Below are positions 1 through 39,625 of a stretch of 39,625 nt of DNA, piece by piece. A model generated the notes under the pieces. It had not been told where the DNA came from. It saw nothing but the letters and a program-made list of their open reading frames with translations, and did no database searches. Made by a program: the position numbers and the translations under genes. The DNA is from an uncultured Methanospirillum sp. (GTDB lineage: Archaea > Halobacteriota > Methanomicrobia > Methanomicrobiales > Methanospirillaceae), in contig CAZWTX010000025.1 in NCBI GenBank assembly GCA_964637135.1, positions 1-39,625 of the forward strand, written 5' to 3'. Every line of letters starts with the position of its first letter. The stretch's first letter is position 1.

Positions 1-1139
1 CGGTTCTCGATCAGCTCGATCAGGATCTCTCCCTGCCGTCGGGTAAGTTTCTTCTGTGATCGGATTATCTCCCTGGCTTTGATCTGGGACTCCTGGACCG
101 TTTCGATATAGGCAGTCAGGTCTTCAAGGGCAGTATTCATACACCTGACATGATACCGGATAAAATAGGTCAGGTCATTCTCATCATACTCGGAGTAGAG
201 GTATGCACGTGCGTAATTCGTTTTTGTTCTTAAAATAACCCTGGAAATGGAGAGATATTCCATCAGCCAGTATCCCTTCGAGAGCGTATACCAGTAGAAG
301 AGACTGCGGGCAGTTCGCCCGTTTCCATCATTAAACGGGTGAATATACCCGATAAGAAAATGGATAATGATCCCTTTGATGATCGGGTGGATGAATCGCT
401 TCTCATCATCTGAATTCACAAACCGACAGAGTTCATGAACAAGGTCAGGCAGCTCTGTATAATCCGGAGGGATGTGATGGATGGTGTGGGAGAGCGGATC
501 TACCACCGTTACCTCGTTGTTATCCCGGAAAGCCCCGACATCTTCATCCCTGATAGTATCCCTGGTGATATGCTGCTGGATGAGAAGAAGCAGATCCGGG
601 GTGAGCGGTTCATGGAGATGGTTTTTGATGAGTTGCATCGTCTCATAATTATTGAATACCATCCGTTCCCCGGAATTTTTTGGTTTCTTTCTCTTTTCAA
701 GCATCTCCCTGGCAGCTCTCCGGGTCGTTACCGCTCCTTCAAGGATGCTTGACGCGATTGCTTCCTCCATTAATGATTGGATGAGGTACCGCTTCTCAGG
801 CTTTACTTCCCTGCTGTGAACCTGGATGGTTCCGGAGAGGTATCGATCCGATTCATGGATGCGATGCAGGATTTCCGGAAGGAGGTGATATTTCATCGGG
901 AGGAGCGTGAATGGAACGTTATCCAGCCTCATACTCCGGAACAATTTCATGAGAGCCCAGGTATTCTCCCTCTCCTCCCGGTTTCTGATCCGGTATTTCA
1001 GTTCATCCCAGTAGTAATACTCCTCGTTGTAACCGGAGACGGTTTTCTGGAGATCCGCGTCCCGGTAGTACTGCTCGATGAGTGCTGCCATCCTGGCCGG
1101 ATCGATCTTTTTCGGGATTTTATCAGGTAATTTTTTCAT
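1..1139 (-). CDS. Fic family protein (AMPylase-like), runs off the left edge of the window (3' end missing)
   Basis: Not in the ORF track; translated by hand from ATG at 1139 (MKKLPDKIPKKIDPARM...). Contains the canonical Fic loop HPFNDGNGRTAR (His codon at 341-339, in frame) and an upstream SSILEG segment matching the (S/T)xxxE(G/N) autoinhibitory motif. Confidence 0.92.
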   Translation of the reverse strand, partial: MKKLPDKIPKKIDPARMAALIEQYYRDADLQKTVSGYNEEYYYWDELKYRIRNREERENTWALMKLFRSMRLDNVPFTLLPMKYHLLPEILHRIHESDRYLSGTIQVHSREVKPEKRYLIQSLMEEAIASSILEGAVTTRRAAREMLEKRKKPKNSGERMVFNNYETMQLIKNHLHEPLTPDLLLLIQQHITRDTIRDEDVGAFRDNNEVTVVDPLSHTIHHIPPDYTELPDLVHELCRFVNSDDEKRFIHPIIKGIIIHFLIGYIHPFNDGNGRTARSLFYWYTLSKGYWLMEYLSISRVILRTKTNYARAYLYSEYDENDLTYFIRYHVRCMNTALEDLTAYIETVQESQIKAREIIRSQKKLTRRQGEILIELIEN

Positions 1140-1179
1140 CTGGGCTCGTATGGTTATTTGATTAAAGATGATAAACTAT

Positions 1180-1264
1180 TATCTCCCAATTTGGGACATA
1201 TTGGTAGATATTAGTAATCCGAGGAGTATATAATATCTCCCAATCCGGGATGAATTGGGAGATA
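1180..1264. promoter_or_regulatory. Cluster of TATCTCCCAAT direct/inverted repeats upstream of the Fic gene (candidate operator)
   Basis: TATCTCCCAAT at 1180-1190 and 1234-1244; exact reverse complement ATTGGGAGATA at 1254-1264; one-mismatch inverted copies TTGGGACATA (1191-1200) and ATTGGTAGATA (1200-1210). Confidence 0.6.
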
Positions 1265-1511
1265 GTGATATGAAAAATGGTAGTGTCTCTTTGATTATAC
1301 CGTGAATCGTCCCTGAAATGATTACATTAGATTCGGTTAGGGAACCGCCTTCACAAGCAGTATATCTCCTCCACCAGTGGGTATCAGTCAGGAGTAGCTC
1401 TTCCCCTTTTTACAAAAGACCCCGGGTCCGGTCGGTTCTGTGTCTTTCCATTCTGGGTCATGTCAGGGATCAACCCTCCTGGTTTACCTCTTCGCCTGAT
1501 GATAATCTTCT

Positions 1512-2195
1512 ATGAATGCTGAGGAGATCAGGCAGGCATGCCAGGCAGCCGGGGCAGATCTCTGTGGTATCGCCCCGGTGGAACGATTCTCCGGAGCCCC
1601 GGCCGGACATCATCCGACGGATCTCCTCCCTGACTGCCGGTCGGTCATCGTGCTCGCCTGCCGGTTTCCGGTCCCTTCCCCGGATACGACTCCGGAAGAA
1701 TATACCCAGAATAGAAATATAATAACAGAATACCTCGACAACATCACGAAAAAAGTCTCCGGACAGATGACCATCGGGGGGATGACGGTGAAGACGATAT
1801 CCCCGCTGGAACCCGGGTCCTGGGATCCGGATGGCCGGTTCCGGGCACCACTCTCCCTGAAACATGCCGGGGTATTCGCCGGTCTTGGAACGATGGGGAA
1901 GAATACCCTGCTCATCAATGACCGGTTCGGGAACATGATCTGGCTCTCGGCCATCCTGACCACCGCTTCTCTTGAACCTGATCCCCTGGCCTCCTATTCC
2001 GTATGCCTGGATTTCTGTTCTGCCTGCATTGATGCCTGTCCGGTGAATGCCATCGGTGACGGGATGAAAGACCAGCTTACCTGTTTCTCCCATGCCTACC
2101 TCGTCCGGGACGAGAAGGATACGGTTCTCTGCTGGAGATGCAGGGTGGTATGTCCGCATCGGCAGGGACTCTCCTCATTTCTCGAAAACCACTAA
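1512..2195 (+). CDS. Epoxyqueuosine reductase (QueG)-like 4Fe-4S protein
   Basis: GADLCGIA N-terminus, SLKHAGVFAGLGTMGKNTLLINDRFG segment, CxxCxxCxxxCP and CWRCRVVCP cluster motifs. Confidence 0.85.
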   Translation: MNAEEIRQACQAAGADLCGIAPVERFSGAPAGHHPTDLLPDCRSVIVLACRFPVPSPDTTPEEYTQNRNIITEYLDNITKKVSGQMTIGGMTVKTISPLEPGSWDPDGRFRAPLSLKHAGVFAGLGTMGKNTLLINDRFGNMIWLSAILTTASLEPDPLASYSVCLDFCSACIDACPVNAIGDGMKDQLTCFSHAYLVRDEKDTVLCWRCRVVCPHRQGLSSFLENH

Positions 2196-2406
2196 GCCAA
2201 TTGTCAAAAAAAGGATAGGATTTCTCCTTTCTGTGTAAGGAGAAATTCAAAGGCTTTTTAGAGACTAGTTATTCTTCCCCGGTCATTCCCGATGCAATTT
2301 GTCACAACAATTCCTTGCGAGGACATCATCATCGGAAACAAACCGGACCATGTCTATCATACGACCGGGTACCTTTACCAGTTATTTTAAGAAATGCCCC
2401 TCGATA

Positions 2407-2796
2407 TCAGACCTTGACCCGTCCCGTTTCCCGGAAGACCTCGTCTGCCGCAAACAATGCATTCAGCGTCGCCGGGAACCCGGCATAGGCACTCATCGTG
2501 TTGATCACCGTCAGGATCTCATCGGGAGTCAGGCCGACATGCAGGCCGGCATGGATATGCACCTTGAGCTGGGGGATAGCATACCCGAGGGCGGTCAGGG
2601 CAGCGATGACCGCAACCTCCCGGGTCTTGTTATCGATAGCCGGCAGGGATCCGATCTCACCATAACTCTCGACGAGGTATCGTGCCATGAACGGTGATAT
2701 CCGGTTCAGCCGTTCATACACCTGTTCCCCGGCCTCACCATCTATCTCTTTCAGTTTCTCCATGCCGATGCTGAAACGATCACATTCTTCCTGCAT
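2407..2796 (-). CDS. Carboxymuconolactone decarboxylase (CMD/AhpD-like) family protein
   Basis: KTREVAVIAALTALG...QLKVHIHAGLHVGLT.DEI...YAGFPA pattern typical of CMD proteins; 129 aa. Confidence 0.88.
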   Translation of the reverse strand: MQEECDRFSIGMEKLKEIDGEAGEQVYERLNRISPFMARYLVESYGEIGSLPAIDNKTREVAVIAALTALGYAIPQLKVHIHAGLHVGLTPDEILTVINTMSAYAGFPATLNALFAADEVFRETGRVKV

Positions 2797-2830
2797 AGAT
2801 CAGCATGAGGTGTTCAGGGGTAAATAGTTT

Positions 2831-2845
2831 GTTAGATCTAACTAA
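2831..2845. promoter_or_regulatory. Palindromic candidate repressor site upstream of the CMD gene
   Basis: GTTAGATCTAAC (2831-2842) is a perfect palindrome in an AT-rich patch about 35 nt upstream of the CMD start codon. Confidence 0.45.
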
Positions 2846-2944
2846 TTGCTTTCGCTCCCGGATGACCGGGAGTCAGCCGGTCCCGTCACAGGGGATGGTT
2901 CCAGCGATATTGCCTCCAGTCTGCTTCAGATCATCCCGTCCAGA

Positions 2945-3574
2945 TCATCCGGCAAGATAGGAGAGATCATTGATCTTCTTCACGATCACGGCTCCCCCTG
3001 GACTGGTGACCAGTAGAGAAACTCCTCCCGGCAGGCCGATAAACTTAATCCGGTCCATCGATTCGATGCCAACGCCGATAAGGACCGACAGGATCAGGCC
3101 GATCGTACCGCCGTGGGTGACAATGATGAGATTGTGATCCCGGATAAGACTAATCTGTTCGAGAAACGGGTTGAGCCGGTTAAAATGGTCCCTTTTCTAT
3201 TCTGCATCAGGTAGACACCGGTAATCGATTACCGAAACATTTGTTGTCTGTTCTGCCTGGTGTTCTCTCAGCCAGGTGACTGGTTTGCCGGTAGCACTCC
3301 CAAGATGACTCTCCCGGAGTGCATGGCATGGTTCCGGTTTGACATGAAGTGATGCTGCAATTGGTTCAGCGGTCTGTCGGGCACGGAGGAGATCAGAGGT
3401 GAAGAGCCTGACTGATCTCCCCGTGAACTCCCTGCCGATCGCCCGGGCAATGGCACCCGCCTGTTCCAGGCCGGTACTGGTCAGTTCCCAGTCAGTCCAT
3501 CCCCCGATCATGCCGTTAGTGTGATGCATTGACTGGGTATGCTGGATCAGAACGATATGCTGCATAAATGGCAT
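2945..3574 (-). pseudogene. Histidine phosphatase (phosphoglycerate mutase superfamily) gene interrupted by one in-frame TAG at 3199-3197
   Basis: N-part has IQHTQS (RHG-equivalent), TSDLLRARQTA and LRE. After the TAG the same frame continues (KRDHFNRLNPFLEQ...NLIIVTHGGTI...KKINDLSYLAG) to TGA at 2947-2945 and contains the second catalytic His (THGG). Confidence 0.85.
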
Positions 3575-3581
3575 TTATTAC

Positions 3582-4028
3582 TCATATCCTCCCGTAATAC
3601 TCGGGAAAACTCCTGATGATCAACCGGAACGCCTCCGCGATAGTTTCCATCTCTGCCGGGGAAACCCGGGTGGAGACGATCCTAATAAAGTTCCGGTAGG
3701 TCTGCTGTTTGAGCCGGATGATCCTAGCTCCGGTATCACTCAGCGTTAAATGATAGATACGCTGGTCTTCCTCCGAACGAGTTCGTACAATAAACCCGTT
3801 TTTTACGAGTTTTGTCACCACGACAGTCACCGTTGGCTTGCTCACCCCGAGGGTTTCTGCAAGAGCCGTCAGCGTCGTGGTCCCCTGTCGTTCGATCTCC
3901 TGGAGGTAAAAGAACTGGTTGATGGTAACGTCAGGCAGGCCGCTCTCCCTGACCGCCGATTCGTCCGCTTCCCGGAGAACCTCGTGGTATACCCTGATAA
4001 ACCGGAGGAAGAGTTCCTCTGCATCCAT
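3582..4028 (-). CDS. MarR family transcriptional regulator
   Basis: TLTALAETLGVSKPTVTVVVTKLVKNGFIVRTRSEEDQR winged helix with DxR motif. Start placed at MDAEEL (4028; 4055 also possible) because the longer track ORF overlaps the upstream gene. Confidence 0.9.
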   Translation of the reverse strand: MDAEELFLRFIRVYHEVLREADESAVRESGLPDVTINQFFYLQEIERQGTTTLTALAETLGVSKPTVTVVVTKLVKNGFIVRTRSEEDQRIYHLTLSDTGARIIRLKQQTYRNFIRIVSTRVSPAEMETIAEAFRLIIRSFPEYYGRI

Positions 4029-4084
4029 TACTGAGTAAGGGGAGGCGGGAGCCATGAAGGTTATGAGTCCGGGCGTCACCCGGT

Positions 4085-4933
4085 TCAGAGGTAGATCCTG
4101 CTCTGTTTTGCCTCCATCTCCGGGATCGTGATCCCTTCCCCTTTCAGTTTGAACTCCCATGATCCGGTCATGTCGTTGATGATGATGGCCTCTTCCGGGC
4201 AGCGGGCAACGCAGCCAAGGCAGGCGATGCACCGGTCTCCACAGGCTGTGCCGGTTGTAGCATCAAAGGCTTGGGCAGGACAGTTCTCCTCGCAGGCCAT
4301 GCACATGCAGCATGCTGCCCCGTGCCTGCCGGGAAGCGAGGTCAGGATCCTGAACCGGAATCCCTCGATTCGGTCAAGAAGTTCCTCCGGATAATCAGTC
4401 GCTTCAAACGGGCCGGGAAGACCTGAGTCTTCACCGCTGAACCGACGGAACGTGAGTTCTGCAAACTCCCGGGCGACGGCAGCATCTGATTCATCAGGCC
4501 GGTTTTCCATCGCCTTCCATCCCCCGAGATTGAAGGTATGGGCTGCCAGGAACTCGGCAGAGGAGACGAGGGTAAATCCCTGCTGTTCAAGGAGGTTCCG
4601 GGTCGAATGATGGGCCGGGTGGATCCCGAACCCCCCGTATGTGAAGAACGTGGCGCATTTCTTCCCGGTCCCGTCAAGGAGCCTGATCCACTCCCTGACG
4701 ATCCGGGGGGCCCGCCAGGAGTGGACCGGCATGCCGATGATCAGGGCATCGTACCCGGCAGGATCGATTTCTTTCTGCCTGGCAGTGGCCGGGGTAATAT
4801 CCATCTCCGTGATCTCTGCCCCGGGACGGGTAAGTGTCCCGGCAACTTCGCGGGAGATCTTCGCCGTGTTTCCGGTGGCCGAGAAGGTCAGGATGGCTAT
4901 CCGTATTCCGTTGTTCTGTCTGTCTGGTGTCAT
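4085..4933 (-). CDS. Flavodoxin-ferredoxin fusion (EFR1-like ferrodoxin)
   Basis: N-terminal flavodoxin motif FSATGNT; C-terminal CxxCxxCxxxCP twice (CCMCMACEENCP, CIACLGCVARCP). Confidence 0.88.
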   Translation of the reverse strand: MTPDRQNNGIRIAILTFSATGNTAKISREVAGTLTRPGAEITEMDITPATARQKEIDPAGYDALIIGMPVHSWRAPRIVREWIRLLDGTGKKCATFFTYGGFGIHPAHHSTRNLLEQQGFTLVSSAEFLAAHTFNLGGWKAMENRPDESDAAVAREFAELTFRRFSGEDSGLPGPFEATDYPEELLDRIEGFRFRILTSLPGRHGAACCMCMACEENCPAQAFDATTGTACGDRCIACLGCVARCPEEAIIINDMTGSWEFKLKGEGITIPEMEAKQSRIYL

Positions 4934-4941
4934 GGTATCAT

Positions 4942-4962
4942 TTGGTAAACATGCTTAACAAT
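4942..4962. promoter_or_regulatory. Candidate MarR operator upstream of the ferrodoxin gene
   Basis: TTGGTAA-acatgc-TTAACAAT pseudo-palindrome; near-identical arms recur at 5476-5495. Confidence 0.5.
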
Positions 4963-4980
4963 AAAATCCCCGAAAAAAAA

Positions 4981-5466
4981 TTACTCCGGGATGAACTCTT
5001 CTATGGTCTCTTCAATCGCCTGGAAGAAATTCATCAGGCCGGCTACCTGTTCGGGGCTCAGATCTCCGAGTTTCTCCTGCATCCGGGCGAAGATGACAGC
5101 ATGGTGCTGTTCATGTCCGAGATGTGCGATCCGGCCCACGGCCGTCAGTTTCAGAAGAGTCTCCTTTGCGTTGTCCGGGCTCCGGTACCGTTTGACGAGG
5201 CCCTTCTGTTCGAGCCGCGAGACCATCTGGGAGATGGCACTCTTCGAGATCCCCTCGTGTGCTGCAAGGGTGGTGATGTTCTGTCCCGGATCCCGTCCGA
5301 TCTGCATGATGGTATGGATCTCGGCGTTATGGAGGAGATCACCGGAACCATAGTCCCGGGGAGTCCCATCCAGGGTCGCCATTTTTGTCATGATCCGGAT
5401 CCAGGCATCAGAGAGCTGCATCAGGTCAGGGGCCGGACCGGACCCGTCCCGGGGAAAGGTATTCAT
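4981..5466 (-). CDS. MarR family transcriptional regulator
   Basis: EIHTIMQIG...NITTLAAHEGISKSAISQMVSRLEQKGLVKR...DNAKETLLKLT winged helix; T-run on the minus strand directly after the stop. Confidence 0.9.
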   Translation of the reverse strand: MNTFPRDGSGPAPDLMQLSDAWIRIMTKMATLDGTPRDYGSGDLLHNAEIHTIMQIGRDPGQNITTLAAHEGISKSAISQMVSRLEQKGLVKRYRSPDNAKETLLKLTAVGRIAHLGHEQHHAVIFARMQEKLGDLSPEQVAGLMNFFQAIEETIEEFIPE

Positions 5467-5475
5467 TGTCCCATA

Positions 5476-5495
5476 TTGGTAAGCACTTTAACAAT
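5476..5495. promoter_or_regulatory. Candidate MarR autoregulatory operator
   Basis: TTGGTAA-gcact-TTAACAAT about 10 nt upstream of the marR start; same arms as 4942-4962. Confidence 0.5.
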
Positions 5496-5717
5496 ATAAG
5501 GATCCCTGGTAAAGCAGGCAGACCGCCTGGCTGCCTGTAGAATATCACCTGGATGAGATCTATCCCGGGCCGGTATTGTTTCCTTCGCGATACAACAGGG
5601 GGCGGCATGAATGGATCTCCGATCAACTTCAAAGCATTATTCACGTATTATGCATTACCTCTATGACTGAATCAGGAAGTCAACACCATTGGGTTGATTT
5701 CTCACAGAGGTACTGAC

Positions 5718-6776
5718 ATGAAGAGATTCTGGTTATCCGGATTGCTTGCAATTCTGTTGATCCTGGCCGGGTTCGGCCCGGGTCTTGTCTCTGCTGAAGA
5801 GACAAAGACGATTACCGACATGTACGGACGGGAAGTTACGGTCCCAGCCGAGATCGACTCCGTCCTGAGCACCGCTCCGCCGTCAACCGAGGCAACCTAC
5901 ATGATCGCCCCGGATGTCCTGATCGGACTGAATTTCGCAGTGAACGGATCGAAATACTTCCCTGAGAAGTACAAATCCCTCCCGAACGTTGGCGGACAGC
6001 AGATGGGGAACACCCTGAACTATGAGACCTTCCTTGCTATGAACCCTGATATCGTTCTCCTTGGATTTACTCCGGGAAATGATATCTCCACGACGATAGA
6101 GACCATGGAAACGAAACTCGCTCCTATCCCGGTCGTCGCGATCGCAGACTCGACCAATGCCCTCAACTACGGCCCTGAGATCGAATTCCTCGGAGAACTC
6201 TTCGGGGAGGAGGAGCAGGCCGCCGAGCTGACCGGATATTATGATGACGTCTTCGCAAAAGTGAATTCGACCATTGCAACCATCCCGACCGGGGATCGGA
6301 TCAGGGTCTACTATGCCGAAGGTGCGGACGGGCTTTCGACCGACCCTGAATCTTCTGCCCATGCCCAGCTGATCACGATCTGCGGCGGGGAGAACGTGGC
6401 CGATATCACGGAGAAAGGTGGAGGGGGGATGGCCCCGGTTACGATGGAACAGGTTGCGTCATGGAACCCTGAACTGATCCTCTGTGGCGACAGTACATTC
6501 TATAATTCTGTTCTTTCAGATCCGAACTGGCAGGGAATCGATGCAGTAGAGAACAAGAGGGTCTACCTCATTCCAAACCAGCCCTTCGGATGGATCGACC
6601 GGCCACCGGGCGTGAACCGGATCATCGGCATTCCCTGGCTTGCAAAGGTTCTCTACCCGGAGAAGTTTCAGGATCTTGATCTTGCAGCATATATCAGGGA
6701 GTTTTACTCGCAGTTCATCCATTACGACCTGACCGATGATGAGGTCAATGCCATCATCACCGGTTCCGGTCTCTGA
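5718..6776 (+). CDS. ABC transporter substrate-binding protein, iron-siderophore/cobalamin (helical backbone) family
   Basis: Signal peptide MKRFWLSGLLAILLILAG..., ITDMYGREVTVP, PDIV, EQVASWNPELI, AVENKRVYLIP, WIDRPP motifs; start placed at MKRF after a GAGG RBS. Confidence 0.9.
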   Translation: MKRFWLSGLLAILLILAGFGPGLVSAEETKTITDMYGREVTVPAEIDSVLSTAPPSTEATYMIAPDVLIGLNFAVNGSKYFPEKYKSLPNVGGQQMGNTLNYETFLAMNPDIVLLGFTPGNDISTTIETMETKLAPIPVVAIADSTNALNYGPEIEFLGELFGEEEQAAELTGYYDDVFAKVNSTIATIPTGDRIRVYYAEGADGLSTDPESSAHAQLITICGGENVADITEKGGGGMAPVTMEQVASWNPELILCGDSTFYNSVLSDPNWQGIDAVENKRVYLIPNQPFGWIDRPPGVNRIIGIPWLAKVLYPEKFQDLDLAAYIREFYSQFIHYDLTDDEVNAIITGSGL

Positions 6777-7293
6777 AAACTTATCCTGGTATCCCTGGAT
6801 GGACCACTGGTTCATCCGTTTTCCGGCAGGAGGATGAATCCCTGCCGGGAAGGATTCGGGTTCTGTATTCTCTTTTTTTGTGGAGATACATCCGGAGGAG
6901 CGGGGATCAAGAAATACAGGATGCTCCTTTCAGATAGCGAACCCAAACCCATGGTGTTCTGACATGAAGGAGAGATCAGGCTGATGGATACTTCCGGGGA
7001 ATATGCACCCTTCATGTAACTTCCTCTAAATCCGCTCCCGCTCTGGATTTTCATGCGTCCTGACCGGAAGGATCACGGTGTGTACAAACCCGGGTTCATC
7101 TCTGCGAACAGTAGAACCTCAGCTCCAATACCCGGGGCTCCTCAGGAAAGCCGGCCAGGTCGGTTATTACTCCCGCTCCCGGCACAAGACCTGCCGGCTG
7201 ACTAACATGGCCTGATCCAGCATCCTCTCCTCTGTATGGCTGGATTATCGAAAACCGGGGGTACCTCAAAAAAAGATGAATGTCAGGGTCTTC

Positions 7294-9552
7294 TCACTCA
7301 TCGCCCCGGTCTTCCTTCACCTGGAACCGGTTCATCTCTGTGTTGAGTTCTCCGGCGACCGAACTGACAGAAGAGATGACCTTGACAACCTGCGAAACCG
7401 AGTCTGACATCTCTGCAGTGATCGTTGCCGATCTCTCTGCCTGTCCGGTAGTCTGGCGGATACTGGTGAGAATCTCGTTGATAATTGCCGTGATCTCCTC
7501 CACGGCTGCTGCCTGTTCTTCGGAAGATGCAGCCACGTCGGCAATCTTCCGGCTGATATCCTCAACTGAGGTGACGATCTCTTTGAACACTGCGAGCGTG
7601 TCAGAGACTGATTCGATACCTCCCTTCACCTGCCGGTTTGCCTCATCCATCACCTGTGCCGCATTTTCCGACTGCTTGTCAAGGACTGAGATCATCTCCC
7701 CGATGTTCTCAGCCGAGACCCGTGACTGGGCGGCAAGTTCCTTGACCTCTCCGGCAACAACCGCAAATCCAAGTCCTGCATCCCCTGCCCGGGCTGCCTC
7801 GATGGCAGCGTTCAGGGCGAGCAGGTTGGTCTGGTCGGCAATATCGGTTATGATCGTGACAATATTACCAATCTCACGCATCTGATCCCGTATTACCTGG
7901 ATCAGCCGGTTCAGGTCCCCGGCTGAATGGTTAATCCCGGCCATTCCCATCTCAGCCGTTCTTGCGAGCTCTTCTCCTTTTGAAGAGAGGGTATTTGTTT
8001 CAATAGCAAGAGAGGATACCTGCTCGGCCTTCACCGAAATGTCGCTGACGGCAACCGAGAAATCCTCGACTGTCCGGAGTACATCGGCAACGCTCCGCTC
8101 CCCGGTCTTCGAGTTTTTCTCCACGATACGGCTGTTCTCTGCGACTTCTTCGGAGCCGGATGCGATGGCCCGGATACTGGCATCTGCCTCCATGGCCCCG
8201 GAAGAGAGATCATCGACATGCCGCTTGATGGTCAGAACTGTCTGTGATATCTGCTCCCCGACATTGTCCAGTGAGTCCTTCAGGCGGGCGAATTCTCCTT
8301 CTACGGCAAACGATTCATCGAACCGGGATACAAATGAGTTATCTGCGAATTTCCCGGAGAGCCTGATTGCTTCGTTGATCGGATATACAATGGCATCGAG
8401 GAGCTCGTTAACCTGGACGATGATCTTCCTGAATTCGCCCTGGTATCGTTCGGGATCAGCCCTCGCGGAGAGTTTTCCTTCTGTTGCCATCGAGGTGAGG
8501 TCGGTGATATCCTTTGTCATCTCGGCAATACTGGTCCGCATCGATACCATCGCATTACCGAGGATATCTCTCTCGCTCATCACCGGGATGTCAACCGTCA
8601 GGTTCCCCCTCGCGATTTCGGATGCAGCTTCCGCTTTTCCTGACAGGGACTCCTGCATATCTCCGAATGCCTGGTTCAGGTCGTTTATTTCGATGACATC
8701 AGACTGTACCGGTTCTATCCTGATTGTCTCCCCCCTGCTCACCTGCCCTGCGAACGCGGTGATCCGCTGGATGGGGTTGCTTATCGAACGGGCGAAAAGG
8801 AATCCTGTCCCGAATACCACAAGAGCCGTTATAATGAAACAGACGAGGATCAGGGTCTCGACCATGGCGGTCCGTTCCCTGATTACCGTCGTGGTCTGGT
8901 TGATATTATCATTGATCTGTTGTTCGGTCGTCTTGACCGGGGCGGAAAATTCATCGATATACGTGGTTGCCCCAATCCGCAGAGTAATCCCGTCAGCGGT
9001 TTTTACACTCGTACAGGTGTAATAACCGAATTTATCCCGCATTACGCCGTCGGCATCCTCCCAGGGGTAATACCCCGATGAATCCTGGTTGTTCCCTCCT
9101 TTCACGATGATACTGTAAAACTCGGGATTGCTCGTCTCCATTGTGTGATAATCGGTTCCCACATTCTTGGCATTCTTATGGAACCGGTTGATCAGGGTTG
9201 CACTATCCATGGCAGTCGTGTACCCGGTCGTTCCGACCGACTGGACAATAATTTCCTGGAATTTGGGATCCTTCTGGAGATCGGCAATGGTCATGCCCGG
9301 ATGGGCAGAGAGGTAGATATCAACCTGCTTCTTCACATCGGTGGCAATTCTTTTGATCATCTCCTCTCCAAGCCCGTTGAGGGCAGTAGTAGAACTCTGC
9401 AGGGCCCCCTCCCCGACGAGCCGGGTCTGTTCGGTTGTCAGCGTTCCGAGTTTCTGGGTCTCCCAGAATGAGATCATCCCGATGATCCCAAGGGGAACGA
9501 GGGAGATGGCGAGCATAACCACAAGAAGTTTGTTGCGTATCGTCCAATTCAT
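7294..9552 (-). CDS. Methyl-accepting chemotaxis protein (2 TM, extracellular sensor, HAMP domains)
   Basis: [37 protein letters not shown] signalling hairpin; two hydrophobic segments; start at [10 protein letters not shown] preceded by GGAGGA. Confidence 0.95.
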
Positions 9553-9848
9553 AGTATCCTCCAACCCCGGATGGGTACGGCCATTACAGGCCGTCATATG
9601 AGAGACGAAGAGAAATAGTGGATTGTTAGCATAATACACCATAATACTATCTCGTGGATGCGGTCCTGTGCTACCGGACACCACGGGGTGTGCTGAAAAA
9701 CCTGCCTGCGTCCCGGAGGGGCCCGGGTCAGAAATGGCGGGCTTCGGATGAAACCGGTTCATCCCCGGGAACGTTCTTCTGTATTCATACCGGGCATGCA
9801 GGCCAAATCATTATCAGATCCCGTGTGAATACTCCGCACAGATGCAAT

Positions 9849-11027
9849 ATGACATCCCTGGACACCTGCAGGAACCATCTTCCCGGATCCATGCTGATAT
9901 TCCTCCTGGCCGCTGTGATCTTTGTTGTGCATGGTGTTTCTGCCTCCCCTGCCCTGGTTACTGAAAAAACCCTCTGTGCTGCCCTGCCGGTTGCAGGAGA
10001 TCTCTTCCCCGGGCTGTACTGGGAGACCGATGGGCCGTCCTGTTCGTTCAACCGGGATTATGGTTCAGCAACGATCCTGTACCACGGCTATGACACGGCA
10101 GAGAAGAAGACCGGGACAGGCATGGTCATGGTACATGTCACCTGGTACCCGGAAGAGGTCTACAACTCACAGGAGTTCATGACCAATCCCTCTATCTACC
10201 GGGAATCGATACGTTCATACTGGGAGAAATTTGGATCCCCCGAAGATATCGGGGAATTGGAGGGGGGGATTCTCCTCAGTTTCTCTGAACCCGCACGGGG
10301 GAGTGAATACCAGGCATTCTTTCTCCGGTCTGCCGGCCTGTACGGGGATGTGAAGGTTCGACTGGATGGCAGCTCCGAAAAACCCGGGTTAGATCCTGAA
10401 GAATTTGCCCGGTCTGAAGCGATCAGGCTTGCAGAACTCGTGTATATCCGCCTCCTTGAATCCGGTTCCCCTGAGACATCATCCCCGTCCGCCTTCCGGT
10501 GCCCGGTTGGCGGTCAGGTCCCGCTTGCAATTGATCCGAATATCCCAAGCAGGGGACTCTGTCGTGGTGCCTGTGGTTCAGACTGTCCGCCATCCTGTGG
10601 AAAACTGCCTGATATTACCCTCTCCTTCCCCTCCGGCGAAGATGAGTACTACACCTGCACGTACCGCAATGTCACCTCCTGTGGTGGCCATGCCGGGTGC
10701 CGCGATCATGATGCCTGTTACGACCGGTGTGTCGCAGAAAGAGGTGAGACGAACCTGTTCGGCCCCTGCCACCAGTCCTGCAACACGAATTGTACCGATA
10801 CGTACGGGTTTTGCACCTGTCTTGGGTGGGTGGCCGGGTTACCGCCATATGACCAGAACCTGACCTACTCTGATCCCCCGGTCGCCACCGGACCGTTTAC
10901 CGGGCCGGTTCCGGACGGGGAGACCCCGGCTACAACAGATGCGATACACGGGAAGACTCTCGATGAGGTTCCGGCGGGCCGGCCTGAAGAAGGGATTTCG
11001 CTCGGTGCTGCCCTTGACAAACTCTGA
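9849..11027 (+). CDS. Secreted hypothetical protein with Cys-rich C-terminal domain (phospholipase A2-like His-Asp motif)
   Basis: Signal-like MLIFLLAAVIFVVHGVSA (alternative start 9891); C-terminal part rich in Cys including GCRDHDACYDRC. Confidence 0.72.
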   Translation: MTSLDTCRNHLPGSMLIFLLAAVIFVVHGVSASPALVTEKTLCAALPVAGDLFPGLYWETDGPSCSFNRDYGSATILYHGYDTAEKKTGTGMVMVHVTWYPEEVYNSQEFMTNPSIYRESIRSYWEKFGSPEDIGELEGGILLSFSEPARGSEYQAFFLRSAGLYGDVKVRLDGSSEKPGLDPEEFARSEAIRLAELVYIRLLESGSPETSSPSAFRCPVGGQVPLAIDPNIPSRGLCRGACGSDCPPSCGKLPDITLSFPSGEDEYYTCTYRNVTSCGGHAGCRDHDACYDRCVAERGETNLFGPCHQSCNTNCTDTYGFCTCLGWVAGLPPYDQNLTYSDPPVATGPFTGPVPDGETPATTDAIHGKTLDEVPAGRPEEGISLGAALDKL

Positions 11028-11056
11028 TAGGATCAAACCGATCCGTTACCGGCCTG

Positions 11057-11872
11057 TTATACCGGGGGAGAAGGAGGCTCTATCCCGGCATAGAGTTTCC
11101 TGATCAGGTCCATGAGCCCGATCCCCTTTAAGGTGAGGGAATACTGGCCTGAATTACCGTTTTTTACGACGAGACCTGCCTCGATAAGCCGGGTTACATG
11201 AAAGAGGAGATGGCCTCCCCGGTACCCGGAGAGGGCGCTCAGTTCCTTGTAACTCATGTACCCCCCGGCCAGTGCCTTGATCATCCTGAACCGTGCCGGG
11301 TGGGAGAGCGGTTCGATGAGCGAAGCAAAAGCCTCCTCCTCGGGGAGATCCCTGGTCAGGGGTATCCTTCCCTGCCGCCTTACCGCAGATCTGAATGATG
11401 ACAGCCTTCCGATTGCATCCATCAGGTGATCCCGTTCCGTGGTGTAGACCGTGTAACAGGCCTTGCAAGGCTCCCTGAGCAGTTCAGGGTAGCGGAGGGC
11501 AAGTTCACCGTCCATCATGGCCTGGGTTGCACGGAATGATGATGCATTGTCAGGATCAGCCCGTTCACCTGATTCACGGAGCCGGGAGATAAAAAAATCA
11601 ATACATTCCCCCCGGTCCATGAGGGAACAGGGATCAGGACAGACCGTGTCGAATTCACGGCGGACCGTCCCCAGGAAGAGATCGAGAAGAAGTCGCTGAT
11701 GTCCCTGGATTACCTGCTGCTGCATCGCCTCGATCCGTTCCTCGAGAAAGAACTGCTGAAAGGAGTTCAGCTCCGCAATAATCGTTTCCCCCTGCTCACG
11801 CTGAACCTGTTCCATGTCGCGAAGACGCTGTTCTATCCGGATAATTCGCTCTTCCAGTTCATTTCTCTTCAT
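11057..11872 (-). CDS. ArsR-like winged-helix transcriptional regulator with N-terminal coiled/Cys-containing domain
   Basis: C-terminal PLSHPARFRMIKALAGG...YKELSALSGYRGGHLLFHVTRLIEAGLV...YSLTLKG; N-terminal CPDPC...EC and PCKAC motifs. Confidence 0.82.
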   Translation of the reverse strand: MKRNELEERIIRIEQRLRDMEQVQREQGETIIAELNSFQQFFLEERIEAMQQQVIQGHQRLLLDLFLGTVRREFDTVCPDPCSLMDRGECIDFFISRLRESGERADPDNASSFRATQAMMDGELALRYPELLREPCKACYTVYTTERDHLMDAIGRLSSFRSAVRRQGRIPLTRDLPEEEAFASLIEPLSHPARFRMIKALAGGYMSYKELSALSGYRGGHLLFHVTRLIEAGLVVKNGNSGQYSLTLKGIGLMDLIRKLYAGIEPPSPPV

Positions 11873-11936
11873 GCAAACCCGTTGGTATACTGAAATTACC
11901 TCAAGTTATATTTTTTATACACTTCCTTGTTTCTGT

Positions 11937-12383
11937 ATGGATACCAGATCCTCACACCACGAGGGAACAGCGACCGATGCGAATGATAACGATATCAGGG
12001 CGAGATGTGGATTCCATTGCAGCCGGTGCCCGGCCTACAAAGACAACATCCATGCCGGGGCTGACCGGATCAGGGTTCACGATCTCTGGCAGAAGATCTA
12101 CGGTATGGACATGCCGGTGGAAGAACTCTGCTGCGATGGCTGTCTGAAACCTGATGACGAGAATCCGCACAAGATCGGCGGACCCTGCGTGATCCGCTCC
12201 TGCGTTCTTGAAAAGAACATCCGGCACTGTGGGTTATGCGACGATTTTCCATGCGATCTCATGGAGCGCCATCTTACCATGGTCGAGTCCATAGGCCCGA
12301 AATCACTCGGCGTGACCGGCAAGGAGGCAAATGATTTCATCACGCCGTACCTCTGCCGCGGCTTCCTCATGGAAGGACGATGA
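11937..12383 (+). CDS. DUF3795-like cysteine-rich protein
   Basis: CGFHCSRCPAY...CDGC...CVIRSC...HCGLCDDFPC pattern; start placed at MDTRSS to avoid overlap with the divergent regulator. Confidence 0.82.
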   Translation: MDTRSSHHEGTATDANDNDIRARCGFHCSRCPAYKDNIHAGADRIRVHDLWQKIYGMDMPVEELCCDGCLKPDDENPHKIGGPCVIRSCVLEKNIRHCGLCDDFPCDLMERHLTMVESIGPKSLGVTGKEANDFITPYLCRGFLMEGR

Positions 12384-12483
12384 CCCCTCTTTAAAATTCG
12401 GGTGTAAGGCAGCCTATTTGGCCATCAGGCCGTATATACCCATGGCAATGAGATTGAATATCTCACCTGCCCCATAGAATGTA

Positions 12484-14700
12484 ATGAGTTCCTCCCCGGT
12501 TGTTGACAGCATCCTTTCTGCCCGTTATCTCAGGAAAGGAGAAAATAACTTTGAGGATATCTGTCGCCGGGTATCCTCCGCCCTCGCAGATGATCCAGAT
12601 GAGCGGGCCAGGTATTACGAGGCGATGATCTCGCTCCGGTTCCTTCCGAACTCCCCGACACTCATGAACGCCGGAACGGAAATTGGTCAGTTATCTGCCT
12701 GTTTCACCCTTCCCGTACCTGACGCGATTGACGGTATATTCGATGCGATGAAGCAGGGAGCGATCATCCACAAGACCGGCGGGGGAACCGGGTATAACTT
12801 CTCACGGATCCGGCCGGAAGGCTCCCCGGTCCGGTCCACGGACGGGGTTGCCTCAGGTCCGGTCTCTTTTATGCGGGTATTTAACGCAGCAACCGACGTC
12901 ATCAAACAGGGAGGCCGGCGCCGGGGGGCAAACATGGGGATCCTCAACGTCTGGCACCCTGACATCCTCGGATTCATCACCGCGAAGAAAGAGGAAGGGG
13001 ACATTGCGAACTTCAATATCTCCGTGATGGTGAACGACCAGTTCATGGACCTTGTCGGGAAGAAGGCCTTTGATACGGTCTGGCTCACACATCCGAACAC
13101 GGGACGGGAGGTGACCGTCGGGGAGATCTGGAACGGGATCGTTGACGGCATCTGGAAGAACGGCGAACCGGGGGTCCTGTTTTACGACGAGATAAACCGC
13201 CATAATCCGACTCCCCTGCTTGGCGACATCGAGATCACCAACCCATGCGGGGAACAGCCGCTCCTCCCCTTCGAGAGTTGCGTGCTCGGGAGCATCAATC
13301 TGGATGCCTGTATCAGGGGCGGCAGCCTCGACCGGTCCCTCCTCGAGGAAACCGTCCGGATGGCCGTCAGGTTCCTTGATACTGTTGTGGACCGGAACGT
13401 CTTCCCGATCCCAGAAATCGGGGAAGCGACGCGAAAGACCCGCAAGATAGGACTCGGGGTAATGGGAGTGCACGATGCCCTCCTCCGGATCGGACGTCCT
13501 TACGATTCGGCGGAAGGTCGGGCCTGGTGCGAGGAGATCATGGAGACGATCACCCGGATCGCGGTCGATGAATCCCGCATTCTTGCCGGACGACTCGGAA
13601 CCTTCCCTGCCTGGGAAGGGAGCATCTGGAAGGAATTCCCGGTCCGGAACGCGGCCATGACCACTGTTGCCCCGACAGGAACCATTTCCCTCCTTGCCGG
13701 GTGTTCAAGCGGGATAGAACCGGTCTTTTCGTATGCGTATACCCGGAAGAACACCGTCGGGAAGACCTTTGTGATCGTCAGCCCGGTTTTTCAGGAAGCA
13801 CTCCGTGAGACTCTTACCGGGATGCACCTCTCCGGGGATGTCCTCAAGAACCGGATGGAAGAAGTCATCACCCACGTCCATAAAACCGGATCAATCCGGG
13901 ACCTCTCCTGGCTCCCGGAGCAGTTCCGGTCGCTCTTCAAAACCGCCCTTGACATCTCCTGGCGGGATCACATCCTCATGCAGGCGTCATTCCAGAAATA
14001 CGTGCATGCCTCGATCAGCAAAACGATCAACATGCCGGCCGGGGCGACAAAGGCTGATTGTGAAGAAGCCCTCCTCATGGCCTGGCGCCTCCACCTGAAA
14101 GGAATCACCCTGTACCGGACCGGGAGCCGCGAATCCGTGGTACTCTCCCTCAAGGACGAGGCTGGACCGAAGGAAAGTGAACCGGTTCTCCAGGCAGATG
14201 ACGGGCGCCGGCTCCCTGAAAAGCTCCCCTCGCTCAGTATCGAGCGTCCCCGGGAACTTGCCGGCCGGACCTACCTCTGCACGTCCGGCTGCTGCCGGCT
14301 GTACGTAACCGTCAATCTCATGGAGAACAGGCCGATGGAGGTCTTTATCCGGACGGTCGGGAGCGGGGGCTGCGATGCGAACAACAGTGCCCTCGGCCGG
14401 GCGATCAGTACCGGTCTGCAGAACGGGGTGCCATACCAGAAGTTTGTAAGGCAGTTCTCCAAGGTCACCTGTATCTCAGCCATCAAGAACCCCTCTTCAG
14501 AGGGGCTCTCCTGTGCTGATGTCGTCGGCCGGTGTATCGATCTCGCTTCAAAGAACGAGAGCATCACCACGCTCCGGGACTGGTCGATCACGAAAGAGGA
14601 CGAGGTCAGGCTCTGCCCGGAATGCCAGCAGCCGCTTGACTTCGGTGAAGGCTGTAACCAGGGAATATGCAAGCACTGCGGCTGGTCAGGCTGCAGCTGA
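12484..14700 (+). CDS. nrdJ: Adenosylcobalamin-dependent (class II) ribonucleotide reductase with C-terminal TSCPD-like domain and Zn ribbon
   Basis: FLPNSPTLMNAG, QLSACF, GGGTG, QGGRRRGANM, TNPCGEQPL...SCVLGSIN, APTGTIS, SISKTIN, KGITLYR; C-terminal SCAD, CPEC and CKHCGWSGC. No N-terminal ATP cone evident. Confidence 0.95.
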   Translation: MSSSPVVDSILSARYLRKGENNFEDICRRVSSALADDPDERARYYEAMISLRFLPNSPTLMNAGTEIGQLSACFTLPVPDAIDGIFDAMKQGAIIHKTGGGTGYNFSRIRPEGSPVRSTDGVASGPVSFMRVFNAATDVIKQGGRRRGANMGILNVWHPDILGFITAKKEEGDIANFNISVMVNDQFMDLVGKKAFDTVWLTHPNTGREVTVGEIWNGIVDGIWKNGEPGVLFYDEINRHNPTPLLGDIEITNPCGEQPLLPFESCVLGSINLDACIRGGSLDRSLLEETVRMAVRFLDTVVDRNVFPIPEIGEATRKTRKIGLGVMGVHDALLRIGRPYDSAEGRAWCEEIMETITRIAVDESRILAGRLGTFPAWEGSIWKEFPVRNAAMTTVAPTGTISLLAGCSSGIEPVFSYAYTRKNTVGKTFVIVSPVFQEALRETLTGMHLSGDVLKNRMEEVITHVHKTGSIRDLSWLPEQFRSLFKTALDISWRDHILMQASFQKYVHASISKTINMPAGATKADCEEALLMAWRLHLKGITLYRTGSRESVVLSLKDEAGPKESEPVLQADDGRRLPEKLPSLSIERPRELAGRTYLCTSGCCRLYVTVNLMENRPMEVFIRTVGSGGCDANNSALGRAISTGLQNGVPYQKFVRQFSKVTCISAIKNPSSEGLSCADVVGRCIDLASKNESITTLRDWSITKEDEVRLCPECQQPLDFGEGCNQGICKHCGWSGCS

Positions 14701-14718
14701 CCGGGAAAGGGAGAATCG

Positions 14719-15096
14719 ATGACCGGTCAGACATGCCCGTTCTGTTCACCCGGCCCGGATGTGATCGTTCTTGAGAACGCCCTTGCCTATGCCCGGTTTG
14801 ACCGCTACCCGGTCTCGCCCGGCCATCTCCTGATCATTCCGCGTCGTCATTTCTCCTCCCTGTTCGAGGCAACCGACGAGGAGGTTGCCTACCTCTGGGA
14901 CCTCATTACCCGTGCAAAGATCCTCCTCGACGAGGATTTTCACCCGGCAGGGTATAATATCGGGGTGAATGACGGTATCGCAGCAGGACAGACGATTCCT
15001 CATCTCCATATCCACCTGATCCCGCGAAACCCCGGTGATATGGACGATCCCCGCGGCGGGGTGCGGGGCGTCATTCCGGAGCACCAGAAATACTAG
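14719..15096 (+). CDS. HIT family nucleotide hydrolase
   Basis: [18 protein letters not shown] and [15 protein letters not shown] histidine triad. Confidence 0.93.
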
Positions 15097-15220
15097 TTTC
15101 CGCGAGAATTTGTCAGGTTCAATCGAAACGGTTCTCTTCTCTGTCTGGACCATGCCGGGTATCCGGGAGTATCGATCCGGATGGAAACGGGTAAACCTCC
15201 CCTGGGTAGAAATACCCTCT

Positions 15221-15748
15221 ATGGACGGATCACCAGGCAGATTGTCAGTCATCGAGGCTGATATTACCACCCTTGCGGTCGATGCCATCGTGAATGCAGC
15301 AAATGAGACCCTGCTTGGCGGCGGCGGGGTAGACGGGGCGATTCACCGGGCGGCCGGGCCGGAGCTGAGGGAATACTGCCGGACCCTCGGGGGGTGCCGG
15401 ACTGGAGAGGCGAAGATAACGCCCGGTTTCAGACTTCCTGCCCGTTTTGTCATCCATACCGTCGGCCCGGTGTACGGGGCCGGCAACGAGGAGCGACTCC
15501 TCGCATCGTGTTACCAAAATTCCCTCATGCGAGCGGTTGAAGCGGGATGCAATACGGTTGCCTTTCCCGCGATCAGCACGGGAGCCTTCGGGTATCCCTT
15601 CCCGCTCGCGTCAGCAGTGGCGGTCAGGGCAGTGAGGGAGTTTCTCGCCGGAGATCGGGCGATCACGGAAGTGATCCTCGTCGCCCGCGGTCATGAGGCA
15701 GCCCGGATTCTGGATGATGCCGTAGATCGTCGTATTACCCCTGGATAA
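15221..15748 (+). CDS. Macrodomain protein (O-acetyl-ADP-ribose deacetylase / YmdB-like)
   Basis: DIT...[42 protein letters not shown]; start placed at ATG 15221. Confidence 0.93.
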
Positions 15749-15940
15749 GTGGCTTCTCTTCAGCAGGTATAATGATCTCTTTTCTGCTAGGATGGTTCCA
15801 TCTCCGGATGTATGGTCAGGCGGGGCCGATCACAGGTTCGGAGGACCTGAAAAGGACTGTGTCAGAAACGGGTTTTTCACCGGAGCAGACCCTGATCCGG
15901 GGATGGCACCGGAATTTTCCGGGCTGTCCCGGGACCAATC

Positions 15941-16480
15941 ATGAACAAACACTCATGTTTCGGAATTTCTCTCCTCTGCATGATCCTGATGGGAATACTC
16001 CTTCTCATCCCGGTTGTATCAGCAGATGCAGGCTACGCTGTCTCCCCGGGGTACGTAACCACGGGATACCAGACCGATCTTACCGGATATCCGGGAGTCG
16101 GCGAGGGTGAGGTAACTGTCTCCTCCCGTCCCGGATACCGGGGGAACCGGTGGATGACTGGAACCGAAGGAACCATTGTCGTCTCTGATACAATGGCGAA
16201 ACGATCATATCAGCCAGGTGAGGTTATGGTATCGGTCAGCGATCCATCAGACAGATATCTTCAGGGTTCTGCCGCAGCCGTAACGGTGACTTCGGCAGGT
16301 TCCCGGTACCTTATCCGCGATGCGGTCTCCGGGACCATCCTTGATCGGGTTTCCCTGAGCGATATCGAGCGGTACAACAGCCGGTCCGGAAATGTCTTCA
16401 CGCTCACCGGTCCGGACGTATCAGGTGTGGTCCGGGTGTATGACCGGGAAGATGGAACATTCCTCGGCTTCGGATCATAG
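15941..16480 (+). CDS. Secreted hypothetical protein
   Basis: Signal peptide ending VVSA; beta-rich mature part; C-terminal segment similar to the next gene. Confidence 0.75.
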   Translation: MNKHSCFGISLLCMILMGILLLIPVVSADAGYAVSPGYVTTGYQTDLTGYPGVGEGEVTVSSRPGYRGNRWMTGTEGTIVVSDTMAKRSYQPGEVMVSVSDPSDRYLQGSAAAVTVTSAGSRYLIRDAVSGTILDRVSLSDIERYNSRSGNVFTLTGPDVSGVVRVYDREDGTFLGFGS

Positions 16481-16633
16481 ATCGTCTTCCCCCCGGCTCT
16501 TCTCTTTTTCCATCGTTTATGCTCCCCGTGACGGACGGACCGGAAAAGGACTGTGCCAGAAACGGGTTTGTATCAGATGCAGACCCTGATCCGGGGATGA
16601 CACCGGAGGTATCCGGACCATCCCCGGATGCGT

Positions 16634-16981
16634 ATGAAGATAACCACAATGTCAGGCGTAACCGGCCTGTGTATCCTTCTGGCCGGTTTCGCAATACTCA
16701 CGATTCCGGCCGTTGCTGCCGGAGAACAGGGAGCGGCCACGAACACCATCCAGATGACCATGAACACCTCGGTTGAGTTTGACGGGATGCATTACCTCGT
16801 TAAAAACGCAGATACGGGAAAAATCCTCGAGACGATGACCCCGGCAGAGTTCGATGCCGAGAAAAAGCGTCTTGATGAGAAGTACTACTCAACAGGACCG
16901 GATGCATCCGGGATGATCACCGTGTATGACCGGGAGACCGGAGAGGTCGTCGGGACCGGGTACGGCAGAAAGACCACGTAG
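16634..16981 (+). CDS. Small secreted hypothetical protein, partial paralogue of 15941-16480
   Basis: Signal peptide (GLCILLAGFAILTIPAVAA); shares YLxxxAxxGxIL and TGPDxSGxxxVYDRExG with the upstream protein. Confidence 0.75.
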   Translation: MKITTMSGVTGLCILLAGFAILTIPAVAAGEQGAATNTIQMTMNTSVEFDGMHYLVKNADTGKILETMTPAEFDAEKKRLDEKYYSTGPDASGMITVYDRETGEVVGTGYGRKTT

Positions 16982-17035
16982 GATCCGGACTAACCAGCTG
17001 ATGACCGGAAAAGAACTGTGCCGGAATGCTTCAAT

Positions 17036-17641
17036 ATGACACATGGCCTACCTTCAGGTATGATCGCGGGAAAAGGGATTGTAGTATTCGTTCTTTTCCT
17101 GTTCACGGTCTCAATAGCCGTTTCTGCCACGGGAACCCCCGGAATGGTCGGGACGGTGGTCGTCGCAACCGGCGAGGAAGGATTGGATCCGGATAATCTC
17201 ACGACGTTCTTAATTACCTCGAATGAGGATCCCGGAGACGTGAAATTCTGATATGCGAATGCTCTCGGTTTTGGGACCGAAAATGTTGTCGTTGTCCAGA
17301 TCACGAATGTTTCGGTTCTGGAAAGATCTGATATCCGGATACCGGGAGAGGTGATCGCTCCCGGCGAGGATAAGTTCTTTTCAGATACCACCCGTGACAA
17401 GGATGCATCCCGGTACGTCCGGGTCTCGTGGGAGGAGAGCAGCCCCCTCTCTCTCACCGTCTTCCCCCCGGATGGCGAGCTCGGACCGTTCCTGGATACC
17501 TCTGACGGGAGGGAGGATAGGACTATCTTCCTGAAGATCGGCGGAGATGATGGTATCTCACCAGGCCGCTGGTTCTACCGGGTACAGAACCCGAAAGACG
17601 GGAATCCGGAAATGTTCTCTATCGAGACCTGGGAGGAATGA
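17036..17641 (+). pseudogene. Secreted protein with pre-peptidase C-terminal (PPC)-like domain, interrupted by one in-frame TGA at 17249-17251
   Basis: Track ORFs 17018-17251 and 17351-17641 are in the same frame and the 99 nt between them are open (YANALGFGTENVVVVQITNV...). Signal peptide in the first part; VSW...LSLTVFPPDG..GPF.D..DG..D..I...GRWFYRV in the second. Start uncertain. Confidence 0.7.
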
Positions 17642-18328
17642 ATGAAGTACCTTCTTCTGCTGCTTCTCTTCCTCCTCTGTCTTGCTTCCCCGGTGATGGC
17701 AGCCAGGTACACGGTCAGCAGTGCCTATGAAGATCTCCCTGAAACGGTCTCTTCCTGCCCGGACCGGGTCGGGATATGGGCACTTCCACTGTGGCTTTTC
17801 CTGACAGAGTTCCTCCTCCTCAATCCTTTCCTTGCCCTTCTTCTCAAGGGGATGGTCAGCCTCGGGTACCGCCGGGTATCCCGCGATTCGCTTCTCGATT
17901 CAGCATGCAGGCGGGATATCTTTCTCCTGATCGAAGATCAGCCGGGGATCCATCTCCGGGGGATCGCTGCATCGCTCGGGATGGAACTAGGGACCGTACG
18001 ACATCATCTGGATCAACTGGTACGGTACCGGCTCGTCTCCAAGGTTCATTCAGGGGGATTCGCCCGTTACTACCTTCCCGGGTATTCTCCCGAACAGAAA
18101 CAGTTCTACAGTCTGACCGCCTCTCCCTCTCGTAAAGAGATAATCCGCCTGTTGAACGGCTCTCCCGGTCTAACCCGTTCCGAAATCGGGAATCATCTTA
18201 TGATATCCGCCCAGGCAGCCGGCTGGCACCTCTCCCGGCTTGCTGATGACGGGATTGTCATCCCGGCAAGGGAGGGCCGCTCGGTACGGTACTCCCTCGC
18301 TCCCTGCCTGAACGCCGTGATCGGGTGA
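17642..18328 (+). CDS. Membrane-anchored double winged-helix transcriptional regulator (COG3398-like)
   Basis: Signal peptide plus second hydrophobic segment, then two wHTH units (PGIHLRGIAASLGMELGTVRHHLDQL; PGLTRSEIGNHLMISAQAAGWHLSRL); starts directly after the upstream stop. Confidence 0.85.
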   Translation: MKYLLLLLLFLLCLASPVMAARYTVSSAYEDLPETVSSCPDRVGIWALPLWLFLTEFLLLNPFLALLLKGMVSLGYRRVSRDSLLDSACRRDIFLLIEDQPGIHLRGIAASLGMELGTVRHHLDQLVRYRLVSKVHSGGFARYYLPGYSPEQKQFYSLTASPSRKEIIRLLNGSPGLTRSEIGNHLMISAQAAGWHLSRLADDGIVIPAREGRSVRYSLAPCLNAVIG

Positions 18329-18400
18329 TCGACGGGATTATTCCGGATCCGGAGAAACTGGTATGTTTCATGTACTGATCGGTCTTTTCCGGTGATGATC

Positions 18401-19198
18401 ATGTTTTTACAGGGTTCATTCTTCTCCAGGATTCTCGGGATGGAAACAGGAATAACGGTCGTAGCACCGGACGACCCGGGAGGGCCCGTCCCGTCCCCGG
18501 TGGTCTATCTCCTCCACGGCCTGTGCGGCAGAAGCAGTGACTGGGTGAATTACACCATGCTCCCCGTCTTTGCAGCAGAGTACCGGCTCACGTTCATCAT
18601 GCCTGAAGGAGCACGTTCATTTTATGCCGACATGAGGAATGGCCAGCAGTACTTCTCGTACCTGACCGGCGAACTCCCTGACCGGTGTGCTGCTCTCTTT
18701 CAGCTATCTCATAAACGAGAGGAAACGGCGATTATCGGGGCTTCCATGGGCGGTTTCGGGGCTCTCCGTGCTGCACTCTCCCTGCCAGAAAGGTACGGAT
18801 TCTGTGCTGCGTTCTCACCGCCCTGTCTCTTCCTTGAGGAGGGCCTGAATGAGATGCGATCCCCGGCCACACGAACGGACGTGATCACCGCCTGGGGAGA
18901 ACAGATTGTACGGGATTTCCAGGGGATTTTTGGTGAGCGGCTTGAGTGGAGTCCGGAATATGAACTTACTGATCTCGCTGCGAAAGCAGCCGGTGAACCG
19001 GTCAAACCGGAGATCTACCTTGCATGCGGGAGAGAAGATCCCCTGTATCCGATGAACCACCGGTTTTACGAGATCGTACAGGGGCTGGATCTCCCCGCAA
19101 CATTCGAAGAATGGGCTGGCAGTCATGACTGGTTCTTCTTCAATGAAGCCCTGCAGCGGGTGTTGAAACAGTATTTCAGGTGCAATATTCAAGGATAA
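18401..19198 (+). CDS. Putative esterase, alpha/beta hydrolase (S-formylglutathione hydrolase/tributyrin esterase-like)
   Basis: PVVYLLHGL, nucleophile elbow GASMGG, CGRED acid and GSHDW histidine. Confidence 0.9.
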   Translation: MFLQGSFFSRILGMETGITVVAPDDPGGPVPSPVVYLLHGLCGRSSDWVNYTMLPVFAAEYRLTFIMPEGARSFYADMRNGQQYFSYLTGELPDRCAALFQLSHKREETAIIGASMGGFGALRAALSLPERYGFCAAFSPPCLFLEEGLNEMRSPATRTDVITAWGEQIVRDFQGIFGERLEWSPEYELTDLAAKAAGEPVKPEIYLACGREDPLYPMNHRFYEIVQGLDLPATFEEWAGSHDWFFFNEALQRVLKQYFRCNIQG

Positions 19199-19252
19199 TG
19201 GATCATCGGGCTGATCGGCCCTGCCGGGAATGGGGGGGGTATTCCACCTGAG

Positions 19253-20632
19253 TTATTCCACTAAAACCCCGTACGCCCCGGTCCCGATCCACCAGTCCGG
19301 GCCTGCAGACCTCACATACATGAGTTTCGGCTCTTCTTTCCCGGTATCGGTACGGGTATCGACGAAGGACCCGTAAAAGAATCCCCCGCCTTCCCTGGCC
19401 AGGTCGATTGCCTGCATTGTCGTCATCGCCCCGTATGAATCGGTATAATCCCAGATATTCTCCCCGATCATCTCTTTCATGTAGGGATCGGCAAGAAGAA
19501 CCCCGTCATTACCGCTTGCCCAGATCCAGAGATCCCCGTGCGAGAACTGCCCTTCCGGAGCATTGATCTCATCAAACAGGGCATCCCGTCCTTTTTCATG
19601 AGAATACGCGATAGCGTCATCGACAAGCGCTGCCATTTCAGCCAGGGAATTTGTCCGTGTCCTGATCCCGGTTAGATCCCCGGTCGTCAGGGCGAGGTAA
19701 TCAGGATTGAGAACCGAAGATCCGATCCACCAGGTATCATCCACCGGGAGCGAATAGGTGAGGGACGGGATATAGATGGTGCCATTATCGGTGACGAGTT
19801 TCCTGACGCTGTGGGTATATCCTCCCCCCTGTGATGAAGTTATCATGGCGTTTCCGACAGTACTCACGCCGTTGATGTCACGATAATAGCGGAGGGAGAG
19901 ATTCTTTGCCCAGGGATTCATGGGATGGGCAAGAGAGATTCCGTTGAAATCATACGCGAAAATATACTGATTTCCCCGGACAAAGGACCCCTTTGGATCG
20001 GAAAATGTCTCAATTGCCCGGTCTTTGCCGACATCTCCGGCATATACTGCTGCCTCATCGACAAATGCGGCAAGGTCAGCGGCACTCATCGGCTGGATGG
20101 TTTCATTCGTCTTCTTGATCTCAATCGTTCTCGGTATGGCGATCCCGGCCCCGATCCACCAGGTGTCATCCACCGGGAGGACAACCGAGTTTTTCTCGGA
20201 CTCATTCATGTTATCGGCTGGATTCGGGTAGAAATAGGTCACCATCCCGCCCCCGTGCATTGCAGCATCGATCATCTCCTTCACAATGGGGATGTGGTAC
20301 CGATCTGTCAGGTTCATCCGGTTCGCTCCGATCTCTTCCGGTTCATACGGAAGAGCCAGGACCGTTCCGTTATAGTCATATGCGAAGATGTAATGGTTTT
20401 CAGAGGAGTATGGTCCGTCAGGATCGTTGAAGGTGGCAATTGCCGCCTCCTTTGTGCTCTCTCTTGCGTAATCAACCGCCTGACTGACATATCGTGCTAC
20501 ATCCGCAGGTGTTTTCAGGCCAGCCTGATCAGCCGGATATACTGACTGAATGGAACTGTCCCCTGCACAGATGGCGGGGATAAGACAGATGGTCAACATG
20601 AAGATGAAAATAACGGGGAGTCGGATTTCCAT
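19253..20632 (-). CDS. Secreted protein of three tandem single-Cache domains
   Basis: Signal peptide; three repeats with YIFAYDYNG/YIFAYDFNG/WIWASGNDG and PVDDTWWIG/PVDDTWWIG/GPDWWIG; no cytoplasmic output domain. Confidence 0.85.
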   Translation of the reverse strand: MEIRLPVIFIFMLTICLIPAICAGDSSIQSVYPADQAGLKTPADVARYVSQAVDYARESTKEAAIATFNDPDGPYSSENHYIFAYDYNGTVLALPYEPEEIGANRMNLTDRYHIPIVKEMIDAAMHGGGMVTYFYPNPADNMNESEKNSVVLPVDDTWWIGAGIAIPRTIEIKKTNETIQPMSAADLAAFVDEAAVYAGDVGKDRAIETFSDPKGSFVRGNQYIFAYDFNGISLAHPMNPWAKNLSLRYYRDINGVSTVGNAMITSSQGGGYTHSVRKLVTDNGTIYIPSLTYSLPVDDTWWIGSSVLNPDYLALTTGDLTGIRTRTNSLAEMAALVDDAIAYSHEKGRDALFDEINAPEGQFSHGDLWIWASGNDGVLLADPYMKEMIGENIWDYTDSYGAMTTMQAIDLAREGGGFFYGSFVDTRTDTGKEEPKLMYVRSAGPDWWIGTGAYGVLVE

Positions 20633-20783
20633 GTATCAGCATTTTCGCAAAGAATAGTAAAGATGCTGGTTCTTTTATCTGCTCTCCGGCAGACCGGCGA
20701 GCGGCTCGCAAAACCTTGATGCATGCTGCCCTCCCATGAGACAGTTCTATGGGCCTGGGCATCTCTGATGCCCTGGAGGAATA

Positions 20784-21113
20784 ATGAGTGAAACCTGCCT
20801 GAGATGTGGATACTGCTGCAGTTACATGGCCGATGTCTTCGGAATTATTGAGCAGACCGGAGCATGCGAGTTCAGGATCGCGTACCTGATCACCGGGGTG
20901 CAACAGATCGTCAGGATTGATCCTGACAAGCAGGAACTCTTCACCGGCACGACGATTCATGATATCCGCCCGCTTGCATGCCCGTTCCTCCGGTTCACCC
21001 CAGACGGTGCTGCCTGCACGGTTCATGCAACCAGGCCTGATCTCTGCCGGATGTATCACTGTACACGAGGCCATGAACGGGGATTGCAGGATTGCAGACC
21101 TCCCCCTGGGTAA
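20784..21113 (+). CDS. YkgJ-like cysteine cluster (CxxCxxCC) protein
   Basis: CLRCGYCC, CPFL, CTVHATRPDLCR motifs; GGAGGA RBS. Confidence 0.85.
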   Translation: MSETCLRCGYCCSYMADVFGIIEQTGACEFRIAYLITGVQQIVRIDPDKQELFTGTTIHDIRPLACPFLRFTPDGAACTVHATRPDLCRMYHCTRGHERGLQDCRPPPG

Positions 21114-21321
21114 CCGGAATCCATCCCGCAGTTTTTTAACCCTCCCCGAACAGTGGGTTCACTCACTTCAGCAAACCCGGATTTTTAGAGATGAATTTCT
21201 CCGGATGAACCGGAAAGGGAGTGAGTAATCCCTATTCCTTCCCGTTCCGGCATGGGGGCAATACATAAAAGCATCCGGTACAATAATGGATTACTCATAC
21301 GCATTTTTGAGGGGTGAAGGA

Positions 21322-23643
21322 ATGAATATGGGCAATTATATGAATCGATCAGCGAAAGAAGCGGAAAACGCCGAATCGTTGACCCGGGAGGATCTGATCA
21401 TGCGGGTCAGGGATCTTGAGGCAGAACAACAACTACTCATGGAAAGGGTCTCTCTCCTCGCAGCCGAGGCACAGAGGGGTTCATTTACCGACCGCCTTTC
21501 CGGTGAACAGTTCGGGGAAGGGATTCTGCCACTCGTGAACACTATGAACGGATTGCTTGATCTCGTAAATGACCGGGTTGCCTGGTATGAATCCATTCTT
21601 GACGCGGTTCCGTTCCCGATCCATGTCACTGACATGGACATGAAATGGACGTACATGAACCTTGCATTCGAAGCAGTCCTTCTGAACAACAAAGTTATCA
21701 CCGACCGGAAATCGGCGTACGGGCTTGCATGCCATAATGCCGGGGCGACGATCTGCCAGACCAGTAACTGCGGTATCGAGCAGCTCCGTACCAGGGGGGT
21801 TACGGAGAGTTATTTCGAATGGCAGGGAATGAACGGGAAACAGGTCACTAAACCGGTGATGAATGCCCGGGGCGAACAGATCGGGTATGTGGAGACGGTC
21901 CAGGATCTTACCGAACAGCTCAACCAGATCGCGTATTACGAATCCATCCTTGACGCCGTCCCGATGGGGATCACCGTCACCGATCTCGACGAAAAGTGGA
22001 CTTTCGTGAATAAGACCGTTGAGAACATGTTAAACCGGTCACGCAAGGAACTGCTTGGCCATCCCTGCAGGGAATGGGGAGCAAACATCTGTAACACCGA
22101 GAACTGCGGGATCAAACGACTCCGGAAAGGATTCACGAATACTACTTTTGAACAGGATGGTGGTTTTTACAAGGTTGATTGTGCCTATATCCCCGATTCA
22201 AGGGGAGAAACCGTCGGCCATGTAGAGGTTGTCGGGGACATCACCGAGATAACGAAGGTGAGTATGTACCTCCGCAAAGAAGTGGACCGGCTTGCAGATA
22301 ACCTTCACAAGATTGCAAAAGGGGATATCTCCTGTGATTACCAGGTTTCCCCGTCAGACGAGCATACCCGTGATGTGGCATCCCTCTTCATCGCCATCAA
22401 TGAAAGCCTGAAGGAGGCGACTGGGGCGATATCAATGATGATCGAGGATGTGGAACTGCTCTCTCAGGCTGCCACCAACGGGAAACTGGGTACCCGGGCC
22501 GATGGCTCCCGTCACCAGGGGGAATTCCGGAAAATCGTTGAAGAAATAAATGATACCCTTGACAGCGTAATCGTTCCGGTCAGGGAAGCCCTCCGCATAT
22601 CCAAGGAGTATGCAGCCTACAACTTTGTTGCCCGGGTGGATCCGAAACTGGATATCGCCGGTGACTGGCTTGAGTTCAGGGATGCCCTTAACAACATCGG
22701 GATACAGATCGGGGCCACCGTGAAACTGATCACCGATCAACTCGCCGCCCTGTCATCGAATGCCGGGGAAGCGACTGCCAGTATCGGTGAGGTGCTCACT
22801 GGAGCCCAACAGATTGCAAAGAATGCCGGAGACGTAAGCATCAATTCCGAAGCCGGTGGGGATGGGATAAGCCAGATTCTCAAGGCAATGGAGGACCTCA
22901 ACATTACGGTCGGGGAGGTCTCCCAGCGGGCTGAACAGGTCTCTTCGTTTGCTATGAAGGCAAACGACTATTCCAAGCAGGGAATCAGCCTCGCCAGGCA
23001 ATCTGAGAATTCGATGACCGAGATCACCCGGTCTACCACCGAGGTCGGAGAGATCGTCAGGGAGATCAACCTCCAGATGGATGATATCGGCAAGATCGTC
23101 AGGCTGATCTCTGATATTGCGAGCCAGACCAACCTGCTTGCCCTCAACGCTGCTATCGAAGCGGCCCGGGCGGGAGAAGCAGGCAGGGGATTTGCAGTTG
23201 TTGCGGCTGAGGTAAAGTCTCTTGCCCAGGATTCCCGTCAGTCTGCAGAAAACATCGCGGACATGATCGCACGGCTCCAGGACAAGACACGGCGGGCAAA
23301 TGAAGCGATGACCGCGGCAGGCCAGACGGTGATCGAAGGAAACAAGTCCCTCGAAGAGACGCTCGGTGCTTTCACCCAGATTGCCTCCTCCATCGAGGAT
23401 ATCACCCGCAATGCGATGGACGTCGCCTCTGCCTCGGAAGAACAGGCAGCATCGGTCGAAGAAGTGACCGCGAGCGTAAACGAGGTTTCCGGGTTGATCC
23501 AGAATACCACCAGGGATGCCAGTGATGCGGCAGCGGCGACAGAAGAAGCATCTGCTGCAATTGACCAGATCTCCGGGATGATCGCCGAGGTAAGTACTAT
23601 TGTTGATTCGGTCTCTCGTGAAATGGCACGGTTCGTGGTCTGA
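21322..23643 (+). CDS. Cytoplasmic methyl-accepting chemotaxis protein with two PAS domains
   Basis: Two [18 protein letters not shown] PAS repeats, HAMP-like segments, [37 protein letters not shown]; no TM segment; start after GGGGTGA RBS. Confidence 0.95.
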
Positions 23644-24110
23644 TCTGTCCGTTACGGCAGGAAAAATCCCCGGACAGAATTCATTTCACCCCTTTCCCTG
23701 AACCGGGATGCGTGAAAAAGCGGGTCTGGGGCTTGTCTGTGGATGATGGAAAGCCGATAAATAGCAGATTAAGCGGCTTTTAAGGAATAAATAGAGAAAA
23801 AACGATGAATATGGCAACTATCACGGATCAATCCGGATCCCCCCCGATGATATCAGAAGTGGAAAACCTTCATTTCGCGACCTTATTCCTCAAATCTCTC
23901 TTCAGAACAATCAAATAGGGAAATTTCGCGAGTAATTATCTATTAAGGATAAAATTTGGAATTTACGCTCCACTCCTGGGAAATATCTCTAAAAGATACA
24001 TTATATTTAGCAAATGATAAAAAACTACGAATATAAAAATATTTTTCACTCCCGGCATTGAAATACCGGTGATCTGATCTGATGCGGTCAGATGATAGCG
24101 GGGTGAACTG

Positions 24111-24884
24111 ATGATTAAGAATGGAAGCCTTTGGTTTCTAACAGCACTGGTGATTCTCCTCCTTGTGGCAATCATGCCCGGGAGTGCTGAATCTGTATAC
24201 TATCTCGATCAGTCGACCTGTTTTGACGGCACGTGTGCCCAGACCGGGATATATCAGCCAGGGTATTACCAGGATCCGTACGGCCAGACCGGATACTATG
24301 AGAGTAACAGCGCTTCTGCTGATTACCGCCGCGGGTATTACCCGTACCGGACCAACCGGCAGCAGGGATACCTCTCAGCCGGGCAGTACCGGATTTACAA
24401 CTACCGGATCGGGGGGTACAGATCCTACATCGAATGGATTCTTAAGGGAAATTACGGGTCTGACTTTGACCTGTATGTCTTCCAGAACCGTAATGCCTGT
24501 TCTCCGTGCCGGGCTGACCGGTACGACACGTCCGGATCAAGTAATGCCTATGTCGGCTGGTCTAACCCGTCAAGCGGGAGCTATTTCAGTGTCGTTGTCT
24601 ACTGCCGGAGTGGCAGCGGATACTTTGACCTGACCTGCAACTCCTACACCGGGCGGTACTACGGCTCGATTGAGATGTCTGCGATGTCTGACAGCTCATC
24701 GGGAAGCAGTGACACCTTTGTCACGAGCAACGGCCAGGTCGACGCCTCCCAGATTACCTGGGTGAACGAAGACTCGTCCTCCTACTCAGAAACCTTCCCG
24801 TCGACGGATCCCGGATATTATACCGACCCGAATCAGGGGTACTACAACCCCGGCCCGTACCAGCAGTACCAGCCGTGGGGATGA
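24111..24884 (+). CDS. Secreted protein with PPC-like domain and Tyr/Gln/Pro-rich termini
   Basis: Signal peptide; GSDFDLYV...YFSVVVYCRSGSGYFDL resembles a pre-peptidase C-terminal domain; GGGGTGA RBS; T-run downstream. Confidence 0.78.
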   Translation: MIKNGSLWFLTALVILLLVAIMPGSAESVYYLDQSTCFDGTCAQTGIYQPGYYQDPYGQTGYYESNSASADYRRGYYPYRTNRQQGYLSAGQYRIYNYRIGGYRSYIEWILKGNYGSDFDLYVFQNRNACSPCRADRYDTSGSSNAYVGWSNPSSGSYFSVVVYCRSGSGYFDLTCNSYTGRYYGSIEMSAMSDSSSGSSDTFVTSNGQVDASQITWVNEDSSSYSETFPSTDPGYYTDPNQGYYNPGPYQQYQPWG

Positions 24885-25007
24885 GCGTACCGCCTGAAAT
24901 TTCCCGAAATTCTTTTTTTCTCCGGTCATCCGGGTATGCCGGCACGTTCCGGCCCGATATCCCGTCCTGATCCACATGTTCCCGGCCACGCTGCCCGGAG
25001 CAGCCGC

Positions 25008-25643
25008 TCATCTCCCCTGGTCAATCTCTTCCCGCATCCGGATGAGTCCTTTGTGGAACTCATGCAGGTACTCTTCCATGGAAAGACTGCCCTCCTGGAA
25101 GGGGCAGTCTTCTTCTGACAGGTAATTGATGAGATCCCGGGAGGGGAGAATGAGATCGATGGGAATACCAGCCAGTTCTGATCCATCAATGAGCGCCTGC
25201 CTGAAGAGCCCGATACAGTATCCCATCCGCATCCGGTAGGAATTGTGTGTCTTGGTCAGGTACCCGGCAACCCGTTCAGTCTCGATCCTGAGGAAATCTG
25301 ATTTGACCGCATCATCACGGCATTTTCCGAGCATGTACCGGTAATGGGCATACGGGTACATCGTCTCAAGTTCGGCGGGAACAATACCACAGGTTCCGAA
25401 GACGACGATATGGTACCGGGACTCCTCGAACACTTCTGCGATGATTTTCCGCATGATCCGGTGACTCGGGCTTGTGCTGTATGGTTTGCGCATGGCACAC
25501 GGGATGAAGATCGCGAGATCGCACGGCTCCACCTCGTACTCGTCGATGATATACCGGTATGATTCTTCGAACTCGGGCAGATAGAACGGGGGATCGGTCA
25601 GGATAGGCCGCTCCCCTCCATCCGGCCTGTTCCGATCTTCCAT
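25008..25643 (-). CDS. DUF5591-like protein (related to an archaeosine synthase domain)
   Basis: IFIPCAMRKPYSTSPSHR and GIVPAELETMYPYAHY motifs resemble the PCSxxKPYSxSxSH / GxVPxELExxYP segments of archaeosine synthase ArcS; start uncertain (25643 or 25664). Confidence 0.78.
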   Translation of the reverse strand: MEDRNRPDGGERPILTDPPFYLPEFEESYRYIIDEYEVEPCDLAIFIPCAMRKPYSTSPSHRIMRKIIAEVFEESRYHIVVFGTCGIVPAELETMYPYAHYRYMLGKCRDDAVKSDFLRIETERVAGYLTKTHNSYRMRMGYCIGLFRQALIDGSELAGIPIDLILPSRDLINYLSEEDCPFQEGSLSMEEYLHEFHKGLIRMREEIDQGR

Positions 25644-25743
25644 TCCCTCAGGATATGGCGGCAATGCTACATCTGCCTGCTGGCCCGGCCGTCCCTATAC
25701 TCGAACCATCAGCCTCATCACCTCTCCGGGCCCACCGGAGAAT

Positions 25744-26604
25744 ATGCCTGATGGTCCCTGGATAGCGGATTCTTCCCGGTGGGTGCATGACCGGATCGTG
25801 GAGATCGTCCGGACTTCTCCCCTCAATAGTCTCGGTAATACCGCTCATGACCGGGCCTGGGGTGATCCGCTGACCGGATACTCCCGGGGAGACGATCCCC
25901 TGTACCGGGAACTGCACGATCGTGAGGGTTTCCTCCTCCCTGAAGAGATATTTGCCTCAGCATGTCCGGATGTGCCATTCCGGCCCGGTGATCTCACTGT
26001 TATCTCCTGGATTCTCCCCCAGACAGAGGATACAAAACGTGCAAACCGGAAGGAGAAGGAATTTCCGGCAGAATCCTGGGCGAGGTCCCGGGTCTTTGGC
26101 GATGAGATGAACACCGGGCTGAAACGTCTCCTCATTGCAGAGATTGGGCAGAACGGATACCATGCCGCTGATCCTGCTGCTGCTGAAGGCTGGAAGATCC
26201 GGATGGGGGGCCAGTATCCGTGCTCGTCAACCTGGTCTGAACGGCATGCTGCCTACGTTTCAGGGCTTGGCACGTTCGGTCTCTGTGACGGCCTGATCAC
26301 GCCTGTCGGGAAAGCAATGCGGTGCGGTTCGGTGGTCACCACCCTCCCCGTTCCTGCCTCCCCCCGGCCATATGCGTCGAGACACGAGTACTGCCGTTTC
26401 TATGCCGATGGCTCCTGCATGGCCTGTATGCACCGGTGTCCGGCAGGGGCCATCACCCCGGAGGGACATGACAAGGAGCGGTGTGCAGCCTATCTCTATG
26501 GCCCGGCACGGGAGCATATCCTGAAAGGGTACGGATTTGACGGGTATGCCTGCGGACTCTGCCAGACGGCTGTTCCCTGTGAATCGCGGATACCAGCCCG
26601 GTGA
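25744..26604 (+). CDS. QueG-like 4Fe-4S protein (second, divergent member)
   Basis: WSERHAAYVSGLGTFGLCDGLIT..G...RCGSVVT, CMACMHRCP and CGLCQTAVPC. Confidence 0.85.
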   Translation: MPDGPWIADSSRWVHDRIVEIVRTSPLNSLGNTAHDRAWGDPLTGYSRGDDPLYRELHDREGFLLPEEIFASACPDVPFRPGDLTVISWILPQTEDTKRANRKEKEFPAESWARSRVFGDEMNTGLKRLLIAEIGQNGYHAADPAAAEGWKIRMGGQYPCSSTWSERHAAYVSGLGTFGLCDGLITPVGKAMRCGSVVTTLPVPASPRPYASRHEYCRFYADGSCMACMHRCPAGAITPEGHDKERCAAYLYGPAREHILKGYGFDGYACGLCQTAVPCESRIPAR

Positions 26605-26677
26605 AAACCTACAGGAACGGACTCCGTGAAGATGAGCATTTTTCCTGATGCCTCTCCATTTCCCCCCCGATGGTATC

Positions 26678-27697
26678 TCATCTGAACGGGCAGACATTTC
26701 CCTCCGGTTGTTGCCGGCAGGCATCACAGGAGGTACATTCAGAGACAGCCTCCGGATTTTCCTGCCAGATTTGTACCAGGTCCGGCTGGCGGAGGAGAGG
26801 CCGGGCGAGTGAGAAATACTCAATACCCGTCTCATTCAGGATAGCGGTCATGACCTGTGGATTCCTGTTCATACCAACGAGAATAACCGGTACCGAGACC
26901 TGGTCAGCGATGAGCGCTGCATAATCCCTGAAAACAGATTCAGAGTACCTGACTCTGGGAGGTGTCGGGAGTGCTCCTGTTCCGCCGGTGATCTCGATTG
27001 CATCAAGGTCGGCATGTGTAAGTTCCCTGCATATATACTGGCAGGCGTCAAAAACCCCGCCCTCTTCATCCTCGAAGTCGGAACAGTTGATCTTGATCAG
27101 AACGGGAAATTCACTCCCCACCCGTGAACGGATCATCCGGTAGATTTCAAGGAAAATTCTGGTTCTGTTACTGACCGATCCGCCGTATTCGTCTGTCCTG
27201 AGGTTTTTTTTGGTATTCATAAACCTGCTTAACAGGAATCCATGTCCGAAATGTATCTGAACACCATCAAATCCAGATTGCTGCGCACGGTATGCCGCAT
27301 CACCGAAGGCACTGATCATTGTGGCAAGGTCATTCCTGTCAGGTTCTGCAGGTGTCCACATTGCCCCTCCTGTTCCGACATGTGACAACTGCATGATAAC
27401 GGGTACATGATTCCGGTGAATCAGCCGGGTCAGTTCCCGGTACCTGTCGATGAACGAATCATCATACATTGCCAGGATACCCGGGATGGTTGTGGCATCC
27501 CGGGAGATCACCGTGGCACTGGTGATGATAAGTCCGGTTCCTCCCCGGGATAGTTCATCATAGAGTTCAATAAGCCGTCGGGTAGGATATCCTGACGGAT
27601 CTGCCATCCGTTCCCATGTGGCGGAACGGATGATCCGGTTCCGGAGGGTGAGGGTTCCGATACGGGTCTGATCGAACAGGGTCTTCATGGACATCAT
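26678..27697 (-). CDS. NADH:flavin oxidoreductase (Old Yellow Enzyme family)
   Basis: LRNRIIRSATWE, GGTGLII, GFDGVQIHFGHGFLLSRF, RTDEYGGS..NR, LARPLLRQPDL, C-terminal CTSCDAC. Confidence 0.92.
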   Translation of the reverse strand: MMSMKTLFDQTRIGTLTLRNRIIRSATWERMADPSGYPTRRLIELYDELSRGGTGLIITSATVISRDATTIPGILAMYDDSFIDRYRELTRLIHRNHVPVIMQLSHVGTGGAMWTPAEPDRNDLATMISAFGDAAYRAQQSGFDGVQIHFGHGFLLSRFMNTKKNLRTDEYGGSVSNRTRIFLEIYRMIRSRVGSEFPVLIKINCSDFEDEEGGVFDACQYICRELTHADLDAIEITGGTGALPTPPRVRYSESVFRDYAALIADQVSVPVILVGMNRNPQVMTAILNETGIEYFSLARPLLRQPDLVQIWQENPEAVSECTSCDACRQQPEGNVCPFR

Positions 27698-27950
27698 CTC
27701 ATGGACAGGCTGACTGTGGTGCCTGCTCCGGTTCTGCCGATAATCCGGGAAATTCTGGTGTGGTGCCCGGCATTTCGGCAGAAAGGACCGGGCCTGCAGC
27801 GCTGAATGAATACTATTTCATGCATACATACATGAAATCCTTCGATTCCCGGGCGTTAGTAAGGGTCCCTATCGTAACAAATGCGATTTCAGGCTCTGTC
27901 TCTCGAATGAAGAATAGATCGATAGTATCTGGGAGGAATATGGTTCTCCC

Positions 27951-28427
27951 TTACGAGAACTCGGCACCCCAGTCAAAAGTGGCATTATCCTCGTACCATG
28001 CCGGCCAGTGGGAAGCCCAGTCCGGTGTCCTGACATCCCTGATTCGTTCGGTACAGGGAAGGTACGGCTTGATATCAATGATCGGGGTTCCCTCCTCGGC
28101 ATCGATGTATGGTGTCTGTATCACTCCGCTGGAATAATCGATCGCGGTAACCGGAATGATGCTGACGGCAACCCGATTCGGCCGTTCCGGGGAGCGGGTG
28201 GCGAAGACCCCGATCCTCTCAGGCCCCCGGGAATAGGGTTTCTGCAGAATCAGCCCGGCAGCCTCGTCCGCGTCAGCCTGGTTGGCATACCATATCACCA
28301 TGAGATGGCTGTATCCGTCAAGTCCGGTCAGGCCGGAACGGAAAGGCTCGCTGATCGCAATGATGGGCCCGTCCTTGTCCCTGCCGGCATATCCGATCGG
28401 CCGGAGAGTGATCTGTTCGTGTTCCAT
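27951..28427 (-). CDS. tsaA: TsaA/TrmO-like SAM-dependent tRNA methyltransferase
   Basis: LRPIG, GLDGYSHL, GVFATRSPERPN and GTPIIDIKPY motifs. Confidence 0.88.
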   Translation of the reverse strand: MEHEQITLRPIGYAGRDKDGPIIAISEPFRSGLTGLDGYSHLMVIWYANQADADEAAGLILQKPYSRGPERIGVFATRSPERPNRVAVSIIPVTAIDYSSGVIQTPYIDAEEGTPIIDIKPYLPCTERIRDVRTPDWASHWPAWYEDNATFDWGAEFS

Positions 28428-28604
28428 AGATGGATATGGTTGGGTGCCGGAGACATATCCCTTCCGTGTCGGCCCCGGAACCCGGATCGGTATGGCTTTG
28501 TACGAGCAATCCGCCCACAGAGGTCACCCGGATGGCACCCTCGTGGTATCGTTCGGCATCATTATGATGCATGCCGGGCAACGATGGGAGTTAGACAGGT
28601 TCTG

Positions 28605-29165
28605 ATGTCAGAGACGACGCATATCCGGATACCCCGGGAGATCAAGGGAAAACTGCAGGAACTGGCCCGGGATGGGGAGAGTATCGGTTCGGTGATCGCC
28701 CGGCTGGTCGCGTCCTGCGAAAAAGGAAACCCTCCTGATGCAGGATCGGATCTTTCCCCGGATAGTAATCTTGCCGGGCGGATGATCACTCTCGAGCAGT
28801 GGAAGGATGAGATCGAGGATCGAATCCGCACCCTGGAGATGCTGGTCTCTGAACATGAGATGCAGAACTCACCGATTCCCATCGAGGTTTTCATAGATTC
28901 TTCTGATTCGCCCGATCCCGTGCCTCTTGACCCGATCCCTGCCGGATGGATCATCCTGACCCGTGAGATGCGTGAGCAGATGGTTGACGCGGTGGAGATT
29001 CTCCGGCGAAAAGAGATTCCCCTTCAGCAGATCGCCGATGCCATCGCAATGCCCGTAAGAACGCTGAAGCGGATCATCTCACCGGCGGGAAACCCGAAAC
29101 GGGTCACCATGACCCAGTACGAACGCCTGATAGACCTCGTGAAAAGTCCGAAAACCGACAACTGA
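28605..29165 (+). CDS. Hypothetical DNA-binding protein (N-terminal ribbon-helix-helix-like, central coiled coil, C-terminal HTH-like)
   Basis: MSETTHIRIPREIKGKLQELARDGESIGSVIARL; LEQWKDEIEDRIRTLE; IPLQQIADAIAMPVRTLKRII. The longer track ORF from 28008 overlaps tsaA on the opposite strand. Confidence 0.65.
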   Translation: MSETTHIRIPREIKGKLQELARDGESIGSVIARLVASCEKGNPPDAGSDLSPDSNLAGRMITLEQWKDEIEDRIRTLEMLVSEHEMQNSPIPIEVFIDSSDSPDPVPLDPIPAGWIILTREMREQMVDAVEILRRKEIPLQQIADAIAMPVRTLKRIISPAGNPKRVTMTQYERLIDLVKSPKTDN

Positions 29166-29176
29166 CCGGTTTGCTC

Positions 29177-29647
29177 TCAGGGGAGAGACGGTTCATCCCC
29201 ATCCGTATTTTTCACCGGATTATTGATAATATCGTTCCATTTCTCCTGTATCCGGGGATGCCTCCTGCAGATATCCAGGAATGATTCAACCCGGGTAAGG
29301 GCTTCCCGTGAGGTATCAGAGAGACCATGTTCCATGATACAGGCATCCCGATCGGCAATATCTGACGGAACACCGGCGATCTCAAGCAGCCGCCTGATGC
29401 AGTCATGGGATCCCTGTGTCCGGATGGCAATCTCCCGGCCGGTATCCGTCAGGGTGACGCCTCCGTAGGGTTCATAATTCACGAGTCCGGCGTCCTGGAG
29501 ACGTTTGAAGCCGTCAGTAACCGTTGCAGGAGTAATTGCAAGCGCCGCGGCGACATCCCGCGATTTCGCATATCCCTTATTCCGGGAGATCTCATAGATC
29601 ACCTCCAGCAGATCCTCGTGTCTCCGTGATACCCTCTCTTCAGCCAT
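29177..29647 (-). CDS. DtxR/MntR family metal-dependent transcriptional regulator
   Basis: EDLLEVIY, SRDVAAALAITPATVT..FKRL...GLVNYEPYGGVTLT..G, DACIMEHGLS; divergent from the feo operon. Confidence 0.92.
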   Translation of the reverse strand: MAEERVSRRHEDLLEVIYEISRNKGYAKSRDVAAALAITPATVTDGFKRLQDAGLVNYEPYGGVTLTDTGREIAIRTQGSHDCIRRLLEIAGVPSDIADRDACIMEHGLSDTSREALTRVESFLDICRRHPRIQEKWNDIINNPVKNTDGDEPSLP

Positions 29648-29819
29648 GGTTATCCTGCCCGGGAGGTGCGGCATCCCCGTCTCCCATGTATCTGAATATC
29701 TTGGTCTGTACTCATTTAAACCAATGGATGGCCCTTCCCGGCATCCGGTCTCATACCTTCTTCTCCTGCCTCTTCTGTTCCGCTTCAGTCACCCGGACAC
29801 AGAACGGGCTGCCTGAATA

Positions 29820-29872
29820 TTAGTCTTCACTACATTTATATAAAATAACTAAAAAATTTAGATTAGACAAAA
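29820..29872. promoter_or_regulatory. feo promoter region: TATA box with flanking degenerate DtxR-type boxes
   Basis: TTTATATAAA at 29835-29844; TTAG-N6-CTA(A)-like sites TTAGTCTTCACTAC (29820-29833) and TTAGATTAGACAAA (29858-29871). Confidence 0.5.
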
Positions 29873-29887
29873 AACATTAGGAAGACT

Positions 29888-30130
29888 ATGAAATCTATCA
29901 CGATAGAAGAACTCACCCCTGGTTCAACCGGGGTAATCACAGAAATAAGGGGTGACCCGGCAATCCGACGGAGACTCATGGAGATGGGTGTTCTCCCCGG
30001 GTATCCGCTTACCCTGATCCGGTGGGCCCCGCTCGGCGATCCCGCTGAATGCGAGGTTCGCGGCTATAAACTCTCGTTGCGGCGATCTGAAGCAGCACTG
30101 ATCTCTCTTACCCCCCCGCCGGGAGTGTGA
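29888..30130 (+). CDS. feoA: Ferrous iron transport protein A
   Basis: RRRLMEMGVLPG...APLGDP...VRGYKLSLRRSEA. Confidence 0.93.
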   Translation: MKSITIEELTPGSTGVITEIRGDPAIRRRLMEMGVLPGYPLTLIRWAPLGDPAECEVRGYKLSLRRSEAALISLTPPPGV

Positions 30131-30139
30131 TGCCCCCTG

Positions 30140-30358
30140 GTGCCGCTCTGCATGATGAAGATCGGGGAGACGGTTAAGGTCGTTCAGATCATGGGATCCG
30201 GGCACCTTGCGAGGACCCTCGGTCATATGGGCATCATTGCCGGGGAAGAAGTAACAATCATGCACAAAGCAACGGATTCTGTCATTGTACGGGTGAAAGA
30301 AACCAGATATGCCCTTGGAACCGGGGCTGCAGGAATGGTTCTCGTTCAGCCGATATGA
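30140..30358 (+). CDS. feoA: Ferrous iron transport protein A (second copy)
   Basis: MPL..MKIGE.VKV...LGHMGIIAGEEV...VIVRVKETRYALG.G.A..VLV; lies between feoA and feoB. Confidence 0.85.
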   Translation: MPLCMMKIGETVKVVQIMGSGHLARTLGHMGIIAGEEVTIMHKATDSVIVRVKETRYALGTGAAGMVLVQPI

Positions 30359-30363
30359 TAATC

Positions 30364-32355
30364 ATGAAAAAAATCAACGTATTACTTGCCGGCAATCCTA
30401 ATGTCGGAAAAACAACCCTTTTCAACATTCTCTGCGGGGTACACCAGCACACCGGGAACTATCCCGGGGTAACGGTTGACGTAAAGGCAGGATCCCGGGA
30501 TCATGCCGGGTACACCCTTGCCATATCCGACCTCCCGGGAACCTACAGCCTGAGTGCCTTCAGCCCGGATGAGCAGGTGGCCAGGGATGCTCTTCTCACC
30601 ACGAAGCCTGATATCGTGCTCCAGGTGGTCGATGCAACCAATATCGAGCGGAACCTCTTCCTGACGACCCAGCTCATGGAGATCGGGGCACCGGTAATCA
30701 TTGCCCTGAACATGTCAGATCTCGCCGAGCAGGAAGGGATCGCGATTGACCATGAATGCCTCTCAAAGCACCTCGGGCTTCCGATTGTCCCGATTGTCGC
30801 CTCATCAGGCAAGGGAATCCCCGAACTCCTGGAGATGGTTGTCCGGATAGCGGAGGGAAAACATCAGGTCTCACCGGTCGCAATCTGCTACCCGCACTCG
30901 GTACAGAAACATATCGGGGAGATAAGCACCTTTCTCGAGGATCACACGGACCTTCTCAATAATCTATCCCCGAACTATGCCGCAACGAGGCTCCTTGAAG
31001 GGGATCCCCGTCTCGTTGAGACCCTCCACGAGGCAGGACTGAATATCCCGGTAATCGACAGCCATGAACCGGGTGACCTCGACGGGTTTGTCGAGGACAT
31101 CCTCCTGGCACGGTATCGGACCGCCGAACAGGTCACCTCGTGTGCGGTCAGGTGCAGCCTCAGGCGGGTGCAGCCTTCCGATCTCATCGACCAGGTGCTC
31201 ACCCACCGCTGGTTCGGGATCCCGATCTTCCTCTCGTTCATGTGGTTTGCCTTTCAGCTCACCTTCAGCCTTGCCGAACCCTTTGCCGCTCTCCTTGAGA
31301 TCTTCTTCGGAGCGATCGGGGAAGCGGTATCGGGGGTCAGCATGGATCCGTACATCTCATCGTTCCTCGTTGACGGGGTGATTGGAGGTGTTGGTTCGGT
31401 CTTCAGTTTCGTACCGAGCATCTTCATCCTCTTCTTCCTGCTTGCCCTGCTGGAAGACTCCGGATACCTGGCCAGGGCTGCGTTTGTGATGGATCGCCTG
31501 ATGCACTCAATCGGCCTGCACGGGAGATCGTTTATCCCGCTCCTGATCGGGTTCGGGTGTAATGTACCGGGGATTATGGCGGCACGAACCCTCCAGAGCA
31601 GGGCTGACCGCCTGATCACGATCATCACCGTCCCGTTTATGTCCTGTGCCGCCCGTCTCCCGGTCTACGTCCTCTTTGCCGGCACTTTCTTCGGGGCCGC
31701 GGCAGGTACGGTTATCTTCGGACTATATCTTCTGGGTATCCTTGTTGCCATCATTACTGCCCTGATCTTCCGGCGTTTTGTCTTCCACGGGGAACCCTCC
31801 CCGTTCATCATGGAACTGCCACCGTACCGCCGCCCGACCATCTTTGCCGGGCTCCTGCATATGTGGCACCGGGGCAGGACGTACCTGCAGAAAGCCGGTA
31901 CGGTCATCGTCCTCGGGGTTGTCATCGTCTGGGCACTGGCCACCCTCCCGTTCGGGGTTGAGTACGGATCGGCAGACAGCCTTGCCGGTATGCTCGGGCA
32001 TCTCCTCCAGCCGATCTTTGCCCCGATGGACTTCTCCTGGCAACTCGTCGTCGGGCTCTTCTTCGGTTTCATTGCCAAGGAAGTGGTCGTCGGATCCCTT
32101 GGAACCCTGTATGGCGGGGAAGAGATGCTTGGCGAAACCCTGGCAGCAGATCCCCTGCTCGGACCGGTAACGGCTCTTGCCTACATGGTCTTTGTCCTCC
32201 TCTACCTTCCCTGCGTTGCTGCTCTCGGCGTCATCAGATCTGAAACCGAAAGCTGGACATGGACCGCTATTGCGGTCGGATACGGACTTATCGTCGCCTG
32301 GGTAGCCTCCCTCCTGGTCACCCTGGCAGGACCGTTCTTTATCGGAGGAGCATAA
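30364..32355 (+). CDS. feoB: Ferrous iron transport protein B
   Basis: G-domain GNPNVGKT, GNYPGVTV, DLPGTYSL, NMSD; membrane domain LEDSGYLARAAF, GFGCNVP, PFMSCAARLPVY, FIMELPPYR, AKEVVV, LYLPC. Confidence 0.96.
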   Translation: MKKINVLLAGNPNVGKTTLFNILCGVHQHTGNYPGVTVDVKAGSRDHAGYTLAISDLPGTYSLSAFSPDEQVARDALLTTKPDIVLQVVDATNIERNLFLTTQLMEIGAPVIIALNMSDLAEQEGIAIDHECLSKHLGLPIVPIVASSGKGIPELLEMVVRIAEGKHQVSPVAICYPHSVQKHIGEISTFLEDHTDLLNNLSPNYAATRLLEGDPRLVETLHEAGLNIPVIDSHEPGDLDGFVEDILLARYRTAEQVTSCAVRCSLRRVQPSDLIDQVLTHRWFGIPIFLSFMWFAFQLTFSLAEPFAALLEIFFGAIGEAVSGVSMDPYISSFLVDGVIGGVGSVFSFVPSIFILFFLLALLEDSGYLARAAFVMDRLMHSIGLHGRSFIPLLIGFGCNVPGIMAARTLQSRADRLITIITVPFMSCAARLPVYVLFAGTFFGAAAGTVIFGLYLLGILVAIITALIFRRFVFHGEPSPFIMELPPYRRPTIFAGLLHMWHRGRTYLQKAGTVIVLGVVIVWALATLPFGVEYGSADSLAGMLGHLLQPIFAPMDFSWQLVVGLFFGFIAKEVVVGSLGTLYGGEEMLGETLAADPLLGPVTALAYMVFVLLYLPCVAALGVIRSETESWTWTAIAVGYGLIVAWVASLLVTLAGPFFIGGA

Positions 32356-32798
32356 TGAACCGATCAGTATACCCACACAACACCCTCTACCACTTCACCA
32401 TAATCGTTGCTCTTGTTGCCGGAATATCCGGTCTTCTCATGGTATTTGCCGGTGCCGGGGTCCAGTTTATCTCCGTCGTGACCCCTGATTTCGCAGGAGG
32501 CTGTATCCTCCTTCTTATCATGACCATTCTCTGGTCAGGTCTCATGGAAGGCCGGACAGACCGTGCCCAATGGATCCGGTATGCGTATATCGGCACCCTC
32601 CTGGCAGGAATATTTGCTGTCTGCACCCTCGTGATTGCACTTGGCCTCGGGGTTGCCCGGCTGCTTGGCGGAGAGGCGGCAGATCTCTCACCCCTTGCAG
32701 GTTCGGGATTCATATGGACCGGGATTCTTGCCATTCCGGCATGGATGAGGATCCAGAAGATCGTCAACGAGTGTTCCCGGGGGGAATGTAGTGCATGA
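32355..32798 (+). CDS. Membrane protein (about 4 TM) in the feo operon
   Basis: ATG overlaps the feoB stop (TAATG) after a GGAGGAG RBS; four hydrophobic segments; stop overlaps the next start (ATGA). Confidence 0.75.
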   Translation: MNRSVYPHNTLYHFTIIVALVAGISGLLMVFAGAGVQFISVVTPDFAGGCILLLIMTILWSGLMEGRTDRAQWIRYAYIGTLLAGIFAVCTLVIALGLGVARLLGGEAADLSPLAGSGFIWTGILAIPAWMRIQKIVNECSRGECSA

Positions 32799-33118
32799 GC
32801 AACGGATTTGATCTCCTGGTAAGCCTCGGAACGAGGAATACCAGTACCCTGTCAGAGATAGCGATGGAACTGGGTATCCCGGTGAATGCCGTCCAGGGAT
32901 GGATTGATCTCCTCTGCTGCACCGGGTACCTGGAACGAAGTGGATCAGAAGATCACCCCTGTTCCTGCTCCTCATGCCCGGCCGGGACATCCTGCGTCTC
33001 CTGCCGGTGTGCTTCATCACGGCTGCCATCACCCGATACCCGGTTTGAACTGACCGACCGGGGCCGGGAGTATGTCCGACGGACCATGAGCACACCTCCG
33101 ATCTCTTCATTCTCTTAA
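32795..33118 (+). CDS. FeoC-like winged-helix protein with Cys cluster
   Basis: TLSEIAMELGIPVNAVQGWIDLL...GYL followed by CSCSSCPAGTSCVSC and FELTDRG; last gene of the feo operon. Confidence 0.75.
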   Translation: MSNGFDLLVSLGTRNTSTLSEIAMELGIPVNAVQGWIDLLCCTGYLERSGSEDHPCSCSSCPAGTSCVSCRCASSRLPSPDTRFELTDRGREYVRRTMSTPPISSFS

Positions 33119-33279
33119 CCCCCTGATCTCCAGGCGCCGTATTATCGATCCGTATGGGATATCGCTGAATAAAGGATGTATCGACTACCATTATCCACTT
33201 CATGGGGTGGTTCAGCAGGAACGTAGGATTCAATAACAAAGTATATCATGAGTCCCCTTTATATACTGAATTCAGTGAA

Positions 33280-34071
33280 ATGTCCACTCTCCTTCCTACT
33301 GTCACGTTCTCGGAAAAAAGAAAAAATCTTCTGATATTATTGCGTGATGGCCCTCTTGGGTGGGATGAGATAAAGATCCGGCTGGATGTCACCGCATCCG
33401 GCATGCTTCCCCAGATAAAGATTCTTGAGGAACAGGGGCTCATCCGGAAAGAAAACAAGGAGTACTCTCTCACTGAAATTGGTTATCTGGTCGTACATTA
33501 TCTCTCTCCCCTGAGCCGGACACTTGCCGTTCTTGATCGTCATAAAAAGTTCTGGCAGGAACATGATCTCAATGCTATTCCCCGGGAATTTCTCTACCGG
33601 ATTGGGGATCTGGATAATCCCTGGATCATCGAGACCAGTGTGGAAGAGAGCTTTGAACCGCACAAACAGTTTCTTGAGATTATTCTGCGATCATCGTCCG
33701 TTTTTGGGATATCACCGATCGTCCATCCGATCTATCCGCAGTTTTTTCTTACATTGGCCCGCGAAGGGCGGAAAGTGGGCCTGATTCTCACAGAGAGTGC
33801 ATTCCAGAAGATAAAAAAAGAATATGCAGATATGCTTCTTGAAGGACTCCGGTACCCGGGCTCATCTCTGGCGATTTGCAGAGATGACTTCAGGCTGGCA
33901 TTTGTGGTAACCGACAAATACTTCTCCCTCAGCCTGTTCTTAAAAAACGGGATTTTTGACTCGAAGAGGGATATTGTCACTGATGCCCCCTCTGGCATTA
34001 TGTACGGGCAGGATCTCTATGCGTTTTATCTGCAGCGATCCCGTCTTGTTACCCCGGATGGATCATACTGA
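33280..34071 (+). CDS. Winged-helix regulator with DUF1724-like C-terminal domain (COG4742-like, methanogen type)
   Basis: FSEKRKNLLILLRDGP...MLPQIKILEEQGLI...YSLTEIG, FWQEHDLNAIP...RIGDL, VVTDKYFSLSLFLKNGIFD. Confidence 0.85.
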   Translation: MSTLLPTVTFSEKRKNLLILLRDGPLGWDEIKIRLDVTASGMLPQIKILEEQGLIRKENKEYSLTEIGYLVVHYLSPLSRTLAVLDRHKKFWQEHDLNAIPREFLYRIGDLDNPWIIETSVEESFEPHKQFLEIILRSSSVFGISPIVHPIYPQFFLTLAREGRKVGLILTESAFQKIKKEYADMLLEGLRYPGSSLAICRDDFRLAFVVTDKYFSLSLFLKNGIFDSKRDIVTDAPSGIMYGQDLYAFYLQRSRLVTPDGSY

Positions 34072-34897
34072 CTATAACCTGAACCGGTGACTCGCCATCG
34101 ATAGCCAAAACCCGGAACCATCTTTTTAAACCCGCTTTATTGGTCTCAAATAGCGGGGAATACCAGATAATCACCCCCCCGCCGGATATCAGGCTGTATA
34201 TAACAAAGAAGGAAAAAAAGGAAATAATCCCGGTTATCATCCCCGCTATTAGAATCAGGTGTTGTATGAGCAGAATGGTAAATAGAACCTCTTTCATTCT
34301 TCTGATCCCCCAGACCGCGGGTAATGTCCTGATTCCTGCAGCAAGATCCCCTTCAATATCCTTGCAGTCATAGATTGTGGAGTTAATAAAGAGTTTCATG
34401 CCATAAAAAAGCGAGATAAGAATCGCTGCAGACAGATTTCCAGTCGTTGAGATGATCAGACCTATCGTTCCTCCCCAGGTGATCCCGATGATCAGATTCT
34501 TTCCCCCCATCCCGGTCTTGAGTTTGATCTTCTTTGTACCGAGTGAGACCCCACGGGAGTAGATGAATCCCGTAATGAATGGAAAGATGGGTATCCAGAA
34601 GAGGGCATGTGAGAAGAACAGATACGTTCCCGCAGCAACTGCTATGATCGTCGCCAAAAGTCCATATGTGCGGTCGATATCTGAAAACGTGAGTGAATTC
34701 ACGTGGTCCTCGTGACTCTTCAGGGATCGATCGAGCGTGTAGGTTGCATAGATAATTAGTGATGCGCCGGATATGAGGGTAGGATCCGGTGCTGTCCCGA
34801 TGAGGATAAATGCAAGATAAAGGCGCAATCCTCCTGATAATCCGACAATGGTGGCTGAACTGAGTAATGTAAGCGAAGTGATTCCTCTGGTTGACAC
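34049..34897 (-). CDS. UbiA prenyltransferase family membrane protein
   Basis: Multiple TM segments; YTLDR....ED..N and IYDCKDIEGDLAAGIRTLP Asp-rich motifs; GTG start. Confidence 0.85.
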   Translation of the reverse strand: MSTRGITSLTLLSSATIVGLSGGLRLYLAFILIGTAPDPTLISGASLIIYATYTLDRSLKSHEDHVNSLTFSDIDRTYGLLATIIAVAAGTYLFFSHALFWIPIFPFITGFIYSRGVSLGTKKIKLKTGMGGKNLIIGITWGGTIGLIISTTGNLSAAILISLFYGMKLFINSTIYDCKDIEGDLAAGIRTLPAVWGIRRMKEVLFTILLIQHLILIAGMITGIISFFSFFVIYSLISGGGVIIWYSPLFETNKAGLKRWFRVLAIDGESPVQVIVSMIHPG

Positions 34898-35139
34898 ATG
34901 GTAAAAGACAGGAGAGAGTACAAAATTTTTAACCCATGCCTTTTTTTTAATGACATTAAAAAAACAGATGAAATTGTATTATTATAAAAAAGAATGAAAA
35001 TCCACCCCGTTTGAAATAAATCCTCGATTTGGTAATTACCTCTTCACCTGACCTCCGACGATCCAAAAACCCTGAATTGTAGGATATCAGGATCTCATGC
35101 CCATTTTTCTCAGAATGAAACCCGGGTTGAGGTGGTATC

Positions 35140-36942
35140 ATGAAAAAAACACTATCGGGGAGATCGAATACACGGTATCCCCAGGAGTATCAACAAGACT
35201 GCCAGCCTATGCTGGTTGGTCCGAGTCCTGAACTGATGGAAAAGATCAAGGCCGAAATGGCGAGTATGCGCAAGAAAAGTGATGGTGTCATCGCCCAGAT
35301 GCTTACCGTCAGGGAACGTTCATACCCCGGCCTGAATGATGGTCTGATCTATCCGGGAGATATGTATCCTCTTGGTACATCTGCTGCTCCGGTGCGTTCA
35401 GCCGCTCTTGATCGTTCCCCTCTTAAAGGAACGATTCGTGCCATCGTTGTCCTTGTTCAGTTTAGTGACAAGAAGATGACCAAGACAAAGAAGCATTATG
35501 AAGATCTCTTCTTCTCGACCGGTATTATTAAAACCGGCAGCGTCAGGGAGTATTACCGGGAAGTCTCCAACAACATCGTTGATATCGTCGGAGAGGTCGT
35601 CGGTCCGTACACCCTGCCAAAAAAAATATCCGAGTATGCTCATGGAGAATCCGGTCTCGGAAAAATCCTCCCCAATGCCCGGACAATGGCACGGCATGCA
35701 GTGGAGATGGCAGACAAGGATGTGAACTTCTCCCAGTACGATAATGATAATGACGGATTTGTCGATGCATTCATTGTCATCCACGCCGGTCCCGGGGCAG
35801 AGGTAACCGGGAATGCGAATGATATCTGGTCACATAAATCCGTTATTGAGGGCTCTGCTTATTCTGCTGACGGGAAGAAGGTCTATGCGTACAACACCGT
35901 TCCTGAAGATGCAAAGATAGGAGTCTGCTGCCATGAACTTGGCCATCTTTTATTCGGCTTTCCCGATCTCTACGATACCGATTATTCCAGCGAGGGGGTT
36001 GGTAACTGGTGCCTCATGTCAGGCGGGAACTGGAACGGGTCAGGAGATACGCCGGCACATCCCTCTGCCTGGTGCAAGGCAAACCAGGAATGGGTGACGG
36101 TGGTTAATCCGAAGACCAACGGGAAGGTGAGCCTTGATGCCGTCGAGACAAGTCACACCGTGTACCGCCTCGCAAAGGACGGTGCCTCGGGAAAGGAATA
36201 TTTCCTCCTTGAAAACCGGCAGAAGACGCTTTTTGACAGTAAACTTCCGGGTGCCGGGCTTCTTATCTGGCATATCGATGAGAACATTGCGAACAACTCT
36301 GATGAAAACCATCCCAAAGTTGCCCTCGAACAGGCTGACGGGAAGAATGATCTCCTGAAAGGAACCAACCGGGGTGACGGGGGAGATCCATACCCGGGAA
36401 CCGCAAATAACATCTCGTTCACCAAGACGACGACTCCGGGTTCAAAAACCTATGGCGGGGTTGATACCTGTATATCAGTGAATAATATCTCCCCGTCCGG
36501 TCCGACGATGACGATGAATGTCAGTGTATCCTGTATCGAGATCAAGTTCCTTAAAGAGAACCTGAAGGATACCCTGAAAGAATATAAGACTGACAAAAAT
36601 ATAAAAACCGAAATAAAAGAAGTTCTGAAGGATAACAAAAATCTCAAGGATATCAAGGATTCAAAAAATAAGCCCTACGGTGAATGGGGGAAATTGGCAG
36701 ATAAATGGGAGTATGACTTTGATCGGCGGCCACTCGAGTATAATCTTGAATCCCGCCTGGAAATGCTTGAAAGCAGGCTTGAATCGATCGAACCGTTCAT
36801 CAATGCAGCCCTCCGGCCGGATCTCAGGGAAGGGGCACTCCTCAACGAGGAAGACCTGAATATGCTCTCCGCCAGTATCCAGGGAGAAGCTACCCGCTCA
36901 AAGCGCCGGTTCCTGGATACGAATCTCCGTCCGTTCCGGTAA
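35140..36942 (+). CDS. M6 family (immune inhibitor A-like) zinc metalloprotease with Lys/Asp/Glu-repeat C-terminal tail
   Basis: IVVLVQFSD, GSVREYYREVS, DNDNDGFVD..IVIHAGPG, IWSH, HELGHLLFGFPDLYD (from 35932), WCLMSGG, EYFLLENR, GLLIWHID; no hydrophobic signal peptide; GAGGTG RBS. Confidence 0.93.
   Translation: MKKTLSGRSNTRYPQEYQQDCQPMLVGPSPELMEKIKAEMASMRKKSDGVIAQMLTVRERSYPGLNDGLIYPGDMYPLGTSAAPVRSAALDRSPLKGTIRAIVVLVQFSDKKMTKTKKHYEDLFFSTGIIKTGSVREYYREVSNNIVDIVGEVVGPYTLPKKISEYAHGESGLGKILPNARTMARHAVEMADKDVNFSQYDNDNDGFVDAFIVIHAGPGAEVTGNANDIWSHKSVIEGSAYSADGKKVYAYNTVPEDAKIGVCCHELGHLLFGFPDLYDTDYSSEGVGNWCLMSGGNWNGSGDTPAHPSAWCKANQEWVTVVNPKTNGKVSLDAVETSHTVYRLAKDGASGKEYFLLENRQKTLFDSKLPGAGLLIWHIDENIANNSDENHPKVALEQADGKNDLLKGTNRGDGGDPYPGTANNISFTKTTTPGSKTYGGVDTCISVNNISPSGPTMTMNVSVSCIEIKFLKENLKDTLKEYKTDKNIKTEIKEVLKDNKNLKDIKDSKNKPYGEWGKLADKWEYDFDRRPLEYNLESRLEMLESRLESIEPFINAALRPDLREGALLNEEDLNMLSASIQGEATRSKRRFLDTNLRPFR
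36541..36672 (+). repeat. Low-complexity periodic (L/I)K(D/E) peptide repeat within the M6 protease tail
   Basis: IKFLKENLKDTLKEYKTDKNIKTEIKEVLKDNKNLKDIKDSKNK: 14 Lys and 9 Asp/Glu in 44 residues, Lys mostly every 3-4 residues; A-rich DNA. Confidence 0.8.
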
Positions 36943-36965
36943 CCGGATGATACCTGGATCAATCC

Positions 36966-37835
36966 ATGGACTTCCTTATTTTTGCCCGGACTGATGATGA
37001 GACGGCAATCAGGGTTTATTCCAGGGTCAGGGAGATAATTGACAGTGCATCGGTTCGTTTCATTTCTGATGATGAGCTCTCACATGCCCTTCACTGGTCA
37101 CACCGTGTGAATTCAGGCGGGGCAGAGACTGATATCCTCCTCGCCAGTGGTCAGGAGATCTGTTCCTCTGCTATCGGTCTCGTCTTCAACCGGCTCATTT
37201 ATCCAAATCTTGAATATTTTAGCGGTTCTTCTGAACAAACAAAAGAGTATGCCCACCAGGAGATGTATGCCCTCTGGTTCAGCTGGCTTGAGAGCTTTCC
37301 CTGCCCGGTTGTCAATCCCCCGACAGTACGTGGTTTAAGCTGTCAAAGCAGGAGTCTTGCCGAATGGCTCTCCCTTGCCGGCCAGGCAGGACTTCCTACG
37401 GATACATACCGGTTTACCAGTTCGTCCAGGTTTTACAATCCTGGTGACGGGTTCCCGCACGTTCCGGGAAGCGGGTATGGGGTTCATACACCCTGGGATC
37501 TTGTGCGGATACCGCATCCTGAGATTGGGATCGGACCCCGGATATACGTGAACCGGACCGTTCCTGCCATTAAAAGTGCCCTTATAGTAGGAGAGCATGT
37601 GATGGATCCCTTTGAGGGTCTCTTCCACGAGGAATATCAACGGCTCCAAAAGCTCATCGGGTGCGATATCTTCGAGGTAATCTTCTCACATGCCGATGGG
37701 GAAAACCAGCCGCCGGATGTACGGGATGACGGGTGGTTTGTCACCGGTGTCAATACATTCCCGTTCTGGAGGGATGATGCCTCGATCTCCCTGATGGCGG
37801 GCTACCTTGCCGATCGGTGGAGGTGTTGCTCCTGA
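36966..37835 (+). CDS. Degenerate ATP-grasp-like protein
   Basis: LVFNRL...YAHQEMYALWFSWLESFPCPVVNPP...WLSLAGQAGLPT resembles the N-terminal half of RimK/MvdC-type ATP-grasp proteins; C-terminus has GVNTFP where active enzymes have EVNP. Confidence 0.65.
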   Translation: MDFLIFARTDDETAIRVYSRVREIIDSASVRFISDDELSHALHWSHRVNSGGAETDILLASGQEICSSAIGLVFNRLIYPNLEYFSGSSEQTKEYAHQEMYALWFSWLESFPCPVVNPPTVRGLSCQSRSLAEWLSLAGQAGLPTDTYRFTSSSRFYNPGDGFPHVPGSGYGVHTPWDLVRIPHPEIGIGPRIYVNRTVPAIKSALIVGEHVMDPFEGLFHEEYQRLQKLIGCDIFEVIFSHADGENQPPDVRDDGWFVTGVNTFPFWRDDASISLMAGYLADRWRCCS

Positions 37836-38764
37836 TTCTTCTCTGCGGGATTCCGTCAGAACCTCCTCTCCGGCTGATCATGGAGGCGGCAGAGGAAAAA
37901 GGAACGGATGTTGTTCTCTTTAACCAGCGTCAAGATCCTGATGCCAATCTTACGTTCAGGGTTGAATCAGGCAGGGTGAACGGTAGTTTCAGGGTGAACG
38001 GGCAGGACCATGATCTTGCCTCCTTCACTGGGATATATATGCGGATGATGGACTACCAGAATCTTCCGGGAAACCGGCCTCACCGGATGGGGTATCTCGA
38101 CCAGGATCGGGTTACTCATTCGGCCATGCTTCATACTGCTCTCATTGAATGGTTTGAGATGAGTGAGTGCAGGGTGATGAACCGGGTGAGTGCTATGAAC
38201 TCGAACGGGTCAAAACCATACCAGGCCCAGTTCATCATCCGTGAAGGATTTTTAACTCCGAAAACCCTGGTTAGCAACAATCCGGAGGAGGTTTTGGCCT
38301 TTGCGAAGTCCTGTGGTACTTGTATCTATAAGTCCATCAGCGGTGAGCGATCGATTGTCAAAACCCTTGATGAGGAGAAGAAAAAGGATATCGACGCGGT
38401 CAGGTACCTCCCGACCCAGTTCCAGGAATGGATTCCCGGAACTGATATCCGCGTGCATGTTGCCGGCCAGGAAGTTTTCGCAACCGAGATCTGTTCTGAT
38501 GCAATTGATTACCGGTATGCCCACCAGGATCAGCTGGAGATCGAGATGAGACCTTTTGAGCTTCCCGGTGAGATCAGATCCCGGTGTCTTTCCCTCTCTG
38601 CACGGCTTAACCTGCCGCTCTGTGGGATTGATCTGAGGAGAACTCCGTCAGACGAGTACTATTGCTTTGAAGTGAATCCTTCTCCGGCGTACAGTTATTA
38701 CCAGGAGAATACCGGCCAGGATATTGCCTCTGCGATCCTGGCGTACCTCGGGGGGAATACCTGA
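37832..38764 (+). CDS. ATP-grasp ligase, RimK/graspetide-synthetase-like
   Basis: VMNR...SNGSKPYQ, TPKTLVSN, IYKSISG, FQEWIPGTDIRVHV, DYRY, CGIDL, CFEVNPSP. Start uncertain (GTG 37817/37823, TTG 37826 or CTG 37832). Confidence 0.9.
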   Translation: MILLCGIPSEPPLRLIMEAAEEKGTDVVLFNQRQDPDANLTFRVESGRVNGSFRVNGQDHDLASFTGIYMRMMDYQNLPGNRPHRMGYLDQDRVTHSAMLHTALIEWFEMSECRVMNRVSAMNSNGSKPYQAQFIIREGFLTPKTLVSNNPEEVLAFAKSCGTCIYKSISGERSIVKTLDEEKKKDIDAVRYLPTQFQEWIPGTDIRVHVAGQEVFATEICSDAIDYRYAHQDQLEIEMRPFELPGEIRSRCLSLSARLNLPLCGIDLRRTPSDEYYCFEVNPSPAYSYYQENTGQDIASAILAYLGGNT

Positions 38765-38790
38765 TATTCTCCTGCGTCGGAGTCACTGGT

Positions 38791-39096
38791 ATGTCAGTTC
38801 AGATCATTGAAAACTGGTCTGATATCCGGGGAACAATCCGTGAAATCAGACCCTCTCCCGCAGGTGAGGCGTTCTTCGAGATAACTATTGTAGTGGACAC
38901 TGTCTCCGAAACAGATGGCTTCCCCTCGCTCGTTCTCTTCCACCCGGGAGAGACGATTCCGGTTCAGGGAAGAAAAGACACCCCCGGCTTTGAAAAGATC
39001 TCTAACGGGGCGAAAATCAGTGGCAGAATCAGAATGGCCGGGTCCGGCCGGTATTTCTTCCATCCTGAACTCGTCAGGATTCTTGAACCGGATTAA
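38791..39096 (+). CDS. Small hypothetical beta-rich protein (possible OB-like fold), last gene of the protease/ATP-grasp operon
   Basis: 101 aa, 26 nt after the ligase stop on the same strand; alternating hydrophobic strand pattern. Confidence 0.65.
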   Translation: MSVQIIENWSDIRGTIREIRPSPAGEAFFEITIVVDTVSETDGFPSLVLFHPGETIPVQGRKDTPGFEKISNGAKISGRIRMAGSGRYFFHPELVRILEPD

Positions 39097-39361
39097 TGAC
39101 CTTGTCCGGAGCAGAACGATGAATCAAATTGAACGGGCAGGATATATCAGAAAAATAGCAGAACGGGGTAGTAAAAACCCGTGCATACCCGGAAAAACAT
39201 GATATCAGAACGTTCGGAGTTCTGAATGGTATGCCAGGGGTCTATTGGCTGGTTAGATACGATCCAGGCTGCTTTGCGTATGGGTTGAACAGGCTGCGAA
39301 CGTTCTGGTTTATAGGACCTGTGCGAAGATATCACGGCGAATGTCAAATGCCTCTATCTGT

Positions 39362-39490
39362 TCAGTTCGGTGGTGGCAGCCTCCCGGATCCGTGATCCTG
39401 TTTGTCAGGAATCTCCTCAAGATGCCGGCGGATGAACTTCGGCAGGCGTTCTGCAGGGATTGTTCCCCGGATTGATATGGTAGTGCTCAT
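39362..39490 (-). CDS. Possible 42-aa small protein
   Basis: Hand-translated MSTTISIRGTIPAERLPKFIRRHLEEIPDKQDHGSGRLPPPN; preceded by a strong GGAGGTGA RBS; below the ORF-track cutoff. Confidence 0.35.
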   Translation of the reverse strand: MSTTISIRGTIPAERLPKFIRRHLEEIPDKQDHGSGRLPPPN

Positions 39491-39625
39491 AGGTTCACCT
39501 CCATGTGGGTAACACGGGGACTGATCCTATCCCCGGTGCGAATCTCCGGTGCACGGGTTTCCTGTGCACACTCCATAATCTGCTCTTTGGAAGACATCTA
39601 CCCTCCCCGTATTCTCTGAGCTGAT

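Follow-up and report, generated by a model that had tools for sequence, protein, structure and literature searches.

A Lys-Asp/Glu repeat tail carried by unrelated proteases is linked to a graspetide-type ATP-grasp ligase pair, in a cassette from an uncultured Methanospirillum sp.

The window analysed here, a stretch of 39,625 nucleotides from an uncultured Methanospirillum sp. (GCA_964637135.1, contig CAZWTX010000025.1), carries a four-gene cassette encoding an M6 protease with a C-terminal repeat tail, a degenerate and an intact ATP-grasp protein and a small beta-barrel protein, and comparison of homologous loci showed that the tail module, in whatever protease family it occurs, is strictly linked to the ligase pair. 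By sequence the cassette matches graspetide 'group 32', a catalogued yet uncharacterised class in the accessible part of Carter et al. 2026 (PMC13097080). We consider the chances slightly better than even that this is a horizontally acquired group 32 cassette, the ligase of which joins Lys to Asp/Glu in the tail of the M6 protease after recognising it via an F-I-x4-R-P-D-L motif.

The initial annotation of this DNA described four co-oriented, close-packed genes between 35140 and 39096, and the ORF list gives all four (Table 1). They are separated in order by a 23 nt gap, a 19-nt overlap and a 26 nt gap, and the region 5' of the protease gene is intergenic for 242 nt. The same gene order was found again in dozens of unrelated contigs, which excludes a chance arrangement. 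In the neighbourhood survey of the loci no exporter or immunity gene was conserved around the cassette, nor were any other neighbours beyond the cassette genes.

The protease was proposed to be an M6 metalloprotease without signal peptide, and both parts of this held. It matches TIGR03296 (E 5e-74, 249.7 bits, cut-off 110.8) and also Pfam Peptidase_M6, and the HELGH motif (HExxH) is invariant across 17/17 aligned homologues. A hydrophobic N-terminal stretch is absent (maximum Kyte-Doolittle mean 0.18 with a 15-residue window over the first 75 aa), and the maximum for the whole protease is 0.97 (19-residue window). The protein is thus predicted to be a cytoplasmic M6 zinc protease with an intact active-site motif. 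AF2 modelled the full-length protease poorly (mean pLDDT 56, mostly <50 in the tail), and the model is therefore uninformative on the placement of the tail.

Table 1. Features of the cassette and its upstream region (window coordinates).
Feature	Position	Strand	Basis and remarks
AT-rich promoter-like/TATA-like element	34956..34985	+	consensus scan TTAAAA-18-TATTAT; weak, pattern match only
Shine-Dalgarno-like GAGGTGG	35129..35135	+	4 nt 5' of ATG at 35140; sequence reading
Protease gene (ORF1)	35140-36942	+	600 aa, C-terminal tail; ORF list, TIGR03296 match
M6 catalytic domain	35446..36273	+	residues 103-378; TIGR03296, Pfam Peptidase_M6
HELGH motif	35932-35946	+	protease residues 265-269
K[DE] repeat region, predicted cross-linking core	36535..36726	+	residues 466-529; composition, family statistics; role inferred
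Amphipathic helix LESRLEMLESRLE before motif	36745..36783	+	residues 536-548; conserved LEARLxxLE in alignments
F553-I-x4-R559-P560-D-L562 motif, predicted recognition ('follower') sequence	36796..36825	+	conservation in tails
C-terminal K588...D593 (KRRFLD)	36901..36918	+	conserved among M6-type proteins
Degenerate ATP-grasp paralogue gene (ORF2)	36966-37835	+	289 aa; profile-profile match to ligase family
Graspetide-type ATP-grasp ligase gene (ORF3)	37817-38764	+	315 aa; family, motif, PDB-profile matches
Small OB-like beta-barrel protein gene (ORF4)	38791-39096	+	101 aa; AF2 model, weak Foldseek matches

The tail comprises 135 residues (466-600). Its 64-aa repeat part contains 16 K, 1 R, 15 D+E and 3 T, and of the Lys/Asp/Glu/Thr repeat originally described the Lys/Asp/Glu part stands while the Thr part does not, there being no Thr feature in the aligned relatives either. 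Among 45 distinct repeat regions the totals of K (948) and D+E (965) are roughly 1:1, the K[DE] dipeptide is enriched (620 observed versus 272 expected, z 31) and KK is depleted (17 versus 258). The acid-to-Lys i+4 spacing is also depleted (158 versus 261); such pairs are typically shown by single alpha-helix domains. At the 25 loci with a GC content of at least 0.60, K:R is 483:93 in the repeats versus 383:771 in the rest of the same proteins, which supports Lys-specific selection in the repeats, with Lys being kept against GC pressure. The repeats are of low complexity, variable in period and length and without fixed register, and some loci are weakly enriched in K/D/E (maximum per 30-aa window 0.33 in L048, 0.43 in L049 and 0.47 in L046 and L071).

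The segment LESRLEMLESRLE that follows the repeats is predicted to be helical by AF2, but with pLDDT <50. In the motif beyond it all 45 tails share F, R and P, and I, D and L each reach at least 90% conservation. Its P-F-I-x3-L resembles 'Phhx(1,2)h', given in the accessible text of PMC8939145 as a general graspetide leader signature. Further downstream, K588 and D593 each show at least 90% conservation across 17 M6-type proteins, most M6-type relatives reading 'AKRxFDTKP' at this site and thus showing a KxxxD pattern that was not seen in the stand-alone or short-tailed forms. Searched with the tail profile, the genome that the window comes from gave a single matching protein, the protease itself.

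To what extent the tail and the ligase pair occur together was surveyed in 51 loci (50 fetched plus the window), in each of which the sequence upstream of the ligase extended for at least 1100 bp; the metagenome loci were the best 80 of 551 relatives and are therefore kin rather than independent samples. The initial annotation had expected K/D/E-repeat proteins to co-occur with homologous ligases, and this was found at 48/51 loci, where a motif-bearing ORF on the + strand adjoins the ligase pair upstream, ends within 1500 bp of the ligase and closes with a K[DE] repeat followed by the F-I-x4-R-P-D-L motif 15-47 residues from the C-terminus. The motif ORF is missing in three loci, two of which (L074 and L082) also lack the dead paralogue, and a 49th locus, L033, holds a frame-broken remnant of the tail end. 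When 37 motif ORFs were scanned for domains, 22 had M6, 8 S8, 1 Nal1_C and 6 none, and four of these six are stand-alone repeat proteins in stop-to-stop frames of 170-252 aa that adjoin the ligase pair with no conserved protease (L010, L011, L053 and L066); this is the look expected of a substrate module. A database search with the tail profile returned 40 proteins (11 M6, 16 S8, 5 Nal1_C and 8 without Pfam domain), none of which had a non-protease domain. The module is accordingly carried by M6, S8 or Nal1/trypsin-like proteases or stands alone, and in the ligase tree the N-terminal domain switches several times with the tail remaining constant. The suggestion that the protease tail is the likely substrate of the ligase thus gains support on a comparative basis, from its occurrence across the loci, the stand-alone modules and the retention of Lys.

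An unlikely alternative is that the tail is a docking and spacer module only, which would tether the protease to the ligase pair while the ligase modifies peptides released by the protease from other cellular proteins. A docking-type idea, in which peptidases supply the peptides, was proposed for branches 7 and 8 by Makarova et al. (PMC8939145), who in the accessible portion of that paper report no detectable precursor, and repeats without fixed register, weak enrichment in a few loci and a tail not confidently folded by AF2 are all compatible with it. However, the leader-motif scoring described there (PMC8939145, same portion) covered the N-terminal 30 residues of candidate precursors and would therefore miss a motif in the C-terminal tail of a large peptidase. 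A spacer, moreover, needs neither Lys kept against GC pressure nor a Lys:acid ratio of about 1:1, and the stand-alone repeat-plus-motif proteins beside the ligase pair also speak against this reading.

If the tail is instead the substrate, as we prefer, the helix and the F-I-x4-R-P-D-L segment would be the docking element for the ligase and/or the dead paralogue, by analogy with leader peptides on MdnC and PsnB, and would act as a 'follower' from the C-terminal side of the core; the accessible literature describes a graspetide leader that remains functional when relocated C-terminal to the core. The ligase with ATP would phosphorylate Asp/Glu carboxylates in the K[DE] repeats and neighbouring Lys amines would attack these, producing a ladder of isopeptide (omega-amide) bonds that cost 18 Da each and for which the window tail could supply 16 Lys and 15 acids. 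The fused protease might then trim or release the stapled tail, which is the most speculative step, and the OB-like protein would assist the M6 domain rather than the ligase. It is distinctly unlikely that the Lys-Asp/Glu bonds made by the ligase are intermolecular, linking one tail to another or to a different protein and so yielding covalent oligomers or conjugates of the protease instead of intramolecular macrocycles. The abundance of Lys and acids in no fixed register, a substrate that is a whole protein and the lack of a conserved exporter would suit such bonds, and hydrophobic residues every 3-4 positions flanked by K/E fit, judging from their spacing, a coiled coil that pairs tails; but the data do not point specifically to a second partner, and the characterised relatives PsnB, CdnC, MdnB/C, CorB and MyxF are known to make intramolecular rings.

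The ligase is intact, as had been claimed: K172, D272, E285 and N287, the ATP/Mg residues, are invariant in 33/33 sequences, and DYR (231-233) aligns with DFR of PsnB and with DWR of CdnC and MdnC. In the accessible part of Carter et al. (PMC13097080) a 'DFR' motif is called critical for synthetase activity. That the ligase is RimK-like and appends amino acids such as Glu to the tail or a different protein, instead of cross-linking side chains, is very unlikely. Its Pfam match is to the generic RimK-like ATP-grasp domain family (32.6 bits, cut-off 21), source databases label its homologues 'glutathione synthase/RimK-type ligase', and it scores 72.9 bits with rimK_fam and 46.8 with MptN; however, the rimK_fam score is under its cut-off of 143.4 and under those of all three graspetide models, TIGR04187 (112, cut-off 350), MvdD (89, cut-off 475) and MvdC (78, cut-off 425), which are below the curated cut-offs themselves and the alignments of which each span nearly the whole ligase. 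In a PDB profile search PsnB (7DRM) was the best match over the full length (E 6.7e-36), and PsnB, CdnC, MdnC, AMdnB and MdnB ranged from E 1e-21 to 7e-36 versus 2e-10 for RimK. The 'pre-ATP-grasp' region at the N-terminus of the ligase likewise aligns with graspetide enzymes, as does its D(F/W/Y)R motif, and the comparison of models called for at the outset thus came out on the graspetide side.

ORF2, which had been read as a degenerate ATP-grasp-like protein, is a degenerate ATP-grasp. It has no match in Pfam or NCBIfam, and hhalign aligned it with the ligase family over 249 columns (probability 97.5%, E 5e-12) with the central ATP-binding stretch missing. This paralogue lies upstream of the ligase in 53/55 loci having at least 800 bp upstream and is predicted to be a non-catalytic partner.

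The small beta protein was correctly recognised as such, its AlphaFold2 model being all-beta (mean pLDDT 92.3), with weak OB-fold matches in Foldseek. By HMM it is present in 20/20 M6-type loci and in 0/14 other typed loci (0/7 S8-type, 0/4 stand-alone, 0/1 Nal1 and 0/2 other), which suggests that it is an accessory of M6-type cassettes. RODEO enters such proteins as precursors for a number of group 32 loci, but a precursor role for the small protein of the window is highly improbable: although it is small, encoded last in the operon and invariant at E7 and N8, and although homologues (Spirosoma, Fibrella, Cellulomonas and others) stand in the group 32 'Precursor peptide' column in the accessible part of PMC13097080, it is missing from all 14 non-M6 loci that keep the ligase pair and tail, is a confident compact beta-barrel unlike a RiPP precursor and has, besides E7, no Lys, Ser, Thr, Asp or Glu that is invariant or at least 90% conserved.

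The initial view of an archaeal or methanogen system was not borne out. The cassette was found in 0/24 genomes of the same genus and 0/400 of the same phylum and nests among bacterial and metagenomic homologues, and it is of bacterial type, probably acquired horizontally by the archaeon. The accompanying remark that no characterised system was known was right as to characterisation, group 32 being a purely bioinformatic class with no characterised members in the accessible part of PMC13097080; the system is nevertheless catalogued, as group 32 and probably as ATP-grasp 'branch 8' (Makarova et al. 2022; PMC8939145). In those same parts of the two papers, group 32 has a TIGR04187-like ligase and a truncated inactive ATP-grasp partner, group 32/branch 8 has adjoining peptidases of unrelated families, and the predicted precursors tabulated by Carter et al. 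are K/E-repeat peptides ending HFIxxxLRPDL together with homologues of the small protein, all as in the window. The small protein of L056 visibly matches Cellulomonas entries in the group 32 table (PMC13097080), Cellulomonas is also listed in branch 8 (PMC8939145), and 0/6 homologue accessions were among the group 32 entries listed in the accessible table. Carter et al. (PMC13097080) speak there of 'neighboring' proteases, and no description of the repeat module as a C-terminal extension of the proteases themselves was found in the literature searched.

The closest solved structure to the window ligase by sequence profile is that of PsnB (PDB 7DRM). PsnB has a multi-core precursor whose TTxxxxEE cores, preceded by an N-terminal leader, receive Thr-Glu ester rings. 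In the window, by contrast, the predicted cores are Lys/acid only and the predicted recognition motif is C-terminal to them. Borosin-type methyltransferase-core fusions also have a full-size enzyme that bears the modified peptide at its own C-terminus, but there the fused enzyme is the modifying one, whereas in the window it is the protease and the ligase is separate.

Among systems described in the accessible parts of recent papers, CorA/CorB (group 15, restricted to Corallococcus; PMC13097080) resembles the window in its TIGR04187-type ligase and protein-sized repeat precursor of 22 kDa, on which CorB forms several isopeptide bonds from Lys to Asp (KxxxD, i to i+4), and a KxxxD-like 'AKRxFD' stands at the end of the M6-type tails. 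CorA differs in that it stands alone as a precursor and has a helical domain at its N-terminus, and its system has an extra 2OG oxygenase and a beta-lactamase and lacks both the dead ATP-grasp paralogue and a fused protease (PMC13097080). MyxF (PMC12848669), also an ATP-grasp ligase, closes lactam rings within tandem (KxxE)n motifs, and myxomiditide ligase paralogues cooperate, one being inactive alone, which recalls the paralogue pair of the window; myxomiditide is, however, a short peptide of the microviridin type, with its leader at the N-terminus, four ligases, no protease fusion and far fewer repeats than the window tail. Similarly, the rosaritide ligase MirB (PMC13097080) needs a co-purifying non-catalytic partner, MirC, which is a SurA/PPIase-like chaperone, unlike the dead ATP-grasp paralogue that accompanies the window ligase.

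The four genes that the initial annotation had described as co-oriented and tightly spaced were all found on the plus strand in the open reading frame listing (see table), and the same layout recurred in related loci, indicating that the cassette is a real feature.

Positions in the window of the four cassette genes and of three sensory genes on the same contig
Feature	Coordinates	Strand	Length and remarks
ORF1, M6 protease	35140-36942	+	600 aa
ORF2, dead ATP-grasp	36966-37835	+	289 aa
ORF3, ligase	37817-38764	+	315 aa, 19-nt overlap with ORF2
ORF4, small protein	38791-39096	+	101 aa
Large methyl-accepting chemotaxis protein	7294-9762
Large methyl-accepting chemotaxis protein	21286-23643
Third, sensor-like protein	19253-20632

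The sequence GAGGTGG can be read 4 nt upstream of the ORF1 start codon (ATG), and a TATA-like AT-rich stretch was located about 160 nt upstream of the gene by a consensus scan and reading of the sequence. From model score and active-site motif, ORF1 is classified as an M6 (immune inhibitor A-like) metallopeptidase: residues 103-378 matched TIGR03296 with E 5e-74 and 249.7 bits, above the model's 110.8-bit cut-off, and the HExxH motif, HELGH at residues 265-269, was conserved without exception in the 17 aligned homologues. No hydrophobic stretch resembling a signal peptide or a membrane segment was found along the protein, in agreement with the earlier description of an M6 metalloprotease lacking a signal peptide. 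The C-terminal tail (residues 466-600) begins with a K[DE] repeat of 64 residues (16 K, 15 D+E, 1 R and 3 T), followed by an amphipathic helix, LESRLEMLESRLE, the sequence PFINAALRPDL and 38 more residues. The AlphaFold2 model of the whole 600-aa protein was poor (mean pLDDT 56, with the tail mostly below 50) and gives no basis for conclusions. At the other end of the protein, upstream of the catalytic domain, residues 20-32 (within window positions 35140-35300) form a segment, C-x-V-A-P-S-P-E-L, that is conserved in the alignment of M6-type proteins, with P30 invariant and P28 at least 90% conserved. It might serve these cytoplasmic M6-type proteases as a pro-segment or a latency motif.

If the tail is the substrate of the ligase, as had been suggested, repeat proteins of this kind should accompany ligase homologues elsewhere. 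A single-protein query in a first contig scan gave 3 loci, and a ligase alignment used as query against metagenomes gave 551 relatives, the best 80 of which were used. A Chitinophagaceae MAG carried four genes arranged as in the window. Two alphaproteobacterial MAGs encoded the repeat protein on its own (stop-to-stop frames of 170 and 231 aa), with the dead paralogue and then the ligase downstream; these stand-alone proteins are made of units of the KEHKDHKIEKLEKNE type and end in HFIDPxxRPDLSGGAL. Linkage was counted in the 51 loci that extended 1100 bp or more upstream of the ligase (50 fetched from the best 80 of the 551, and the window), using the pattern [FILVMYW][IVLF]-x4-5-R-P-[DEN]-[LIMVF] at a required distance of 15-47 residues from the end of the ORF. 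An upstream ORF with both the motif and K[DE] repeats was present in 48/51 loci, with the motif C-terminal to the repeats. The expected co-occurrence was thus observed, and this comparison, together with the stand-alone repeat forms, supports the tail as the likely substrate. Across 45 tails the F, R and P of the motif F-I-x4-R-P-D-L were invariant and its I, D and L at least 90% conserved. The motif was missing at three metagenome loci (L033, L074 and L082), of which L074 and L082 also lacked the dead paralogue. At L033, where the dead paralogue and the ligase are intact, they are preceded by a frame-broken remnant of a tail end ('...AKRLFDTKPSER', positions 852-992 of that locus); either the cassette is decaying there or the assembly is in error.

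The repeat tail was joined to several kinds of protease. A domain scan took in 37 of the 48 motif ORFs (short contig-end fragments, one duplicate and the window were left out) and found 22 M6 domains, 8 S8 subtilases, 1 Nal1_C (trypsin-like) domain and 6 ORFs with no domain, one of which (locus L081) had sub-threshold Nal1 matches. When 5.8 billion proteins were searched for longer proteins matching the tail profile, 40 matches were obtained: 11 M6 (the window's protein included), 16 S8, 5 Nal1_C and 8 domain-less, with no non-protease domain among the 40. Five of the eight domain-less matches were re-scanned and two of them had sub-threshold Nal1/trypsin matches. With the tail as a single-sequence query (residues 530-600), the window's own protein was the sole match among 39 candidates, and in the window's own genome the tail profile matched ORF1 alone. 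Of the 55 loci with sufficient upstream sequence, 53 had the dead paralogue placed after the tail gene and before the ligase, and no further conserved neighbour gene was found around the surveyed loci. Beyond the motif, the ends of the tails differ with protease type, 'AKRxFDTKP' in M6-type proteins (the region corresponding to window 36901-36918) and 'DAKxxKDxKDxEK' in S8-type proteins, and are absent in the stand-alone forms; these subtype-specific Lys/Asp patterns could provide additional cross-link or cleavage sites.

The composition of the repeats was compared with expectation from shuffles for 45 distinct repeat regions (3383 residues), in which K (948) and D+E (965) were about equally frequent. 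Lysine was directly followed by an acid 620 times against an expected 272 (z 31), KK occurred 17 times against an expected 258, and an acid followed by K at i+4 was found 158 times against an expected 261. Single alpha-helix domains typically show acid-to-Lys i+4 pairs, and their depletion here therefore argues against such a domain. In the 25 loci with a GC content of at least 0.60, which are related and do not constitute independent trials, the K:R ratio was 483:93 in the repeats versus 383:771 in the remainder of the same proteins. Given these counts, it is Lys itself, beyond its positive charge, that is retained despite mutational pressure, in parallel with the acids, a pattern that fits a Lys nucleophile paired with a carboxylate.

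We favour, if only slightly, the interpretation that the ligase staples Lys to Asp/Glu in the repeat tail of ORF1 by way of motif docking and that trimming or release of the tail by the protease follows. Judging from relatives and from the comparison, the helix and F-I-x4-R-P-D-L would dock on the ligase, its dead twin or both, the ligase would phosphorylate Asp/Glu side chains of the repeats, and Lys amines would attack, giving multiple isopeptide links; trimming or release of the stapled tail by the protease would be a final and speculative step. A tail used for docking only, with the substrates of the ligase located elsewhere, would not need the paired Lys and acids of the repeats, and we regard it as unlikely. 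We consider intermolecular cross-linking unlikely as well, ranking it just behind docking alone.

The earlier description of ORF3 as an intact ATP-grasp ligase, with DYR in the position of the D(W/F)R motif, was confirmed: the ATP/Mg2+ site residues K172, D272, E285 and N287 were invariant in 33/33 sequences, and D231-Y-R233 aligned to DFR of PsnB and DWR of CdnC and MdnC. The DFR motif is described as critical for graspetide synthetase activity by Carter et al. (2026, PMC13097080). Graspetide maturase models aligned with ORF3 over almost its full length and scored above the RimK-family model, though every score was under its cut-off: 112.3 bits versus 350 for TIGR04187, 88.7 versus 475 for MvdD and 78.4 versus 425 for MvdC (the TIGR04184/TIGR04185 pair), and 72.9 versus 143.4 for rimK_fam (TIGR00768). 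Given these scores, ORF3 belongs to none of the three curated graspetide subfamilies and represents a separate branch. In a profile search of the PDB the best matches were PsnB (E 6.7e-36), CdnC (9e-28) and MdnC (5e-25), then AMdnB and MdnB, with RimK at 2e-10. By these sequence measures ORF3 has greater full-length similarity to graspetide synthetases than to other ATP-grasp families. RimK-like amino-acid addition by the ligase, to which the RimK matches would correspond, is consequently very unlikely. ORF2 matched no family model in Pfam or NCBIfam; by profile-profile comparison (hhalign) it aligned to the ligase family with a probability of 97.5% (E 5e-12) and lacked the central portion that binds ATP, and only four positions were invariant among 34 homologues. 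The degenerate ATP-grasp-like protein recognized initially can accordingly be classified, on these alignments, as a dead ATP-grasp.

Loci of this type, with a ligase, a truncated inactive ATP-grasp and unrelated peptidases (here M6, S8 and Nal1), match two published groupings. Makarova et al. (2022, PMC8939145) describe the ligases of branches 7 and 8 as linked to several mutually unrelated peptidase families, with no precursor detectable. A truncated, inactive ATP-grasp is 'typically' part of branch 8, and the peptidases are proposed to supply peptides cut from other proteins. Candidate precursors were scored there for the leader signature Phhx(1,2)h in the N-terminal 30 residues, so the scoring would miss a motif in the C-terminal tail of a large peptidase; the P-F-I-x3-L of the tail resembles this general graspetide leader signature. 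The graspetide group 32 of Carter et al. (2026, PMC13097080) is defined with 'diverse families of neighboring proteases', and its RODEO precursor list holds K/E-repeat peptides ending in HFIxxxLRPDL, homologues of ORF4 and evident noise; group 32 entries include the labels Thermoproteota archaeon and Lutacidiplasmatales archaeon. Six accessions of close homologues were absent among the table entries listed by Carter et al. (PMC13097080), and branch 8 identifiers were absent among the locus-table entries listed by Makarova et al. (PMC8939145). One locus of the latter table was tried as a match and rejected as an unrelated graspimiditide cluster. The class is already catalogued and uncharacterised, and the window cassette is probably an archaeal, horizontally acquired member of the group 32-type class, as far as sequence comparison can tell.

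Long repeats and a relocated recognition element have parallels among graspetides: CorB installs five KxxxD isopeptide bonds in a precursor of 22 kDa (PMC13097080), MyxF forms lactams in (KxxE)n (PMC12848669), and a graspetide leader relocated behind the core was functional and about 2-fold slower. A wider reading, which we hold tentatively and place just short of an even chance, is that graspetide chemistry here acts on a whole enzyme: the ligase and its dead twin would staple the tail of a cytoplasmic protease into a Lys-Asp/Glu ladder with a C-terminal 'follower' instead of a leader, three unrelated protease families would have been joined to the tail independently, and the module would have crossed into a methanogen. 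Given three such independent joinings, the protease would be either a self-processing RiPP precursor or an enzyme switched by stapling. In their available parts, Makarova et al. (no detectable precursor) and Carter et al. (a mixed precursor list and 'neighboring' proteases) left the class unresolved, and the comparative data point to the proteases' own tail as the long-missing substrate, a proposal that is testable. Full-text searches of the literature gave no title or abstract on a protease-fused precursor for this class, and the supplementary figures of Carter et al., outside the search, may bear on this. If the tail does prove to be the substrate, side-chain stapling would no longer be confined to short peptides but reach full-size enzymes, nature would offer a follower-directed graspetide ligase that takes long, simple K[DE] repeats and is useful for protein stapling, and an archaeon would be seen to take up such a module.

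The small beta protein noted initially, ORF4, was predicted as an all-beta barrel by AlphaFold2 (pLDDT 92.3). Foldseek gave weak OB-fold matches, the best being the C-terminal (NTR-type) domain of complement C3 (E 4e-4, TMq 0.61), followed by PriB, RecO and CusF, and the ESM Atlas returned unnamed 'hypothetical protein' clusters alone. An ORF4 homologue was identified by HMM in 20/20 M6-type loci that had 350 bp or more of downstream sequence (matching ORFs of loci L009-L091), one of which, L042, was typed by identity to L040 alone, and in none of 14 others (0/7 S8-type, 0/4 stand-alone, 0/1 Nal1 and 0/2 other loci). This distribution indicates that ORF4 accompanies the M6 domain rather than the ligase or the tail. 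Since all M6-type ligases lie on one side of a single branch of the ligase tree (support 90/98), the association may reflect one origin followed by retention rather than repeated gain. That ORF4 is itself the precursor, as the presence of its homologues in the published precursor list might imply, is hardly credible given this distribution. Only E7 and N8 are invariant in ORF4, and its candidate roles are inhibitor, chaperone or adaptor of the M6 domain. The NTR-type domain is the fold of the TIMP metalloprotease inhibitors, and from the predicted fold ORF4 might act on the M6 domain in a TIMP-like manner; this idea is kept only as a lead, because the resemblance to the NTR domain is too weak and ORF4 and the M6 domain may occur together through a single origin.

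The window is a complete contig of a 2.8 Mb genome (97.7% complete, 0.7% contaminated). No ligase orthologue was found in 24 same-genus genomes, weak matches (27-29% identity) occurred in 6 of 16 same-order genomes, and none of 400 other genomes of the phylum matched the ligase profile at E 1e-40 or below. The closest ligase homologues were 58% identical and, where named, bacterial (Thioploca, Anaerolineales, Caldilineaceae, Acidobacteriota and others); the cassette is of a bacterial type rather than a methanogen speciality. In a tree of 38 ligases the window copy was sister to that of metagenome locus L012 (support 99/89), within the M6-type group. Given the lack of orthologues in close relatives, the bacterial homologues and the tree position, the cassette was likely acquired from bacteria. 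At L012, the closest relative locus, an additional protease adjoins the cassette: a caspase-like Peptidase_C14 gene (positions 2320-3180 of that locus, E 4.9e-28) lies immediately upstream of the M6-tail gene.

Neither the PRK13591-like (UbiA-like) prenyltransferase upstream of the cassette nor the 529 bp downstream had a match in the 24 same-genus genomes, so that an insertion site could not be defined. Given that the adjoining prenyltransferase is also missing from these congeners, the whole contig end looks accessory and may be an accessory island. The GC profile showed no clear compositional island at the cassette, and none of the four cassette proteins matched a PADLOC defence model. Positions 33000-35140, with the FilR1-type regulator and the prenyltransferase, form a lower-GC stretch (0.445-0.478). 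The join between prenyltransferase and cassette was tiled by error-free contigs from sequencing runs of other studies (X11, 34721-35040 and 35039-35289; X3, 34961-35571; X4, 34355-34961), and the join is therefore not a one-sample assembly artefact; one contig of run X1, possibly the source sample, spanned it whole. Four contigs of the metatranscriptome run X20 all fell on the protease gene (35064-36513), the lack of X20 contigs over the ligase genes and the parts of the cassette uncovered in the sequencing runs carrying no weight, and give a weak hint of its transcription, only weak because such libraries can contain DNA. Other genes of the contig include chemotaxis receptors, a B12-dependent ribonucleotide reductase and FeoB, and given the two methyl-accepting chemotaxis proteins and the sensor-like protein the host is probably motile.
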